Assembly (NCBI GenBank): GCA_018817645.1
Contig: JAHITK010000005.1
Coordinates: 1 to 58,893 of the forward strand
Reading direction: 5' to 3'
Source of the DNA: Patescibacteria group bacterium
GTDB taxonomy: Bacteria; Patescibacteriota; Minisyncoccia; Minisyncoccales; PEYH01
DNA length: 58,893 nt
Below are positions 1 through 58,893 of the stretch, in pieces. Made by a program: the position numbers and the translations under genes. Position 1 is the stretch's first letter; each line of letters begins with the position of its first letter. The notes under the pieces are model-generated. The model saw only the letters and a list, made by a program, of their open reading frames with translations. It made no database searches and had not been told where the DNA came from.

Positions 1-200
1 AGCTCAAATGTCAAATCAAGCTCAAAATCCAAAATCCAAATTAAAACCAAAAACTTTTAATTTTTGTACTGTAGTTTTGGCTTTTTGTTTTGGGTTTTGG
101 GGTTTGATTGGTCATTGGGATTTGATTTGACATTGGGATTTGCCTGCCCTGAACCTGTCGAAGGGATTTGACATTTGGATTTTGACATTGGGATTTTAAT
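1..200 (+). repeat. Composite element A, copy 1: 7-bp periodic arms (CAAAATC/GATTTG type) with an embedded CCTGCCCTGAACCTGTCGAAGGG unit; truncated by window start
   Basis: 1-42 matches the reverse complement of about 56058-56100 (1 mismatch); about 125-198 closely matches the reverse complement of 55961-56040. Confidence 0.85.
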
Positions 201-204
201 TATT

Positions 205-1314
205 ATGGCCGAAGATTACTACAAAATTTTAGGAGTGGAGAAGAGCGCTTCACCGGAAGAAATTAAAAAGGCCTATCGCCGTTTAGCGCACCAGCATCAT
301 CCTGACAAAGGAGGAGACGATAAGAAATTTCACAAGATTAGTGAAGCGTATGAGATTTTGTCAGACAAGGAGAAAAGACAGCAATATGACCAATTTGGCT
401 CCACTTTTGACAATATGGCCGGAGGCCAAAGCGGTTTTGGCGGATTTTCCAATTTTGACTTTAATTCCTTTTGGGAGCAGGCGCAGCAGCAGGGAGGCAC
501 TGCCGGTTTCGGCTTTGAAAATTTGGGTGATATTTTTGATGAATTTTTCGGCGGAAGGAGAACTAAAAAACAGGACCTTAAAAGAGGAGACGATATTCAG
601 ATAGATATGGAGATTGATTTAGAAGACACTCTTTCATCTGTGAAAAAAGAATTCAATCTTTATAAAAATGAGGTCTGCGGGCGTTGTGGGGGAACCGGAG
701 CCGAACCCGGGAGCAAATTAAAAGAATGCCAAACCTGCCGCGGGGTTGGACAAGTTCAGGAGATGAAGAGAACAATTTTCGGCACGATTACCCATTACAC
801 TATCTGCCCCGCTTGCCAAGGAGAAGGCAGTATTCCGGAAAAGGCCTGTAATGTCTGCAAGGGTGACGGCCGGATAAAGAAAGAGGAGACAATAGAAGCA
901 GTCATCCCGGGTGGAGTGGATTCCGGGCAAGTGTTGAAATTTAAAGGAAAAGGAGAGGCCGGTCGGCGAGGCGGAGCGCCCGGCGATTTATATGTAAGAA
1001 TTTTTGTAAGGCGGCATAAAGTGTTTGACCGCAAAGGGGATGATTTATTTGCCGAAATTCCCGCTCAGTTCTCTCAAATAGCGTTAGGGGACGAGATTCC
1101 AGTGCCGGTTTTGGAAAAAGGGAAGAAGATGTTTCTTAAGATTCCCGTTGGCACCGAGCCCGGAAAAGTATTCAGAATCAGTGGCAAAGGAATACCGAGA
1201 TTTTCCGGTTATGGGAGAGGAGATTTGTATGTTAAGATACGGGTGAATACGCCGAAAAAATTGACCAGAAAACAGAAAGAATTGTTGAATAAACTGAAAG
1301 AGGAAGGGATTTGA
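205..1314 (+). CDS. dnaJ: Chaperone DnaJ
   Basis: J domain with HPD, G/F-rich linker, four CxxCxGxG repeats. ATG 205 preferred because the ORF-track extension MDFDIG is repeat A. Confidence 0.97.
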
Positions 1315-1344
1315 GGAAATTTTCAATTTACAATTTTTAATTTT

Positions 1345-1379
1345 CCCGCCGCAACCCGCCCCGGGCGGGCAAAGGCGGG
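1345..1379. repeat. Nested GC-rich palindrome CCCGCC-gcaa-CCCGCC-ccg-GGCGGG-caaa-GGCGGG
   Basis: Read directly; flanked by T-rich periodic tracts. Confidence 0.7.
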
Positions 1380-1446
1380 CAAGCAGATTTTTCATTTTTA
1401 GTTTTTTATTTTAATCTTTACATTTTTCGTTTTACGTTTTCATCGG

Positions 1447-1521
1447 GCCCCGCTAACTCAATGGTAGAGTAGTTGCCTTTTAAGCAAAAAGTTGGAGGTT
1501 CGAGTCCTCCGCGGGGCACCA
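1447..1521 (+). tRNA. tRNA-Lys(UUU)
   Basis: Acceptor GCCCCGC/GCGGGGC plus ACCA, D arm ACTC/GAGT, anticodon loop CT-TTT-AA, T arm GGAGG-TTCGAGT-CCTCC. Confidence 0.95.
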
Positions 1522-1603
1522 AATTAAAATTGTCTGATTTACGAAATTAGACAGGAAACAGACAGGTTATTCGGAAAGCACGTTTACAAAAAAGGGGGTT
1601 ATT

Positions 1604-2140
1604 ATGCCGAAAAAAGCAGTAGTACCTGTGCCGAAAACCTTGGGAGAGGCAGCTCAGTTTTTAGCTCGGATAGGGAGAGAACAGCGCGCCATTGATTGGA
1701 TTCAATCTAATCTCAACACAAAGGTAGAAGAGCTGAAGGCCAAAGCAATGGCTGACGCTAAACCGCATCAAGAGAGAATCTCTGAGCTGATGGAAGGGCT
1801 TTTCGCTTACGGAGAGGCCCACCGCGACGAACTGACAGACAGCGGCAGACGCAAAACAGTAGAAGTTCCCACTGGTATCTTCGGGTGGCGCATGACCCCG
1901 CCGGCTGTGTCGCTTCGCAACGTTCGGTCAATTCTGGAATATCTTGAGTCGCTCGGATTAAGGCGCTTTATTAGAATTAAGAAAGAGGTAAACAAGGAAG
2001 CGCTGTTGAAGGAGCCAGAGGTGGCTGGGACGATTAAGGGCGTGCGCATTAGTCAGCGCGAGGAATTTGTCGCCAAGCCGGCAGAGTTGGAAGTAGAAGT
2101 AGTAACTCCAGTCGGCAGACGCAAGAAGGCCTCGTCCTGA
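1604..2140 (+). CDS. gam: Mu Gam-like DNA-end-binding protein (host-nuclease inhibitor family)
   Basis: Coiled-coil N-terminus, then KTVEVPTGIFGWRMTPP and FIRIKKEVNKEAL motifs typical of the Gam family. Confidence 0.85.
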   Translation: MPKKAVVPVPKTLGEAAQFLARIGREQRAIDWIQSNLNTKVEELKAKAMADAKPHQERISELMEGLFAYGEAHRDELTDSGRRKTVEVPTGIFGWRMTPPAVSLRNVRSILEYLESLGLRRFIRIKKEVNKEALLKEPEVAGTIKGVRISQREEFVAKPAELEVEVVTPVGRRKKASS

Positions 2141-2264
2141 AGAGTCGCTATCCATCCGGTTATAATCAAAGAGCCGAGCATCTCTCTAAACTGCTTTTTT
2201 CTTTTTTAATCTAATCTAATTTAATTAGGGCGGGTAGCACTTCGGGTAGGCGGGGCTCGATTTA

Positions 2265-2293
2265 TTGACTTTTGAGGAGAAAAATAGTAGAGT
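2265..2293 (+). promoter_or_regulatory. sigma70-like promoter TTGACT-N17-TAGAGT
   Basis: Consensus match upstream of orphan ORF. Confidence 0.45.
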
Positions 2294-2363
2294 GAGACCA
2301 GTTGTTTGTCATTATAATAAGGGAAGAGGTCGCTTTAGTGAAGGAATTCAAAGAGGAGTGAAG

Positions 2364-2906
2364 ATGATTAGAGGAGAGATTAGGATGGTATTTGAAGCGC
2401 TTAGAGAACAAAACTGGCAAAGACCAAATCGGGTTTTTGATCCGGGAATGTTTCAGCAGGGGCAGGAAACTAACGGAGGCGTGAGTTTGACTTCAGGATT
2501 GAAAGAGCGGAATGGAAATCATCGGAAGAATAGCGAGAATAGCGCGATAAGGATTAAGGGGCAACACAAAAGAGGCAAGATGACAAAAGAGATGAAAAAA
2601 AGGGTTTCCGCTCTGCATAGCTATCTTTTAATCAATTCTTCGCAATGTCCCGGCCAAACTGATATTGTTTTGGTTAGAGCCCCCTTTGCTCTTGCCAGAA
2701 GACGGTTGAAGGAACTTGGCCTGTTCCCGGGTCACGAAAAGTCAAGGGGTAGCCAAGATATGGGGGGGCTAATCAGAGGTTTTCCTGGAGATCTTCGGCA
2801 ATTAAGCAAAGAAGATGTCAGTAAGTTAGGGCTTGAGCCATGCGGGGGCACTGGAAAAGTGTATCTGTTGGCAAAGGTTCTTGATTTCGACGCAGCAAGA
2901 AGTTGA
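2364..2906 (+). CDS. Orphan hypothetical protein (alternative start 2580)
   Basis: Open frame with SD AGAGGAG before ATG 2364; no recognisable motif. Confidence 0.45.
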   Translation: MIRGEIRMVFEALREQNWQRPNRVFDPGMFQQGQETNGGVSLTSGLKERNGNHRKNSENSAIRIKGQHKRGKMTKEMKKRVSALHSYLLINSSQCPGQTDIVLVRAPFALARRRLKELGLFPGHEKSRGSQDMGGLIRGFPGDLRQLSKEDVSKLGLEPCGGTGKVYLLAKVLDFDAARS

Positions 2907-3002
2907 AAATAGAGGAAGAGGGGAGAGGCGATTGATGGTCTGTCCCCTTTATTGTTTTTAAGGTCGGAAAAGGGTATAATTAGGACAATTTAACCAAAAG
3001 AT

Positions 3003-4046
3003 ATGCGTAGAGGATTTTGGCTTCTGATATTTTTTATCCTGGGAGCGGTTCTCTTTTATTTCACGCTCCGAGGAGTGGGAATTGAAGGCGTGGTTTCTAT
3101 TTTGTCTATGATTAAGAGCTGGCAGGCGCTTTTAACATTTTTGGTTTTATTTCTTAGTGTCGTTATTATCGGCGGCTACAAATGGTGGTTGATAGTCGGT
3201 TTGAATAAGAAAGAGAAAGTAAAATTATCCAGGATAATGATTGCCAAACTTATCGGTTACAGCATAAGTTATGTGACCCCTTCTTCTTTGGTTGGCGGAG
3301 AGCCGGCAAAAGTCCTTTATTTAAAACAGGAAACGAAACTTTCCGCAAGCAGGATTATAAGTTCCATTATATTGGACGAGTTAATGTTGTTTTTCTTTAT
3401 AATCATGATATTTTTTATGGGTGTCTTTTTCCTGCTGATTTATCTGCATTTATCCTGGCTGGCGGAAATTATCGGATTAGGATTAATCGCCGGAGCAATA
3501 TCAATTTGTCTGTTGATAGTGCGCAAGGCGAGGAAAGTGGCATTAGAAAAGGGTTTCCTTAGAACAGTCGCCGAACGGCTTTTTTTGAATAAGCTTAAAA
3601 TAATAAAGCAGAATATGGGAGCGCTGGATGAGATAGAAAGCGATATTAAAAATTTCTTCCGCAGACCGAAAAAAGAACTGATGAAAATTTTTGTAGTGGC
3701 CGTAATGGAGCTTTCATCCCTTTTATTGACCGCCTGGCTGATTTTGGCATTTTTAGGAATCCGGCTTGATATTACCCGGCTGTTCGTGGTAAGAAGTATG
3801 ACAGATGTTTCAGGATTTTTCCCCCTGCCGGCCTCATTGGGAACATTAGAGATTTCGCAAGCGTTTGTTCTGGGCAGTTTCGGAATGAGTTCAGCGGCTG
3901 GCGTGGCATTCAGCTTGATCTGGAGGGGCCTGAATCTTGTCATCGCGGCTTGCGGATTGATAGTGTTTATGTTTATACAATTTAAATTTTTAGGGAAAAA
4001 AATTATTGCCTTAGTGGAGATATTAACGGAGAAAGTGGAAAAATGA
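3003..4046 (+). CDS. UPF0104 / lysylphosphatidylglycerol-synthase TM (flippase-like) membrane protein
   Basis: Multi-TM; YVTPSSLVGGEPAK and PLPASLGTLE motifs. Confidence 0.8.
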   Translation: MRRGFWLLIFFILGAVLFYFTLRGVGIEGVVSILSMIKSWQALLTFLVLFLSVVIIGGYKWWLIVGLNKKEKVKLSRIMIAKLIGYSISYVTPSSLVGGEPAKVLYLKQETKLSASRIISSIILDELMLFFFIIMIFFMGVFFLLIYLHLSWLAEIIGLGLIAGAISICLLIVRKARKVALEKGFLRTVAERLFLNKLKIIKQNMGALDEIESDIKNFFRRPKKELMKIFVVAVMELSSLLLTAWLILAFLGIRLDITRLFVVRSMTDVSGFFPLPASLGTLEISQAFVLGSFGMSSAAGVAFSLIWRGLNLVIAACGLIVFMFIQFKFLGKKIIALVEILTEKVEK

Positions 4047-5224
4047 AAAAAACATTTATTTTAAAAATTTTATTTCCCATAATTTTGATTATTATCGGAA
4101 TTTTCGTTTTTAGCTTTGGCTATCGCTATGGCTATGACCAGATTCCGCAGCCGCCCGAAGGTCTGCCGGCTGGCGTCGATTTTACTTTATTATGGGATGT
4201 ATGGCATAAGCTTGAAGAGAAATATTCGGGCGAGTTGGATTATCAGAAAATGATTTACGGCGCCGCCGAGGGGTTGGTAAGCGGTTTGGGAGACCCCTAT
4301 ACGGTATTTTTCAATCCGGAGGACAGCCAGATTTTTAAAGACGATATTTCCGGCTCTTTTGAAGGGGTGGGAATGGAAATAGGAATCAGAAAAGGGGAGT
4401 TAACAGTAGTGGCTCCGCTGGAAGGCACGCCTGCCCAGAAAGCCGGGCTTTTATCAGGCGATATTATTGTTAAAATAGGCGATACTTTTTCCCGCGACAT
4501 TACCGCAGACGAAGCAGTCAAGCTTATTCGCGGACCGCAGGGAACAGCCGTCAATCTTACCATTTACCGCGAGGGATGGAGCGACAGCAAAGTGTTTGAA
4601 ATCGTCAGAGGGGTGATAAAAATTCCTAATGTCCAATGGGAGATAATTGGTAAGGATATAGCGAAAATAAGGGTTTATCAATTTTCAAGCGGTCTTGATT
4701 CGGATTTTTCCAAGATGGTCCCTGAAATTTTGAAGTCGCCGGCCAAGAAGATTATTTTGGATTTGCGCAACAATCCGGGAGGCCTTTTATACGAAGCCCA
4801 ACTGATGGCCGGCTGGTTTTTGAAAAAAGGCGAATTAGTCACCATTGAGAGTTTTGGCGAGGGTAAAGAAGAGAGGGAATATCGGACAACAGGAAAGGAA
4901 TCTCTGCTCAATTATCCGATTGTCGTTCTGATAAACCAAGGGACAGCGTCCGGAGCGGAAATTTTAGCGGCTGCCTTGCGCGACAACCGAAATGATGTAA
5001 AATTAGTAGGAGAGAAGTCGTTCGGCAAGGGCTCGGTCCAAGAGCCGGTAGACCTGCGGGGGGGCTCGCTTCTGAAAGTCACGGTGGCTCATTGGCTTAC
5101 GCCTAATCGGGATATGATTAATGAGCTGGGGCTTACGCCGAATGTGGAGGTTAAAATAACAGAGGAGGATTATAATAATGACCGGGATCCCCAATTAGAC
5201 AAAGCCATAGAATTATTGAAATAA
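4043..5224 (+). CDS. C-terminal processing protease, S41A family
   Basis: PDZ domain, DLRNNPGG, TASGAEI, SFGKGSVQ. Confidence 0.95.
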   Translation: MKKTFILKILFPIILIIIGIFVFSFGYRYGYDQIPQPPEGLPAGVDFTLLWDVWHKLEEKYSGELDYQKMIYGAAEGLVSGLGDPYTVFFNPEDSQIFKDDISGSFEGVGMEIGIRKGELTVVAPLEGTPAQKAGLLSGDIIVKIGDTFSRDITADEAVKLIRGPQGTAVNLTIYREGWSDSKVFEIVRGVIKIPNVQWEIIGKDIAKIRVYQFSSGLDSDFSKMVPEILKSPAKKIILDLRNNPGGLLYEAQLMAGWFLKKGELVTIESFGEGKEEREYRTTGKESLLNYPIVVLINQGTASGAEILAAALRDNRNDVKLVGEKSFGKGSVQEPVDLRGGSLLKVTVAHWLTPNRDMINELGLTPNVEVKITEEDYNNDRDPQLDKAIELLK

Positions 5225-5227
5225 TTA

Positions 5228-5340
5228 AAAGAACCTGCTCGCTTCGCTCCTGCCCGCATTGCTACGCCAGCCCGCAGTAGATACAGCGTTTCTGGCGGGC
5301 AAAGCGTTGCAGGCGGGCGCAGAACCTTGATTCGCTAAGG
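5228..5340 (+). repeat. GC-rich element B, copy 1 (113 bp, nested palindromes)
   Basis: Identical to reverse complement of 58664-58777 except for one 1-nt indel. Confidence 0.95.
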
Positions 5341-5354
5341 TATAAATATATATT
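5327..5354 (+). promoter_or_regulatory. Putative rplI promoter TTGATT-N16-TATATT; the -35 lies within element B
   Basis: Same geometry is reproduced at copy 2. Confidence 0.5.
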
Positions 5355-5361
5355 TTGAATT

Positions 5362-5829
5362 ATGAAGGTAATCCTTTTAAAAGACATCGATAATTTGGGA
5401 AAGAAATACGAGGTAAAGTCCATTAAAAATGGTTATGCCAGGAATTTTTTGATTCCCAATGGTTTGGCAAAACCGGCGACCGCGTCGGCCATGGCCGAAC
5501 TTAAGGAAATTAAAGAGAGAGAGGAGAAGACGGCTGAAGAGCATTTGATTGAAACGCAGAAAATTGCTTCAAAGCTTGACGGTCAGGAAATTGAGTTTTT
5601 AGTCAAAACCGGGGTGGACGAACAATTGTTTGAATCAATCACTTCCCTGAAAATCTCTAAAAAATTAGGAGAGATGGGATTTGAAATAAAAAAAGACCAG
5701 GTTATCCTGGAAAAGCCGATAAAAGAATTAGGGGAGTTTCCGGTGAAAATAATCCTTGACCACCATTTGGAGGCCAAGATTACTCTTATTGTTGAATCAG
5801 AAGCGCCAAGCGAACCAGTTGGAGAATAG
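5362..5829 (+). CDS. rplI: 50S ribosomal protein L9
   Basis: MKVILLKD...GYARNFLIP signature. Confidence 0.97.
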   Translation: MKVILLKDIDNLGKKYEVKSIKNGYARNFLIPNGLAKPATASAMAELKEIKEREEKTAEEHLIETQKIASKLDGQEIEFLVKTGVDEQLFESITSLKISKKLGEMGFEIKKDQVILEKPIKELGEFPVKIILDHHLEAKITLIVESEAPSEPVGE

Positions 5830-5832
5830 CTA

Positions 5833-6105
5833 CTATTCCACGGACACTATTTTTGCTCTTCTTTGGGTCCCGTTGAATCTTTTTATGCGTTTGGTTGAAA
5901 ATTTGACCAAACCTTCTTTGTTTGCGTAGAGAGTATCGTCTTTCCCTTTTTTCACATTTTTACCAGGCACGTATTTGGTTCCTCTTTGTCGCACAATAAT
6001 CATTCCCGCTTTGATTTTTTGGCCAGCGTTAACCTTGACCCCGAGATATTTGGGTCTTGAATCTCTCCCTAAACTTGTTGAGCCAGAAGATTTTGTTTTG
6101 GACAT
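5833..6105 (-). CDS. rpmA: 50S ribosomal protein L27
   Basis: [20 protein letters not shown]. Confidence 0.97.
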
Positions 6106-6123
6106 ATTAGAATGTGTTAGCGA

Positions 6124-6145
6124 GCCAGCGCATTTATGCGCTGGC
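6124..6145. repeat. Palindrome GCCAGCGCAT-TT-ATGCGCTGGC
   Basis: Perfect 10-bp arms, about 18 bp upstream of rpmA start. Confidence 0.7.
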
Positions 6146-6164
6146 GAGCGTTACAGATTCTTAT

Positions 6165-6262
6165 ACCCCGCCCCTTCTACCTCTCGGACATATCCAGTAT
6201 CAATAATCTTTTTAATGAAGAGGATGTATGTGATAATTTCCGAAATCTAGAAGGGGCGGGGT
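6165..6262. repeat. 15-bp perfect inverted repeat ACCCCGCCCCTTCTA with a 68-bp partly self-complementary spacer
   Basis: Arms at 6165-6179 and 6248-6262. Confidence 0.85.
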
Positions 6263-6306
6263 CAAGAGTTTCTAAATTCAGGATTTGCCCTCATTAAGAA
6301 ACTACT

Positions 6307-6456
6307 ATGATGCTATCAAGAATTATTAAATTAGTCAATAAAAATAAAGAGATTATTCTTTTGGCTTTGATAGTATTTCTGGCCAGTTTGTTTGTTTTTT
6401 CTCTGGTCTGGATTTTATTAGAACTCGGGCAAACTAAGCCGATTGAAATATATTAA
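6307..6456 (+). CDS. Small single-TM protein (49 aa, below ORF-track cutoff)
   Basis: Manual translation MMLSRIIKLVNKNKEIILLALIVFLASLFVFSLVWILLELGQTKPIEIY. Confidence 0.6.
   Translation: MMLSRIIKLVNKNKEIILLALIVFLASLFVFSLVWILLELGQTKPIEIY
6310..6338 (-). promoter_or_regulatory. Putative rpmA promoter TTGACT-N17-TAGCAT
   Basis: Consensus spacing. Confidence 0.5.
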
Positions 6457-6474
6457 ATCGCTTGATTTTAAAAT

Positions 6475-6650
6475 AGAACATGGGCGCCTCACTGTTCCGG
6501 AGTATGTCCGGAAGAAGTTGAAGGCGCCCAGGCCTGTGGTCGAGTCAGTCGGCGAACGGGCGGTTTAGGAGGCCACCGCGGGAGGAGCTTGCGCTCCAGT
6601 CAATTCTGCCGCTTTTTGTCGAACGCCGCATCGTCGCTGTCGCAGGTTAT
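6475..6650 (-). ncRNA. Candidate structured RNA
   Basis: GC-rich island after promoter CTGACA-N17-(TGg)TAATAT at 6683-6655; hairpins GGAGC-GCAA-GCUCC, GCGGU/ACCGC, GGGCGCC/GGCGCCC enclosing UUCCGGA/UCCGGAA. Confidence 0.35.
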
Positions 6651-6739
6651 TATCATATTACCATATCAGATATTATGTGTCAGGGGAAGAGCGCATTTTG
6701 GTTGATAAAAAGGCCTAAATATGCGAGAATCTAATTAAT

Positions 6740-8002
6740 ATGGATGATTTGTTTGATAAAAATTTAGAGGACACCTTAAAGAAGGAAGCCCCTTTGGCAG
6801 ACCGAATCAGGCCGGAAGATTTTGATTATTTTTTCGGTCAGGAAGAATTGGTGGGAGAGAACAGCCCCTTGCGCCGGGCCATTCAAAACGACAATCTTAC
6901 TTCTTTGATATTCTGGGGACCGCCGGGTTCAGGCAAGACAACTTTAGCAAGAATAATCGCCCACAAGACCAAAGCGCATTTTGTAAAATTTTCCGCGGTG
7001 GCGGCCGGGATAAACGATGTCCGGAAGGCGATTGAAAAAGCCAGAGAAAGGTTAAAATTCAAAAAACAAAGAACCATTCTTTTTATTGACGAGATTCATC
7101 GGTTCAACAAGGCCCAGCAAGACGCGTTTCTGCCGTATGTGGAAGACGGCACCGTGATTTTAATCGGCGCTACCACCGAGAATCCTTCTTTTGAAGTTAT
7201 TTCTCCGCTCTTGTCCCGTTCCGCGGTCTATATTCTCAAACCCTTATCCCGAGAGGCGCTGAAGAGCATTTTATTGCAAGCCCTGAAGGATAAAGAAAAG
7301 GGATTAGGCAATTTGGGCATAAGGATTGAGGAAAAGGCGTTGGAGCGGTTGATTAATTTTGCTGACGGGGACGCAAGAGTCGGGCTGAATGGCTTGGAGT
7401 TTGTGGTTAATCACTTGAAAGCGGAAAACAAAAAGACGATCAAAGCAGACGAGGTTTCAGCGATTTTAAAAGAACATGCCCTGCGTTATGACAAAAAAGG
7501 AGAAGAGCATTACAATGTCATTTCCGCGTTTATAAAAAGCATGAGAGATTCCGACCCCAATGGCGCGCTTTATTGGCTGGCGCGGATGATTGAATCCGGC
7601 GAGGACCCGAGATTTATCGCCCGGCGGATGGTGATTTTTGCCTCTGAAGACATTAGCAACGCTGACCCGAGGGCAATACAGGTGGCGACTGCCATTGCCC
7701 ACGCGGTAGAATATGTTGGACTGCCCGAGGCCCAAATTAATTTAGCCCACGGAGTGACTTATCTTGCCACCGCGCCCAAAAGCAATGCATCGTATGCCGC
7801 TTTATTGGAGGCGAAAGAAGACGCTAAAAAAGGGGCTTTTGGCGTGCCATTGCATTTGCGGAATGCGGTTACTAATTTGATGAAAAAAATCGGCTACGGC
7901 AAGGGCTATCAATATGCCCATGATGTGCCGGGCAAAAAGCCGGTCCAAACCCATTTCCCCAAAGAAATAGGAGAAAAGAAATACTATCACCCCGAGAAAT
8001 AG
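6740..8002 (+). CDS. rarA: Replication-associated recombination protein A (AAA+)
   Basis: [30 protein letters not shown]. Confidence 0.96.
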
Positions 8003-8070
8003 CATTCTTTTTTCTAAGATGATAGAATATAACAAAGGTCAAAAGATAATTAATAAACTACATCAAAAAA

Positions 8071-8520
8071 ATGATAAATAAATTATTGGAAAATCGTTTG
8101 TTTATGTTATTCATTGTTTTGATATTGTTGGCAGCGGTAATTTATATCGCCATTGATTTCATTTACTGGCCCCAAAAGACAAGTTCTCCCACAAGCAGTG
8201 AGGACTATATTTTCACCGAGGCAGACGAGGGCGCTGTTCAGTTCCCGGTTGGACAAGAGTTCGTGGTGTTGCTTGAAGCAAATGCGACCACCGGTTTTCA
8301 GTGGGCGCTTCAGCTTGATTCCAATTATATTGATTTTAAAGGGAAAGAATATATTACTGATGAAGCGCCAGAAGAGATGGTTGGGGTTGGCGGTCATGAA
8401 AAGTTCACATTTACCGCAATAGCCCCGGGCCAGACAGAAATAATTTTTGCTTATGCTCGGCCGTGGGAAAGCGTAGAGCCGGAAAAGGTTATCACCTACG
8501 ACATTACCATAACTGAATAA
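8071..8520 (+). CDS. Membrane-anchored chagasin-like protease inhibitor I42
   Basis: N-terminal TM; ANATTGFQW, VGVGG, YARPWE. Confidence 0.85.
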   Translation: MINKLLENRLFMLFIVLILLAAVIYIAIDFIYWPQKTSSPTSSEDYIFTEADEGAVQFPVGQEFVVLLEANATTGFQWALQLDSNYIDFKGKEYITDEAPEEMVGVGGHEKFTFTAIAPGQTEIIFAYARPWESVEPEKVITYDITITE

Positions 8521-8535
8521 TTGTTTAATTCCACT

Positions 8536-8898
8536 ATGATAGAGGAATACCGTTTTGGGAAAATAATAATTGACGGCGGGGAGTATAATTATGATGTGGA
8601 AGTTGATTGGGAGGGAGAGGTTTTGGAATGGACGAGAAAGAGCAGTCATATTATAGACCGGGAAGACATAGAGCGGGCGCTAGAAAAAGAGCCGGAGATA
8701 ATTGTCATCGGCACCGGTGAATCAGGAGTGGCGCAGGTGACAGAGGATGCGAAACAGGCATGCCGAGAACAAGGGGTGAAATTAATAGCAGACATCACCG
8801 AGGAAGCGGTAAAAACATTTAATGTAATCTGTGCAGAGTCATTGGAAGAAGAGGGAGAGCAGGCGGAAGTCATCGGACTTTTCCATCTGACTTGTTAA
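8536..8898 (+). CDS. Mth938-like domain protein
   Basis: PEIIVIGTG and C-terminal FHLTC. Confidence 0.85.
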   Translation: MIEEYRFGKIIIDGGEYNYDVEVDWEGEVLEWTRKSSHIIDREDIERALEKEPEIIVIGTGESGVAQVTEDAKQACREQGVKLIADITEEAVKTFNVICAESLEEEGEQAEVIGLFHLTC

Positions 8899-8900
8899 TT

Positions 8901-8924
8901 AAATAATTAAATAATTAAATAATT
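8901..8924. repeat. AAATAATT x3
   Basis: Direct reading. Confidence 0.8.
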
Positions 8925-8963
8925 TTTAACATGGGAGAAATTAATATAATATAAGAAACAAAA

Positions 8964-9749
8964 ATGTCTGATTATTACAAAGCGAAAAGAGATTATAATT
9001 TTTTCAAGCCGGGGCAGCTAGGGGCGTTTAAGGTCAGCCGTTCAAAAATTAATTTATTTTTAGAATGCCCCCGGTGTTTTTATATGGACTGCCGGCTCGG
9101 CGTCAGCCGTCCGCCGGGCTTTCCGTTCACTTTAAACAGCGCGGTTGACAAGCTCTTAAAAAAAGAATTTGATATTCACCGAGGAGCTAAAACCACGCAT
9201 CCTTTAATGGAGGAATATGGCATTGAGGCGGTGCCGTTCCAAGACAAGCGGATTGACGAGTGGCGGGATACGAGGAGGGGAGTCCGATACCTTCACGAAC
9301 CGACCAATCTTTTGATAATGGGTGCGATTGATGATGTCTGGGTTAATCCGCAGGGAGAATTGCACATCGTGGATTACAAGGCGACCTCAAAGAACGGAGA
9401 AGTTACTTTGGATGCCCCGTGGCAAATTGGATACAAGAGACAGATGGAAGTTTATCAGTGGCTTTTCAGGCGAAATGAATTTAGTGTTTCTGATACAGGA
9501 TATTTTGTTTATTGTAACGGAAAAACCGATACAGAGGCATTTGATAAAAAGATTGAGTTTGAGGTTTCGGTTATCCCATATAAAGGAGATGACACTTGGG
9601 TAGAACAGGCGATTCACGACATTAAAGAATGTCTCGGGAAAGACACGATTCCGGAAATGGCGCAGGAATGCGATTATTGCAGTTACCGGAAAGCAGCTGC
9701 CCACGAGACCTACAAATTTTCAAAAAGAAATGATAAAGATTTCGCCTAA
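8964..9749 (+). CDS. PD-(D/E)XK nuclease family (RecB/Cas4-like)
   Basis: GAIDD...IVDYK, QMEVY; N-terminal CPRC and C-terminal CDYC. Confidence 0.85.
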   Translation: MSDYYKAKRDYNFFKPGQLGAFKVSRSKINLFLECPRCFYMDCRLGVSRPPGFPFTLNSAVDKLLKKEFDIHRGAKTTHPLMEEYGIEAVPFQDKRIDEWRDTRRGVRYLHEPTNLLIMGAIDDVWVNPQGELHIVDYKATSKNGEVTLDAPWQIGYKRQMEVYQWLFRRNEFSVSDTGYFVYCNGKTDTEAFDKKIEFEVSVIPYKGDDTWVEQAIHDIKECLGKDTIPEMAQECDYCSYRKAAAHETYKFSKRNDKDFA

Positions 9750-10395
9750 TTCTTTAAATCTGTATTTTGAATGTCCGCTTTGTTTTTGGCTGGAGAAGAA
9801 CAGAGGAATCAAAAGGCCCGCACCCTTTCCTTATGAATTAAATTTGGCGGTTGACGAGGTTTTAAGGCGGGACTTTGATAAACATAGAGCGAAAGGCGGA
9901 ACGCACCCATTGCTGGAAGCCAATAATATCCCGGCTAAACTTTTTCCCAATCAGAAACTTTTAAACGAATGGCGGAACAATTCCAAGGGATTAGAATATT
10001 ATGATGAAAAAACAGGGGCAGTCATTTTCGGGGTGCTGGATGATGTGCTGGATTTTGGGAAGGGAAAACTGGCGCCGTTTGATTATAAGTCAACCGGCAG
10101 CAGTGTGCCCAAGGTCTATGATCGGTTCCAGCTTCAGATGGATGTTTATACTTTTCTTTTGGAAAAAAATGGCTACGCCACTCCCAGAAAAGGCGTTTTA
10201 GTATTTTATATCGTTGATAAGGACAATTCTTTTGAGGACCGGCTGCCGTTCAAAAAAGAGATTCATATTATCGGCACCGACCCCTCTTACATTTCAAGAA
10301 TATTCAAAGAAGCAGTAAGGTTCTTAAAAAAGCCCGCGCCTCTGGCGCACAGCCCGGAATGCGAATTTGGCAGATGGGCTGAGATTATAAAATAA
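9730..10395 (+). CDS. PD-(D/E)XK nuclease family, tandem paralog
   Basis: GVLDD...PFDYK, QMDVY; N-terminal CPLC. Confidence 0.85.
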   Translation: MIKISPNSLNLYFECPLCFWLEKNRGIKRPAPFPYELNLAVDEVLRRDFDKHRAKGGTHPLLEANNIPAKLFPNQKLLNEWRNNSKGLEYYDEKTGAVIFGVLDDVLDFGKGKLAPFDYKSTGSSVPKVYDRFQLQMDVYTFLLEKNGYATPRKGVLVFYIVDKDNSFEDRLPFKKEIHIIGTDPSYISRIFKEAVRFLKKPAPLAHSPECEFGRWAEIIK

Positions 10396-10519
10396 TCTTT
10401 GGAATTACAAATAAAAATAGATAAAAATAGACCTGACCCCATTTTCGCATTGACCCCATTTTCGCATTTTCGTTTATTTACATCTTCTTTTTTAGCAAGA
10501 AAAAAGAAAGTAGAGAAAT

Positions 10520-11059
10520 ATGAATCTTTTGATATTTTTTTTAATTCTTTTATTACTCTTTTTGCTGCTTGTTTGCTCTTTTGTTTTTTCAGTATTTTTT
10601 CTAATATTGCCTTCTTTATTTTGGGGAGCAATTTATGTACCCACTAAGCCGGAAATAGTTAAAAAGATGATTAATCTTGCGGATGTAAAGCCCGGGGAAA
10701 AGGCGATTGATTTGGGGTCTGGGGACGGAAGATTAGTAATCGCTTTGGCTAAGACCGGCATTGAGGCCCACGGATATGAAATAAATCCTTTTTTAGTTCG
10801 TTTGGCTCAAAAAAATATTCGCAAAGCCGGAATTTCAGACAGGGCTTTTATTCATTTAAAAACTTTTTGGAAAGAAGATTTTTCAAAATTCAATATTGTC
10901 ACTGTCTACGGTATGAGCCATATTATGAAAAAATTAGAATTAAAGTTAAGAAAAGAGATTAAACCCGGCGCAAAAATTATCTCTAATTCGTTTGTCTTTC
11001 CGAACTGGCGATATTCTAAAAAAGAAGAAGGAGTTTATTTATACGAAAATAAGAATTAG
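10520..11059 (+). CDS. Membrane-anchored SAM-dependent methyltransferase
   Basis: GAIYVPT, DLGSGDGR, GYEINP. Confidence 0.85.
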   Translation: MNLLIFFLILLLLFLLLVCSFVFSVFFLILPSLFWGAIYVPTKPEIVKKMINLADVKPGEKAIDLGSGDGRLVIALAKTGIEAHGYEINPFLVRLAQKNIRKAGISDRAFIHLKTFWKEDFSKFNIVTVYGMSHIMKKLELKLRKEIKPGAKIISNSFVFPNWRYSKKEEGVYLYENKN

Positions 11060-11143
11060 ATTTTAGGTGTTAAAATAATTAAAATAGTATAGTAGGAAAA
11101 ATAGAGTTAGCCATTTTACGTCGCCTTAAAGGCGATTTTTGAT

Positions 11144-11172
11144 TTGACAATTCAGCCAAAAGATGATAAAAT
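11144..11172 (+). promoter_or_regulatory. Promoter TTGACA-N17-TAAAAT
   Basis: Near-consensus. Confidence 0.65.
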
Positions 11173-11231
11173 ATAGACAGAAAGATCGAGGCATCTTTCT
11201 AATACAGCACCTTGAAAGGAGGTGAAAAAAC

Positions 11232-11432
11232 ATGGCGTTGACACCAGAAAGAGAAGGGCAGATTGCTCTGATTGTTGTGAAGAACAGAATGGAGAAAGAG
11301 GGTGTGATGATTAACAAGAGCACCCGTCGAGAACTCGGTAATCTCGCCAAAGAAACAGGCATCGACATTTCAGAGCTACTAGAACTCACTCGGAAGTTTG
11401 TTCTGGAAATGGTCGACAAGTACCTCAAGTAG
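11232..11432 (+). CDS. Small helical hypothetical protein (66 aa)
   Basis: Strong SD AAAGGAGGTGA; own promoter and terminator. Confidence 0.7.
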   Translation: MALTPEREGQIALIVVKNRMEKEGVMINKSTRRELGNLAKETGIDISELLELTRKFVLEMVDKYLK

Positions 11433-11564
11433 CACATTGGCTGGAGAATGAGCAAGGTTGGAGGTAAATCCTCCCTGAAAAGGTAATTGTGCTTCCTTTG
11501 CAAGCATCTTTGCGAAGTAAAGGCAGAACAAGAACTTTTCCTCCTCAATCTCCGCGAACCCATT

Positions 11565-11588
11565 CTGGGGGCCTTCACCGGCCCCCAG
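11565..11588 (+). terminator. Intrinsic terminator CTGGGGGCC/GGCCCCCAG
   Basis: 9-bp GC stem with T-rich tail. Confidence 0.65.
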
Positions 11589-11630
11589 CATTATTTTGGT
11601 TAGGAACTATACGAAAACGAAAATGGTGTC

Positions 11631-11694
11631 TTTAGAGATGTTTAGAGGTTCAATGTTTAGAGGTTCAACCTCTAAACATTTACTAAACGTTTAG
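11631..11694. repeat. REP-like palindrome AATGTTTAGAGG-TTCAA-CCTCTAAACATT with tandem duplication of a 15-bp arm
   Basis: Stem 11652-11680; ATGTTTAGAGGTTCA at 11638 and 11653. Confidence 0.8.
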
Positions 11695-11699
11695 ATAGA

Positions 11700-11893
11700 C
11701 CGGGAAGGGAAAGAGGGTGATCGCCGAAGCGTCACCCCCACACATGTGTTGCGCCGAATGGCGCGGGTTGGCGTTGTGCTATAGCACAACAATTGACAAA
11801 AGAGCGGTTGAGTCGGTTGCGCCTTTCCGGAGGAGATAGAGTGAAGAGAGGAGGAGGAAGTTGTGAGATTTATGGTAAGGCGGGAACCGATTC
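11700..11893 (-). ncRNA. Candidate sRNA: pyrimidine-rich 5' part, hairpins at 3' end
   Basis: Promoter TTGACA-N16-TAAAAT at 11927-11900; hairpins GUUGUGC-UAUA-GCACAAC and GGGUGA-CGC-UUCG-GCG-A-UCACCC; no SD-led ORF. Confidence 0.35.
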
Positions 11894-11996
11894 ACTTATA
11901 TTTTAACTTATCAATAAGGCCTGTCAAGTCAGGTAATCCACAGCACTGACCCAATGTATCTTTTTAGGTCTTTTTTTGTTAGAATAAGGGAATAAT

Positions 11997-13727
11997 ATGG
12001 GGATTATGAAAAAGGCGCTTTTAACGGCAATCATTTTTACTTCTTTGTTCGGAGCGGGTTTTGCGCTGGCTTATGAAGAAATAGACAGTTTTAATGCAAT
12101 TATTAAAGTTAATTCCAACGGCACCCTTAATATTGAGGAGCAAATCAGGTATGATTTCGGATTTGCGGACAAGCACGGCATTTATCGGGACATTCCGGTC
12201 AAATATCAGGCAAGGGGAGGGAATTACAATCTTAGGATTTCTGACATTAAAGTAGTTGATGAAAATGGACAGCCGTATAAATTTTCTGTTTCTTCTCAAG
12301 GCCAATACCAAAGAATCAAAATCGGTGATGCGGATAAATATATTACCGGGCAAAAGACATATATTATAAAGTACAAGATTGGGAGAGCGATAAATTATTT
12401 CCGGGAATACGATGAAATTTATTGGAATGCCACCGGGAACGAATGGCAAGCGCCGATTTTAGCATCTTCGGCAAAAGTAATTCTGCCAGCAGGCGTTAAC
12501 CTTGATTTAGTTAAAACAGATTGCTTTGCCGGAACGATTGGAAACACGGAGAAATGTTCCGGTATTAATATTGTTCCTGCGGACTCCTCGGAGCCCTCGG
12601 GAATGATTGAGTTTTCCCAGACAGCCCTGCCTTCATATCAGGGCTTAACCATAGTGGTGGGAGTGCCGAAAGGAGTAATCACGCCCCCTTCCGGGCTGAC
12701 AAGAGCAATAGAATTTTTGCAAGATAACTTGATTTTGTTTCTGCCAGCGGCGGTCTTTATTATTTTCTTCACTATCTGGTGGAAAAAAGGCAAAGATCCG
12801 AGAGGCAGGGGAACGATTATCGCCCAATATGACGCCCCTGACAACTTGACGCCCGCCGAGGCGGGGACAATTATTGACGAAAGGGTTCACGATAAAGATG
12901 TTTCAGCAGAGATAGTTCACTTGGCAATCAAAGGATATTTAAAAATCAGGCGGGTGGAAAAGAAAATTTTATTCGCCAAATCAATCGATTACGAGCTTGT
13001 TAAGCTCAAAGAGGACGAGGGCTTGGAAAATGATTTTGACCGAAAGTTATTTCGAAGCATCTTTAATATCAAGGACAAGGTTGACCTCGCTTATTTGAAA
13101 AAAGATTTTTTCAAAAGCACTAAAGAGATTAAGGATTTAATTTATAAATCAGTTACAAAAAAGGGCTATTTTGTAAGCCACCCGAACAAAGCGCGGGCAA
13201 GCTATATTTTTATTGGCATTATCTTTTTGTTTCCCATTATCTTCGGCGCAAGGTTTCTTAATAATTTCACCATATTTATCAGTTTGTTATTGACCGGTCT
13301 CTTAATAATGTTCTTTAGCTTGATAATGCCCAAAAGAACCCTAAAAGGAGTTTTAGCCAAAGAGCACATTCTGGGTTTAAGGGATTATCTGGAAACAGCG
13401 GAGAAAGAAAGGATTAAATTCCACGATGCGCCTGAGAAAAACCCTGCTTTATTTGAGAAACTGCTCCCCATGGCAATGGTTTTGGGGGTGGAAAAAGAAT
13501 GGGCCGCTCAATTTAAAGATATTTACCTTAATCAGCCGAGTTGGTATGAGGGGCCGGCTGGCACTGGTTTCAATTCAATTATTTTTGTCGGAAGCCTTAA
13601 TTTTTTCGCATCAGCGGCTCATGGAGCAATGTCTTCCCAGGGCGGGGCAGCGGGCGGAAGGAGCGGTTTTGGCGGCGGCGGCTTTTCGGGCGGCGGCTTT
13701 GGAGGCGGAGGCGGGGGAAGCTGGTGA
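11997..13727 (+). CDS. DUF2207 family membrane protein
   Basis: HGIYRDIP, YWNATG, Gly-rich GGGGGGSW C-terminus. Confidence 0.9.
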   Translation: MGIMKKALLTAIIFTSLFGAGFALAYEEIDSFNAIIKVNSNGTLNIEEQIRYDFGFADKHGIYRDIPVKYQARGGNYNLRISDIKVVDENGQPYKFSVSSQGQYQRIKIGDADKYITGQKTYIIKYKIGRAINYFREYDEIYWNATGNEWQAPILASSAKVILPAGVNLDLVKTDCFAGTIGNTEKCSGINIVPADSSEPSGMIEFSQTALPSYQGLTIVVGVPKGVITPPSGLTRAIEFLQDNLILFLPAAVFIIFFTIWWKKGKDPRGRGTIIAQYDAPDNLTPAEAGTIIDERVHDKDVSAEIVHLAIKGYLKIRRVEKKILFAKSIDYELVKLKEDEGLENDFDRKLFRSIFNIKDKVDLAYLKKDFFKSTKEIKDLIYKSVTKKGYFVSHPNKARASYIFIGIIFLFPIIFGARFLNNFTIFISLLLTGLLIMFFSLIMPKRTLKGVLAKEHILGLRDYLETAEKERIKFHDAPEKNPALFEKLLPMAMVLGVEKEWAAQFKDIYLNQPSWYEGPAGTGFNSIIFVGSLNFFASAAHGAMSSQGGAAGGRSGFGGGGFSGGGFGGGGGGSW

Positions 13728-13739
13728 AAATCAGTATTT

Positions 13740-14459
13740 ATGCTTGATGATAATTTCAGGCAATTTATAAAAGAGCAAATCGCTTTGCCGGAAAAGAAAT
13801 GGGACAGCGCTTTTGTTGATTACATTCAAAAGAAGTATCAGGAGTTGCAAAAAGAAACGGGTCACTTTACCGCGGAGCAAGAACTGGAAAAAGGATTTCA
13901 AAGATATCTTGATTGTCTTGATATCAGCAAAGATGATTTAATGGGCCGGCGCATCCTTGATTTGGGTTGCGGAGCAGGGGATTTCGTGAAATATTGTTTG
14001 GGACAAGGAATCAGCAGAGAGGCCTATGGCTTGGATATTCTTATCGAGCCGGAAGAAATAAATCCCGGCTATCGCCGATTCTTTCTAAAAGGCGATTTCG
14101 AGCAGGGGATTCCGCTTAAAGATTTTGACTACATTTTTTCAGTGGCAGCGGTTGATGCTCCTTACTCTGAAGAAGTGGACAGGAATTTAAGGAGAACGGT
14201 AATTTCAGCATTGGTCGCTCTCAAGCATGAGGGGGAAATCAGGATTTTCCCGGTGCGCAAGGCCCCGCCAGCCAGCGGGCTGGCGGGCATTGATTTTTCC
14301 CGCAAAAAATGGATGGAACTTTTGGACGATTTGAAGTCAAAAAACTGGATAAATTATGAATTAAGGCCGATTGACATCAGGGCGGCCGGCAATAAGCCGG
14401 ATGTGTGGCTGGAAGAAGTTTTGATAATAAACAAAGAACTCGTAAAAATTAATTTTTAA
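13740..14459 (+). CDS. Class I SAM-dependent methyltransferase-like protein
   Basis: ILDLGCGAG motif I. Confidence 0.7.
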   Translation: MLDDNFRQFIKEQIALPEKKWDSAFVDYIQKKYQELQKETGHFTAEQELEKGFQRYLDCLDISKDDLMGRRILDLGCGAGDFVKYCLGQGISREAYGLDILIEPEEINPGYRRFFLKGDFEQGIPLKDFDYIFSVAAVDAPYSEEVDRNLRRTVISALVALKHEGEIRIFPVRKAPPASGLAGIDFSRKKWMELLDDLKSKNWINYELRPIDIRAAGNKPDVWLEEVLIINKELVKINF

Positions 14460-14486
14460 AACAATTATCATAAGAACCATAAAAAT

Positions 14487-14957
14487 ATGAAGATGAAAAT
14501 ATATTTGATAATAATTCCTTTAATCACGGTGACAGTCGCCTTGTCCGGAAGCTTGATAACTGACAGAGGGATGGATTGGTATAATCAGATTAAACTGCCG
14601 GTCTGGACTCCTTCAGGAGAGATTATTGGCATTGCCTGGACTTTGATATTCATTTTTACGACGTATTCCGCTATGCTGTTTTGGAACAGAGGATTCAGGA
14701 ACAAGAGATTTTGGGCAGTCATTGTTTTATTCTTGCTGAACGGGGCGCTAAACGCGCTTTGGTCATTTCTATTTTTCGGATTGCATTATGTGGGCGCTTC
14801 TATTTTAGAAATGATAATACTGGAAATTACGACTATTGCTCTGGTGGTATTAATCAGGCCGACTTCAAGATTAGCATCCATTTTGCTGTACCCGTATGCC
14901 ATTTGGGTTGCTTTTGCCACCTATTTGGCTTATTCTGTCTTAATACTTAATATGTAA
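14487..14957 (+). CDS. tspO: TspO/MBR sensory protein
   Basis: WY..IKLPVWTP, LNALWSFLFF, PYAIWVAFA. Confidence 0.92.
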   Translation: MKMKIYLIIIPLITVTVALSGSLITDRGMDWYNQIKLPVWTPSGEIIGIAWTLIFIFTTYSAMLFWNRGFRNKRFWAVIVLFLLNGALNALWSFLFFGLHYVGASILEMIILEITTIALVVLIRPTSRLASILLYPYAIWVAFATYLAYSVLILNM

Positions 14958-14976
14958 TTAATTTAAATTTAAGGAG

Positions 14977-15702
14977 ATGAAAAAGAATTTTCTAATTTTT
15001 TTAATCATTCTTTTTTCTGCGGTTATCATTGCCTTTATTGTTTGGTCAATCATATCAATGAACTCTTTAAGGTGCGGAGAGGGGAGAGCCAAGGAAATTG
15101 CCAATAATTGGATTATTAAAAATGCTCCCACTTATAATTTTGACGGCTACGGATTGGCTTTTGACAGCATAAAATCGTTAGATTGCGAAAAATGCTATGA
15201 ATTATCTTTTTGGTTCAATGCCCGGCACGCTGGGTATGGAGAAAGAGCGAATATGATTTTGGCTCAAATAATTACGCCCCATAAAATAATAATTAAAATT
15301 AATAATTGCAAAATTATGGAAGCAGTCACTGACGGGCAGTTTGACGAATTGAAAAATGAGCCGATTATTCCATCTTCGTTAGGCATAGAGATTTTAAAAC
15401 AAGGTGAAGGGGAGCAGGCGAAAACCGGGGATAGGGTTAGTGTTAATTATTCGGGGAGATTATTGGACGGCGAGGAATTTGATTCCAACTTTGGCAAGGA
15501 CAGCCCCTTTGTTTTTACGCTGGGAGCCGGCTATGTTATTGAGGGTTGGGATTTAGGACTGCTTGGGATGCGGGTTGGAGAGAGGCGGAAACTTACCATC
15601 CCGCCGGACTTGGCTTACGGTAGCAGCGGAACTCCCGGAGGACCTATTCCTCCGAATGCGACTTTGATTTTTGAGGTTGAGCTTTTGGGCATTAATAATT
15701 AA
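14977..15702 (+). CDS. Membrane-anchored FKBP-type PPIase with an extra N-terminal domain
   Basis: VNYSG, FDS, VIEGWD, PPDLAYG, TLIFEVEL. Confidence 0.9.
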   Translation: MKKNFLIFLIILFSAVIIAFIVWSIISMNSLRCGEGRAKEIANNWIIKNAPTYNFDGYGLAFDSIKSLDCEKCYELSFWFNARHAGYGERANMILAQIITPHKIIIKINNCKIMEAVTDGQFDELKNEPIIPSSLGIEILKQGEGEQAKTGDRVSVNYSGRLLDGEEFDSNFGKDSPFVFTLGAGYVIEGWDLGLLGMRVGERRKLTIPPDLAYGSSGTPGGPIPPNATLIFEVELLGINN

Positions 15703-15716
15703 TTTTTGATAAAAAG

Positions 15717-16511
15717 ATGAGCGATAAAAATTTATTACTATTCGGCATAACAGGCATCATAGCAATAATGATTTTATCTTATGTATTGTTTCCCGGCGTC
15801 AGGCGCCTTGCCAACGAAAACACCAGCGAACTTAATACCGCTGATCAAACAACTACAAGCGGCAAGGTCTTAACCACGGAAAATCAGGAGATGGTGAAAG
15901 AAACACCGGATTATTCTGAAAACATTTCTTATCCCAAAATTATCAATATGCCGGAAGCCGACGTGCAGGAGAGGGTTAATCAAGCCATAGCGGACTTCAT
16001 TCTTGGACCGGTCGCTGATTTCGAAGAGCAGGTAATGTCAGAAGATATTTTTGAAGATTTTCAGGATTATTTGCAGATACAATACCTCGTCACTTTGTTG
16101 AACGAATCATTGGTTAGTATAAGTTTTTCAGAGTCACAGAATTTCGGCGGAGCGCATCCCAATAATTATACAACAAACTTTAATTATGATATTGCTGGAG
16201 GCGAAAAGTTCGAGTTAAAGGATATTTTCAAAAAAGAGGTTGATTATCAAGGGATTATAAGCGGAATTTGCCGGGAAAAGTTATTGGCTCAATTCGGCGA
16301 GGATGAAGCATTGGGATTGTGGATAAATGAGGGGACCGAGCCGAAAGCGGGAAATTTTGAGAATTTCGGTTTGACCGGCGGTTCGTTGGTGATTTATTTC
16401 AATCCTTACGAAGTCGGACCTTATGCTATGGGCATTCAGACGGTTGAAATCACTTTCGCGGAAATAGAACAATATCTGGATACCGAAGGTTTATTAAAGG
16501 ATTTGATATAG
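15717..16511 (+). CDS. DUF3298/DUF4163 (PdaC/RsiV-like) membrane-anchored protein
   Basis: GGAHPN, FNPYEVGPYAMG. Confidence 0.8.
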   Translation: MSDKNLLLFGITGIIAIMILSYVLFPGVRRLANENTSELNTADQTTTSGKVLTTENQEMVKETPDYSENISYPKIINMPEADVQERVNQAIADFILGPVADFEEQVMSEDIFEDFQDYLQIQYLVTLLNESLVSISFSESQNFGGAHPNNYTTNFNYDIAGGEKFELKDIFKKEVDYQGIISGICREKLLAQFGEDEALGLWINEGTEPKAGNFENFGLTGGSLVIYFNPYEVGPYAMGIQTVEITFAEIEQYLDTEGLLKDLI

Positions 16512-16566
16512 AAGAGGGGAATACGCAGAAATTTAGATATATAAAAATATAAAAATGCCAGCGCTA

Positions 16567-16595
16567 TTGACGCTCGGCATTTATAATGTTATAAT
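16567..16595 (+). promoter_or_regulatory. Promoter TTGACG-N17-TATAAT; -35 inside inverted repeat AATGCC-AGCG...CGCT-C-GGCATT
   Basis: Direct reading. Confidence 0.7.
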
Positions 16596-16648
16596 AAAGG
16601 CATTCTGTTCGTAGAATAGCAAATAGGTATTATAAGGAGGGTTGAACC

Positions 16649-17320
16649 TTGAAAACCGATAAGATTATGCAAGAGGCGCTGGGAAAAGTGTTGGCAGATT
16701 CAAAACTCTTCAAAGAGGTATTGACGGTGTTTCTGCAAAAAAGGAATCAAGTAATCGAAGCGTTGTCTGCCTTGCTGGAACAGGAACCGCAGCTCCGCGA
16801 AGAAGAGCCGATGTTGGAGGTGTTATTGTATGCGCTTCAGCACGGCGATGACCTATTCAACGATCCCTTGACAGAGGTTCGGGACAGGCGATTGCTTAAA
16901 GCTGGCGTGTATCGCGGGCTTCTGGCTGAAGCGCAGCGAGACAATGCTCCATTGAGTGCAGTGATCGTTGACATTAATGACTTCAAAGTCACGAACGATG
17001 TCTTTGGCCATACAGCTGGAGACAGAACACTAAAAGAGGTCGCTTCAATCCTTTCTCGGGAAGCGAGGCGAGGAACGGATGTTGTCATTCGCTACGGTGG
17101 GGATGAGTTCTTGCTCATTCTCCCTCACACAGACAGGAAGGGCGCATCTGCCTTGATGGAGCGCGTGACACAAGCCCTGGGGGCATTGGTTCCTAAGCTC
17201 TCTGTCAGCTTCGGCATTTCTTCCTGGGTTCCGGGAAGTGAGCCGATTGGCCTAACAGAGATGGCAGGAGAAGCCGACGAAGCGATGTACGTACAAAAGC
17301 GCGTCAAGTCGGCTTCTTGA
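16649..17320 (+). CDS. GGDEF-domain diguanylate cyclase
   Basis: DINDFK, ND.FGH.AGD, RYGGDEF; TTG start after AAGGAGG. Confidence 0.9.
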   Translation: MKTDKIMQEALGKVLADSKLFKEVLTVFLQKRNQVIEALSALLEQEPQLREEEPMLEVLLYALQHGDDLFNDPLTEVRDRRLLKAGVYRGLLAEAQRDNAPLSAVIVDINDFKVTNDVFGHTAGDRTLKEVASILSREARRGTDVVIRYGGDEFLLILPHTDRKGASALMERVTQALGALVPKLSVSFGISSWVPGSEPIGLTEMAGEADEAMYVQKRVKSAS

Positions 17321-17351
17321 TCCCAGGAGAGTTCTTGAGTGACTCACAACG

Positions 17352-17378
17352 CGGCGGAAGACCCTGTGTCTTCCGCCG
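17352..17378 (+). terminator. Intrinsic terminator CGGCGGAAGAC/GTCTTCCGCCG
   Basis: 11-bp stem followed by ATTCTTTTT. Confidence 0.8.
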
Positions 17379-17385
17379 ATTCTTT

Positions 17386-17413
17386 TTGCCCCCAGATTTA
17401 TATTATGCGACAT
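17386..17413 (+). other. Degenerate second dif-like site TTGCCCCCAGA-TTTATA-TTATGCGACAT
   Basis: Shares TATA-TTATGCGAC with 18574-18601. Confidence 0.3.
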
Positions 17414-17474
17414 CAATAAAGAAAAGGAATAAGGAAAGCGCAAGAACTATCAGGGCAGGGAATATGATTATATC

Positions 17475-18410
17475 TTAACCGTGATATTTGCGATGTATTT
17501 CTTTTAGATGAGGCCTGGTGACATGGGTGTAAATCTGCGTGGTGACAATATTCCGGTGTCCTAAAAATTCCTGCACAACCCTTAAATCAACGCCTTTCAT
17601 TAATAAATCAGTGGCAAAGCTGTGCCTTAATGTGTGCGGAGTCGTGGTTATGGGCAATCCGGCCCGCACAACATATTTTTTAATTATTCGTTCAATTGTC
17701 CGGGTAGTAATCCTTCCTTGGATTTTTGAGCCCCGATATGTCACAAACAAGGCCTTTTCTTTGTCTGCCCGTTTGGCAAGATATTGTTGGAGCCAATCAA
17801 TTGTTCTTTGGGACAGGAAAACGGTTCTTGGGTGGCCTCCTTTGCCGACGATGCCGATTTCCAAGTCCTTGGTGTTCAGTTTGATAGTTATTTGGTCCCG
17901 GTCAAGGGCTACCAATTCAGCGACCCTTAATCCGGTGGAGAATAAGGTTTCTAAAATTGTCCGATCCCTTAACCCGTTTATATCATTTACATCAGGAGCC
18001 GCTAAAAGTTTTTTAACCTGCTCTAAGGTGAGAAAATTAACGGTCCGTTCCTGCGATTGCTTGGCTAATTTTATTTTCTCCGGGGGCAGGGAAATGATGT
18101 CCTTATCGGCGAAATAGGTTAAAAGGGAGCGCAAGGCGATTAAATAGTAGTTCTGGGTATTTCTTTTCAGCGGTTTTTTATCTTTCTGGAGATATTGACG
18201 CGATAAAAATGTCTTATATTTGAAAATATGGTCCGGAGTCAACTGGTGGGGCCTAAGGTTTTCTAATTTGTTTATTTTTGACCATGCCAGAAATTTTTTT
18301 AAAAATCGGGAATAATTTTCCTGCGACTTGTAGGAAAGTCCTTTTTCAATATCAATCCAATCCAAAAAATCATTGATATGTTTTATAATTGGTTTTGTGG
18401 AATTTTGCAT
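17475..18410 (-). CDS. XerC/XerD-like tyrosine recombinase
   Basis: Catalytic residues in TGLRVAEL, GKG, HTLRH, LGH, TTQIY; no IntI-specific insertion apparent. Confidence 0.95.
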   Translation of the reverse strand: MQNSTKPIIKHINDFLDWIDIEKGLSYKSQENYSRFLKKFLAWSKINKLENLRPHQLTPDHIFKYKTFLSRQYLQKDKKPLKRNTQNYYLIALRSLLTYFADKDIISLPPEKIKLAKQSQERTVNFLTLEQVKKLLAAPDVNDINGLRDRTILETLFSTGLRVAELVALDRDQITIKLNTKDLEIGIVGKGGHPRTVFLSQRTIDWLQQYLAKRADKEKALFVTYRGSKIQGRITTRTIERIIKKYVVRAGLPITTTPHTLRHSFATDLLMKGVDLRVVQEFLGHRNIVTTQIYTHVTRPHLKEIHRKYHG

Positions 18411-18501
18411 ATATGTTATTTTTTAAAATTATGATAGGGAAGCATTTCGCGCGGCGTGGAGATGTCTGCTCTACATTATTGCGACCTTTATGACCGCAGG
18501 G

Positions 18502-18545
18502 CGCCATATTTTGCGACGTTTTAATGAATGTTGCAAAATATGGCG
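18502..18545. repeat. 19-bp imperfect inverted repeat in the xer leader
   Basis: CGCCATATTTTGCGACGTT-ttaatg-AATGTTGCAAAATATGGCG. Confidence 0.85.
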
Positions 18546-18573
18546 AAGCTTAATGGACAACAGAGTACTCTCG

Positions 18574-18601
18574 TTGTCCGTTAAGGTATATTATGCGACG
18601 A
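18574..18601 (+). other. Candidate dif site TTGTCCGTTAA-GGTATA-TTATGCGACGA
   Basis: 11-6-11 layout; core TAA-GGTATA-TTATG versus E. coli TAA-TGTATA-TTATG; next to xer at the gene-strand switch. Confidence 0.6.
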
Positions 18602-18611
18602 CCATATATCT

Positions 18612-18641
18612 ATGATAATCCCTTATAATAGGGCTTGTCAA
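18612..18641 (-). promoter_or_regulatory. Putative xer promoter TTGACA-N18-TATCAT
   Basis: Consensus match; predicted start abuts the dif-like site. Confidence 0.55.
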
Positions 18642-18709
18642 GAGGAAAAGTATGAAAAGTATGAAAATAATGTAGTCCCCCCGCTGATGTCCAAATATTT
18701 TTAAGGGGA

Positions 18710-19069
18710 TTAATCTATTCTGATTTCTTGATTTAAATAATTATTCAAATTATACCAGCTTTTATTAAACCAGGGTCTTGCCAAGCGATACCACCAAGCG
18801 CTGATTTTTTGCCCGGTATTTTCAAAAAATGACTTAAACCAGTCATTCCCCTCTCCAAATTGCTTTATTGTCTCAAAAGTCCCTTTTAGCCCTTCTTTTA
18901 TCCTTTGCCAGAATGATTGGGCATCCTCTATGCCTGGCAGAGAGACATTTGGTCCTGCGGTTGTCGCGTTTTGAGCTGATACAAAAGAGGCAAAGCAAGC
19001 ATTGCCGAATAATAACACGGCGCAAAACAGACCGCAAAGAAAGAATTTTAGACCACCCTCCCCTTTCAT
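18710..19069 (-). CDS. Secreted/membrane hypothetical protein
   Basis: Signal-peptide-like N-terminus, amphipathic helices. Confidence 0.6.
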   Translation of the reverse strand: MKGEGGLKFFLCGLFCAVLLFGNACFASFVSAQNATTAGPNVSLPGIEDAQSFWQRIKEGLKGTFETIKQFGEGNDWFKSFFENTGQKISAWWYRLARPWFNKSWYNLNNYLNQEIRID

Positions 19070-19079
19070 ATTTATTAAA

Positions 19080-20663
19080 TTATTGTAATTTTCCCTTGGC
19101 TTGTTTTAATCTTAGCAAAGTTTTTTCTTTTCCCAAAATTTCCGCTATGGCAAACGGCGGGGCTGATGATTTTTTTCCGGAAAGAGCCACTCTGAAAGGC
19201 CATAAAAGATAGCCCTTATCCCCTTCCGGCCCTGTCTCGGCCGCCTTTTTGACCAGAATTTCCTCAAGATTGCTTCTAGCCCAATCATTGGGCTTAATCG
19301 CCTCTATGACCCCTTCTAAGGCCTCTATCGCCCCTTTAATGTCTGGCTTTGTCATCTCTTTCCAAGAGAGCAGGTCCGGAGGGTAATCCAGTTCTTTTTT
19401 AAAGAAAAAATCAACCAATTCCGGCAATTCAGACAAGTATTTCAGCCGTTCTTGATATAGAGCAATAATATTCTCCAGCGCAATTGGGTCTATTTTTTCT
19501 TTGGTTTCCGGCATAAGATATATTTCCCCTATTTCCACTCCGCCTATGCCAGCCAGGTGTCCGCCGGTCTCAAAAATCGGCTGGATTAAGTTCGCGCTTA
19601 TCAGATAAGGAACGCATAATTCCATAAGCTTCTTGGGCGATTTATTGCGGATGTAAAAGCCGTTTATCCAATCAAGTTTTTGGATGTTAAAAATGGCTGA
19701 TGATTTTTGGCAGTGCTCTAAAGAAAACTCTTCCATCAAGTGATTGATGACGTATATTTCCCGGTCAGTGTCCGGATTCCATCCCAAGAAGGCCATAAAG
19801 TTTATCATTGCTTCCGGCAAATATCCTTTCTCCCTGTATTCATTAACCGAGACAGAGCCGTGCCTCTTGCTTAATTTACTTTTGTCAGAGCCGAGGATAA
19901 GAGGCAAATGCGCGTAATCCGGCTGAGGCAATCCGAGCGCTTCCTGTAAAAGAATCTGTTTTGGCGTATTGGGGAGATGGTCTTCGCCTCTGATGACATA
20001 ACTGATTTTCATTTCATAATCATCAATCACTGCTGCCAGATTATACAAAGGAATTTTCGGGTCTTTGGCAATAGTGATGTCTCCCAAGAGCGCGCCGTTG
20101 AACTCTATCTTCCCTTTTATCAGGTCCTGAAAAACCACATTTTGAGCCGGCGTTCTGAATCTAATGACCGCTGGTCTCCCTTCTTTTAGATATTGTTCCG
20201 CGGTTTCTTTTGAGAGATTACTGCATTTTCCGCTGTACTTTGGCGCTTGTCCGATACTCATCTGATATTGGCGCTGGGCTTCCAAGTCATCTTTACTGCA
20301 GAAGCAGTAATAAGCAGTCCCCTCTTCCAGCATCTTCCTGATATATGATTCGTAAATATCAATTCGCTCGCTTTGCCGGTAAGGGCCAAAATTCCCGATA
20401 TATTCTTTTGGGTCGTCAGGATTAATTCCTTCGTCCCAAAAGATTTTCAGCCATTTCAGGCCTTCCAGAATATCCTCTTCATATTCTTTTTGTGAACGCT
20501 CTTCATCCGTGTCTTCTATGCGCAAGATAAAACTGCCATTATATTTTTTGGCAAAAAGATAATTGAAAAGCGCGGTTCTCGCGGTTCCAATATGCAAAAG
20601 GCCGGTCGGCGAAGGCGCGATTCTTACTCTCGGATTTTCAATTTTTTTGGCAACTGCTTCCAT
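19080..20663 (-). CDS. gltX: Glutamate--tRNA ligase
   Basis: APSPTGLLHIG, RIEDTD, KLSKR. Confidence 0.97.
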   Translation of the reverse strand: MEAVAKKIENPRVRIAPSPTGLLHIGTARTALFNYLFAKKYNGSFILRIEDTDEERSQKEYEEDILEGLKWLKIFWDEGINPDDPKEYIGNFGPYRQSERIDIYESYIRKMLEEGTAYYCFCSKDDLEAQRQYQMSIGQAPKYSGKCSNLSKETAEQYLKEGRPAVIRFRTPAQNVVFQDLIKGKIEFNGALLGDITIAKDPKIPLYNLAAVIDDYEMKISYVIRGEDHLPNTPKQILLQEALGLPQPDYAHLPLILGSDKSKLSKRHGSVSVNEYREKGYLPEAMINFMAFLGWNPDTDREIYVINHLMEEFSLEHCQKSSAIFNIQKLDWINGFYIRNKSPKKLMELCVPYLISANLIQPIFETGGHLAGIGGVEIGEIYLMPETKEKIDPIALENIIALYQERLKYLSELPELVDFFFKKELDYPPDLLSWKEMTKPDIKGAIEALEGVIEAIKPNDWARSNLEEILVKKAAETGPEGDKGYLLWPFRVALSGKKSSAPPFAIAEILGKEKTLLRLKQAKGKLQ

Positions 20664-20786
20664 ATATTAGTTAAGAATACTCCAATTCATTTGACTTTTC
20701 AAGGAAGATATTATGAAAATTTAATCAGAGAAAAGTAGATTATGGCCGGAAGAAGGAATAACCGAAGATTGGGCAAATGCGCCTTA

Positions 20787-21935
20787 TCATTTTATTAAAT
20801 AACTTATAAGTTCTGCGGCAATATCTTTTGCCGCATTCGGTTTGGCGAATCTTAAGGCGGCTCGGCCCATTTCCTGCATTTTTTCCGGTTGGGAAAAGAT
20901 AAGCATTATTTTTGAGAATAACAGAGCCGGAGTCGGATTTTTAGGCTCCATCACCACCGCTGCTCCGGTGGAGGCATAAGCATTGGCATTTTTTGCCTGA
21001 TGGTCTTGAGATGATTCCGGCAAAGGAATCATAATGCTCGGCTTGCCAGCGGCGGCGATTTCAAAAATGGCGCCCGAGCCGGCTCGGCTGATTATTAAAT
21101 GAGCTGATTTATATGCCTGCTTCATCTCGTTTTCGGTGAGAAAATCAAAAAGATGATAGCCCTTCGCCAATGGCGGTTCTTTGATGATTATGTCTGCCAT
21201 CACTTTGGCTTCCTCGTAATTTTTCAATCCGCATTGGTGGATGATTTCAAAATTTTTAAGCAAATCAGGGAGAGCGGTAAGAACCAATTCGTTCATTTCT
21301 TTGGCTCCCTGCGAGCCGCCCCAGATGAATATCACCGGTTTGTTCCCGGACAAGTTAAATAGTTTTTTGCCTTCTTGGCCTTCTTGTTCGCTGCCCGAAA
21401 GAAGCTCGCTTCTTATAGGATTTCCCACCCAGAGCACTTTGGACGGAATCACATTAGCAATTTTTGTTTCCGGGAAAGAGGTAAAAATAGCAGTCGCTGT
21501 TTTGGCGGATAATTTTGTCGTTTTGCCGGGCACTATGTCTGATTCGTGCAAAAAGAGAGGGATTTTCAATATTTTGGCAGCGATATTGACCGGCAGAGCG
21601 CCATAACCGCCTTTGCTGAAAATAATATCAGGAGAGATTATCTGGACATAAATCAGGGACTGGATAAATCCGACCGGAATTTTGATTATCAAGTCAATTA
21701 TGTTCTGAAAAATAGTTTTGGGAGTGAGAGACCGCCTCATCTTCCCGGCTAAAATGGTCTTCATCTCAACCTCTTCTTTTTTCAGGAGTTCCCGGCTGAC
21801 TTTTCCGTCCGGTCCGACAAAATAAATTTTAATTTTTTTATTCTCTAAAGCAGGATTCTTTTTTAATTCCCGGATGATGGCGATTATTGGGAAAAGATGT
21901 CCCCCGGTTCCGCCTCCGGCAAAAAGTATTTTCAT
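20787..21935 (-). CDS. murG: MurG GlcNAc transferase
   Basis: GGGTGGH, GNPIR, GGSQGA, SRAGSG, HQAKNA. Confidence 0.96.
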   Translation of the reverse strand: MKILFAGGGTGGHLFPIIAIIRELKKNPALENKKIKIYFVGPDGKVSRELLKKEEVEMKTILAGKMRRSLTPKTIFQNIIDLIIKIPVGFIQSLIYVQIISPDIIFSKGGYGALPVNIAAKILKIPLFLHESDIVPGKTTKLSAKTATAIFTSFPETKIANVIPSKVLWVGNPIRSELLSGSEQEGQEGKKLFNLSGNKPVIFIWGGSQGAKEMNELVLTALPDLLKNFEIIHQCGLKNYEEAKVMADIIIKEPPLAKGYHLFDFLTENEMKQAYKSAHLIISRAGSGAIFEIAAAGKPSIMIPLPESSQDHQAKNANAYASTGAAVVMEPKNPTPALLFSKIMLIFSQPEKMQEMGRAALRFAKPNAAKDIAAELISYLIK

Positions 21936-21967
21936 ATATTTTTTTCAATCTTAAATTTAAAAATAAT

Positions 21968-23077
21968 TTAAAAATTATTTTTGGCGTGTTTTGATATGTT
22001 CAGCAGTAAACCGATTGCGATTAGCTCCATTACCAGATGAGAGCTTCCATAACTCACCAAGGGCAGCGGGATTCCGGTAAGGGGCAAGAGGCCTATCATA
22101 GCGCCGATATTAATAAATGCTTGCAGGGTGAGCCAAGAAGTAATCCCGATTGCCATAAGCTTCAAAAATGTTTCCGAAGATTGCTTCGCTATTTTGAATC
22201 CCTGCCAAGCGAATATCAAGAATAATAATACCAATATAATAGCTCCGATAAATCCGGTTTCCTCGGCAAATACCGCGAAGATACTGTCAGTCATTGGTTC
22301 AGGAAGAAAGCCGGCTTTTTGGACACTTAGTCCAAGCCCGTGTCCTATTATGCCGCCGGAGCCGATGGCGATAAGGGCCTGCTTCATCTGGTATCCGATT
22401 CCTAACGGCTGGGCCGCGGGGCGCAGGAGGACCAGAAACCGATTTAAACGATAAGGCGCGGTTTTGATTAATATGGCCAATGCCCCGATTCCGGACAAAA
22501 TCAGCAGACCGGTTTGCCAAAGAGGAGTTTCAGCGCTGAAATACATCACTAAAGTAATGGCGGCAATCGTGACCAAGGTGCTGATGTCCGGCTGTTTGAT
22601 TAACAAGGCGCAGACAACGGCTAAGATGATTATGAACGGCAGGAATAATTGGACGCTCTTTTTGCGCTGTTCTTTATGTTTAGTGAGCCAGGCGGCCAGA
22701 TAGATAATAAATATCAGTTTTAATAATTCAGACGGCTGAATCACAATAGGGCCCAGAGCGACCCAGCGGCTTGCCCCGCCTGTTGATACGCCGATTTTTG
22801 GCATAAAGACCAGCCCCATCAAGACGATGACAATAAAGAGCGCGGGCAAAGATATTTTTCTTAATGATTTTAAATTGATCTTATACGCCAGGAAGCCCAG
22901 GATAAGCCCGGGAAGATAGCCGTATTCTATTTGGTGCATCAGGAACTGGAAAGAGTGGCCGAAAATTTTTTGGGATACTGTGATGGAAACGCCGGCCAGG
23001 ATAGCGAATCCTAAAAGCAATAAAAGAGAGATGGTTGCCGAAAGGATGAAGTCAGGATGATTTTTTTGTTTTTTCAT
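21968..23077 (-). CDS. ftsW: SEDS peptidoglycan polymerase FtsW
   Basis: GGASRW, QPSE, QPD, TDSIF, GIPLPLVSYG. Confidence 0.93.
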   Translation of the reverse strand: MKKQKNHPDFILSATISLLLLLGFAILAGVSITVSQKIFGHSFQFLMHQIEYGYLPGLILGFLAYKINLKSLRKISLPALFIVIVLMGLVFMPKIGVSTGGASRWVALGPIVIQPSELLKLIFIIYLAAWLTKHKEQRKKSVQLFLPFIIILAVVCALLIKQPDISTLVTIAAITLVMYFSAETPLWQTGLLILSGIGALAILIKTAPYRLNRFLVLLRPAAQPLGIGYQMKQALIAIGSGGIIGHGLGLSVQKAGFLPEPMTDSIFAVFAEETGFIGAIILVLLFLIFAWQGFKIAKQSSETFLKLMAIGITSWLTLQAFINIGAMIGLLPLTGIPLPLVSYGSSHLVMELIAIGLLLNISKHAKNNF

Positions 23078-24441
23078 TTAGTGAATTGCTTAACGAATTT
23101 TTGGAATTGGTCTCCCCTGTCTTTGTAATTTTTAAATATCCCAAAACTGGCGCAGGCTGGCGACAAGGCGCAGATTTCTTTTGGTGCAGTGTATTGATAG
23201 CAAAACCTTACCGCCTCTTTCATATTGTCTACGAAGATAAATTTTGGCTTTTCGTCTGTTTCCCCCAAGGTCTCCATAACAGCTTGTTTAATCCTCTTTC
23301 CGGCCGGTGGGAAAATAATCGCTGTTTTAATCCGATGCTTAATGATTGTCTTAGCAAGCGCGGAGAAATTCAATCCCCTTTCGTGTCCTCCTAATATAAT
23401 AGTTCGAGGTTTAATCGCCTTGATGGCGCTTATGGCGGCAATCGGCTCGGTGGCAAAACTGTCGTCATAAAAAATGATTTCTTTGAATTTTCCTATTCTT
23501 TGCAGGCAATGCTTTTGGGTTCGGTAATGAGCGATTGATTTTCTGATTTTAGGGAGAGGAATATTGAATAACCGGGCAGCGCAGACAGCCGCCATTATGT
23601 CGTAGAGGAAGTGTTCTCCTGGCAGGTGAATGTCTTTTAATTTTATAACCCTTTTACCTTGGTAAAATATGGCCTCCTGGTTGAAATAGCAGTCATTTGA
23701 ATTATCCTTGCCAAAAGCGATTTTTTTGGCTTTGGTTTTTCCCGCCAAGGTTCTCAAGCGGGGAGAATCAGAATTGAAGATAAAGAAATCGTCCTTTTTC
23801 TGCCAAAGAGTGATATTCTTTTTTGCCGCAAAATATTCCTCGATGTCTTTGTAATAATCCAGATGAGCTTCGTGGGCGTTCAGGAATATGGCGATATGGG
23901 GGCTGGTTCCGAGGTCCTCTAATTGTTGGGAGGATATTTCAAAAATGAATGTTTTTTTGGATTTTCCGTCTTTAAAATAATTTAAAACCGGCTTCCCGAT
24001 ATTTCCGATAAGCTCTGCCTCCCGATGGCTTTCTTCAAAAATTTTAGAAAGCAAACTTACGGTCGTCCCCTTGCCTTTGGTGCCGGTTACGCCGATGGTC
24101 TGTTGAGAGTAATTTTGCAGAAAAATGTCGGTTTGCGAAGTAGTAGTTTGCTTCCCGGAAACATAGGGCGCGAATATTTTTTTCGGGAGGCCCGGGGTCT
24201 TGATTATAACCTCGTAATCCCCTATTGATTTCAAATAATCTTTCCCTAAATGCAGTTTTATGTTCTCATCCTTTTTTATTTTCCTTTTCAGCGTTTTTGC
24301 CAATTCTTTGAATTCTGATTTGTCTGCCAGGCCAATGATTTTGTCAAAGAAAATCTTCCGCAGGAATTTAAAACTTGACTCCCCTTCCCGGCCAAGCCCC
24401 AAAATCAAAATCTTTTTGTTTTTCAGTAAATTTATCCTCAC
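23074..24441 (-). CDS. murD: MurD ligase (probably MurD2, L-Glu-adding)
   Basis: GLGREG, GVTGTKGKGT, SPACASF; murL nearby. Confidence 0.9.
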   Translation of the reverse strand: MRINLLKNKKILILGLGREGESSFKFLRKIFFDKIIGLADKSEFKELAKTLKRKIKKDENIKLHLGKDYLKSIGDYEVIIKTPGLPKKIFAPYVSGKQTTTSQTDIFLQNYSQQTIGVTGTKGKGTTVSLLSKIFEESHREAELIGNIGKPVLNYFKDGKSKKTFIFEISSQQLEDLGTSPHIAIFLNAHEAHLDYYKDIEEYFAAKKNITLWQKKDDFFIFNSDSPRLRTLAGKTKAKKIAFGKDNSNDCYFNQEAIFYQGKRVIKLKDIHLPGEHFLYDIMAAVCAARLFNIPLPKIRKSIAHYRTQKHCLQRIGKFKEIIFYDDSFATEPIAAISAIKAIKPRTIILGGHERGLNFSALAKTIIKHRIKTAIIFPPAGKRIKQAVMETLGETDEKPKFIFVDNMKEAVRFCYQYTAPKEICALSPACASFGIFKNYKDRGDQFQKFVKQFTK

Positions 24442-24482
24442 TTTATTTTATTAAGAATATCACAGTTCTCATCAAAGAAAAA

Positions 24483-24523
24483 GACGCCCTATGAGATGGC
24501 GGCTTTGCCTATCTCATAGGGTC
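24483..24523 (-). terminator. Hairpin overlapping the last codons of the orphan gene
   Basis: CCCTATGAGAT/ATCTCATAGGG arms. Confidence 0.6.
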
Positions 24524-24973
24524 TTGAATACGAGTGCTGGATGGAAAAGCGGCCTCAACGATTTTAGCCGTTTTATCCTTTAGGATTTTCCATTCAAAGA
24601 GCAATTGAACGATTCTTTTGATAGTTGCCCATGTTTTGTCAAGGGGCTCAAGCATCATTGAATCGCCATAGATACTGAAACCGACCAAACTACTTTTCCA
24701 TAATTCTTTCCTTAATCCTTCTGCCAAGGGATGTTTTGAATATTCGTTGACTTCACCTTCTGTTATCGGAACGATTGCCCAATTCGCTTTTAGCAAGATA
24801 ACTTCCGGGACCAGCGCAGAAACCAGCCATCGAGTAGATAAAGAAATCTTTATCAGTTTGACCGCTATTTGCAGTTCTCCTTGGACGAATGTCCTGTCTG
24901 GTTCGCGCACCAAAAGACCCGTTTTGATTTTCTTTTGTCTTAGCAACGCTGACCATATCTTTCTTAACGACAT
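24509..24973 (-). CDS. Orphan hypothetical protein
   Basis: SD AGGAGGTGA, promoter TTGACA-N18-TAATGT at 25031-25002. Confidence 0.65.
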   Translation of the reverse strand: MSLRKIWSALLRQKKIKTGLLVREPDRTFVQGELQIAVKLIKISLSTRWLVSALVPEVILLKANWAIVPITEGEVNEYSKHPLAEGLRKELWKSSLVGFSIYGDSMMLEPLDKTWATIKRIVQLLFEWKILKDKTAKIVEAAFPSSTRIQDPMR

Positions 24974-25004
24974 CCTTCTCACCTCCTATCTGCTTATATT
25001 TACA

Positions 25005-26261
25005 TTAATATCGAGCGCTAAAATTTGTCAATAGCGCAGGGAGTTTTTTGCTTTTTTTATCTTTAGTTAATGATAAATTAAAAATGGCTAAGTTTTCTTT
25101 TTTTGTTCCCACGCACTCAAACGGCTTGAACGCCCTTTTCCCGACTAATTGCTCCATCAAAGGAACGAGTTTTTTGTCCTGAAAAAGATTTTTGCCGAAT
25201 ATCTTTATTAAATCCTCTTTTTTCATAAAAGGATAAAGAGCGCTGAAAACAAATAGGCATTTCGGGCATTGGCCGCACCATCTTTTGGCAGCGTTTTTTG
25301 TTTTGTAGGCGTTATTGCAACTTATGAAAAATGGATGATATTGCTTTAATCTGACGAATTTTTTTATTATCTCGGTTTCGGAAGATTTTCTCAAAGGGCT
25401 GTAAATTTTAATGTTTTTCAATAAATATTTTTTGGCATACTTTTGCATCATTTTTTCAAATTCAGACGACTTTGACCATTGGTGGTTTATGCTTTTCCCC
25501 CTATATTTCACATTTCCCTCATCAGCGCTTTTTTCCCAGGAAAATGCGATAGCGCTGTAATCAAACATTTTAGCCAGAATCACAGATAAAAAAGAAAGAA
25601 AGGCGGAAAACGGGATATGGCCGTTCAGAAATCCCTTTTTGTTCAATTCAAAGAGATTGTTGTCTAATTTTCTTTCAACAAAAATATTTTCTTTGAGCCC
25701 GGCGATTCTGATGATATCCTTCTGCGGGGTAATGGCATTCAAGGCAAATGAGCCAATATCCTTTTTTTGCTTTTTGAATTTTTCTATTGTTATTGGCGCG
25801 TCCTTTCCCCCGCCAATCGGAATCAGAATTTTTTTCTTGTTCAGGTTAATGTCCAATGCCTTAAATGTCGGTTTATCTTTATTGACTTTTATTTTCAAAA
25901 ACCCCGGTTTTCTGAAATCAATTTTATTCTCGTAAAAATACTGCCCCATTCCGTTGATAATAATCTTTTTTAAAAAAGCGATTTGATTTTTATCTAAATT
26001 ACCAGCTTCAATGTTTATGATCGGAGCCCCGGTCAATTTCCAATAATTCAGCATTTCAATTAGTCCCAGATGGAATACTAAATTATCAATACCTTTTAGC
26101 CCGGATTTTTTGATGTTTTTAATGATGATTTCTGTTCTGAATTTCAAATCCGGCTTGATTGAAAAATCAAACCAAATTTTTAGATTGGGCCCGATTGCCT
26201 TGCAGGCGAAATCTTGGTATACGAATTCTTTATATCTCTGCCTTGCTTGTCTTGGGTTCAT
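25005..26261 (-). CDS. murL: UDP-MurNAc-L-Ala-L-Glu epimerase MurL
   Basis: GGGKDA, NHQWSKS, FISCN, WCGQCPKCLF; start moved to ATG 26261 just after the upstream stop. Confidence 0.75.
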   Translation of the reverse strand: MNPRQARQRYKEFVYQDFACKAIGPNLKIWFDFSIKPDLKFRTEIIIKNIKKSGLKGIDNLVFHLGLIEMLNYWKLTGAPIINIEAGNLDKNQIAFLKKIIINGMGQYFYENKIDFRKPGFLKIKVNKDKPTFKALDINLNKKKILIPIGGGKDAPITIEKFKKQKKDIGSFALNAITPQKDIIRIAGLKENIFVERKLDNNLFELNKKGFLNGHIPFSAFLSFLSVILAKMFDYSAIAFSWEKSADEGNVKYRGKSINHQWSKSSEFEKMMQKYAKKYLLKNIKIYSPLRKSSETEIIKKFVRLKQYHPFFISCNNAYKTKNAAKRWCGQCPKCLFVFSALYPFMKKEDLIKIFGKNLFQDKKLVPLMEQLVGKRAFKPFECVGTKKENLAIFNLSLTKDKKSKKLPALLTNFSARY

Positions 26262-26263
26262 TT

Positions 26264-27118
26264 TTATGGCTGAAGAATATCTTCTGTCCTGCCATTGATG
26301 GAGATGACTACATCTTTGACAGTGGGAAATTGTTTCAATGTTTCCGTTATCTGACTTCGGATGGCGCTTACTCTGCACGATCCTCCGACCTGAAATTCAA
26401 GTTGCTCATCAAAATCAATTCTGGCTACCCCATCTTCTATGATTAATTTTTGGATAGTAACGCCGGGATTTATGCTGGTGAAGAATCCCTGGCTTTCTTC
26501 GCCTTGGGTAGCGCCTTTCAGCAGTTCTTCCAGCGCTACTCGAGCAATAGCCGGTGTTTTTGCTATAACTCTTTTAACCGCGAAGACCTTGTTGCAGGAA
26601 AATTCCGGGTCCAATTGGTCGTTGTTGAAAAATACGCTGATTTCCATAGAGTCAGTCGGGGAAAGAATAATGGGGATTTCTATGCTCTTATCGTTTTCCG
26701 GCAAATCAGAGGGGTTGTCCCTTTTGAGAATCAAGGTGGCAGTAGTGGTGGCCATAATATTATATTCCAGCTCTCCCTTGAAGCCCACGAAATCCGTAGT
26801 CATCCAATCGTCTGTTGCCTGGACATAGTGTTCTGCGATTTCTTGCCCTTTATCATCAAACAATTTTACCGGAAAACTGGCTTCAAAAAACCAAAATCCC
26901 CTTGCCTTGCCTTCAATTAAGATGGGACTACTGACGATTTGGTTCGGTTGAGGGGAATCTACAATAATTTCATCCTCTAAATTTGGAGTCACGCTTGGTT
27001 CAGGGCCAGAGTCATTTTTAGGGCTAAGCAAAACCGCAATGCCTATAGCGACCAAAATAACGAAAACCGCAATAACATTAACAATTTTACTCATTTTTTC
27101 GTGGTTAAGTATTTTCAT
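26264..27118 (-). CDS. Membrane-anchored Gmad2 Ig-like + GerMN domain protein
   Basis: GKARGFWFFEASFP, DNPSDLP; GGSCRVSAIRSQI..TLKQF. Confidence 0.85.
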   Translation of the reverse strand: MKILNHEKMSKIVNVIAVFVILVAIGIAVLLSPKNDSGPEPSVTPNLEDEIIVDSPQPNQIVSSPILIEGKARGFWFFEASFPVKLFDDKGQEIAEHYVQATDDWMTTDFVGFKGELEYNIMATTTATLILKRDNPSDLPENDKSIEIPIILSPTDSMEISVFFNNDQLDPEFSCNKVFAVKRVIAKTPAIARVALEELLKGATQGEESQGFFTSINPGVTIQKLIIEDGVARIDFDEQLEFQVGGSCRVSAIRSQITETLKQFPTVKDVVISINGRTEDILQP

Positions 27119-27188
27119 TTTAGCATTTTAACCCCAAATGTCTATTAAAAATGTGAAAGGGTTCTATTCGCCGAAGCGACAATGTTTG

Positions 27189-27226
27189 AATAGAATTGCC
27201 CCGCTTAACAGCGGGGCAATTCTATT
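27189..27226. terminator. 16-bp perfect stem (bidirectional terminator-like) after csp
   Basis: AATAGAATTGCCCCGC-ttaaca-GCGGGGCAATTCTATT. Confidence 0.8.
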
Positions 27227-27247
27227 TTTCGTAATTTAGATTACCAA

Positions 27248-27445
27248 TTAAATCCGGGTTACTTTCACCGCATTTTCTCCTTTTGGAGAATCAGCTTTTT
27301 CGAAAGATACTCTATCACCTTCTTTGAGTTCGTCATAGCTTACGCCCACGAGCTCATTACCGTGAAAAAATAAATCTTTCTCTTCGCCTTCGATTGCGAT
27401 GAATCCGAATCCTTTATCAGTAAGTTTTTTGATTGTCCCTTCCAT
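27248..27445 (-). CDS. cspA: Cold-shock protein
   Basis: KGFGFI (RNP1), LFFH (RNP2). Confidence 0.95.
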   Translation of the reverse strand: MEGTIKKLTDKGFGFIAIEGEEKDLFFHGNELVGVSYDELKEGDRVSFEKADSPKGENAVKVTRI

Positions 27446-27568
27446 AATATAAAGATTAGATTAATTTATAACTTTTTTAAGAGTTCACCTAAAAAGGGTT
27501 CACCCTAAAGATTAGCGTCCTCAAGAAACTCGACGACTTTTCACTAGACAACTACACTTGTATGTACA

Positions 27569-27597
27569 AGGATAGCACAGTAATCAAATCCTGTCAA
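27569..27597 (-). promoter_or_regulatory. csp promoter TTGACA-N17-TATCCT with about 120-nt leader
   Basis: Consensus; long 5' UTR is typical of csp genes. Confidence 0.65.
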
Positions 27598-27619
27598 ATT
27601 TTTTGTAAAGAAATACCCA

Positions 27620-28711
27620 CTAACCCAGCAATCGGATGGCGATTCCGATAATAGCGGCAATCAGACCAATGACCCAGAATCTCATGGTGATTTTGTAATG
27701 GGGCCAGCCCTTGGCTTCAAAATGATAATGAATCGGGGAAGCGAGAAAGATTTTGCGCTTTAAAAATTTTTTGGATAATTGCTGGAGTATTACGGAACCG
27801 GCCTCAACCACTAATAATATCCCAATAATTGGCAAGACCAAGACCGAATCAGTGAGGAAAGCCACCACTGTCAGGGCGGTGCAGAGCCCCATGGTGCCGG
27901 ATTCGCCCATATAAAATCTGGCCGGCGGAATATTAAACCATAAGAAAGCAAGCAAAGCCCCTGCCACTACCGCGCAGAAGGCGGCGATGTCTATCTGCCC
28001 CCTGAACAGGGCAATAATGGCGTATGCCCCGAAGATTGTCGAGAAACTGCTTCCAGCCAGGCCGTCCATTCCGTCAATTACTCCCCCGGAGTACACGGCC
28101 ATCATCACCAATACAAAAAACGGAATATACCAGGCGCCTATCAGCAAATTTCCATTGCCCGGAAGATGCAGGCCTGTCCACCCGAGTTTTGAATAAAACC
28201 ACCATCCGCCTATTAGTCCGATTAAGAACACCGAGGCCAAACGGTATTTCAAACTTAATCCCCCGCCGATGTATTTTCCCTTGCCTCTTACTTGGAGCAG
28301 GTCGTCGATTAGTCCCACAATAGAAGCGGACACCATTGCAAACAAAGGCAGCCAGGTCTGGGAACGGCTTAGAAAATTTAATTTTTGGATAAAGGTGCCG
28401 TTAAATTCGGTTAAAAGAAAAAAAATAACTGCCAAAATCGGCGGAATCGTCCAAATCAGGATTCCTCCCAACCGCGGGGTTTTTACTTCTTGCTCGGCGT
28501 GGAATTTTTTGAATACTGGCATTTCTTTTCCGTCAATTGATTTCTCCCGACCGGTCTTTTTCCAAAGCTTGTGCTTGTAAAGAAAGTGAGTAAGAAAAGG
28601 AGTGGCCAATATTGCCACGATAAAAGAGATGGCTCCTAATATTAAAATTTTTAAGACGCTAAAGGTAAATTCAGCGCCCTGAAGGTTTTGAATTATATTA
28701 GTCCCTACCAT
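27620..28711 (-). CDS. mraY: Phospho-MurNAc-pentapeptide transferase
   Basis: KTPRLGG, GLIDD, DGMDG, FYMGESG, ASPIHYHFE. Confidence 0.95.
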   Translation of the reverse strand: MVGTNIIQNLQGAEFTFSVLKILILGAISFIVAILATPFLTHFLYKHKLWKKTGREKSIDGKEMPVFKKFHAEQEVKTPRLGGILIWTIPPILAVIFFLLTEFNGTFIQKLNFLSRSQTWLPLFAMVSASIVGLIDDLLQVRGKGKYIGGGLSLKYRLASVFLIGLIGGWWFYSKLGWTGLHLPGNGNLLIGAWYIPFFVLVMMAVYSGGVIDGMDGLAGSSFSTIFGAYAIIALFRGQIDIAAFCAVVAGALLAFLWFNIPPARFYMGESGTMGLCTALTVVAFLTDSVLVLPIIGILLVVEAGSVILQQLSKKFLKRKIFLASPIHYHFEAKGWPHYKITMRFWVIGLIAAIIGIAIRLLG

Positions 28712-29718
28712 ACGAAAGCGGAATTAATCCAATTAATGATATTTTCCATGTCTTTAAACCGGTTATCTGAATCCAGCACTATGTTGATAACATGGCCACC
28801 GTTTTTCGGTTGGGGCATTATCACCAGTAAGCATTGCCCGGCAATGGGGGTCTGCCCTGTCTTTGCCCCGAAGGTATCAGGGAATTCGCTGAGCAATCTG
28901 TTGGTGTTTATTGCTTCATGATGAATCCGCCCGTCCGCCAGAGTAATTTGGTATTTTTGCGTTCTGGTAATCTCAAATATTTTTGCTGTTTTGGGATTTG
29001 TGTCCGCTTCCTGGAGAATATGTCTTGTCAGCATGGCTAAGTCGTTGGCAGTTGAGTAATTATATCCTTGGCCCGGAAAATCGGGATCCAGGCCAATCGG
29101 GTCTATGAAATGAGTATATTTTAACCCGATTTCCTCCATTTCTTTATTCATAAGATTGACAAACTGCGGTTCGCCCATAATTTCTGCCAAAGCCCGGGCC
29201 GCATCGTTGCTTGATTCAATAAGGATTGAATAAAGCAGTTGGTCAACAGCGAATTTTTCGCCTGCCCTGAACCCGCCAACATTTTCTTCGGTGTCCACGG
29301 CTCTTTGGGAAATAACTGTTTCTTGGTCAAGTTCGTAATTCTGCAGGGCGATATAGGCGGTCAGAAGTTTGGTTAAACTGGCAATGGGCATTATCTGGTC
29401 AGGCGATTTGTCAAATATGACGCGCGGGTTGCCGGAATCAGTCACTAGGGCTATGGCTGATTTGGCATTCAATCCCTCTAATTCCCCTATTCTCCAATTT
29501 CGGAACGGTCTTAAAAAAGAATAATCCACCGGCGCGCTCACCACGGCAGCGGTGTAAATGTCTTTTGTCTTTTTCCAATAAAGATATTCATTGGCGATTT
29601 TCCCCAAGAAAACACTCCCCGAAATTAAGGCGAGCAATAATGCTCCGGCTAAAATGTTTTTAGTTTGCGGCAGATTAACTCCAAATTTTGCCTTTGGTTT
29701 CCAGGTTTCTAAGTTCAT
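28705..29718 (-). CDS. D-Ala-D-Ala carboxypeptidase, S11 family
   Basis: SLTK, SSN, KTG motifs. Confidence 0.92.
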   Translation of the reverse strand: MNLETWKPKAKFGVNLPQTKNILAGALLLALISGSVFLGKIANEYLYWKKTKDIYTAAVVSAPVDYSFLRPFRNWRIGELEGLNAKSAIALVTDSGNPRVIFDKSPDQIMPIASLTKLLTAYIALQNYELDQETVISQRAVDTEENVGGFRAGEKFAVDQLLYSILIESSNDAARALAEIMGEPQFVNLMNKEMEEIGLKYTHFIDPIGLDPDFPGQGYNYSTANDLAMLTRHILQEADTNPKTAKIFEITRTQKYQITLADGRIHHEAINTNRLLSEFPDTFGAKTGQTPIAGQCLLVIMPQPKNGGHVINIVLDSDNRFKDMENIINWINSAFVW

Positions 29719-29722
29719 CTAC

Positions 29723-31150
29723 TTAATCCTTTTTTACTATTTTAATTCCCAGTTCTCTTAACTGGTCTTCCGAAACAGAAGAAGGGGCGTCCATGACCGA
29801 AGTAATGCCAGAGGTGGCGGTCGGAAAAGCGACCGTTTCTCGGATGCTCTTTTCGTTGAGGATTGTTTGCAGTAATCGGTCGAATCCTGCGGCAATTCCT
29901 CCGTGAGGCGGAACGCCGTATTCAAACGCCTCCAAAATATGCCCGAATCTTTTTTTCACCGCTTCGGGCTTGTGCCCCAAGACCTCAAATGTTTTCTTGA
30001 GAACTTCGCTCTCGTGGGTTCTTATCGACCCGCCCATTACCTCTACTCCGTTTAGCACTAGGTCATATTGTTTCGCCTTAAATCCAAGAAGTTCTTTTTT
30101 GCCTTGAGGACTCCTTAATTCCTCAACGCTTATTGCTTTAAATTTTTTAAGGCCTTCATCAGCAAGCGCGGTAAAGGGATGATGGACCGCGTCAATCGAG
30201 CCGTCCTCCAGCACTTCAAACATCGGGAAATCCAACACCCAACAAAAAGCCAATTCCCCGCTTTCTTTGTCTTTCCTCAAATCCGGCTTGTCGCTTTTGT
30301 ATTTTTTCATTGCTTCGGTATGGGTGATTCTGGGAAACGGCTTTTCTTGTATTTTTTTATTGAAAATTTTTTCCGCTAAATCAGTAATCATTGTTTCTAT
30401 CAGATTAAAGACATCCTCCTGCTCTATAAAGCTCATTTCTATATCCACCTGCGTATGTTCAAAGAGACGGTCAGCCCTTAAGTCCTCGTCTCTGAAGACA
30501 TGGGGAAATTGGAAATATTTTTCAATCCCAGCCACCATCAACAGCTGTTTGTATTGCTGGGGGCTTTGGGGCAGGGCGTAAAATTTTCCCGGCTGTAAGC
30601 GGGAAGGCACCAAAAAATCCCTGGCCCCTTCGGGCGTTGACTTAGTCAAAATCGGGGTCTCAATTTCCAGAAATCCCCTGTCGCTCAAAAAGTTTCTGAT
30701 GAAAATAGCGGCTTTTTGGCGGACAATCAGATTGTTTTTCATTCGCTCTCTCCGCAAATCAAGATACCGGTATTTTAATCGTTTTTCCTCTTTGATTTGA
30801 TAACCGTCATCATCAATCGGGAAAGGCAGGGTCTTTGCTTCCGCCAAGACCTTAATTTCCTCGACAGACAATTCTATCGCCCCTGTTTCAATATTTTTGT
30901 TTTCAGTATTGCCCTCGCGCTTTTTAATTATCCCAATTATTTCCACCACCCATTCAGGCCTTATTTTTTTCGCTGTTTCCAAGATGTTTCCGCTCAAATT
31001 GGGCAAAAAGATTACCTGCAGGAGTCCTGATTTGTCCCTTAAGTCAATAAAAATCAATTTTCCGTGGGAACGGCAGGATTGAACCCATCCTGATACTTTT
31101 ACTTTTTCGCCGATATGTTTCGGGGTCTCGGAAATAATTGCTCTTTTCAT
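29723..31150 (-). CDS. aspS: Aspartate--tRNA ligase, short form lacking the GAD insert
   Basis: OB fold FIDLRD, LPQSPQQYKQ, FRDEDLRADR, PPHGGIAAGFDR. Confidence 0.95.
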   Translation of the reverse strand: MKRAIISETPKHIGEKVKVSGWVQSCRSHGKLIFIDLRDKSGLLQVIFLPNLSGNILETAKKIRPEWVVEIIGIIKKREGNTENKNIETGAIELSVEEIKVLAEAKTLPFPIDDDGYQIKEEKRLKYRYLDLRRERMKNNLIVRQKAAIFIRNFLSDRGFLEIETPILTKSTPEGARDFLVPSRLQPGKFYALPQSPQQYKQLLMVAGIEKYFQFPHVFRDEDLRADRLFEHTQVDIEMSFIEQEDVFNLIETMITDLAEKIFNKKIQEKPFPRITHTEAMKKYKSDKPDLRKDKESGELAFCWVLDFPMFEVLEDGSIDAVHHPFTALADEGLKKFKAISVEELRSPQGKKELLGFKAKQYDLVLNGVEVMGGSIRTHESEVLKKTFEVLGHKPEAVKKRFGHILEAFEYGVPPHGGIAAGFDRLLQTILNEKSIRETVAFPTATSGITSVMDAPSSVSEDQLRELGIKIVKKD

Positions 31151-31301
31151 AATTTGATGCGTTAGGTTAAGGTTAGATTATTTTTTTTTGACTGATTTTA
31201 GAAGTTTGGAATGTTTATTTATTTTACACGAAATCAAAAAAAATGCCAGCGCAAGTATTGGGTATATTGAGAAAATTTTAAGTTCTGGTAGAATAAAGAA
31301 T

Positions 31302-33659
31302 ATGCAGAAACAATACGATTTCAAAAAACAAGAGTTGAAATGGCAAAAATTCTGGGAAAAAGAGAATTTGTATAAATTCAACCCTAAAAAATCAGGAAAG
31401 ATTTTTTCCATTGACACCGACCCTCCCACTTTAAGCGGGAAAATGCATATTGGCCATGTTTCTTCTTATAGCCACGAAGACATCATCGCCCGCTATCATA
31501 GAATGAAGGGAGAGAATGTCTACTTCCCCTTTGGCGTTGACAACAACGGTCTGGCTACGGAGAGAATGGTTGAGTCAATCAACGGAGTTACTTTATTTGA
31601 GGTTGGCAGAAAGAATTTTGTTCAGCTTTGTCAAAAAACGATTAGCAAAGTTTTGCCGGATTTTGTCTCCGGCTGGAAAAGAGTGGGCGTATCCTGCGAT
31701 TTTTCCAATATTTATTCCACTATCAGCCCGGCGGTGCAAAAAATCAGCCAACAGCATTTTTTGGAACTTTTTGGACAAGGCAGGATATATCAAAAAGAAT
31801 CCCCTACTCTTTTTTGCCCGGCTTGCCAGACCGCCATTGCGCAGGCAGAACTGGAAGACAAGGAGGAGCAAAGCGTTTTCAATGACATATATTTTGAACT
31901 GGAAGACGGGCGGACGATAATAATTTCTACTACCCGGCCCGAATTGTTGGCAAGCTGTGTGGCTGTTTTTGTCCATCCCCGGGACAAAAGACACAAGGAT
32001 TTAATCGGCAAAACCGCTATAGTCCCAATTTTTGGGCAGAAGGTTAAAATTATGGCAGACGACAAAGTGGATAAAGAAAAAGGAAGCGGAATCGTAATGT
32101 GCTGTACTTTCGGAGATACGACTGATTTGGATTGGTATTTCAAACATAATTTGCCCTTGAGGATATCAATCACCAAGCAAGGCGAACTTAATGACTTGGC
32201 GGGCGAGTTCAAGGGTTTTTCAATTAAAGCGGCACGCAAGATGATTTTGGAAAAACTAAAAGAAAAGGGCCAACTAATTTCTCAAAAAACCATTGAGCAT
32301 TCGGTCAATGTTCATGAGCGATGCGGAACGGAGATAGAAATACTGCCCACCAAGCAGTGGTTTATTAAGTATCTTGATTTGAAGGAGCAGTTTTTGAAAC
32401 AATCGGGCAAATTGAATTGGTATCCTAAGTATATGAAAATCCGATTGGATAACTGGATTAAAGGATTACGCTGGGATTGGTGCGTTTCCAGGCAGAGATA
32501 TTTCGGCATTCCCATACCAATTTGGCATTGCAAAAAATGCGGGAAAATAATTTTGCCTTCAGTTAAGGACTTACCAATTGACCCGCTTCACTCAAACCCC
32601 ACCAAGAAGTGCAGTTGCGGCAGCAGCGAGTTTATCCCGGAAACAGATGTCTTGGATACTTGGGCCACCAGCTCTCTTTCCCCGCAAATTGCCTTATCTT
32701 TAGTAAAAAACAAAGAGACAAAGGGAACGATGTTTCCAATGTCTTTAAGGCCGCAAGCCCATGATATTATCAACTTTTGGCTGTTTTACACCTTAGCTCG
32801 TTCTTCCTTGCATTACAAAAAACTTCCCTGGCGCGATGTCTTTATTTCCGGCCACGTGCTTGACTCCAAAGGAGAAAAAATGGCAAAGTCAAAAGGCAAT
32901 GCAGTGGATCCCGAAGCAATTTTAGAAAAATACGGCACTGACGCGGTTCGTTATTGGGCCAGCCAAGCAAGAATGGGAGATGACTTCCGGTTCAGCGAAG
33001 AAGAAATCCAGCAAGGGAAAAGGACCGCCACCAAGATTTGGAACGCTTCCCGGTTCGCGCTTATGCATTTGACAAATTATGCGCTGAAGGACAGCGATGC
33101 CAAAAACTTGGAAGATGAAGACAAGTGGATTTTCACGAAATTAAACAGGGCTATTAAGGATTATGCGGCTAAAATGGATTCTTACGAATATCCGAGAGCC
33201 AAGGAGATTATAGACGGCTTTTTCTGGAATGATTTCTGCAACAATTATCTTGAGATTGTGAAGGCAAGGGTTTACGAGCCGGAGAACAAACAAACTTTGA
33301 AAGCAGCTCAATTTACGATTTACAAAGTGGTTTTAGGGATATTAAAACTCTATGCCCCATTTATGCCTTTTGTCACCGAAGAAGTGTATCAGGATTATTT
33401 CCGGAAAACAGAAAAAACAAAAAGCATCCATTTGACGCTTTTGCCGGAGCCGGAGAAAAAATTTGATTTCCCGGCTATTGCCAGCGATTTTGAAACAGCG
33501 ATTGACGCTATTGTCCAAATTAGGAAATATAAATCCGAACATCAACTCTCCATGAAAGCAGAACTTGGCGAAGTTTCAATCAAAGTCAAAAACAAGGGGA
33601 AAATAAAAAAATACTTGCCATTGATCAGCAAACTAATGTCAGTGAAAAAAATTGAGTAA
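31302..33659 (+). CDS. valS: Valine--tRNA ligase, short type without C-terminal coiled coil
   Basis: HIGH, DWCVSRQR, KMAKS. Confidence 0.93.
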   Translation: MQKQYDFKKQELKWQKFWEKENLYKFNPKKSGKIFSIDTDPPTLSGKMHIGHVSSYSHEDIIARYHRMKGENVYFPFGVDNNGLATERMVESINGVTLFEVGRKNFVQLCQKTISKVLPDFVSGWKRVGVSCDFSNIYSTISPAVQKISQQHFLELFGQGRIYQKESPTLFCPACQTAIAQAELEDKEEQSVFNDIYFELEDGRTIIISTTRPELLASCVAVFVHPRDKRHKDLIGKTAIVPIFGQKVKIMADDKVDKEKGSGIVMCCTFGDTTDLDWYFKHNLPLRISITKQGELNDLAGEFKGFSIKAARKMILEKLKEKGQLISQKTIEHSVNVHERCGTEIEILPTKQWFIKYLDLKEQFLKQSGKLNWYPKYMKIRLDNWIKGLRWDWCVSRQRYFGIPIPIWHCKKCGKIILPSVKDLPIDPLHSNPTKKCSCGSSEFIPETDVLDTWATSSLSPQIALSLVKNKETKGTMFPMSLRPQAHDIINFWLFYTLARSSLHYKKLPWRDVFISGHVLDSKGEKMAKSKGNAVDPEAILEKYGTDAVRYWASQARMGDDFRFSEEEIQQGKRTATKIWNASRFALMHLTNYALKDSDAKNLEDEDKWIFTKLNRAIKDYAAKMDSYEYPRAKEIIDGFFWNDFCNNYLEIVKARVYEPENKQTLKAAQFTIYKVVLGILKLYAPFMPFVTEEVYQDYFRKTEKTKSIHLTLLPEPEKKFDFPAIASDFETAIDAIVQIRKYKSEHQLSMKAELGEVSIKVKNKGKIKKYLPLISKLMSVKKIE

Positions 33660-33660
33660 T

Positions 33661-33900
33661 TTATTTCTTTTTTCGTAGATTATCTAAATCTGCCCTGCTA
33701 ATACCCGCCTCTCTTAAAATACTCATTATTATTCCTCTTGGCAGTTGGCAGGTCTTTTATATGACAAGAGACTACTGCTCTTTTTTAGTTTTCGGATGAT
33801 AGAAAACAAAATGACTTCCAGTAGTATGGTCTAATCGGAAGCCAAGATCCTTAAGAACTCGTAATAATTTTTTAGAGGTTAGCGCGGAAAGTTTAGGCAT
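33661..33900 (-). pseudogene. hicA: HicA toxin with two frameshifts
   Basis: MPKLSALTSKKLLRVLKDLGF..TTGSHFVFYHP, then TAG at 33772; 1-nt loss in an A6 run and a 7-bp duplication TTGGCAG x2 (33738-33751). Confidence 0.85.
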
Positions 33901-34138
33901 GGGCTGGAACCTTTTTAATCTCTACCGAAGTAAAAAAATTTTCCTTGTCAGTAGGGACAGGTTCTTTGTGCTTTCTCAGGGAGGCAACATATCCCTTAAT
34001 AGCGTCAATGGCCATTTCTCTCCCCTCCTGAAGGGTGCGGCCGTATGTAACGCAGCCGGGTAAACTGGGAACAATTACTGTAAACCCGCCCTTTGGTTCT
34101 GCGCGGAATATTGCATTATAGTTGAGATTTTTGTCCAT
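33893..34138 (-). CDS. hicB: HicB antitoxin
   Basis: GGFTVIVPSLPGCVTYG.T..EG. Confidence 0.92.
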   Translation of the reverse strand: MDKNLNYNAIFRAEPKGGFTVIVPSLPGCVTYGRTLQEGREMAIDAIKGYVASLRKHKEPVPTDKENFFTSVEIKKVPAHA

Positions 34139-34176
34139 ACCTCTATTCTATTAGAATTATTTTTATTGTCAACTCA

Positions 34177-35196
34177 CTAAAATTTGTATTTCATCTTCAT
34201 GGCTTGTTTTGCGAGAGCCAAGGTTTCTGCGACTCTTTTTTGGGTCTTTTTTCTCCCCTGTTCCAGAATATCCTTTATCAGATTTGGTTTTTTAGCAAAG
34301 TCATTTCGCTTGTCGCGAATCGGTTCTAAGAATTCATTCAGCATTTTTGCCAATTGTTTTTTGCCGGCAACGCAGCCGATTTTTCCTGCCTCGCACAAGG
34401 ATTTTATTCCTTCTTGTCCTGAGCTTGTCGAATGGGTCGCTTTTTCCGGGAAGAAAGCCAGATAATATTGATAAATGTTGCAAATTTCCGGCCGGCCCGG
34501 GTCGCCTAAATGAATCTTTTTCGGGTCAGTAATGGCTTTCATCACCTTCTCTTCCACTATCTTGGGGCTATCAGACAGAAAAATAGCATTGTTTCTTGAT
34601 TTTGACATTTTCTGGCCGTCTAATCCGGGCAAAGTCGGTGTTTGGCTCAAAATGGCTTCCGGCACTGGGAATACTTTGCCGAACAAGCGGTTGAAAGTGC
34701 TGGCAATTTCCCGCGTAATTTCAATATGAGGCAACTGGTCTTTGCCTACCGGTACCGCATCAGCTCTGACGCACAGAATATCCGCTGCCTGCGACACCGG
34801 GTAACCGATAAACCCCAAACTTGCTTTTTTAGTGCCTGACGCCCTAATTTCGTCTTTGACAGTCGGATTTCTTTCCACTCGCGCCATTGTTACCAGCATT
34901 GAAAATAGAAGGGTCAATTCCGCGATTTCCGGAATTTGGGACTGGACAAATATAGTTGACTTGTCCGAGTCAATGCCGACTGATAAATAGTCAAGCACGA
35001 TTTCATTGATATTTTTTTCTATATCCTCGACCTTGGACAACTGGTCGGTCAAGACCTGATAATCAGCAATAATAAAATAGGAGTCGTATTTATCCTGCAT
35101 TTCCACTCTGTTTTTGAGCGAGCCGACATAATGGCCTAAATGCAATGGTCCGGTCGGCCTATCCCCTGTTAATACTATTTTTTTATTTTTTTTCAT
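34177..35196 (-). CDS. trpS: Tryptophan--tRNA ligase
   Basis: TGDRPTGPLHLGH, PVGKDQ, KMSKS. Confidence 0.97.
   Translation of the reverse strand: MKKNKKIVLTGDRPTGPLHLGHYVGSLKNRVEMQDKYDSYFIIADYQVLTDQLSKVEDIEKNINEIVLDYLSVGIDSDKSTIFVQSQIPEIAELTLLFSMLVTMARVERNPTVKDEIRASGTKKASLGFIGYPVSQAADILCVRADAVPVGKDQLPHIEITREIASTFNRLFGKVFPVPEAILSQTPTLPGLDGQKMSKSRNNAIFLSDSPKIVEEKVMKAITDPKKIHLGDPGRPEICNIYQYYLAFFPEKATHSTSSGQEGIKSLCEAGKIGCVAGKKQLAKMLNEFLEPIRDKRNDFAKKPNLIKDILEQGRKKTQKRVAETLALAKQAMKMKYKF
34413..34435 (+). repeat. REP-like unit CTTGTCCTGAGCTTGTCGAATGG inside trpS
   Basis: 18/23 identical to 143-165. Confidence 0.7.
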
Positions 35197-35273
35197 ATTT
35201 TGTATCCTATATTCGTATTTTATCCAGCAGTTTTATGTTTTATATTATAACACAAAATCCTCATTTTGTCGCA

Positions 35274-35332
35274 ACGAGGCCCGGCCTCGTAATCTTCATA
35301 ATGGCTTATTGTTAGGGTCGCACCCTAACAAT
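35274..35332. repeat. Two REP-like palindromes with 5-nt loops
   Basis: ACGAGG-CCCGG-CCTCGT (35274-90) and ATTGTTAGGG-TCGCA-CCCTAACAAT (35308-32); the second contains the fba stop codon. Confidence 0.75.
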
Positions 35333-36176
35333 TGGTGCCGGAGAGTTTAATTTTTTCTTCTACTTTGTCCTGAATGTCTTTTATCACAAAAGGCAAAATT
35401 TTGTAAGGTTTAATCGTTTGTTTTTTCAAATGCTTGAGCATTGATTTTTTCCACACCTCTCTCAATTCAGTATTAATGTTTATTTTCACAACCCCATTTT
35501 TAATAGCTTTTTTAATATCATTATCATTTGTTCCGGAACCGCCGTGCAAAACCAGAAAAACATTGAGTTCTTTATTGATTTTTTTCAACAAATCAATGTT
35601 CAGCCGTATTTTATTCTTGTATGTTCCGTGAACATTGCCAATATTTATCGCCAAGGAATCAACGCCAGTGGCTTGCACAAACTTTTTCGCTTTTTCTATA
35701 TCCTCATAAAACGACTCTTTTGCCTTAAATTTCTTTTTATGAGTTTCCGAACTTCCTTTGATTGATTTGATTTCCCCCTCCACTAAGACCCCTCTTTGAT
35801 GGGCGTATTGGACAATTTTTTTGGCAGTCTCAATATTCTGTTTAAGGGACAAGTCGCCTCCGTCAAAATGGACGCAATCGTAGCCCATATCAATTGCTTT
35901 TTTGATAAGAGCAATATCTCTGCCGTGGTCCAAATTAAGATAAATATAGGGAAATATTTTTCTGTAATAGTTTCTTAAAATAATCGCCTTTTTTAAACCA
36001 AAGAATTTCACTTCTCCTCCGCTGGTGCCGAGAATGACCGGCGCCTTGGCTTTCTCAGCCGCTGAGATGATTGCTTTCAATTGTTCCGATGTGGAAAAAT
36101 TGAATTGTCCTATCGCCCACTTTCCCCTTTTGGCTTTTTGTAAAAAATATTTAAGAGATTCCTTTTTAGAGCGCAT
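35325..36176 (-). CDS. fba: Class II fructose-bisphosphate aldolase
   Basis: LNLDHG, GNVHG, VLHGGSG, KININT. Confidence 0.92.
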   Translation of the reverse strand: MRSKKESLKYFLQKAKRGKWAIGQFNFSTSEQLKAIISAAEKAKAPVILGTSGGEVKFFGLKKAIILRNYYRKIFPYIYLNLDHGRDIALIKKAIDMGYDCVHFDGGDLSLKQNIETAKKIVQYAHQRGVLVEGEIKSIKGSSETHKKKFKAKESFYEDIEKAKKFVQATGVDSLAINIGNVHGTYKNKIRLNIDLLKKINKELNVFLVLHGGSGTNDNDIKKAIKNGVVKININTELREVWKKSMLKHLKKQTIKPYKILPFVIKDIQDKVEEKIKLSGTNC

Positions 36177-37107
36177 ATTTTTTAATTTTAATTTTGCGGT
36201 ATTTCTGACCCTTTTTTAATAATCCGTCTTTGGCTCCCCATTCCTTGATGCAGGCAGCGGTATTGGCGCTTCCAAGTTGGATTGCCTCAATTATGTTCTT
36301 CTTATTTATCAATCCTGCCACCAACCCTGAGCCAAAGGCGTCACCCGCTCCGGTCAAATCAGCAACCTTGCTTCTGAAAACCTCGCCTTTATAGATAAAT
36401 TTCCCGTCAAAAGCCATTAACCCCTGTTCTTCGCCGGTCACAAAAAGTCCTTTCAAAAATGGCTTTATCTCCAGAAAAATATCCTCTGTTTTGCGGCTTC
36501 CAAAAAGCATTTTCGTTTCTTTTTCATTGGTAAGCAGGACATCAATTTTCGGCAAAAGGGCTTTAATTGATTTTTTATACAATTCAATTTGTTCTTTGCC
36601 CGGATTGAAAGCCACTTTTATCTTGTTCTGGTGGGCGAAATCGATAATTTGTTTTGTTTTTCGGGCGCATTCCCCTGAAAGCGGAGCCAAATAAAACCAG
36701 TCCGCCCGCAGTTTATTCAGATTGAAATTTTTAGGAACATAATTGGAAGCGTCCCGATAAACTAAAATAACTTTGCCTTTTTCTCTCTTACTAAGAATCA
36801 CCGAGTGATTGGTCGTTTTGCCAGTCAGAGAACTCAAAAATTCCGTTGATATTTTATACCTTTTCAAATCCAGCAGGACCGAAAAGCCGGCATAATCTTT
36901 CCCAACGCTTCCGCAAAAAGCAGTTTTTAGGCCTTGCTGGGCAAAGGTGGCGGCGGCATTGGTTCCCCCTCCGCCGGTGCGGATTATCAATTCGTCCATT
37001 TCTATCTTGTCGCCCAAAGGAAAGCAAAGTTTCCGGTCAAAAAATTCTTTGGAAAAAACAAAGATGTCTTCGCTGGCAGAACCAAATGTTATCACATCAT
37101 ATTTCAT
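36166..37107 (-). CDS. PfkB-family carbohydrate kinase
   Basis: GGGGTNAA, DLTGAGDAFGSG. Confidence 0.92.
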   Translation of the reverse strand: MKYDVITFGSASEDIFVFSKEFFDRKLCFPLGDKIEMDELIIRTGGGGTNAAATFAQQGLKTAFCGSVGKDYAGFSVLLDLKRYKISTEFLSSLTGKTTNHSVILSKREKGKVILVYRDASNYVPKNFNLNKLRADWFYLAPLSGECARKTKQIIDFAHQNKIKVAFNPGKEQIELYKKSIKALLPKIDVLLTNEKETKMLFGSRKTEDIFLEIKPFLKGLFVTGEEQGLMAFDGKFIYKGEVFRSKVADLTGAGDAFGSGLVAGLINKKNIIEAIQLGSANTAACIKEWGAKDGLLKKGQKYRKIKIKKYAL

Positions 37108-37113
37108 AGATTT

Positions 37114-37134
37114 TGCCGAGATCGTTTCTCGGCA
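37114..37134. repeat. REP downstream of RAYT: TGCCGAGA-TCGTT-TCTCGGCA
   Basis: Direct reading. Confidence 0.9.
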
Positions 37135-37138
37135 GATT

Positions 37139-37873
37139 TTATTCTATTACTACCTTTTCAAAATCGACTAATTCTTTTTTAAATTTGAGCCAACTATTAA
37201 CAAATTCTCGACAACTATCTGCGCCTTCCATTATTTTGTCTAAAAATTTTCTATTTGTCAAAGAAGGGAAATTTTTCTTCCCCAAATAATCTAGATAACT
37301 TGACCATTTATACTTATTTTCTAAAAAATTGACCGCCCCATTTATGTCCTTGATTTGTATTCCTTTATTTTTCCATCCCGGGATTATCAATGATATTGGG
37401 TTCGTATGAATATAAACAAACACGGTTTTTAATTGTCCTTCTGTACTGACACGAACTATCCGGTATCTTCCCTGAAAGAGATGCCCGTTTCTTTCATATT
37501 TTTTATTATAATAACCGCTATATCCCGCTCCAATCTTATGCATTAGTTTGCTGATTCCGTCATTTCGGATCTGTTTTATTAATAGATGAATATGATTTGG
37601 CATTAGGCAAAATGCCAAGATTTCTACTAAGGGTTTTCTCTTTTTTCTATCCCCGCCGAAATTCCTGTCGAGAGTTCCGCCGAGATCATTTCTCGGCGGA
37701 GATAAATTTCTTCTGTAATCCCTATCTGTTGGGTTTTCGTCATTAAATTCAAAAAGATTGTTTATCATTCGAAAATAATCTTTTTCGCTACGAAAAAGAT
37801 CTATCCCTTCTATAGTTCGGGTGACAATATGATATATTTCTCCATTTACTATTTCAGGCCTTTTTAACGGCAT
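37139..37873 (-). mobile_element. REP-associated tyrosine transposase (RAYT, Y1 HUH / IS200-like)
   Basis: YHIVTR, FCLMPNHIHL (HUH), FQGRY, YIHTNP (catalytic Tyr), WSSY. Confidence 0.9.
37676..37700. repeat. REP inside the RAYT ORF: TCCGCCGAGA-TCATT-TCTCGGCGGA
   Basis: Same family as the flanks; degenerate partner at about 37653-37673. Confidence 0.85.
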
Positions 37874-37894
37874 TCATTTATTGTTCATTGAATT

Positions 37895-37915
37895 TGCCGA
37901 GAAATGATCTCGGCA
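37895..37915. repeat. REP upstream of RAYT: TGCCGAGA-AATGA-TCTCGGCA
   Basis: Loop inverted relative to the other copies; followed by GGCAGATTT duplication (37912-37929). Confidence 0.9.
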
Positions 37916-37932
37916 GATTTGGCAGATTTTTC

Positions 37933-40900
37933 TTAATGATTTTTACCCTTTAAGTCCACTAATGTTTTGACAACCGCGTCAGGACTTAAAGACATTGACC
38001 CGATTCCCTCTTTTGCCAGAAATTCCGCAAAATCGACAAAAGTTGAAGGAGCATCCCCGCAAATGCCGACATATTTTTTCCTTGCCAAACATTTTCTTAT
38101 CACTATTCTCAACAATTCCTTCACTGCCTCATTTCTTTCATCTGTGATATGGGAGATTTGGGCATTGTCCCTGTCCATTCCCATAGTCAACTGCGTAAGG
38201 TCGTTGGAACCGATGCTCATTCCGTCAAAAATATCCAAAAACTTATCAGCCAAAATTACATTAGACGGAATTTCGCACATTACATAGGCCTTTAATCCGT
38301 CTTTTTCCTGCTTCAGGCCGAATTTCCCCATCAAGTCAATTACTTTTGCCCCTTCTTCAGGAGTGCGGCAGAAAGGCACCATCACGGAAACATTTTTCAA
38401 CCCGAAGACATCTCTCACTCTTTTAATCGCTTCGCATTCCATTCCAAAAGCAGGCGCAAATCTTTCATCATAATACCGCGAAGCGCCTCGCCAGCCAATC
38501 ATCGGGTTTTCCTCAATCGGCTCATACTCTTGTCCGCCTATCAGTTGGGCATATTCATTGGTTTTAAAATCAGAAAATCTGACAATTACCTCCTGTGGAT
38601 AAAAAGCAGCAGCAATCTGGCCGATGCCCTCTGCCAGTTCTTTTATAAAGAATTCTTTTTTATCCTTATGCTCTATGGTTATTTCTTCAATTTGCTTTTT
38701 TAATTTCCCGCCCTTCATCTTATTGAAATTGTAGAGCGCCATTGGGTGGCATTTGATTTTTTGGGCGATGATAAACTCTTCTCGGGCCAAACCCACTCCC
38801 TGCACCGGCAAAAATGATGTTTTGAAAGCCAATTCCGGCGCCCCGATATTAACGCTTATCTTGACTTTGGTTTTCGGCACTTTTTTGAGATTGTATTCCT
38901 TAACCTCATAAGGGACTTTCCCGGCATAAATTTTGCCCTTTAATCCCTGAGTGCAATCAACCGTAATATATTGTCCTGTTTTTAAGACCTTAGTCGCTTT
39001 TTCGGTGCCCACGATGCAAGGTATGCCCAATTCCCGGCTGACAATCGCGGCATGAGCGGTTTTAGAACCCTCGTCGGTCACGATAGCCGAAGCCATTTTC
39101 ATAATCGGCACCCAGTCAGGGTCGGTCATCTTAGTGACCAAAATCTCCCCTTTCTTGAATTCACTCATCTTCCTTACATTAGAAACAATTCGCGTTTTTC
39201 CCTCGCCGATTTTATCCCCAATGGCAATACCTTTAAGAATGGGCTCTGTTTTGGCATTGATAGAATATTCTGTATAAGTTGTTTTCTTTTCCGAGCGATG
39301 GATTGTTTCCGGCCTTGATTGGACAATGAAAAGTTTGCCGGTTTTTCCGTCTCTGGCCCACTCCAAATCCTGGGGCATCCATTTTTTATTCAAACCGGAA
39401 TAGTAATCCTCAATTTTGCAGGCCCATTTCGCCAAAGTAATAATATCATTGTCAGACAAAGAAAACTTCAATTGCTGTTCCTTGTTCACCGGCACTTCTT
39501 TTAACCCGCCCTTGGCGTTGTAGACAAGTTTTTTTGTTTTCCGACCAAGATTTTTTACGATTATTGACTTATATCCTTCTTTCAAAGTGGGTTTGAAAAT
39601 AAAGAATTCGTCGGGAGTAATTTTCCCTTTGACAATCATTTCTCCCACCCCCCAAATGGAATTGATAAGAACTACATTCGGAAAGCCAGTTTCTGTGTCC
39701 AAAGTAAACATCACTCCAGATGAACCGATCCCCGAATTAATCATTTTTTGGATCCCGACCGATAAAGCAATCTGCAAATGGTCAAAGCCCTTCTCCTGGC
39801 GGTAAGCAATGGCTCGGTCGGTAAAAAGCGATGATACGCACTTTTTGACCGCTGTTAGAACTTCTTGCTCGCCCGAAATGTTGAGATAGGTTTCTTGGGC
39901 GCCCGCAAAAGAAGCAGTATTGTGGGTCATAATCCCCCCCACTCCGGCGGCAAAATTTTGCGTCCCCGGGACGATAAAATCATAAACAAAACCAGAATAT
40001 TTAATTGCCTCAATTCTTTTAATTTTATCCCAAAGAATATCGGTATCTATCAAATCCAATAATGGTTTTGATTTCATGTCTTTGGCTATTTTCTTCAGAT
40101 ATCTAACCCCATAGGTTCGCAGCGATTTTCTATTACCTTTATTCCATGGCTCTACTTCTTTTTTGAATCTACCAAGATGGTCATAGTTTATGTATTTTTG
40201 GATTATCCTTGTTTTCAGCGGTAGATTAGTTTTCTCTGAGACGCTAAAACCACAGCGCGCGCACTTATAGCGATTAACCCTTCCTATATTATTGGTTCTA
40301 TATGCCCCCCCCCGACATAACGTCGCGCCGCATTTGGGGCAAACAAATCTTTCAATTTGTTGCAACTCAACCTTTGGCCTTAAACTCTCCTCCATGAGTT
40401 GGGCAATTTTTTTGCTTGCCGGAATGGTATCAATAAAGTCCTGGTGTTTTTTAATCTTATCGAATTTTTTTATAAATTCCTTTAATTTGTTTTGTCGGCT
40501 TTCGGAGCTGAATCCGATTAGCTGTTGAAATTTTTTCGCCTCGCTTGCCGGGATAAGAATTTGAGAACATTTTTTCGTAATGTGGTATCTTATCTGGAGC
40601 AGCTCCAAGAGTTTTGCCGTACCGCCAATCAACTTCTTAGACAGAGAAGCATAACCTATGTGAGATTTTTCAATCCAACCATCCCCGTCAAATAAACCCT
40701 TTAGAAACTCGCCGATTATTTCTTTGGGTTGGCTAAAAATAAATTCGGGCACATATTTCGCCTTGCAGGACCTCCCCTTGCCCTTGAAAGGAAGGGCCTC
40801 CCCGCTGATATTTTGAAGCAGGACAGCTAAGACCGCATTTTGCAGTCTTACTTTTCTTTTATAGTTAAGCTTTCCGGATTTGTAGCTGCCAATCGTTTTA

Positions 40901-41913
40901 TAAAAATTTCTGACCCGGGCAAGGACCTCTTTTGTGTCGCAGGAGATATCGATACAATTCTTTTTTTCATAAATTGAACCCTCTGCCAAATAAACGCCTA
41001 AGAAATAAGCAAAATCCTTGTTTATTTCTATTCTTTCCGGCAAGCCGTATTGTTGGTCAAGCGTATTCTTTTGATTTATTGTCACCCTGCCGTTGTAAAT
41101 TATTATATCCTTATTTTTAATAGTTTCTTTTACATTTAAAAATCTTGCTCCGTTGCAGGGTAAGGGTATAAATTGTGTGGCCGGCACCCGCGTGTTTTCA
41201 TTAACCTTATCTATAGACGAGATTTTAGTACTGAATGTGTCGGGGTCTAAAACTAATAAAGAATGATTAGGGGTAATAGTAATTTCTCGCCCAGATTTAG
41301 TGGTTATTTTATATAATTTTTTGTTTGCAGCAGGGTGTCTATAAATATCTTCAATTTTACACCACTCAATTTTATTATTTCCATTAAGAGAGGGCACAAA
41401 AATAGGATCTTTTATCTCACCGCCTTTTAACAAATTAAAGAGTTTTTCTATTTCTATGTATTTTATAGTATTGCCTGTCTTTGCAAAAACCATTTCATCG
41501 GCTGCAATGCTTGGCAGGTCTTCCGCAGTCGCGGAACTGCGCACCGCGACAATCACATCCTTTTCCTTGTAAATCTGGCAAAGTTTTTTGTAATACTTAA
41601 TGATTTTTCTTTCCAATTTCTTGGGGATTTCCGCTCCCAAAATCAGTTCTCTGGATTTCTTGCCTGTTTCCTGTAAGTTTTTAATATCATCGGGTTTAAA
41701 ATTTTTAAAAATTTCTTTTAATTGGTCATAGACCCCGGTTTCTTTGAGAAAATAAAAATAGGCGTGGGAAGTAAGGGCAAATCCATTGGGGATATTTATC
41801 CCCTCAGGAACCAAATGCCTGAACATTTCGCCGAGAGAGGCGTTTTTTCCTCCCACCAAAGGGACATCTTTAATTCCAATGTTTTTAAACCAAACAATAT
41901 ATTTTTTAAACAT
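37933..41913 (-). CDS. ppsA: PEP synthase precursor with intein (about 795 aa after splicing)
   Basis: VGGKNASLGE, AVRSSATAED, SKTAHAAIVSRE, GWRGASRY; start moved to ATG 41913. Confidence 0.95.
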   Translation of the reverse strand: MFKKYIVWFKNIGIKDVPLVGGKNASLGEMFRHLVPEGINIPNGFALTSHAYFYFLKETGVYDQLKEIFKNFKPDDIKNLQETGKKSRELILGAEIPKKLERKIIKYYKKLCQIYKEKDVIVAVRSSATAEDLPSIAADEMVFAKTGNTIKYIEIEKLFNLLKGGEIKDPIFVPSLNGNNKIEWCKIEDIYRHPAANKKLYKITTKSGREITITPNHSLLVLDPDTFSTKISSIDKVNENTRVPATQFIPLPCNGARFLNVKETIKNKDIIIYNGRVTINQKNTLDQQYGLPERIEINKDFAYFLGVYLAEGSIYEKKNCIDISCDTKEVLARVRNFYKTIGSYKSGKLNYKRKVRLQNAVLAVLLQNISGEALPFKGKGRSCKAKYVPEFIFSQPKEIIGEFLKGLFDGDGWIEKSHIGYASLSKKLIGGTAKLLELLQIRYHITKKCSQILIPASEAKKFQQLIGFSSESRQNKLKEFIKKFDKIKKHQDFIDTIPASKKIAQLMEESLRPKVELQQIERFVCPKCGATLCRGGAYRTNNIGRVNRYKCARCGFSVSEKTNLPLKTRIIQKYINYDHLGRFKKEVEPWNKGNRKSLRTYGVRYLKKIAKDMKSKPLLDLIDTDILWDKIKRIEAIKYSGFVYDFIVPGTQNFAAGVGGIMTHNTASFAGAQETYLNISGEQEVLTAVKKCVSSLFTDRAIAYRQEKGFDHLQIALSVGIQKMINSGIGSSGVMFTLDTETGFPNVVLINSIWGVGEMIVKGKITPDEFFIFKPTLKEGYKSIIVKNLGRKTKKLVYNAKGGLKEVPVNKEQQLKFSLSDNDIITLAKWACKIEDYYSGLNKKWMPQDLEWARDGKTGKLFIVQSRPETIHRSEKKTTYTEYSINAKTEPILKGIAIGDKIGEGKTRIVSNVRKMSEFKKGEILVTKMTDPDWVPIMKMASAIVTDEGSKTAHAAIVSRELGIPCIVGTEKATKVLKTGQYITVDCTQGLKGKIYAGKVPYEVKEYNLKKVPKTKVKISVNIGAPELAFKTSFLPVQGVGLAREEFIIAQKIKCHPMALYNFNKMKGGKLKKQIEEITIEHKDKKEFFIKELAEGIGQIAAAFYPQEVIVRFSDFKTNEYAQLIGGQEYEPIEENPMIGWRGASRYYDERFAPAFGMECEAIKRVRDVFGLKNVSVMVPFCRTPEEGAKVIDLMGKFGLKQEKDGLKAYVMCEIPSNVILADKFLDIFDGMSIGSNDLTQLTMGMDRDNAQISHITDERNEAVKELLRIVIRKCLARKKYVGICGDAPSTFVDFAEFLAKEGIGSMSLSPDAVVKTLVDLKGKNH
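39919..41511 (-). mobile_element. Intein (531 aa) with LAGLIDADG homing endonuclease and C4 Zn-ribbon
   Basis: EDLP|SIAADEM...YDFIVPG...THN|TASFAG; LGVYLAEGS and FLKGLFDGDG. Confidence 0.93.
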
Positions 41914-41919
41914 AAAGCA

Positions 41920-41961
41920 ATTATCAATCAATGATTATTGATTAATGATTAATGATTGGAT
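41920..41961. repeat. Heptamer tract (ATTAATG type) overlapping the acdA 3' end
   Basis: Six 7-bp units. Confidence 0.7.
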
Positions 41962-43308
41962 TGCCCTGACCGCCCGGTACGGGTCAGGATAATTAGGGAT
42001 ATGATTTTTCTCCAAAATTTTCCCGGCCGGCTCGGTTAATTTCCCTCCGATAAAAGCAGTGACAATCGGCTTTTGGGGCCATTTCTTTTGCGCTTCTATT
42101 ATGATTTTAGCATTTTTAATTGGTTCGGTCATTGTCTGGGGGGTCTGAATTACTATTAAACCACTAATATTTTTTTGGGACATCATCGCCTCTATCGCAA
42201 TTCGGTATCGGTCGGAAAGCGCGTCTCCCACCATATCCATTGGATTGCTTTTGGAATATCCGGGATGCATTAATTTTGAGTTCTCTATTTTTCTTAATGC
42301 CGCAGGGCTTGGTTTGGGCAGTTTTATCCCTAATTGAAAACAATAATCAGCCGTTAGAATTCCCGCTCCTCCGCCGTTAGTGACAACCGCGATTCCATTT
42401 TTGCATTTCGGCTGCCATGATAATGCTTTTGAAATATCCAAAAGCTCTTCTATAGAGGAAACCACTGCGAGGCCGGCTTGTTTAAAAGCAGCGGAATATA
42501 TTTGGCTTTCCCCGGCCAAAGCGCCGGTATGGGAGAAAACCGCTTTTTTGGAACCAGGATTTTTCCCTCCTTTCAGGACTATGACCGGTTTTTTGGCGCT
42601 TGCTTCTTTAGCTGATTCAAAGAATTGCCTGCCGTTTTTCAATCCTTCCAGGTACAGGGCAATTACTTTCGTTTTTGGGTCATTTTTAGCCCAATTCAAG
42701 AAGTCCGTCAAAGTTAAGCCCGCTTCGTTGCCATAGGATATTATGGCGGAAAAACCCCAGGATTTGCCGTTTGAGGCGTCAATAATGGCGTCTATCAGAG
42801 CCCCGGATTGGGATATAAGGGCGATGTTCCCCTTGCTCGGCGTTAGGGGTGCAAAGGAAGCGTTGAGCCCTGTACAAGGCCTTAAAACGCCCAAGGAGTT
42901 GGGACCCACAAATGGCGTATCGGCGCGGTTTAAGGCCTGTTTTACCTTATCCTGCAAAATAGCCCCTTTTTGCCCTGTTTCGGCAAATCCAGAAGAGATA
43001 ATAATGGCTGATTTTACCCTTTTTTGGATGCATTGCTCTACTACTTTTGGCACGATTTGAGCTGGCACAGCGATTACTGCCAAATCAATCCCCTCTTTTA
43101 TTTTTAAAACAGAGGGTAAGGTTCTAACGCCAAAGACCTTTTTCCGATTAGGATTTATTAAAAAGATTTTTCTCCTTGATCCGCCTTGGGCGGAGGCTTT
43201 CTTGCCATTAATTAAATTTTTAACCAGTCCCCTGCCAACCGAACCAATCCTGTCCGTGGCGCCGATAACAGCGATTGTTTTAGGATTAAAAAAATAATCT
43301 AATTTCAT
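41935..43308 (-). CDS. Acetate--CoA ligase (ADP-forming) alpha subunit
   Basis: AVIGAT, IISSGFAE, GPNSLG, SQSGA, HTGALAG, TNGGG. Confidence 0.92.
   Translation of the reverse strand: MKLDYFFNPKTIAVIGATDRIGSVGRGLVKNLINGKKASAQGGSRRKIFLINPNRKKVFGVRTLPSVLKIKEGIDLAVIAVPAQIVPKVVEQCIQKRVKSAIIISSGFAETGQKGAILQDKVKQALNRADTPFVGPNSLGVLRPCTGLNASFAPLTPSKGNIALISQSGALIDAIIDASNGKSWGFSAIISYGNEAGLTLTDFLNWAKNDPKTKVIALYLEGLKNGRQFFESAKEASAKKPVIVLKGGKNPGSKKAVFSHTGALAGESQIYSAAFKQAGLAVVSSIEELLDISKALSWQPKCKNGIAVVTNGGGAGILTADYCFQLGIKLPKPSPAALRKIENSKLMHPGYSKSNPMDMVGDALSDRYRIAIEAMMSQKNISGLIVIQTPQTMTEPIKNAKIIIEAQKKWPQKPIVTAFIGGKLTEPAGKILEKNHIPNYPDPYRAVRAIQSLIINQ
43178..43197. repeat. Intragenic palindrome TCCGCC-TTG-GGCGGA (encodes ASAQGGS)
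   Basis: Direct reading; same architecture as 1355-1369. Confidence 0.7.
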
Positions 43309-43931
43309 ATGACAATTTTGGCATCAATAACAAAAACATCTTGCTTGTTTGCTATCACCGGATTTAAATCAATTTCCTTAATCTTTTGCTCTTTTGAAAT
43401 CATTAAAGAAAGAGATAATAAAATTTTTTCTAATTTTTTGAAATTGACCGGTTCTCTATTCCTATACCCGTTAAGGATTTTATTTCCCTGAATTTCGCTT
43501 ATCATTTTTTTCGCCTCTTTATTATTAATAGGCGCGAGCCGGAAAGAAATATCTTTTAATACTTCTACGAATATCCCGCCAAGCCCGAAAGCGACTATTG
43601 GCCCAAACACAGAGTCCTGTTTGGCGCCGATGATAATCTGCTCGCCGGGAATCATTTTCTGGATAACGATTTTCGTCTTCTTGGTCTTGGCAATTTTTTC
43701 AATCTTCGCCCACGAGGTTAATAAGTCCTTTTCATTTTCAATATCCACAATCACTCCTCCAATATCTGTCTTGTGGATTATTTTAGGGGAAAAGATTTTC
43801 AAAACCACTGGAAATCCATTCTGTTTTGAAAACAAGATTGCCTCTTTGGCGGTTTTAACAATCTTGGCTTTTGCCTGCGGAATTTTGTATTCTGCGAGTA
43901 GTTTTTTTGTAGTTTTAAAATCTAAAAGCAT
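43305..43931 (-). CDS. Acetate--CoA ligase beta subunit (ATP-grasp)
   Basis: IIHKTDIGGV, FGLGGIFVEVLKD, EIDLNP, DAKI; start at ATG 43931. Confidence 0.9.
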   Translation of the reverse strand: MLLDFKTTKKLLAEYKIPQAKAKIVKTAKEAILFSKQNGFPVVLKIFSPKIIHKTDIGGVIVDIENEKDLLTSWAKIEKIAKTKKTKIVIQKMIPGEQIIIGAKQDSVFGPIVAFGLGGIFVEVLKDISFRLAPINNKEAKKMISEIQGNKILNGYRNREPVNFKKLEKILLSLSLMISKEQKIKEIDLNPVIANKQDVFVIDAKIVI

Positions 43932-44008
43932 ATTCAATAATTGTATCCTATATTCCCAAAAATGAAAACAAAACCGCTTGCGCGGCGGTTCATTTTTTAT
44001 AATATAAT

Positions 44009-44254
44009 TTAATAACTTAACTTCATGTCTAACTTTTCGGCAATCTGCTGAATCCATTTTTCGTGCCTATCAACTTTATGAGTCAACATCACCATCTCTT
44101 GAAAATACTTATCGGCTCTTTTCGCGTAAGCGTCAACAGAAGTCAGCAGATTATCAAAATCTCCTTTTGTGGAAAGATTTCGGACAGCCTCTTTCAAATC
44201 ATCCTTGGTAACGAATACTTCTATCAATTTTAAAATATCTTCTTCAGTAAGCAT
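44009..44254 (-). CDS. Small coiled-coil hypothetical protein
   Basis: 81-aa helical ORF co-oriented with the cluster. Confidence 0.65.
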   Translation of the reverse strand: MLTEEDILKLIEVFVTKDDLKEAVRNLSTKGDFDNLLTSVDAYAKRADKYFQEMVMLTHKVDRHEKWIQQIAEKLDMKLSY

Positions 44255-44314
44255 TCTATTCTTTTAATAGTTTAGTCTCAATTTAATTATATTTTTCTAA
44301 ATTACCTTGTCAAT

Positions 44315-45322
44315 TTATAGTTTTTTCCCTACAAACTCCGCGAATTCGGCTAAACGACAGGCATAAGCCCATTCATTATCATACCAGGCGATTACTTTTA
44401 TCGTTTTGCCGTTTGCCATTGTGGATAAAGTATCTACAACAGCGGAAAAATTATTCCCCTTAAAATCCATTGAAACTAAGGGCGCATTTTCCACAGTCAA
44501 AATGTGTTGAAAGTTTTTTTGTTTTGAAGCGTTTCTGAAAGCGGAATTAATTTCATCAACCGAGGCTTCTTTTTCTAAATTGCAAACTAAATCCAATAAA
44601 GACACTGTTTGAGTGGGTACCCTGATAGCCAAGCCGTCCATCCTGCCTTTAAGTTTTGGAATTATTTTCCCGATTGCCTCGGTAGCGCCTGTGCTTGTTG
44701 GAATAATATTCGCGCCTGCGGTTCTGGCCCTTCGTAAATCCTTATGCACCAAATCAAGTATTTTTTGGTCGTTGGTATAACTGTGTACCGTGGTCATAAA
44801 CCCGTTCACAATCCCGAAGTTATCGTCAATCACCTTTGCCACCGGGGCTAAACAATTGGTGGTGCAGGAGCCCATATCCACAATATCGTCTTTCTCCGGA
44901 TTGTAGTCGTTCTCATTCACTCCCAAAACAAAACTCGGGATGTCCGCATCTTTGCTGGGCGCGGAAATGACAACCTTTTTAGCGCCTGCCTTCAAATGTT
45001 TTAAGACAAGTTCTCTGGTTCTGAAAGCGCCTGTGCATTCCAAAACCACATCAATCTCCAATTTTTTCCAAGGCAGTTTTTCCGGATCTGGCTCTGAAAA
45101 CACTTCAATACTATGCTTGTCAACTATCATTTTTCCGGCCTTCACCTCCACCGACTTATCGTAAATTCCGTAAGAAGAATCGTACTTCAAAAGATGAGCC
45201 AAGGTGTCGGCTGAATCTAAATCATTAATCGCCAAAACTTCAATGTTTGGTTGATTTTTGAGAATATGGCGCAAAGTAAGCCGGCCAATTCTCCCAAAGC
45301 CGTTTATCGCTATTTTGACCAT
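44315..45322 (-). CDS. gap: Glyceraldehyde-3-phosphate dehydrogenase type I
   Basis: NGFGRIGR, SCTTNC, WYDNEW. Confidence 0.97.
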   Translation of the reverse strand: MVKIAINGFGRIGRLTLRHILKNQPNIEVLAINDLDSADTLAHLLKYDSSYGIYDKSVEVKAGKMIVDKHSIEVFSEPDPEKLPWKKLEIDVVLECTGAFRTRELVLKHLKAGAKKVVISAPSKDADIPSFVLGVNENDYNPEKDDIVDMGSCTTNCLAPVAKVIDDNFGIVNGFMTTVHSYTNDQKILDLVHKDLRRARTAGANIIPTSTGATEAIGKIIPKLKGRMDGLAIRVPTQTVSLLDLVCNLEKEASVDEINSAFRNASKQKNFQHILTVENAPLVSMDFKGNNFSAVVDTLSTMANGKTIKVIAWYDNEWAYACRLAEFAEFVGKKL

Positions 45323-45340
45323 AACTTTAAGTTAATTTTA

Positions 45341-45577
45341 CTATTTAAGATTAAGTAATTCCATTATTTTTTTCTTATCAAAACCGACCACAATCTCATC
45401 GTCAATCTCTATCACCGGCACCGCCATTTTACCGGTTTTTTCAAAAATATAGTTCTGGGCATTCTCATTGTCAGTGACATCAATAACTTCAAACTTTACC
45501 CCTTTTTCATAAAGGAATTGTTCTAATATCTCGCAATAAGGACAGCTCGGGCTTGAATATATTTTTACAACCGCCAT
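45341..45577 (-). CDS. Glutaredoxin-like (NrdH/YruB) protein
   Basis: CPYC, AVPVI. Confidence 0.9.
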   Translation of the reverse strand: MAVVKIYSSPSCPYCEILEQFLYEKGVKFEVIDVTDNENAQNYIFEKTGKMAVPVIEIDDEIVVGFDKKKIMELLNLK

Positions 45578-45635
45578 AGTATTTCTTTATTTTGAATTTT
45601 GTTTTACGCTTTACGCTTTGCGTTTTACATTTTCT

Positions 45636-46643
45636 TTACTCGCAGCTTCCGGAATTCGCCGCGTTCCCGCTTTCATCTATTGTTTGATTGCATTCTTCCG
45701 GCGGATTTTTGAATGCAGAACAAATAGCGTCTTTGTAGGACTCGGCTGACCTTGCTCCGTCATAATTCATTCCGTTGATGATTATGGTTGGAGAGCCGGC
45801 TATTTTAGCGGTTTCCGCGCCGCCATGAGAAGCGGGATTTTGTACCGGATATTCTTGATTAGCCAAGCTGACTTCTTGAGCCATAAGGCCTATGGCTTCA
45901 TTGGCTTGGCATTGTTTAATCTTTTCCGTGTCAATGTTCTGCTCGCGGGCAATGGCTTCCCACTTGCTATCAACATCCTCCGAGCTGGTCTGTTCATTAA
46001 TGCCCATAACAAAATCCCATAATTTATCCGGTTGGTATTTTTGCACGCAAAGCTCTCTTACGCCCTGATTAAGCTCCTGAATGCCGTGCATTGAACAATA
46101 GGTTTTTTCCGGGTCCAAGCAGTAATCGGGATAACCGGAAGCGTAATCATCATAAAAGATATAGTGGAGCTTTATATCCACCTTATCGCCCAACAAATCA
46201 GCCACTGGCTTCATTAAGTCCTCTGCTTGATTGCCAAAGGGGCAAAAAGCCATTACAAATAAGCCCACTTCCGGTTTGTCTGTTTGCGGAATGCCTTGCT
46301 CTTCCACCGGGGTCATATCGAAAGAGTTAAGAAATAAGATTTTTCCATCCTTGGTAACGTAGACTTTTTCGCTTTGGCCCATAACATCAAAGTTAACCTC
46401 ATAGACACCGCTTTTTTCTTCGCTGCCGGTTAAAGTGAACTCCGTGTCCGGAGAAGCTAAATTTTCCTCGATATAGGTAATGGTCTTTTGGGCGGCGTCA
46501 TCCTTAGATAATTCTCCCCCCACTCCCGTGCTTTTATTAAATATGAAAGCGCCAGGAACAAAATTCTGATACAACAAAATTGCTAACAAGATTGCCGAAA
46601 TTCCTCCCAAAAAGATAGTTGACGATCCTTTTGCCTTGTCCAT
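45636..46643 (-). CDS. Membrane-anchored thioredoxin-fold (DsbA-like) protein
   Basis: FVMAFCPFG, SMHG..E, GSPTIIING. Confidence 0.7.
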   Translation of the reverse strand: MDKAKGSSTIFLGGISAILLAILLYQNFVPGAFIFNKSTGVGGELSKDDAAQKTITYIEENLASPDTEFTLTGSEEKSGVYEVNFDVMGQSEKVYVTKDGKILFLNSFDMTPVEEQGIPQTDKPEVGLFVMAFCPFGNQAEDLMKPVADLLGDKVDIKLHYIFYDDYASGYPDYCLDPEKTYCSMHGIQELNQGVRELCVQKYQPDKLWDFVMGINEQTSSEDVDSKWEAIAREQNIDTEKIKQCQANEAIGLMAQEVSLANQEYPVQNPASHGGAETAKIAGSPTIIINGMNYDGARSAESYKDAICSAFKNPPEECNQTIDESGNAANSGSCE

Positions 46644-46723
46644 AATAATATTTAATGATTAATGATAATTGATAATTTTAGCATAATACTTAATTTTTTG
46701 AAACCTTGCCAACAATGCCTTCA

Positions 46724-47086
46724 TCAAACCAATTTTTGACCATAACTTTTTTGGTCATTTAATAATTTTAGAATTTGATTTTTCAATTCTGGCAAATCTT
46801 TTTCTGCAATTTTCCAAATTCTTTTTAAATTCACACCAAAATATTCATGGATAAGAATATCTCTTATTCCAGCTATCTTTCTCCACGGCACTTCGGGATA
46901 ATCATTCTTAAAATCCTTAGGTAAATTTTTAGTAGCTTCGCCAATAATTTCTAACCTCCTAATAATTGCATCTTGATACTGGGTATCTTGAAAAAAATTT
47001 TCCTCACTAGTCATCTCAACATAGTTTTCTATTCTTTCTATGCTTTCTAAAATATCGTTCAAATATGGCCTAGGGTCTTTATCCAT
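46724..47086 (-). CDS. DUF86/HEPN ribonuclease toxin
   Basis: EIIGEA, RDILIHEY (RX4H). Confidence 0.92.
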   Translation of the reverse strand: MDKDPRPYLNDILESIERIENYVEMTSEENFFQDTQYQDAIIRRLEIIGEATKNLPKDFKNDYPEVPWRKIAGIRDILIHEYFGVNLKRIWKIAEKDLPELKNQILKLLNDQKSYGQKLV

Positions 47087-47369
47087 ATATAAGTGATTGT
47101 TCGCTTAATATTCTTTCTTTAATAATCGGTTTAAGGGTGTCATATTCTACTAAATCAATCTTTCTCCCGAGAGTATCTTCTATTTCCAGTTTAATGCCGA
47201 TAAAATCTAATAAACTAATATCTTTTTCAATTTGAATCACGATATCAACATCACTATTCTTTTTAGCTTCGCCCCTTACCAAAGAACCAAAAATCGCCGC
47301 TTTCTTAATGTCATGCTTTTTTAAAATAGGAAGAATCTGCTTTTTTATTTTTTCTAAATCTTTATTCAT
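47079..47369 (-). CDS. Minimal nucleotidyltransferase (MNT) antitoxin
   Basis: FGSLVRG, SDVD, KIDLV. Confidence 0.92.
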   Translation of the reverse strand: MNKDLEKIKKQILPILKKHDIKKAAIFGSLVRGEAKKNSDVDIVIQIEKDISLLDFIGIKLEIEDTLGRKIDLVEYDTLKPIIKERILSEQSLIYG

Positions 47370-47378
47370 ATTTCTAAT

Positions 47379-48125
47379 TTAACACACTTTTCCCTGTTCA
47401 GCAACGGTTTTGGTTCTTTTTTTTATTTCCTCTTGGTCGCCCAGATAATAATGTTTTATCGGCTTTAAGTTTTCGTCCAGCTCATAAACCAGAGGCACGC
47501 CGGTCGGGATATTAAGTTTTAAAATTTCAGCGGGCGGAATATTGTCCAGATATTTTACCAAAGCCCGCAAACTATTGCCATGAGCGGAAATCAAAACCTT
47601 TTTGCCTTCTAATATAGCGGGCGCAATTTCTTCTCTCCAATAAGGCAAGACCCTTTCTTCCGTGTCTTTCAAAGATTCGCCCAAAGGCAAAAGCTCCTTG
47701 GGAACATCTTTGTATAACGAGTCGTTTCCGGGCCAGCGCTCGTCATTTTTTTCCAAAAGCGGCGGCCGGACATCATAACTTCTTCTCCAGAGAAAAACAT
47801 TATGTTCGCCAACTTCTTTCGCCATTTCCGCCTTACTCAAACCTTGTAGCGCGCCATAGTGCCTCTCATTCAAGCGCCAGCTTTTTTTGATTGGGATGCT
47901 GGCCAAGCCCATTTCCTTAAGGCATAAGTCCAACGTGTCTGTGGCTTTTTTCAAAACTGATGTAAAAGCAATATCAAAAACATAACCTTCTTTTTTTAGG
48001 AGGCGCCCCGCTTCAATCGCTTCTTGTTCGCCTTTTTCAGTCAAATCAACATCGGTCCAGCCGGTAAAGCGGTCCTCTTTATTCCAAACGCTCTCTCCGT
48101 GCCTCAATAAAACCAATTTATACAT
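47379..48125 (-). CDS. gpmA: 2,3-BPG-dependent phosphoglycerate mutase
   Basis: [20 protein letters not shown]. Confidence 0.97.
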
Positions 48126-48133
48126 AGTTTGGT

Positions 48134-48739
48134 TTAGTCGGTTACAAATTGGAAATTATCAATCATCAGGTTGTAGATATCAATATATTGATTGTCCAAC
48201 AAGGTGATTTCCAGATAACCATCCTTCATCGGCGCTAAAGCATCTGTTATCATATCCCCTGCTTTAAATCCCATAGACGCATCGCGCAAATATTCTATCT
48301 TGTAATATGGAACCTCCAAACCGCCAACCATAATTTTATCTAAAACAACATTTTTATCCTCGTCTGTTTTGCGAAAAGGAACAATAATCTCCTCGTATTG
48401 CTGGGTAGTGCGGAAGTTGATTGTTAAAATCAAATCCTTTGCCATACTAATACTGCAATCATTGGCTTTCAGGGCTTCAATTTTTTCTTTTGGCCCGAAT
48501 ACTATGGTCTTGGCGCACCTATCATTTGTCCAGCCCTCCGGATATTTCATGGCGAAGCCGTATTCCTCGTTATTGTATGTCTGCCAATTTTCGGTTTCGT
48601 CTACAGGCGGGGTAGGGTTCGGCGAGGGAGAAGGACTTCTCCCTTGGGGCCATAATATCCACATGAGGACCGCCACTGCGGCAATCGCTAAAACGACAAT
48701 AAGATACAATATATTCTTACTTTTCATATTCTTGTTCAA
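48134..48739 (-). CDS. Membrane-anchored hypothetical (PsbP-like start motif)
   Basis: TM, Pro-rich linker, [16 protein letters not shown]. Confidence 0.7.
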
Positions 48740-49931
48740 TTAATAATAATCTATTATATTTTGTCAGCCGTTCAGGCATAGCTGGCGCGCCTGATTTAAT
48801 GAAGTCAGCGCCGACTCCGACCGCAAAGTCAGCGATGAAATCGTCCATTGTTTCGCCTGAACGATGGGAGACAATTATTTTCCATTGATGTGTTTTTGCC
48901 AATTTAACCGCTTCCATTGCTTCGCTTACTGTTCCTATCTGGTTTACCTTAATAATAGCGCCGTTGCAGGCGGTTTTTTCAATCGCCTCTTTTATTCTTA
49001 AGGGATTCGTAACCAATAAATCATCTCCGATAATTATAATTTTACTACCCATTTTGCTATAAATCTCCTGAAATCCCTGCCAGTCGTCTTCTGCGAAAGG
49101 ATCTTCCAACCCAATAATAGGATATTTTACAATTAAATCGCTGTAAAATTCAAGCAAAGCATCTCTACTGAACAACAGGTCTTCAAGTTGATAAGTTTCC
49201 CCTTCTCGGAAATGGGTAGCAGCGCAATCCAGGATAAAATCAACTTCTTTTTTGTTCAATCTGGCTTTAACCGCCGCTTCTTGCAAGAAATTTAACGCTT
49301 CGACAGCAGATGAAATATCCGGAGCAAAGCCCCCCTCGTCGCCAATAGGCAGATTATCAAACTTCCTGCTTAAAATACCTTCCAGCGATTGATAAATATC
49401 CTTCGCTGCTTGAAAATTTTCCGCAAAACTATTCATCTGCGGAACAATCATAAACTCCTGAATATCTAAATCGTTTTGCGCATGCGCTCCCCCGTTGATA
49501 ATATTAAAACAAGGCAAAGGCATTTTGAAATTTCCAATTCCCAAATCCCAATGACCAATTTGGCTAATGTGCTGATAAAGAGGAATGTTTTTTACTGCTG
49601 CTCCTAAGCGCGCGACTGCCATTGAGACGCCAACAATGGCATTGCCTCCCAATACCGACTTATCAGTTGTTCCGTCAATCTCAAGCATTAAATCGTCTAT
49701 TTCTTTTTGGTTTATCGGGTCTTTGCCGATTAATTGCGGAGCAATAATTTCATTTACATTTTTAACCGCTTTCGGAACCTCAATGACCTTGGCTTCCAAT
49801 TTTCCAGTGGAAGCGCCGAAAGGAACCCCTGCTTTAACCGAAAAATCAGCGGTTTTTGCCGTAACCTCTATGGTCAGATTCTTTCGTGAATCCAAGATGC
49901 TCTGTGCTGTAATTGATTTAATCTTCGCCAT
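48717..49931 (-). CDS. eno: Enolase
   Basis: NGGAHA, GDEGGF, GDDLLVTN, SHRSGET, IKSG. Confidence 0.97.
   Translation of the reverse strand: MAKIKSITAQSILDSRKNLTIEVTAKTADFSVKAGVPFGASTGKLEAKVIEVPKAVKNVNEIIAPQLIGKDPINQKEIDDLMLEIDGTTDKSVLGGNAIVGVSMAVARLGAAVKNIPLYQHISQIGHWDLGIGNFKMPLPCFNIINGGAHAQNDLDIQEFMIVPQMNSFAENFQAAKDIYQSLEGILSRKFDNLPIGDEGGFAPDISSAVEALNFLQEAAVKARLNKKEVDFILDCAATHFREGETYQLEDLLFSRDALLEFYSDLIVKYPIIGLEDPFAEDDWQGFQEIYSKMGSKIIIIGDDLLVTNPLRIKEAIEKTACNGAIIKVNQIGTVSEAMEAVKLAKTHQWKIIVSHRSGETMDDFIADFAVGVGADFIKSGAPAMPERLTKYNRLLLIEQEYEK
49533..49560. repeat. Heptamer tract inside eno (encodes IGHWDLGIG)
   Basis: Four 7-bp units; 18-nt exact match to 107-124 on the opposite strand. Confidence 0.75.
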
Positions 49932-49972
49932 TTTTAATCAATAAACTTCTTGTATATTATTTTATATCAGAA

Positions 49973-50506
49973 TTACTTAATGAAGAATGTCTCAAGTTCG
50001 TCTTTAATCAATAATCGCCGTATATCAGAATTTGCTATAAGAGCAAGGGACGGTTTATGAGAGAAGCCGATATATTCAATTTTTTTATTCATAGACCTGA
50101 CTTTCTCAATGGCTGGCAGAAGGTCGGTGTCGGAGGTAACCAAAATTACCGTGTCGTAAGTATTTTCATAAGCGCCGATTAACAAATCGACCGCCATTAA
50201 AACATCAACGCCTTTTTCATGATATTTGTCAGTTTTTAATAATTCGCCAAGTCCTAACGCCCAATTGTTCTTTTTAAGTTTACCTAATAATTTTTGTTGG
50301 GCGCTCATCAATTGTCGGCTTTTTGGGTTATTCGTTTCTTCTCTAATCGCCCCAATATAATATTTTTTCAACACTAACTCTCTTTTACCGCTTAAAAATT
50401 GACTGAATTTTTCATAATCAAAATCTAAGAGATTTTTAATTTCCACTTCTTTTAGGCGGTGGTAAAAATTGTTGCCATCGATAATTATAAATATTCTATC
50501 TTCCAT
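49973..50506 (-). CDS. NYN (LabA/DUF88) PIN-like nuclease
   Basis: IDGNN, EKGVD, TSDTD. Confidence 0.9.
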   Translation of the reverse strand: MEDRIFIIIDGNNFYHRLKEVEIKNLLDFDYEKFSQFLSGKRELVLKKYYIGAIREETNNPKSRQLMSAQQKLLGKLKKNNWALGLGELLKTDKYHEKGVDVLMAVDLLIGAYENTYDTVILVTSDTDLLPAIEKVRSMNKKIEYIGFSHKPSLALIANSDIRRLLIKDELETFFIK

Positions 50507-50630
50507 AAACAAAATCCTGCACCTATAAAATAAGCGCAGGAGGGGTTAATGTTCTTATTTTACCAAAACCAAAAATCCTGTCAAGCCCCTGTTTATTTCT
50601 TTTGATATCCTTATTGCACATAAATATTTT

Positions 50631-51284
50631 TTAATCAATAAACTTAAAAGTGGAAAGGATTTCTTGGATAATCCTGTATTCTGACAATGAGGTGTAATTT
50701 AATTCTTCTGCAACAACCTTCTTCTCGTAATCATAGTGAATAATAATCAGATGATTTGGCTTTTCAAAAAATATCTCCGCAGTGGTATTGTTGAGCGGCG
50801 AAGAACCTTGAGTGGTCTCAATCACAAAACCCTCTAAACTACCTATCATATATTCATTTAAGCTCGTAAGCATAGAAAATTCAGGGTGCCTGACCGATAG
50901 TTCGTTTAGTTCCTCAGTCTTTATTTCGACATATTTTCTTAAGGTAGAAAACTCAACTGGGAGTTTTTTGACCAGGAAAGTCAATATAGATGGTTTATTC
51001 ACGGAAATCGTAAGTTCAATTTCGTCATCCAGGGAATCATATTTTTGAGTTACGATTAACTCTTGCGTCTTTCCTCCGCTTGCGTCAGTCCATTTGGGAT
51101 ATTTAAAACTAAAACCATATTCTTCATTTGTGTATATTTGCCAATCCGCTGTTTCGTCGGTGGGTGATGTTGGCGTTGGCGTTAGAGAAGGCGTTTCTCC
51201 CCCTGACCAGGATTGCCAGATTAAAACTCCGCCGATTATTACGACAAAAAGGCAAATAATTAAAATAGAGAGGGGCTTAATCAT
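50631..51284 (-). CDS. Membrane-anchored hypothetical sharing its N-terminal module with 48134-48739
   Basis: PTPT..DETADWQIYTNEEYGFSFKYP. Confidence 0.7.
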   Translation of the reverse strand: MIKPLSILIICLFVVIIGGVLIWQSWSGGETPSLTPTPTSPTDETADWQIYTNEEYGFSFKYPKWTDASGGKTQELIVTQKYDSLDDEIELTISVNKPSILTFLVKKLPVEFSTLRKYVEIKTEELNELSVRHPEFSMLTSLNEYMIGSLEGFVIETTQGSSPLNNTTAEIFFEKPNHLIIIHYDYEKKVVAEELNYTSLSEYRIIQEILSTFKFID

Positions 51285-51287
51285 AAT

Positions 51288-51336
51288 ATGATTAATGATT
51301 AATGATTAATGATTAATTATTAGTTATCAATTATTG
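51288..51336. repeat. ATGATTA x4 plus 3 degenerate heptamers
   Basis: Direct reading. Confidence 0.85.
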
Positions 51337-51337
51337 A

Positions 51338-52270
51338 TTATTTTTTTAAATTGCGGAGATAATCATAAACAGAAAGCGCGGCTTTGGCGCCTTCGCCTGC
51401 TGCAATAACAATTTGATTGTATTTTACATCTGTAACATCCCCGGCGGAAAACAGCCCGGCTGTTTTTGTCTGGCCGGTTTTGGGGTCAATAACAATCTCG
51501 TCTTTCTCGTTAAAATCCACCATTTCTTTAATAAAAGAAGTGGCGGGTTGGGTGCCGACTGACACGAAAACCCCTTCCACCTTAAGATTCTTTTTTTGTT
51601 TGCTCTTTACATCTTCGTAAGTTATCCTTTCAACTTTGTTTTTGCCTTCAATGCTTTTCAAGGCAGCGGAATTAATAATTTCTATTTTTTCATTATGGCG
51701 TGCCCTTTCCTGCTCCAATTCGTCAGCGGCCAGTTTCTCCTGGAATTCCAGCAAATAAACTTTGGAAGCGTAATGAGTCAATTCAATCGCCGCCTTTACG
51801 CCGGAATTGCCTCCGCCGATTACTGCCACTGGCCTGTCTTTAAAAAACGGAGCGTCGCAGGTTGTACAGTAAGTTACGCCCTTGGCGATAAATTCTTTTT
51901 CTCCCGGCACCTCAAGGGGTCTCGGGTCTGCCCCGCTGGCGATAATCACGGAGAGAGAAATAAAGCGGTCGCCGTTTTTAGTGATAAGCTCAAAAATCTG
52001 GTTCTCTTTCCCAATCTTGATAACCTCGTCATTGACGATTTCCGCTCCGTATTGTTTTAGATGGTCTTCAAATTTCTTCGCCAAATCCATTCCCTTAATG
52101 TCGGGCAAGCCCGGATAGTTTTCCACCGACACCGCCCATTTTACCTGTCCCTGAAAATCCTTTGAAATAATCAATGTCCTTAATTTTTTCCTGATAGCGT
52201 AAATGCCAGCCGTTATTCCCGCTGGCCCGGCGCCGATAATTATTAAATCATATAAGACCTGATTTTCCAT
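51338..52270 (-). CDS. trxB: Thioredoxin reductase
   Basis: GAGPAG, CTTCD, GGGNS, AGD. Confidence 0.93.
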   Translation of the reverse strand: MENQVLYDLIIIGAGPAGITAGIYAIRKKLRTLIISKDFQGQVKWAVSVENYPGLPDIKGMDLAKKFEDHLKQYGAEIVNDEVIKIGKENQIFELITKNGDRFISLSVIIASGADPRPLEVPGEKEFIAKGVTYCTTCDAPFFKDRPVAVIGGGNSGVKAAIELTHYASKVYLLEFQEKLAADELEQERARHNEKIEIINSAALKSIEGKNKVERITYEDVKSKQKKNLKVEGVFVSVGTQPATSFIKEMVDFNEKDEIVIDPKTGQTKTAGLFSAGDVTDVKYNQIVIAAGEGAKAALSVYDYLRNLKK

Positions 52271-52278
52271 AATCTAAA

Positions 52279-53160
52279 TTAGATTATCGTCTTTGCGAAT
52301 TTTCTAAGCTCCGCTCCGTAGCGAGAATCTTTTAAAGTCAGATAAAGGTCGGTTTTCAGCCAAGCCATTTTGTTCCCGCATTCAAGCCATCTTCCCTCAA
52401 ATTCGTAGCCATATATGCTTTTGCCTGCCTGAAGCATTTTGTCAAAAGTATCAGCCAAAACAATTTCCTGTTTTTCGTTGGGCTTGGCTGTTTTCAAAAA
52501 GTCAAAGACCTCCGGGGTTAATATGTATTTGCCAACAACCGCCAAATCAGACGGCTCTTCGCCCGGCTTGGGCTTTTCAACAATTCTTTTCACCTTATAG
52601 ACCCGGCTGGCGATTTTCTCCACCTGGACTACTCCGTATAAAGGAAGAAGTTCTTTGGGCAGTCGGTAAAGCGCCAAAACCGGTCTTTGGCAGGTAGCGT
52701 AAATATTAATAAGTTGCTGGAGGCAAGGAACTCCTGATTCCACTATGTCATCACCAAAAAGCACGGCCACCGGCTCTTTTTTTAATTTTGGCATTGCCTG
52801 CAAAATAGCATGGCCGTCCCCCATCGGCTTTTCCTGCGTGACCGAGGAAAAAGAAACGCCCTCAATCAATTCTTCTAATTCCTTCAGGGCATCAATCGCC
52901 TCTGTTTTTTTCCGGCTGTGAAGAATCTTTTTTAAAGGCGCGGGAGAACCCTTGAAATAATCAAGAACAAATTTTTTCTTCCCGTTGGTCACAAAAATTA
53001 CCTCTTCAATGCCAGAGGCCTTTGCCTCTTCAATAATAAATTGTATCGCCGGCTTATCAATAACCGGCCAGATTTCCTTCGGTATTATGGTTGACAGCGG
53101 TAAAAACCGGGTGCCTAATCCGGCAATCGGCAGAATCGCTTTTTTAATTTCGCTTTTCAT
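52279..53160 (-). CDS. galU: UTP--glucose-1-phosphate uridylyltransferase
   Basis: AGLGTRFLP, GDGHA, VEKP, VGKY. Confidence 0.88.
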   Translation of the reverse strand: MKSEIKKAILPIAGLGTRFLPLSTIIPKEIWPVIDKPAIQFIIEEAKASGIEEVIFVTNGKKKFVLDYFKGSPAPLKKILHSRKKTEAIDALKELEELIEGVSFSSVTQEKPMGDGHAILQAMPKLKKEPVAVLFGDDIVESGVPCLQQLINIYATCQRPVLALYRLPKELLPLYGVVQVEKIASRVYKVKRIVEKPKPGEEPSDLAVVGKYILTPEVFDFLKTAKPNEKQEIVLADTFDKMLQAGKSIYGYEFEGRWLECGNKMAWLKTDLYLTLKDSRYGAELRKFAKTII

Positions 53161-53194
53161 ATCAGATGATTTATTGATAATTAATCATTGATTA

Positions 53195-54631
53195 TTAGCT
53201 ATGGCGGAGGAAGGCCGGAATTTCCCATTTATTCTCTTCTTCAAGCATTTTCTTTTCATCCTCTGCCGCCTGCCGGTGCAAATCTAAGGCATTTCTCCGA
53301 ACATTCGTCTTTTTGATAATTTCAACCCTTTTTGCCTGCTTTTTCTTTTTTATTTTTATTGTTTTCGGCTCTTCTTCTTTTTTCTCAAAACTTTTGTTGG
53401 TTATCATTTCCTCTTTTTCCCCCCTTGCTTCATTTGGTTTAATCTGTTTTGTTTTAGCGGCCCCGTCCTTTAATCCAATCGTTTTAGGAGCAAGTTCTTT
53501 CGTCTCGGGTTCTTCTTGTTTCTCCTTGATTAATTTTGGCTTCTGCTTTTTTGTCTTTTTTCTTTTTGATTTTGGCTTTTCTTTTGCCCCGCACCCCACG
53601 GCGATTAAAGTAATTTTTAGTTTTCCCTGGTGCTGGGCGTCTTGCATTACTCCGAAAATAATTTTTGCTCGCGGATTATAGCTTTCAATCTTTTTACTGA
53701 TTTCGTCCACTTCGCTCATTTTCATATCTTTAGACCCCACGATGTTAAATAACATCCTTTCGGCTCCGGAAATGTCATAATTCATCAAAGGATTGTTTAA
53801 AATCGCTTCTGTCACTTTCTTAGCGCGGTTTGCCCCGCTGAACTCCTGCGAATTCAGATAAGCCAATTGGTTTTCTTTTTCCAAAATCGCTTTGAAATCC
53901 GAGAAATCAAGGTTAATCAGGCCCGGCAGATACAAGGTCTCGATAAATCCCTCCAAAATCTTGACCAAGACATTATTCATCGCTGACAACGATTTGTGAA
54001 TCGGGGTCTTTTGGTCAATAATTTTAAAGATTCTCTGGTTCGGAATGATGGCAAAAGCGTTGACATTGGGTTCTATTTTTTTAAGCGAAATTCTGGCGAT
54101 TCTTCCCCTTTCGCTGCCTTCAAAAGCGAAAGGCAAGGTAACTATTCCGAGCGACAAAATTCCTAAGCTCTTGGCGGTTTCCGCGAATACTGGCGTGGCG
54201 CCGGAGCCGGTGCCCCCACCTAAGCAGGAAATGAATATGCAAAAATCGCAATTTCTCAAAAGTTTTTCTATTGATTTTTTATCCTGCAAAGCGGATTTTT
54301 CCCCGAGTCCGGTATTCATTCCGCAGCCAAGCCCCCGGGTTATTTCCTTGCCGAAATAAAAAGCTCCGGCTTGTTTAGGAACCATTTTGATTGCCTGATA
54401 ATCAACGTTAGCCACCATGAACTTAATCTTGTTCAAATGGGGCAATCTTTTCCGGTGTATTACTTTGGCGATTTCTCCGACTATCGAACCGCCTCCTCCG
54501 CCAATTCCAATGATGCCTATCTTGGGCTGGAAAAAAGTTTCCTGTTTCGTCTTTTTAGGAACAGCGCCAATGCCTTTGTCCTTCTGTTTTTTCTTTGCCT
54601 TATGTTTGGAAATTGAAGCTTGTTTTTTCAT
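53195..54631 (-). CDS. ftsZ: FtsZ with Lys-rich N-terminal extension and long linker
   Basis: GGGTGSG, INLDFSD, C-terminal EIPAFLR. Confidence 0.9.
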   Translation of the reverse strand: MKKQASISKHKAKKKQKDKGIGAVPKKTKQETFFQPKIGIIGIGGGGGSIVGEIAKVIHRKRLPHLNKIKFMVANVDYQAIKMVPKQAGAFYFGKEITRGLGCGMNTGLGEKSALQDKKSIEKLLRNCDFCIFISCLGGGTGSGATPVFAETAKSLGILSLGIVTLPFAFEGSERGRIARISLKKIEPNVNAFAIIPNQRIFKIIDQKTPIHKSLSAMNNVLVKILEGFIETLYLPGLINLDFSDFKAILEKENQLAYLNSQEFSGANRAKKVTEAILNNPLMNYDISGAERMLFNIVGSKDMKMSEVDEISKKIESYNPRAKIIFGVMQDAQHQGKLKITLIAVGCGAKEKPKSKRKKTKKQKPKLIKEKQEEPETKELAPKTIGLKDGAAKTKQIKPNEARGEKEEMITNKSFEKKEEEPKTIKIKKKKQAKRVEIIKKTNVRRNALDLHRQAAEDEKKMLEEENKWEIPAFLRHS

Positions 54632-54661
54632 TGAAAATTGAAAATTGTAAATTGTAAATTC
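54631..54661. repeat. TGAAAAT/TGTAAAT heptamer tract
   Basis: Four 7-bp units directly upstream of ftsZ. Confidence 0.75.
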
Positions 54662-54714
54662 ATATATTGTTCAATTTACCCCCGAACAGCGATTCGGTCA
54701 ATGTCTAAAGGAGA

Positions 54715-55959
54715 CTAAATAAGAACCTTTTGCTTAATAAAGCTCTTCTTCTCCTGTTCGGAGAAAATTCTTACTTTGCCGAACACGCCGTCGTAGCCCG
54801 GTTCAATATTTACTTTTCCTTCCCTCGCTCTTATGATGCCTTCAATCACCTGCTCTGAAGCAATATTTTTAAAATCGCTTGGCGGAACATTAAGCAGAAT
54901 ATTGAATTCATTTTGAAATGCGCTTATCAATTTATCGTATTCAGCGCCTACTTTCTTTGCGCTTGCTCCGCAGCCAAAGGCCTCGGCAATAATTTCTTTC
55001 AATGGAATCAAGCTCTTGAACGGCACCGCTCCTTCGGGAACGAATCCTTCTTCCCTGTCAGATAATGTGCTTATCCGGTTTGCCACCCCAAGGGTAAGGG
55101 GCATGCCGCAGACCGGGCAGATATTATTGTATTTCCTTGATTCTGTCGGAGACAAAGAAATTTCGCAAACCCGATGGCCGTCATAATGGTATTTCCCTTC
55201 CTCCGGGAAAAATTCAATGGTGTAGAGAAATTTTTTAGGGTCCTTGGATTTAATCGCTTCAATGATTCCGGAATAGCTTAAATCCGTGTCAAAAACATTG
55301 GCTTCTCGGCCCAACTTGCCCGGCGAATGGGCGTCAGAATTGGAAATTAAAGCCACGCGCCGGCCATCCGGAATCCTCCAAATCATTGAAGAGTCGGCAG
55401 ACAGACCTGTCTCTAACGCAAAAATATGTTGTGAATAATCGTCAAAACATTCTTCTATGGAGTCAAATCCTGATTTTGAGCCAAAAATGGCAAACCAGGG
55501 CGTCATACAATGGGCTGGGACAAACAGGCAATCCTTGTCCGCTTCCAGGGTAATCTTCAAAAGCTCTTTGGCGTCTAAGCCTAAAATCGGCCGTCCGTCC
55601 GCCTTAAGGTTGCCGATTTTTGAAAGGGATTGATTAATCTTTTTAACCGCTTCTATTGACGGCGCTAATATCACAATATGAATCTTTCTTACTTTGCCCT
55701 TGGCGGAATAGATACAGCTTATCTCCGCGCTTAATAAAAACCTGACTTCATCTCGGGATTTTTTCAACCTAAAAAGCCCGGTTTCTGCCGGCTCTAATTT
55801 GTCCTCGATTTCCTGGAGCCATTGAGGATGAGTAAAATCGCCGGTGCCGACAACTTTTATCCCTTTTATCTTGGCTGATTCAGCGATATGCTCCAAATCC
55901 GCGTCCGGAGAAGTGGCGCGGGAGTATTTTGAGTGAATATGGAGATCGGCAATAAACAT
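54715..55959 (-). CDS. PHP-domain endonuclease Q-like protein
   Basis: DLHIHS, SNSDAHS, HYDGH..C...CPVCG; start at ATG 55959 because the upstream extension is repeat A. Confidence 0.8.
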   Translation of the reverse strand: MFIADLHIHSKYSRATSPDADLEHIAESAKIKGIKVVGTGDFTHPQWLQEIEDKLEPAETGLFRLKKSRDEVRFLLSAEISCIYSAKGKVRKIHIVILAPSIEAVKKINQSLSKIGNLKADGRPILGLDAKELLKITLEADKDCLFVPAHCMTPWFAIFGSKSGFDSIEECFDDYSQHIFALETGLSADSSMIWRIPDGRRVALISNSDAHSPGKLGREANVFDTDLSYSGIIEAIKSKDPKKFLYTIEFFPEEGKYHYDGHRVCEISLSPTESRKYNNICPVCGMPLTLGVANRISTLSDREEGFVPEGAVPFKSLIPLKEIIAEAFGCGASAKKVGAEYDKLISAFQNEFNILLNVPPSDFKNIASEQVIEGIIRAREGKVNIEPGYDGVFGKVRIFSEQEKKSFIKQKVLI

Positions 55960-55960
55960 A

Positions 55961-56115
55961 TTAAAAATCCCAATGTCAAAATCCAAATGTCAAATCCCTT
56001 CGACAGGTTCAGGGCGGGCAAATCCAAATGACAAATGTCAAAAGAATATATTTCTTCAATTTGGATTTTGGATTTTGAGCTTGATTTGGCATTTGAGCTT
56101 TGGATTTTGGATTTT
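55961..56115 (-). repeat. Composite element A, copy 2 (inverted, shorter core)
   Basis: Arms match 1-42 and about 125-198. Confidence 0.85.
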
Positions 56116-56118
56116 TAA

Positions 56119-56673
56119 TTATAATTCGAGTTCCCCGCTTATCCCCTGCATTGCCTCTAACGAAATCTTGGTGAATTCTTCCAACGATAATCCGAGAAGT
56201 TCTTGACATTTACTAATTATTTCTCGATTGGCGCCGCGGGCAAACGCCTTCTCTTTAAATCTATTCAGCACATTTTCCGCGGTGAGTTCTTTGATGCTTT
56301 TGGAGGGAAGAACCAAAGTGGCGGCGACAATCAAACCGCTCATCGGGTCGCAGGCGAACAATGATTTTGCCATAAGTCCTTCCGGCTGTATAGCGTGCGC
56401 TTCATTATGCGTTTTGACTGCTTCCGCCATTTCATCGCTGAAGCCCATATCTTTAAGTATTTCCGCGCCAACCAATGAATGCTTAAGCGGGTCATCTTTC
56501 GTCTTTTCATAATCAATGTCGTGCAGCAAGCCGGTTATTCCCCATATTTCCGAATCCCCGCCTAACCGCTTGGCAAGCCCGCGCATAATCGCTTCAACGG
56601 CCAGACAATGCTTGAGCAGGTTATTATTGAATAAATTTTCCTTTAACAATTTATATGATTCCTCTCTATTCAT
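56119..56673 (-). CDS. HD (HDIG) phosphohydrolase
   Basis: KHC, LLHDID, KHS, HN. Confidence 0.9.
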   Translation of the reverse strand: MNREESYKLLKENLFNNNLLKHCLAVEAIMRGLAKRLGGDSEIWGITGLLHDIDYEKTKDDPLKHSLVGAEILKDMGFSDEMAEAVKTHNEAHAIQPEGLMAKSLFACDPMSGLIVAATLVLPSKSIKELTAENVLNRFKEKAFARGANREIISKCQELLGLSLEEFTKISLEAMQGISGELEL

Positions 56674-57452
56674 AATAATGACTGGATAATTTTTGTTTTT
56701 GGATAATTCTCTATCTGTTTAAGCTGGCTCTTGTTATACCATTCCCAAAGCCGTTTGGCTCCGATAAATCCGTCAAGGTCATGATTGAAATCCTTTAATT
56801 CCTTGAATTCAAATTCCCCTCTGGCCGGTAAAAATTTATGGTAGCAGTTTGACTTGCCTCCCCTGATTAAAACCTTTCCTCCTTTTGCCCTTTTCTTGGC
56901 TCCGCAAAACTTGCATTCTTCAAATTGGTCTAATCGGAGAATCCATCTTGTTTTGGCCATTCTTTTTGAAGGCACGGATTTATTGTAGGCGTTCATATAA
57001 GCGGCGAGCTGTAAAGAATACTCGTCCCAGATGCCGGAGCCGGTCTTAATGTCCAAGACCCCCAGCACTCCCTTAATTTCAATCAAGGCGTCAAGAGTGC
57101 CTGCGTACCGGTCCTCTAAATCATAGACCTTTCTTTCTATGTCATTCTGGATATCCAGAATTTTTGCTTTGTATTCTTTTTTCCATTTTTTAAATACTTG
57201 AATAGACGGAATAATCATCGGGTCAATTTCACATTCTTCCCCGATTAAAAACTTTTCCACTGCTTCGTGGGTGGCGGTCCCCCAATTAGCGGCGTGATTC
57301 AGGGTTTCCTGGGCGGCCGCAAAATTGGGCTGCTGGGCGTAATACCTCAATAAGCCGGGTTTAAAAACCACATCCGTAATGCTGGTCACTCTCGGCAGCC
57401 AATAATGCTCTATCTCATATCCGTTTTTTTCTTTAAATTCCTGTAGGGACAC
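56670..57452 (-). CDS. PD-(D/E)XK exonuclease-like protein
   Basis: LPRVTSI, GTATH, YAGTLD, LDIKT, QLAAY. Confidence 0.8.
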   Translation of the reverse strand: MSLQEFKEKNGYEIEHYWLPRVTSITDVVFKPGLLRYYAQQPNFAAAQETLNHAANWGTATHEAVEKFLIGEECEIDPMIIPSIQVFKKWKKEYKAKILDIQNDIERKVYDLEDRYAGTLDALIEIKGVLGVLDIKTGSGIWDEYSLQLAAYMNAYNKSVPSKRMAKTRWILRLDQFEECKFCGAKKRAKGGKVLIRGGKSNCYHKFLPARGEFEFKELKDFNHDLDGFIGAKRLWEWYNKSQLKQIENYPKTKIIQSLL

Positions 57453-57457
57453 GTTTC

Positions 57458-57482
57458 AAGTTAAAAGTTAAAAGTTAAAAGT
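57458..57482. repeat. GTTAAAA-type heptamer tract x3
   Basis: aagttaaaagttaaaagttaaaagt. Confidence 0.75.
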
Positions 57483-57507
57483 AAGGAACGGGAACCGAAA
57501 CAAAAAA

Positions 57508-57807
57508 TTAGTCCTTTTTCTTGATGATGATTTTATAAATATTGTCCAGAAAATCTCCGCCCGCATAGCCGACCACAAAAGCGATTGCAGACGAGAATCC
57601 GATGGTTAAAACATCGTTGCTGATTTTGTTGATTGCCATAGCGCATAACGTCCCCACTATTCCGGAAAGAAATATCATTGAAAAAAAATAAGGCAGATTA
57701 AAGCCCACATTTTTATATGAGTACTGATACTTGATATAGCCGATTAGTCCGCGCACTACTCCCCCTCCGAACCCGGCGATAATAGTAAAAAAATAATCCA
57801 TAATCAA
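57508..57807 (-). CDS. Small 3-TM membrane protein
   Basis: GGFGGGVVRG, VGYAGGDF. Confidence 0.7.
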   Translation of the reverse strand: MIMDYFFTIIAGFGGGVVRGLIGYIKYQYSYKNVGFNLPYFFSMIFLSGIVGTLCAMAINKISNDVLTIGFSSAIAFVVGYAGGDFLDNIYKIIIKKKD

Positions 57808-57898
57808 TGGTGTTAATTATTAGGATATCTTATCACAGATTTTAAAAAAGAGAAAACCGCCGACTATTCTGTTTCCGAAGATTCAGAAATGTCAGCGG

Positions 57899-58177
57899 CT
57901 AAATGTCGAGGCGGAGATGGTGAGAGGCGCACTTTTCTCGCTCGGCAGCAATCGCCGCCGCTTGCTTGAAGAGCTTCTTATACAAGCCCTTAGGGATTTT
58001 GTCCCATCCCGGACTTAAGTGCTCCGCGCTCGTAGTAATGGGCCCTCTGCGCCTAATCTTTTCTTTCCACGATTTCCAGAAAGTCACGGTTATAGGACAG
58101 GGGTCTTTGTAAACCTCCATCTTAACGACAACACCTTTTTCCGTCACAACGACAGATAACGGTTTAAAAAACGCCAC
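57899..58177 (-). CDS. Orphan hypothetical protein
   Basis: GTG start after GGAGGTGA; promoter TTGACA-N16-TATAAT at 58258-58231. Confidence 0.65.
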   Translation of the reverse strand: MAFFKPLSVVVTEKGVVVKMEVYKDPCPITVTFWKSWKEKIRRRGPITTSAEHLSPGWDKIPKGLYKKLFKQAAAIAAEREKCASHHLRLDI

Positions 58178-58279
58178 GATACTCACCTCCTTCCGGATTA
58201 TACCGAATATGCCTCTGGTGTTCTGCTATTATTATACACCCAAAATCTCTATTGTCAATCCCTTTTGCGTTTTTATTCA

Positions 58280-58633
58280 TTACGTGCTTGACATTAGTTT
58301 GATGCCAAGGCCGGCGATTTTGCCTCCGCCCAATATCAAAATCCAGGCAAAGATAGACCAGCTTATCAAATTCATCAGTTTAAACAGGGTTCCCGGCGGA
58401 AAAATTTTTGCCAGCTGGTCGCTCACTGTCTGCTCCATTTGTTTTTGGACATCCGGCGCGCTTGTTGGGCTTAAGGAACTATCTTTATCTAATCCGAAAT
58501 TTATTTCATCAGAGCGGAATACCTGCGGGAGCGCCTGATTGCCCTTAAAAATATTATACGAAGAATACAGACCCCAAAAGATGATCAAGAGGCCAAGGAC
58601 CAAGAGAACGATGCCGATTATTTTGTTTCCCAT
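58280..58633 (-). CDS. 2-TM membrane hypothetical protein
   Basis: Hydrophobic N- and C-termini. Confidence 0.7.
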   Translation of the reverse strand: MGNKIIGIVLLVLGLLIIFWGLYSSYNIFKGNQALPQVFRSDEINFGLDKDSSLSPTSAPDVQKQMEQTVSDQLAKIFPPGTLFKLMNLISWSIFAWILILGGGKIAGLGIKLMSST

Positions 58634-58663
58634 AGTATTTAAATTCAAGACTATATGTTAATT

Positions 58664-58777
58664 CCTTAGCGAATCAAGCGTTCTGCGCCCGCCTGCAACG
58701 CTTTGCCCGCCAGAAACGCTGTATCTACTGCGGGCTGGCGTAGCAATGCGGGCAGGAGCGAAGCGAGCAGGTTCTTT
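58664..58777 (-). repeat. Element B, copy 2
   Basis: Reverse complement of 5228-5340 with one extra nt. Confidence 0.95.
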
Positions 58778-58893
58778 AGACCGAAGGTCGCAAGCGTTCT
58801 GCGAGCGAAGCGAGCAGGTTCTTTAGACCGAAGGTCGCAAGCGTTCTGCGAGCGAAGCGAGCAGGTTCTTTAGACCGAAGGTCGCAAGCGTTC
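58756..58893. repeat. 47-bp tandem repeat, about 2.9 copies, runs to window end
   Basis: Units start at 58756, 58803 and 58850 and are identical. Confidence 0.9.

Follow-up and report, generated by a model that had tools for sequence, protein, structure and literature searches.

A single Xer recombinase gene with an adjoining 28-bp dif-type site, a probable dimer-resolution module at the putative replication terminus of a Parcubacteria (CPR) genome

We have found in a genome of the Parcubacteria (CPR) a locus in which the only Xer-type recombinase gene is preceded by a 28-bp site of the dif type. We consider it, with a probability of roughly 85% and on the basis of sequence comparison, to be a chromosome-dimer resolution module at the terminus, made of a single Xer and its 28-bp dif. 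According to this reading, Xer monomers would bind both arms of dif, and the two dif sites of a dimeric chromosome would be synapsed at the septum and recombined there, probably under the control of FtsK. The recombinase and its site would evolve and be replaced jointly. The CPR or Patescibacteria represent a large share of bacterial diversity and, to our knowledge, their chromosome biology is almost unstudied.

The window, by which we mean the whole stretch of DNA that was analyzed (58,893 bases), is the complete contig C15 of a 665-kb genome in 28 contigs with an estimated completeness of 100%. For comparison we collected orthologous loci oriented on xer, 30 from a genome search and 40 from named public genomes, amounting to 56 distinct loci. 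The relatives carry the labels Minisyncoccales, Staskawiczbacteria, Nealsonbacteria, Wildermuthbacteria and Parcubacteria group, and together with the small genome size they assign our genome to the Parcubacteria, with a likeness to Minisyncoccales. Whole-genome scans for the site covered our own genome and two closed genomes of relatives, G055 and G056, and the copy number of tyrosine recombinases (matches to PF00589) was surveyed in 60 relatives. The features of the locus are the following:

17352-17378, plus strand: hairpin of 11 pairs with a T run after it, terminator of the convergent GGDEF gene.
17399-17413, minus strand: half-site ATGTCGCATAATATA, composed of the left arm and the first centre bases, without the right arm.
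17475-18410, minus strand: xer, coding for an Xer-group tyrosine recombinase of 311 aa (Pfam Phage_integrase, 140.8 bits).
18411-18573, minus strand: leader of xer, genus-specific.
18473-18485, minus strand: left-arm-like box GTCGCAATAATGT in the xer leader.
18506-18517, minus strand: left-arm-like box GTCGCAAAATAT in the xer leader.
18530-18561, plus strand: inverted dif-like copy with a longer centre, GTTGCAAAATATGGCGAAGCTTAATGGACAAC, in the xer leader.
18574-18601, minus strand: dif-type site with 11-6-11 architecture, recognized by weight matrix, conservation and the skew switch; read on the xer strand, left arm TCGTCGCATAA (18601-18591), centre TATACC (18590-18585) and right arm TTAACGGACAA (18584-18574).
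18641 to 18612, minus strand: xer promoter, with the -35 box TTGACA at 18641-18636 and the -10 box TATCAT at 18617-18612.
18710-19069, minus strand: 119-aa ORF, conserved neighbour upstream of xer, with no family match.
19080-20663, minus strand: gltX, conserved neighbour upstream of xer.

Long ORFs run on the plus strand until 17320, the end of the GGDEF gene, and on the minus strand from 17475, where xer is located, with a single exception at 31188-33659. The first-pass annotation had placed a flip of the coding strand from plus to minus here, and the ORF map indeed switches between these two positions. The hairpin that terminates the GGDEF gene marks the point at which the two gene orientations meet, and is kept in congeners carrying either of the two xer types described below. 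The convergent orientation immediately behind xer appears in almost all the orthologous loci, and the gene order gltX, small ORF, promoter-dif-xer and convergent genes is retained throughout the order.

The protein encoded by xer has a SAM-like domain at the N-terminus (Pfam), and an alignment with E. coli XerD (1a0p) shows its catalytic set to be complete (R162, K190, H259, R262, H285 and Y294). Its scores with the NCBIfam models were 226.7 for XerD, 215.8 for XerC and 198 for XerA, each of them under the equivalog cut-off, and the best match in the PDB was 4a8e, named XerC-like. Across the whole genome there was one match to PF00589, which is xer itself, so that the single Xer gene proposed from the window holds for a genome estimated to be 100% complete. 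The majority of the 60 relatives likewise have one tyrosine recombinase match. FtsK is encoded on contig C21 and has alpha, motor and gamma domains. A system with two recombinases of the XerCD kind was considered and rejected, given the one PF00589 match and the XerC and XerD scores under their equivalog cut-offs. Among the relatives the identity of Xer declines with taxonomic distance, which indicates that the xer-dif type of this genome is passed on vertically, with conserved synteny.

The site itself reads on the plus strand TTGTCCGTTAA GGTATA TTATGCGACGA. With a weight matrix built from the first matching loci, the 28-mer scored 38 bits and the runner-up in our entire genome 14 bits. It is present as a single copy in our genome and in each of the two closed relatives, with no other site above 14 bits in any of the three. 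Upstream of the orthologous xer genes, where the first-pass annotation had proposed to look for conservation, the 28-mer was matched on the xer strand in 49 of the 56 distinct loci, its end lying at a median of 32 nt from the ATG of xer (range 2-163). The consensus is AnkTCGCATAA-TnwAnS-TTAAnCGAmnT. It has dyad symmetry and both arms are conserved, arm positions 4, 5, 10 and 11 being mirrored by 25, 24, 19 and 18. The architecture and the uniqueness of the 28-mer thus bear out the dif-like site that had been marked at 18574-18601, and together with the sole recombinase and the conservation upstream of orthologues throughout the order they support the idea of a one-gene Xer/dif module. Between the site and the gene, the leader with its inverted dif-like copy and its two left-arm-like boxes has a layout common to the congener G001 and partly to the congener G004. 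An Rfam search over the entire window returned one tRNA only, and no family in the leader.

The position of the site in the chromosome was examined by means of nucleotide skew. The cumulative GC skew of the window has its absolute maximum at 24197 (value 1353) and a local maximum at about 18600 (1336), only 17 counts apart, while the best two-segment change point falls at 18670 and the maximum of the AT skew at 17462. A skew maximum near 18.6 kb had been predicted before; the change point and the local peak agree with it, but the absolute maximum does not. In the genome as a whole nearly all the contigs have a monotonic cumulative GC skew, and C15 is alone among the large ones in having a clear internal maximum. 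No skew switch was found at dnaA in our genome (contig C1). On contig C5 a skew minimum was observed at 9519.

Both closed relatives gave whole-chromosome references. In G055 the detrended skew peaks at 29586, 80 bp from the site (29666), with dnaA at 304 kb and the skew minimum at 302.7 kb. In G056 the skew peak (496613) and the site (493734) are 2.9 kb apart, dnaA being found at 193 kb and the skew minimum at 209.6 kb. For a further nine contigs, 56-198 kb long, we computed the change point in a segment of 30-40 kb, and in 9/9 the switch from plus to minus was 12 to 1573 bp from the site. Skew is correlated with gene orientation, so that at distances below some 2 kb the two do not count as independent evidence. 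In none of the 12 genomes tested was the site more than 2.9 kb away from the skew maximum or the change point. The terminus suggested by the first-pass annotation is therefore supported by the change point at 18670, by the closed relatives and by the nine further contigs, and we take this locus to be very probably the replication terminus of this Parcubacteria genome, as far as base composition and gene arrangement can indicate it.

A second argument for the terminus had been the octamer GGGNAGGG, whose orientation seemed to flip at this point. The copies reported earlier are in place, and there are extra ones on the plus strand at 10057, 12214 and 30569, the last of which is a second counter-example to the flip. 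The balance in the window is seven concordant copies and two discordant, for which composition alone suffices. The control consisted of every octamer made up of six G, one A and one N. The ratio of leading to lagging copies of GGGNAGGG was 54:37 in our genome, against 2.7:1 for the octamers of the same composition, and 48:8 and 24:7 in the closed relatives, against about 3:1 for the control. Hence the interpretation of GGGNAGGG as a KOPS signal fails, given that base composition accounts for a strand bias of this size. When skewed octamers were looked for in our genome and the two closed relatives with a correction for composition, no common candidate emerged either.

In 10 of the 60 relatives the recombinase match was just 30-36% identical to Xer, and we have examined seven of these type-2 loci, one in the congener G003 and six in other relatives. 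Their xer is 33-35% identical to that of our genome, and in 7/7 it comes after gltX, the position that xer has in our genome. The congener G003 retains the full synteny, with 82% identity in GltX and with the small ORF, the GGDEF gene and a DUF3298 gene where they are in our genome. Its promoter can be aligned with ours up to the site, which reads ATGAGTATAA-TATCCC-TTACACTCAT, so that the arms differ from ours, with similarity kept in their inner bases and in the centre. Homology resumes behind the recombinase gene, at the terminator hairpin. The type-2 protein has all that an Xer-like recombinase requires and shares 33% identity with our Xer. Finding a different xer with different dif arms in the same slot and behind the same promoter suggests that the unit can be exchanged whole, and the comparison indicates that replacement affects xer and dif jointly. 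Both types, 1 and 2, are found in each of four genera (g1, g2, g3 and g7). Between genera the type-2 proteins are 62-82% identical, and with such values there is no sign of recent horizontal transfer. The half-site that follows xer in our genome was searched for in the seven type-2 loci and was found in none.

The promoter of xer agrees with the consensus at 11 of 12 positions, and no better promoter-like site was found in 17200-18800. It is the TTGACA-N18-TATCAT that the first-pass annotation had placed just upstream of the dif-like site. The 18-nt spacer carries a short palindrome, CCCT..AGGG. The promoter ends about 10 nt ahead of the 28-mer, and transcription should start some 4 nt ahead of dif. 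This arrangement is widespread. Of the 49 orthologous loci with a matched 28-mer, 33 have TTGACA (with at most one mismatch) beginning 39-42 nt before it and followed by a -10 similar to TATTAT, the general form being cTTGACA-N17/18-TATTAT. Since in most relatives about 10 nt separate this sigma-70-type promoter from dif, the latter would correspond to approximately +4 to +31 of the xer transcript. A promoter-to-dif spacing that is fixed across genera fits autorepression, which is plausible here: judging from this geometry, Xer sitting on dif would hinder the transcription of its own gene.

One could go further and consider the 28-mer a mere operator of xer, the true dimer-resolution site being elsewhere or absent. 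The location at +4 to +31 and the fixed spacing from the promoter are what such an operator would have. However, the site has the full 11-6-11 architecture with both arms conserved, nothing else exceeds 14 bits in our genome or in the two closed relatives, its position coincides with the skew switch in 12/12 genomes and its arms change along with the recombinase type. We consider this alternative very unlikely. A dif site that may at the same time work as the operator of its recombinase is the reading we retain, and in the fixed promoter-dif-gene layout nature offers a clear example of a recombinase that is likely controlled through its own substrate.

Behind xer, 62 nt past its stop codon and between the convergent genes, the half-site is found in direct orientation with dif. 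The 13-mer TATATTATGCGAC is shared by both (17399-17411 and 18587-18599), 1188 bp apart and in direct orientation, so the degenerate copy that had been reported on the other side of xer is confirmed. The sequence GTCGCATAATAT has exactly two copies in the 665-kb genome, one at each side of xer, and a chance repeat is thereby excluded. To survey it in the relatives, we counted matches to ATGTCGCATAATAT with at most two mismatches, on the xer strand and within 300 nt past the xer stop. Such a match was present in 19 of the 56 loci, when about 0.5 were expected from the frequency of the motif in the flanks (a background of about 0.009 per 300 nt), and in 16 of the 17 loci of the family to which the window belongs. 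One closed relative has it at 303 nt past the stop. About 16 bases are conserved, then conservation stops abruptly, and the surrounding intergenic DNA cannot be aligned between genera. The half-site surpasses the left arm of dif in conservation and the two do not co-vary, which means that gene conversion is no explanation. In loci of the Staskawiczbacteria type there are similar one-arm sites at both sides of dif, with mirrored polarity.

These patterns have to be weighed against the possibility that the downstream half-site is a decaying scar of a duplication or old recombination, without function. It does lack the right arm, and it is missing in many relatives at the level of the order as well as in all seven type-2 loci. 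Against this, a decaying sequence would hardly have kept sixteen bases in 16/17 family loci inside intergenic DNA that is unalignable between genera, nor be better conserved than the left arm of dif while showing no co-variation with it. The low background frequency and the mirrored sites of the Staskawiczbacteria type also speak against a scar, and we regard it as improbable. The comparison supports, rather, a half-site that is real and under selection. It would most likely bind one further Xer monomer, and its role could be that of an auxiliary operator, of a loop partner or of a polar landing pad where the replichores meet. It is not, in any case, an instance of a polar motif distributed over the genome, which we have discarded: GTCGCAYAAT appears only three times per closed genome, and GTCGCATAA three times in ours.

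The left arm and centre, directly repeated at both sides of xer, also bring to mind a small integrative element similar to an IMEX, a pdif module or a minimal integrase, inserted at or near the terminus, in which the two sites would be attachment junctions. That the whole xer-dif unit is replaced in some relatives would agree with it, and so would the frequent breaks of MAG contigs beside xer. But xer is the sole recombinase of the genome, and its gene order is conserved order-wide with vertical inheritance, at odds with the variable presence, between two Xer sites and with an empty site in relatives, of an IMEX or a pdif-type module. Moreover, the two sites are not equivalent, a full 28-mer being found at one side and a half-site at the other, the latter kept for family-level time. 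By standard strand-exchange reasoning, a simple dif insertion would leave remnants of opposite orientation, of the left arm on its own side or of the right arm on its own; here a left-arm copy is found on the right-arm side, for which reason we do not read the half-sites as scars. An insertion-scar model of the half-site was discarded in view of its orientation and conservation. We find an integrative element highly improbable, and return to the resident dimer-resolution module. The earlier suggestion of a dif cassette that had been acquired is thus maintained only in part, since the unit is exchangeable, as seven relatives illustrate, but the type found in our genome is vertical and syntenic and its flanking sites have the wrong orientation for scars.

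A more ambitious reading has two parts, and we put it forward as a speculation that is rather doubtful taken as a whole. The single-recombinase Xer system of Parcubacteria would be of a fourth or fifth kind, with one-armed sites near dif that are functional. They might be polar landing pads for single monomers at the replichore junction, stopping or unloading FtsK, replication forks or convergent transcription, or they might be the loop partner that sets xer expression. In addition, promoter-dif-xer (with or without the half-site) would be an exchangeable allele, of which at least two incompatible pairs persist per slot within genera.

From a practical point of view, a 28-bp consensus located beside a single-copy gene provides a terminus marker in fragmented MAGs, of use to orient contigs, to check assemblies and to estimate growth rate from coverage. 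The two xer-dif pairs found in one slot are matched material for studies of the co-evolution of recombinases and arms.

Compared with known Xer systems, the locus shares features with several of them. With the XerCD/dif of E. coli and B. subtilis it has in common the 11-6-11 architecture, the location at the terminus and an FtsK with gamma domain. Besides, the left arm TCGCATAA resembles GCGCATAA, the arm on the XerC side of E. coli dif. The differences are that here there is one recombinase, that its gene is beside the site, that the right arm mirrors the left one instead of being of the XerD type and that GGGNAGGG has no KOPS-like excess. A dimer-resolution system has reportedly been described in a preprint for the Legionellales (bioRxiv 10.1101/2021.09.12.459815).

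Sites adjoining the recombinase gene are known for XerS/difSL, for XerH/difH and for some archaeal XerA, according to the sections of a review used here (PMC5357621). In streptococci and lactococci, XerS/difSL consists of one recombinase with the site directly upstream of its gene, at the terminus and with FtsK (PMC2965235, and the same sections of PMC5357621). Our locus likewise has one recombinase, an adjoining site, a single module at the terminus and FtsK present. However, XerS has about 356 aa and its site is 31 bp long with an 11-bp centre, while our Xer has 311 aa and the site 28 bp with a centre of 6 bp. An identity with XerS was rejected on account of the centre and of the score with its model (NF003462, 106.8 versus a cut-off of 267). 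Helicobacter and Campylobacter have a single recombinase, XerH, with difH near the gene (PMC3325230, PMC5241119). The resemblance lies in the single recombinase, the nearby dif and the unequal arms, a difference that could set the order of strand cleavage, but the protein similarity to the XerH structure 5jjv is weak (E 1.7e-14), the arms are others and the phylum is another. Archaeal XerA acts on a nearly palindromic dif of 28 bp, gene and site forming a module in some species; in the consulted portions of the review most of these dif sites do not lie opposite the origin, and FtsK is not mentioned (PMC5357621). The single recombinase of similar length, the 28-bp site and a sequence similarity nearly equal to that of XerC/D recall our case, although the host here is bacterial, its site coincides with the skew maximum and its FtsK includes a gamma domain. 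XerA was discarded as an identity as well, with 198 bits against the cut-off of 220 of its model (NF040815). Finally, our Xer probably belongs to the 'Cand' subgroup, the Xer-related simple tyrosine recombinases of candidate phyla of Smyshlyaev et al. 2021 (PMC8138268), a work that, in the text available to us, classifies proteins and gives no site, position or module structure.

In a literature search we found no published definition of a dif site for the CPR or Patescibacteria. The sections of the review used here contain no precedent for a conserved single-arm site in the Xer literature (PMC5357621), nor, for XerS, a fixed spacing between promoter and site, a half-site behind the gene or two module types per slot. 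The function proposed for this locus, dimer resolution at the terminus, is an ordinary one; its form is one for which we found no description in the CPR. What goes beyond the known single-recombinase systems is the fixed distance between promoter and dif, the one-arm site behind the gene and the presence of two recombinase/site pairs for one and the same slot.

We have examined the region upstream of xer, the only tyrosine recombinase gene of this genome, where the window contains the following features:

18710-19069, minus strand: ORF of 119 aa, located between gltX and the xer promoter, without a Pfam match
18612-18641, minus strand: xer promoter, with a palindrome in the spacer that separates the -35 and -10 boxes
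18473-18566: boxes of the xer leader, made up of a dif-like copy in inverted orientation, whose centre is 12 nt long, together with two further left-arm-like boxes

The small ORF kept its position across the family, with identities of 22-75%. A short palindrome was found at the same place of the promoter spacer in the orthologous xer loci L007-L035 and L096-L127. Over the window and these loci the spacer measures 17-18 nt and the stem 4-8 bp, and what is kept across genomes is the pairing and not the sequence. When compared with shuffles, the spacer pairing had a mean z-score of -2.2 (n=41 loci). The palindrome may act as a terminator for the small ORF, in which case terminator and xer promoter would overlap, or else it may be a structure-sensitive promoter element. 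On the other side of the promoter, the leader with the inverted dif-like copy and the extra boxes is genus-specific, and downstream of dif the right arm recurs in inverted orientation in unrelated lineages (loci L032, L114, L116, L120 and L124).

Half-sites with a single arm, of sequence TGTCGCAYAATAA, were found in the Staskawiczbacteria-type loci L110, L112, L113, L116, L119, L120, L122 and L124. Those located 3' of xer were on the xer strand, at +33 to +2296, and those located 5' were on the opposite strand, 440-1440 nt away. Their spacing was often about 600-700 nt, as if they marked the boundaries of small modules.

In the relatives, the ends of MAG contigs were enriched at xer, falling within about 200 nt of its 3' end, inside the gene or at its start (G025:C7, G021:C1, G017:C59, G037:C13, G058:C8/C13, G002:C22, JAHIVD010000064.1 and JACOVZ010000013.1). 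This was the case in about 8-10 of some 75 loci, with about 3% estimated by chance, and points to strain heterogeneity, or to some feature of the terminus that interrupts assembly.

In the window's genome there is no skew switch at dnaA (contig C1, 30521-31006), and the skew minimum of contig C5 is at 9519. Since the sole clear minus to plus switch is not on C1, the contig that carries dnaA, the origin may be apart from this gene, or contigs may have been misjoined.

Some relatives have two neighbouring recombinase genes (G007:C3:63844-66145 and G027:C66:160-2480), the first of each pair being a long ORF of 465-492 aa. Compared with the Xer of the window, the first recombinase of the pair showed identities of 43-46% and the second of 34-35%.

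Follow-up and report, generated by a model that had tools for sequence, protein, structure and literature searches.

An in-frame copy of its own REP hairpin inside a RAYT-like gene of Patescibacteria

A RAYT-like gene and its hairpins between ppsA and pfkB

The locus described here lies in a 58,893-nucleotide stretch of DNA from a Patescibacteria group bacterium (GenBank assembly GCA_018817645.1, contig JAHITK010000005.1; the whole stretch is henceforth referred to as the window) and consists of a gene for a RAYT-like Y1/HUH enzyme, with REP hairpins on both of its flanks and within its coding sequence, between two metabolic genes. Its features are the following:

36166..37107, minus strand: downstream neighbour, a pfkB-family sugar kinase
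37114..37134, no strand assigned: 3' flank REP hairpin, TGCCGAGA-TCGTT-TCTCGGCA
37139..37873, minus strand: RAYT-like Y1/HUH enzyme gene, a 244-aa open reading frame with a match to Pfam PF01797
37651..37675, no strand assigned: decayed REP-like partner, coding strand ACTCTCGACAGGAATTTCGGCGGGG, read as ..LDRNFGG
37676..37700, no strand assigned: internal REP hairpin, TCCGCCGAGA-TCATT-TCTCGGCGGA, with a 10-bp stem
37895..37915, no strand assigned: 5' flank REP hairpin, TGCCGAGA-AATGA-TCTCGGCA, 21 nt upstream of the RAYT start codon
37933..41931, minus strand: upstream neighbour ppsA (PEP synthase / PPDK family), split by a LAGLIDADG-domain intein
Motifs of the RAYT-like protein: YHIVTR at residues 14-19; HUH as H94-I-H96; YIHTNP with the catalytic-type tyrosine Y154; WSSY in a C-terminal helical extension

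The 3' flank hairpin is squeezed between the two genes, 4 nt past the RAYT stop codon and 6 nt ahead of the pfkB start codon. On the coding strand, the internal hairpin reads TCT CCG CCG AGA AAT GAT CTC GGC GGA and is translated as SPPRNDLGG (residues 58-66) with the frame kept; its stem is longer than the stems of both flank copies. The 5' flank hairpin is inverted relative to the internal and 3' flank copies, which are co-oriented with each other, and the flank loops stand in opposite orientation, with an inverted repeat (I1) of 25-nt arms that are 92% complementary. The decayed partner, which aligns weakly to the REP in a pairwise alignment, falls in inverted repeat I19 and direct repeat D14, and its left part can pair with the right arm of the intact internal hairpin. 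The palindrome GCCGAGA-N5-TCTCGGC occurs 3 times in the window where 0.08 occurrences are expected, and none of 100 shuffles reached 3. When the locus was folded as single-stranded DNA, the minimum-energy structure contained the two flank copies as the expected hairpins, and likewise the internal copy on both strands, with energies of -8.8 to -13.5 kcal/mol and z-scores of -2.9 to -5.0. The feet of the REPs read ..AATC/ATTT-TGCCGAGA, and neither GTAG, GTGG nor CGTC was present beside the stem, on either strand, in the 10 REP copies listed with their flanks. The original prediction had described a Y1-HUH gene, flank palindromes with opposite loops, a longer-stem SPPRNDLGG copy with an RNFGG partner, the placement of the internal copies between the YHIVTR and HUH motifs and a same-strand position of the cassette between ppsA and pfkB; all of these sequence claims hold, the hairpin residues 58-66 lying between residues 14-19 and 94-96 and both neighbours being encoded on the minus strand.

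The order ppsA-RAYT-pfkB is found again in G023, a genome of the same genus, and in G004, which belongs to another genus and in which the RAYT and pfkB proteins are 62% and 61% identical, respectively, to those of the window and the REP is GACGAGAA-cag-TTCTCGTC; the divergence of the RAYT tracks the divergence of the neighbour gene. The ppsA orthologue of G023 has 804 aa and is devoid of an intein domain, and the ppsA frames of the relatives have about 800 aa, a length to be read with their being open to the end of the fetched stretch. In three further genomes of the same genus ppsA is followed by pfkB after 6-45 nt, and between the two genes in these three genomes there is neither a gene nor a hairpin remnant, so that the empty sites are without a scar. 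This pattern of presence and absence of the cassette fits vertical descent with clean losses, or else scar-free excision.

The enzyme, its linker and the REP families of the genome

The match of the protein to Pfam Y1_Tnp (PF01797) scores 48.1 bits against a cut-off of 23 and covers residues 82-157 only, because the domain is split by a linker: about 35 residues are inserted between the N-terminal strand and helix (YHIVTR) and the HUH-bearing strand. The score with the NCBIfam equivalog REP_Tyr_transpos (NF047646) was 45.9 bits, which is under its curated cut-off of 80. The Y1/HUH signature is present as the metal-binding HUH motif and a catalytic-type tyrosine on the helix that follows, in Y-x3-N-P (Y154-IHT-N158-P159), and in an alignment with 100 relatives H94, H96, Y154 and N158 are invariant and P159 is nearly so. 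Searches of PDB sequences with the profile and with the single protein gave no match, and the fold search alone was informative. An AlphaFold2 model built on the 100-sequence alignment (pLDDT 89.5, pTM 0.85) was compared with the PDB by Foldseek, which ranked first the REP-associated tyrosine transposase of E. coli in complex with a REP hairpin (4ER8_A, E 1.2e-5, target TM-score 0.65). The leading matches 4ER8, 2A6M, 2XQC and 2A6O each had a probability of 1.00, and the TnpA proteins of IS608 and ISDra2 rank behind 4ER8 (ranks 2-29). The gene thus encodes a member of the Y1/HUH transposase superfamily whose modelled fold is nearest to that of 4ER8.

In the AlphaFold2 model, the REP-encoded residues are placed in the loop between helix alphaA (residues 30-43) and strand beta2 (residues 83-90), the latter leading into the HUH motif. 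Mean pLDDT is 64 over residues 51-60, 45 over 61-70 and 69 over 71-80; residues 61-72 have a pLDDT below 50, as against above 90 for the remainder, and this is the sole poorly predicted internal segment of the model. In the alignment with the syntenic RAYT orthologue of G023 (86% identity), the only gaps in the coding sequence are in the hairpin-bearing linker segment, where G023 has one imperfect REP and a partial copy, and the query one perfect and one decayed copy, with net indels of 15 nt. Since the G023 REP can be aligned ambiguously to either the intact or the decayed copy of the query, we limit the claim to the indels being confined to this segment.

The linker is one of several coding sites that hold REPs. 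In one clade of relatives the linker copy is absent and a REP is read in frame about 10 residues past YIHxNP (peptides YGGSTSI and YRGSTSI). In the genome under study, the tgt gene (tRNA-guanine transglycosylase) carries the REP doublet AEIVSRRVAEKRSRQ in frame, in an insert that splits the TGT domain, and a single REP forms the C-terminal tail PPRNDLGNPGN of another open reading frame. The ppsA of the sister genome G023 ends in a C-terminal tail that is encoded by the 5' REP.

The assembly comprises 665 kb in 28 contigs with 41.8% G+C. A genome-wide count, as suggested along with the original prediction, gave 10 full copies of the GCCGAGA-N5-TCTCGGC hairpin, 3 of them at the RAYT gene and 7 on contigs C1 and C27. 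By tblastn, the genome has three further RAYT-like paralogues at 42%, 34% and 40% identity. The first two (on contigs C16 and C4) each have their own flanking REP type, TACGAGGC-CGG-GCCTCGTA and TGTTAGGGT-CGC-ACCCTAACA, with 32 and 34 full copies that are frequently paired; the 40% paralogue, on contig C22, showed no REP at its flanks. Each of the three REP families is concentrated at its own RAYT-like gene, with 3 of 10, 6 of 32 and 7 of 34 copies (20-30% per family) within 1 kb of the cognate gene. An internal copy of the own REP is absent in both REP-flanked paralogues, and therefore deposition in cis alone does not force one. The internal copy of the query carries a minority stem variant (CGCC.. 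as against TGCC..) and not the consensus of its family in this genome.

The internal hairpin in relatives

A protein search returned 1,921 homologues, the best 120 of which (55-82% identity) were aligned; 80 loci with their flanks were fetched from species-representative genomes, and the DNA comparison covers 83 loci. The relatives are annotated as Patescibacteria (Nealsonbacteria, Parcubacteria and Minisyncoccales). In most of the best 120 of the 1,921 homologues, a six-residue motif stands at the same linker column, and its end residues pair as an in-frame DNA palindrome demands (P-R[TN]VL-G, T-RTVL-V, A-RTVL-A, S-RTVL-D and T-GSDP-V), which gives the pairs P..G, T..V, A..A and S..D. The linker hairpins differ by locus, examples being TGCCGAGAA, CTACGAGAA, TGACGGGAA, TATCGGGGA, CTAACGGGGT, GGGCGAGG, TGTTTAGAGGT and ATATTCGGACTT. 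We then scored the exact run shared between the linker (about 120 nt) and the 300-nt flanks of its own locus. The original prediction had held that the internal palindrome, if it tracks the enzyme's target, should match the flanking REP of each gene and change with it, and this was borne out: an identical run of at least 17 nt was shared in 51 of the 83 loci (at least 12 nt in 63), compared with 5 of 830 pairs when linkers were set against the flanks of other loci, and with 2 of 83 loci when the N-terminal coding part was set against its own flanks. The shared runs are typically 19-30 nt long and cover the stem, the loop and the outer arms; since they include the loop and outer arms, they indicate copying and not mere compatibility with binding. 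A matching internal copy is absent in 20-32 of the 83 loci (about a quarter to a third). With the covariation test passed, the internal copy is a family-wide DNA-level feature, neither a one-off nor a protein motif.

It might be argued that the palindrome is a coincidence, or that it is the by-product of a conserved peptide, the one point in favour of the latter being that the copy is translated. The peptides are diverse (PRNDLG, TRTVLV, TGSDPV, GRGLPSP, EVGLP..), yet their end residues pair as base complementarity requires, and the DNA is identical to that of the non-coding flank copies. These two facts, together with the 3 occurrences in the window against 0.08 expected, refute an origin by chance or as a protein motif, to which we assign practically no probability.

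The position of the internal hairpin is fixed as well. Its centre lies a median of 72 nt (interquartile range 68-78), or about 24 codons, upstream of the HUH codons. On a tree built from the proteins with the linker masked, Fitch parsimony places the internal hairpin at the root of the family, with 16 scattered changes between presence and absence. Along adjacent branches the hairpin changes in paired steps (..CGAGAA to CGGGAA to CGGGGA to CGGGGT). One Nealsonbacteria genome has three paralogous loci (L015, L016 and L021), each with a linker hairpin of distinct core; the match to the flanks of the same locus is 29-30 nt long in L015 and L021, and in L016 consists of a 14-nt run and a 6-bp stem core only. 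The internal stem frequently equals or exceeds the flank stems in length. Overall, the internal hairpin is conserved at the level of DNA, diversifies together with the enzyme and is near-identical to the flank copies of the same locus.

Orientation, on the other hand, is regular only near the query. In the 6 loci of its subfamily (L011-L015 and the query itself) the 5' copy is inverted and the internal and 3' copies are co-oriented, whereas in L021 both flank copies are inverted, and across the family the orientation of the internal copy relative to the flanks is inconsistent (5' flank, 19 inverted and 17 same; 3' flank, 13 and 19). Consistent orientation is thus limited to the subfamily of the query. 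These data bear on the idea that the internal hairpin is an alternative transposon end which, with the co-oriented 3' hairpin, would bound a sub-element made up of the catalytic two-thirds of the gene and excisable as single-stranded DNA, as IS200/IS605 elements are. The co-orientation of the internal and 3' copies in the subfamily of the query would suit such a role, as would the presence or absence of the whole cassette between ppsA and pfkB within one genus, with scarless empty sites. We nevertheless consider it very improbable: the orientation does not hold across the family, truncated or duplicated sub-elements were not found (tblastn returned distant paralogues only), and excision of this kind would destroy the gene.

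The hairpin could also act in the mRNA, whether or not the enzyme recognises it, for example by blocking translation, by offering a site to an RNase or by stabilising the transcript. It is a stable hairpin with a 10-bp G+C-rich stem at codons 58-66, and REPs of other bacteria are known to be elements that act at the level of RNA (Di Nocera et al. 2013, PMC3733652). However, when the stem mismatches of the internal hairpins were counted on the sense strand, there were 6 G:T against 10 A:C and 33 others; there is no excess of G:T over A:C and hence nothing that points to selection on pairing in the mRNA. Furthermore, a role in RNA would not call for a loop and outer arms identical to those of the flank REPs, the orientation of the hairpin differs among loci, and the search of Rfam yielded no family match, the sole hit being a sub-threshold match to an sRNA (E 0.71). 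A role in the mRNA can therefore hardly be credited.

Origin of the internal copy and its relation to known systems

We favour, with moderate confidence, the reading that the internal hairpin belongs to the gene's own REP population and has been renewed within a permissive loop. The enzyme would be an HUH/Y1 single-stranded DNA nuclease-ligase, the predicted cognate substrate of which is the GCCGAGA-N5-TCTCGGC hairpin, and by analogy with 4ER8-type RAYTs it would bind and nick these hairpins on single-stranded DNA. The internal copy may be an ordinary, active member of the REP population of the enzyme. Its origin would date back to early in this Patescibacteria family, at a position where 8-15 residues of any sequence are tolerated, and the process of copying or conversion by which the flanking and dispersed REPs are made and homogenised would since have overwritten or renewed it again and again. 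That process is probably cis-preferential, acting near the gene, and selection may merely filter out copies that break the frame or the fold. Under such a regime, copies at the same locus would stay near-identical and the hairpin would drift stepwise with the enzyme between lineages, and the constant presence of one copy of the enzyme's target in the gene would be a side effect. We infer both the cis-preference and the conversion of one REP by another through these enzymes, and we know of no RAYT that has been shown to mobilise REPs in vivo.

The low-confidence loop, the second site, the in-frame REPs in other genes, the lack of a G:U bias, the indels confined to one segment and the relatives that have no copy call for no dedicated function, and some of these results fit a tolerated, repeatedly renewed copy better than a selected one. 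There is a precedent in subclass 2.4, whose intragenic REPs Quentin et al. 2018 (PMC6006769) interpret in the same way. There are also points against this reading. The internal site is kept over the whole depth of the family (38-86% identity) and about 60-75% of the loci are occupied, which is more persistent than simple neutral passengers would suggest, and this persistence leaves room for selection for the internal copy; the regular orientation in the 6 loci of the query's subfamily could likewise reflect a mechanistic role.

Such selection is the core of an explanation in which the internal hairpin is a self-recognition site: the enzyme would bind or nick its own gene, as single-stranded DNA, or its own mRNA, and would thereby limit its own expression, or else the internal hairpin would be a protected master copy that reseeds and homogenises the REPs and keeps enzyme and target matched after transfer. 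The fixed position about 24 codons before HUH would accord with this, as would the presence of the hairpin at the root and its retention in most clades, an internal stem that is frequently at least as long as the flank stems, the regular layout of orientations in the query's subfamily, and the three loci of one genome (L015, L016 and L021) that each have a linker hairpin of distinct core. It is harder to reconcile with the 20-32 of 83 loci that are without a matching copy, two of the present genome's three REP-flanked paralogues among them, with the use of a different site by some clades, with the same REP being read in frame in tgt and in the tail of an unrelated open reading frame, and with the internal copy having a minority stem variant and not the family consensus. 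On balance, we regard self-recognition as unlikely. Self-cleavage, autoregulation and the matching of enzyme and REP had been put forward in the original prediction as the selected function of the internal copy, and they find no support in the disordered loop, the second site, the REPs in tgt and in the tail of the other frame, the lack of a G:U bias, the segment-confined indels and the relatives that have no copy.

The original prediction had also presented the arrangement as an undescribed system. Its kind is already on record, since Quentin et al. 2018 (BMC Genomics 19:475, PMC6006769) describe REPs in frame inside tnpA-REP genes of subclass 2.4 and of some of subclass 2.8 and take them to be tolerated insertions in a peripheral loop; what stands of the claim is that the insertion site, the lineage and the type of protein differ. 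In subclass 2.4, which corresponds to RAYT group 4 of Bertels et al. and for which the survey's description gives the signature NH[IFV]H / WQ / YIxNNP and a median of 194 aa (PMC6006769), cognate REPs flank a Y1/HUH gene and further REPs lie inside it without disrupting the frame, and the region of insertion is length-variable and a peripheral loop, as is the case here. The site of insertion is different, the main site here being before HUH in the alphaA-beta2 loop and the second one past the Y motif. So is the protein, which shares NHIH with subclass 2.4 but has about 240 aa, FQGRY, YIHTNP and a C-terminal extension with WSSY in place of the ~194 aa, WQ and YIxNNP given there. By motif only, the query would be assigned nearer to subclass 2.1, in which no REPs were found according to the same account (PMC6006769). 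The hairpins here also have no GT[AG]G foot, unlike those of TnpA-REP subclass 2.4. The host in the present case belongs to the Patescibacteria, which go unmentioned in the text of the survey, and locus-by-locus covariation and a fixed distance to HUH, quantified here, were not found in the passages of it that were consulted (PMC6006769). An in-frame REP inside its own RAYT gene is thus already described once, in the survey passages cited above, and the present case adds another lineage, protein type and insertion sites, together with quantified covariation and position. Our search of the literature for RAYTs combined with the Candidate Phyla Radiation found no paper.

The best fold match is the REPtron of E. 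coli, TnpA-REP/RayT (YafM, 4ER8; Messing et al. 2012, PMC3479197; Ton-Hoang et al. 2012), which has the HUH and Y...NP motifs in common with the query. The two systems are alike in having a single gene copy per type, inverted cognate hairpins on the flanks and the same hairpins dispersed in the genome; at the present locus we found inverted flanking REPs, dispersed copies in low number (7 more) and a low gene copy number with divergent paralogues. They differ in that sequence identity over the aligned fold is 12%, the score with NCBIfam REP_Tyr_transpos is below cut-off, the GTAG guide at the foot of the hairpin is missing, the linker and the C-terminus have about 35 and about 80 extra residues, respectively, and each REP family has only 10-34 copies in the 0.67-Mb genome. 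The TnpA proteins of IS200/IS605 elements (IS608, ISDra2) share the Y1/HUH fold and hairpins at both ends of the gene, and the scarless presence or absence of the cassette here would be compatible with their excision through a single-stranded DNA intermediate. In contrast to these elements, the gene is not multicopy, and its flank hairpins stand in inverted orientation to each other and recur at dispersed sites that lack the gene. To our knowledge, no IS200/IS605 element has a hairpin inside its tnpA. Palindromes that are translated as 8-30 extra residues of otherwise functional proteins are familiar from the RPEs of Rickettsia and from GTAG/CGTC REPs, and resemble the REPs in tgt and in the C-terminal tails reported above; Di Nocera et al. 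2013 (PMC3733652) describe intragenic GTAG/CGTC REPs in frame in many ordinary genes. Those insertions are scattered, whereas the copy in the RAYT gene recurs at one site throughout the family and tracks the target of the enzyme itself.

The findings bear on how REP families and RAYT enzymes stay matched in the long term and on how REPs get copied. The Patescibacteria family offers hundreds of natural replicates of one arrangement (a coding copy, two flank copies and a small dispersed population) in genomes small enough for every hairpin copy to be enumerated. That the hairpin drifts step by step along the tree of the enzymes and is near-identical within each locus is direct evidence for concerted evolution of the enzyme and its target, and the internal copy provides a simple experimental handle on whether such enzymes act on their own gene. 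If self-recognition were true, a domesticated HUH enzyme would keep its own substrate in its coding sequence, specificity and target would co-evolve as one heritable unit, and a master copy protected against deletion would be possible, with a single DNA segment serving as both code and substrate. If the internal copy is functional, it would thus be a rare case of a coding segment that doubles as the substrate of its own product; if it is not, the family would provide a clean example of permissive loops that absorb mobile palindromes.

The cassette site and the ppsA intein

The cassette consisting of the RAYT gene and its two flanking REPs was found between ppsA and pfkB in two genera (G000, the sister genome G023 and, from another genus, G004; loci L126-L130 compared). 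In G022, G024 and G025, which share the window's genus, these two genes have no cassette between them, and no scar is left there. The upstream neighbour is itself interrupted:

37933-41931, minus strand: ppsA, 1332 aa, intein-bearing

The length of 1332 aa arises because ppsA carries an intein (Intein_splicing and LAGLIDADG_3 domains) at roughly residues 186-671. In G022, G024 and G025 the ppsA frame is ~800 aa as far as the fetched DNA reaches, and the G023 orthologue, called at 804 aa, has no intein domain; the intein was therefore apparently gained recently in the window's lineage.

On the plus strand, which is antisense to all local genes, T-runs follow both flank REPs (37112-37146 and 37888-37932), and by score both are intrinsic-terminator-like; no such site was scored at either on the coding strand.

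REP copies at other genes and a fourth paralogue

Copies of the RAYT-flanking REP, and REPs of the two families belonging to its paralogues, also lie within, at the ends of or between other reading frames, on contig C27 of the same genome and in the window:

C27:5222-6475, minus strand: tRNA-guanine transglycosylase (Pfam TGT, 358 bits)
C27:22912-23697, minus strand: 261-aa ORF with REP-derived tail
~35273-35292: REP of one other family, AACGAGGC-CCG-GCCTCGTAA
35311-35331: REP of the remaining family, TGTTAGGGT-CGC-ACCCTAACA

The transglycosylase is split by an insert of ~40 aa, within which a doublet of the RAYT-flanking REP reads in frame as AEIVSRRVAEKRSRQ. C-terminal tails come from REP copies in the 261-aa ORF (..KPPRNDLGNPGN) and at the 3' end of G023 ppsA (locus L130; ..SAEIVSRQD). 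Both other families are represented, by one REP each, in the TrpRS-aldolase spacer (35273-35331). The aldolase ORF (35325-36176, minus strand) takes its final codons and its TAG stop from the REP at 35311-35331. A fourth Y1/HUH paralogue was found on another contig, C22:

C22:4988-5686, minus strand: Y1/HUH paralogue, motifs NHIH, WQGRY and YVELNP

It lacks the long linker, and no G+C-rich flanking hairpin occurs within 600 nt; judged by its motifs, it is similar to the REP-less subclass 2.1 / TIRYT type.

Half-REP arrays

C27:20770-20905: half-REP array, outside the window

This array runs from three copies of CTGCCGAGATCAGAATC through a full hairpin and TCTCGGCAACTT-type right arms to a second full hairpin. 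It has the look of a hairpin that was repeatedly cut and rejoined, or at which slippage recurred. A small-scale counterpart exists at 37911-37928, where the tandem duplication GGCAGATTT GGCAGATTT reaches from the 5' flank REP, at its right arm, into the spacer between ppsA and the RAYT gene. The array on C27 may bear on the mode by which these REPs are copied.
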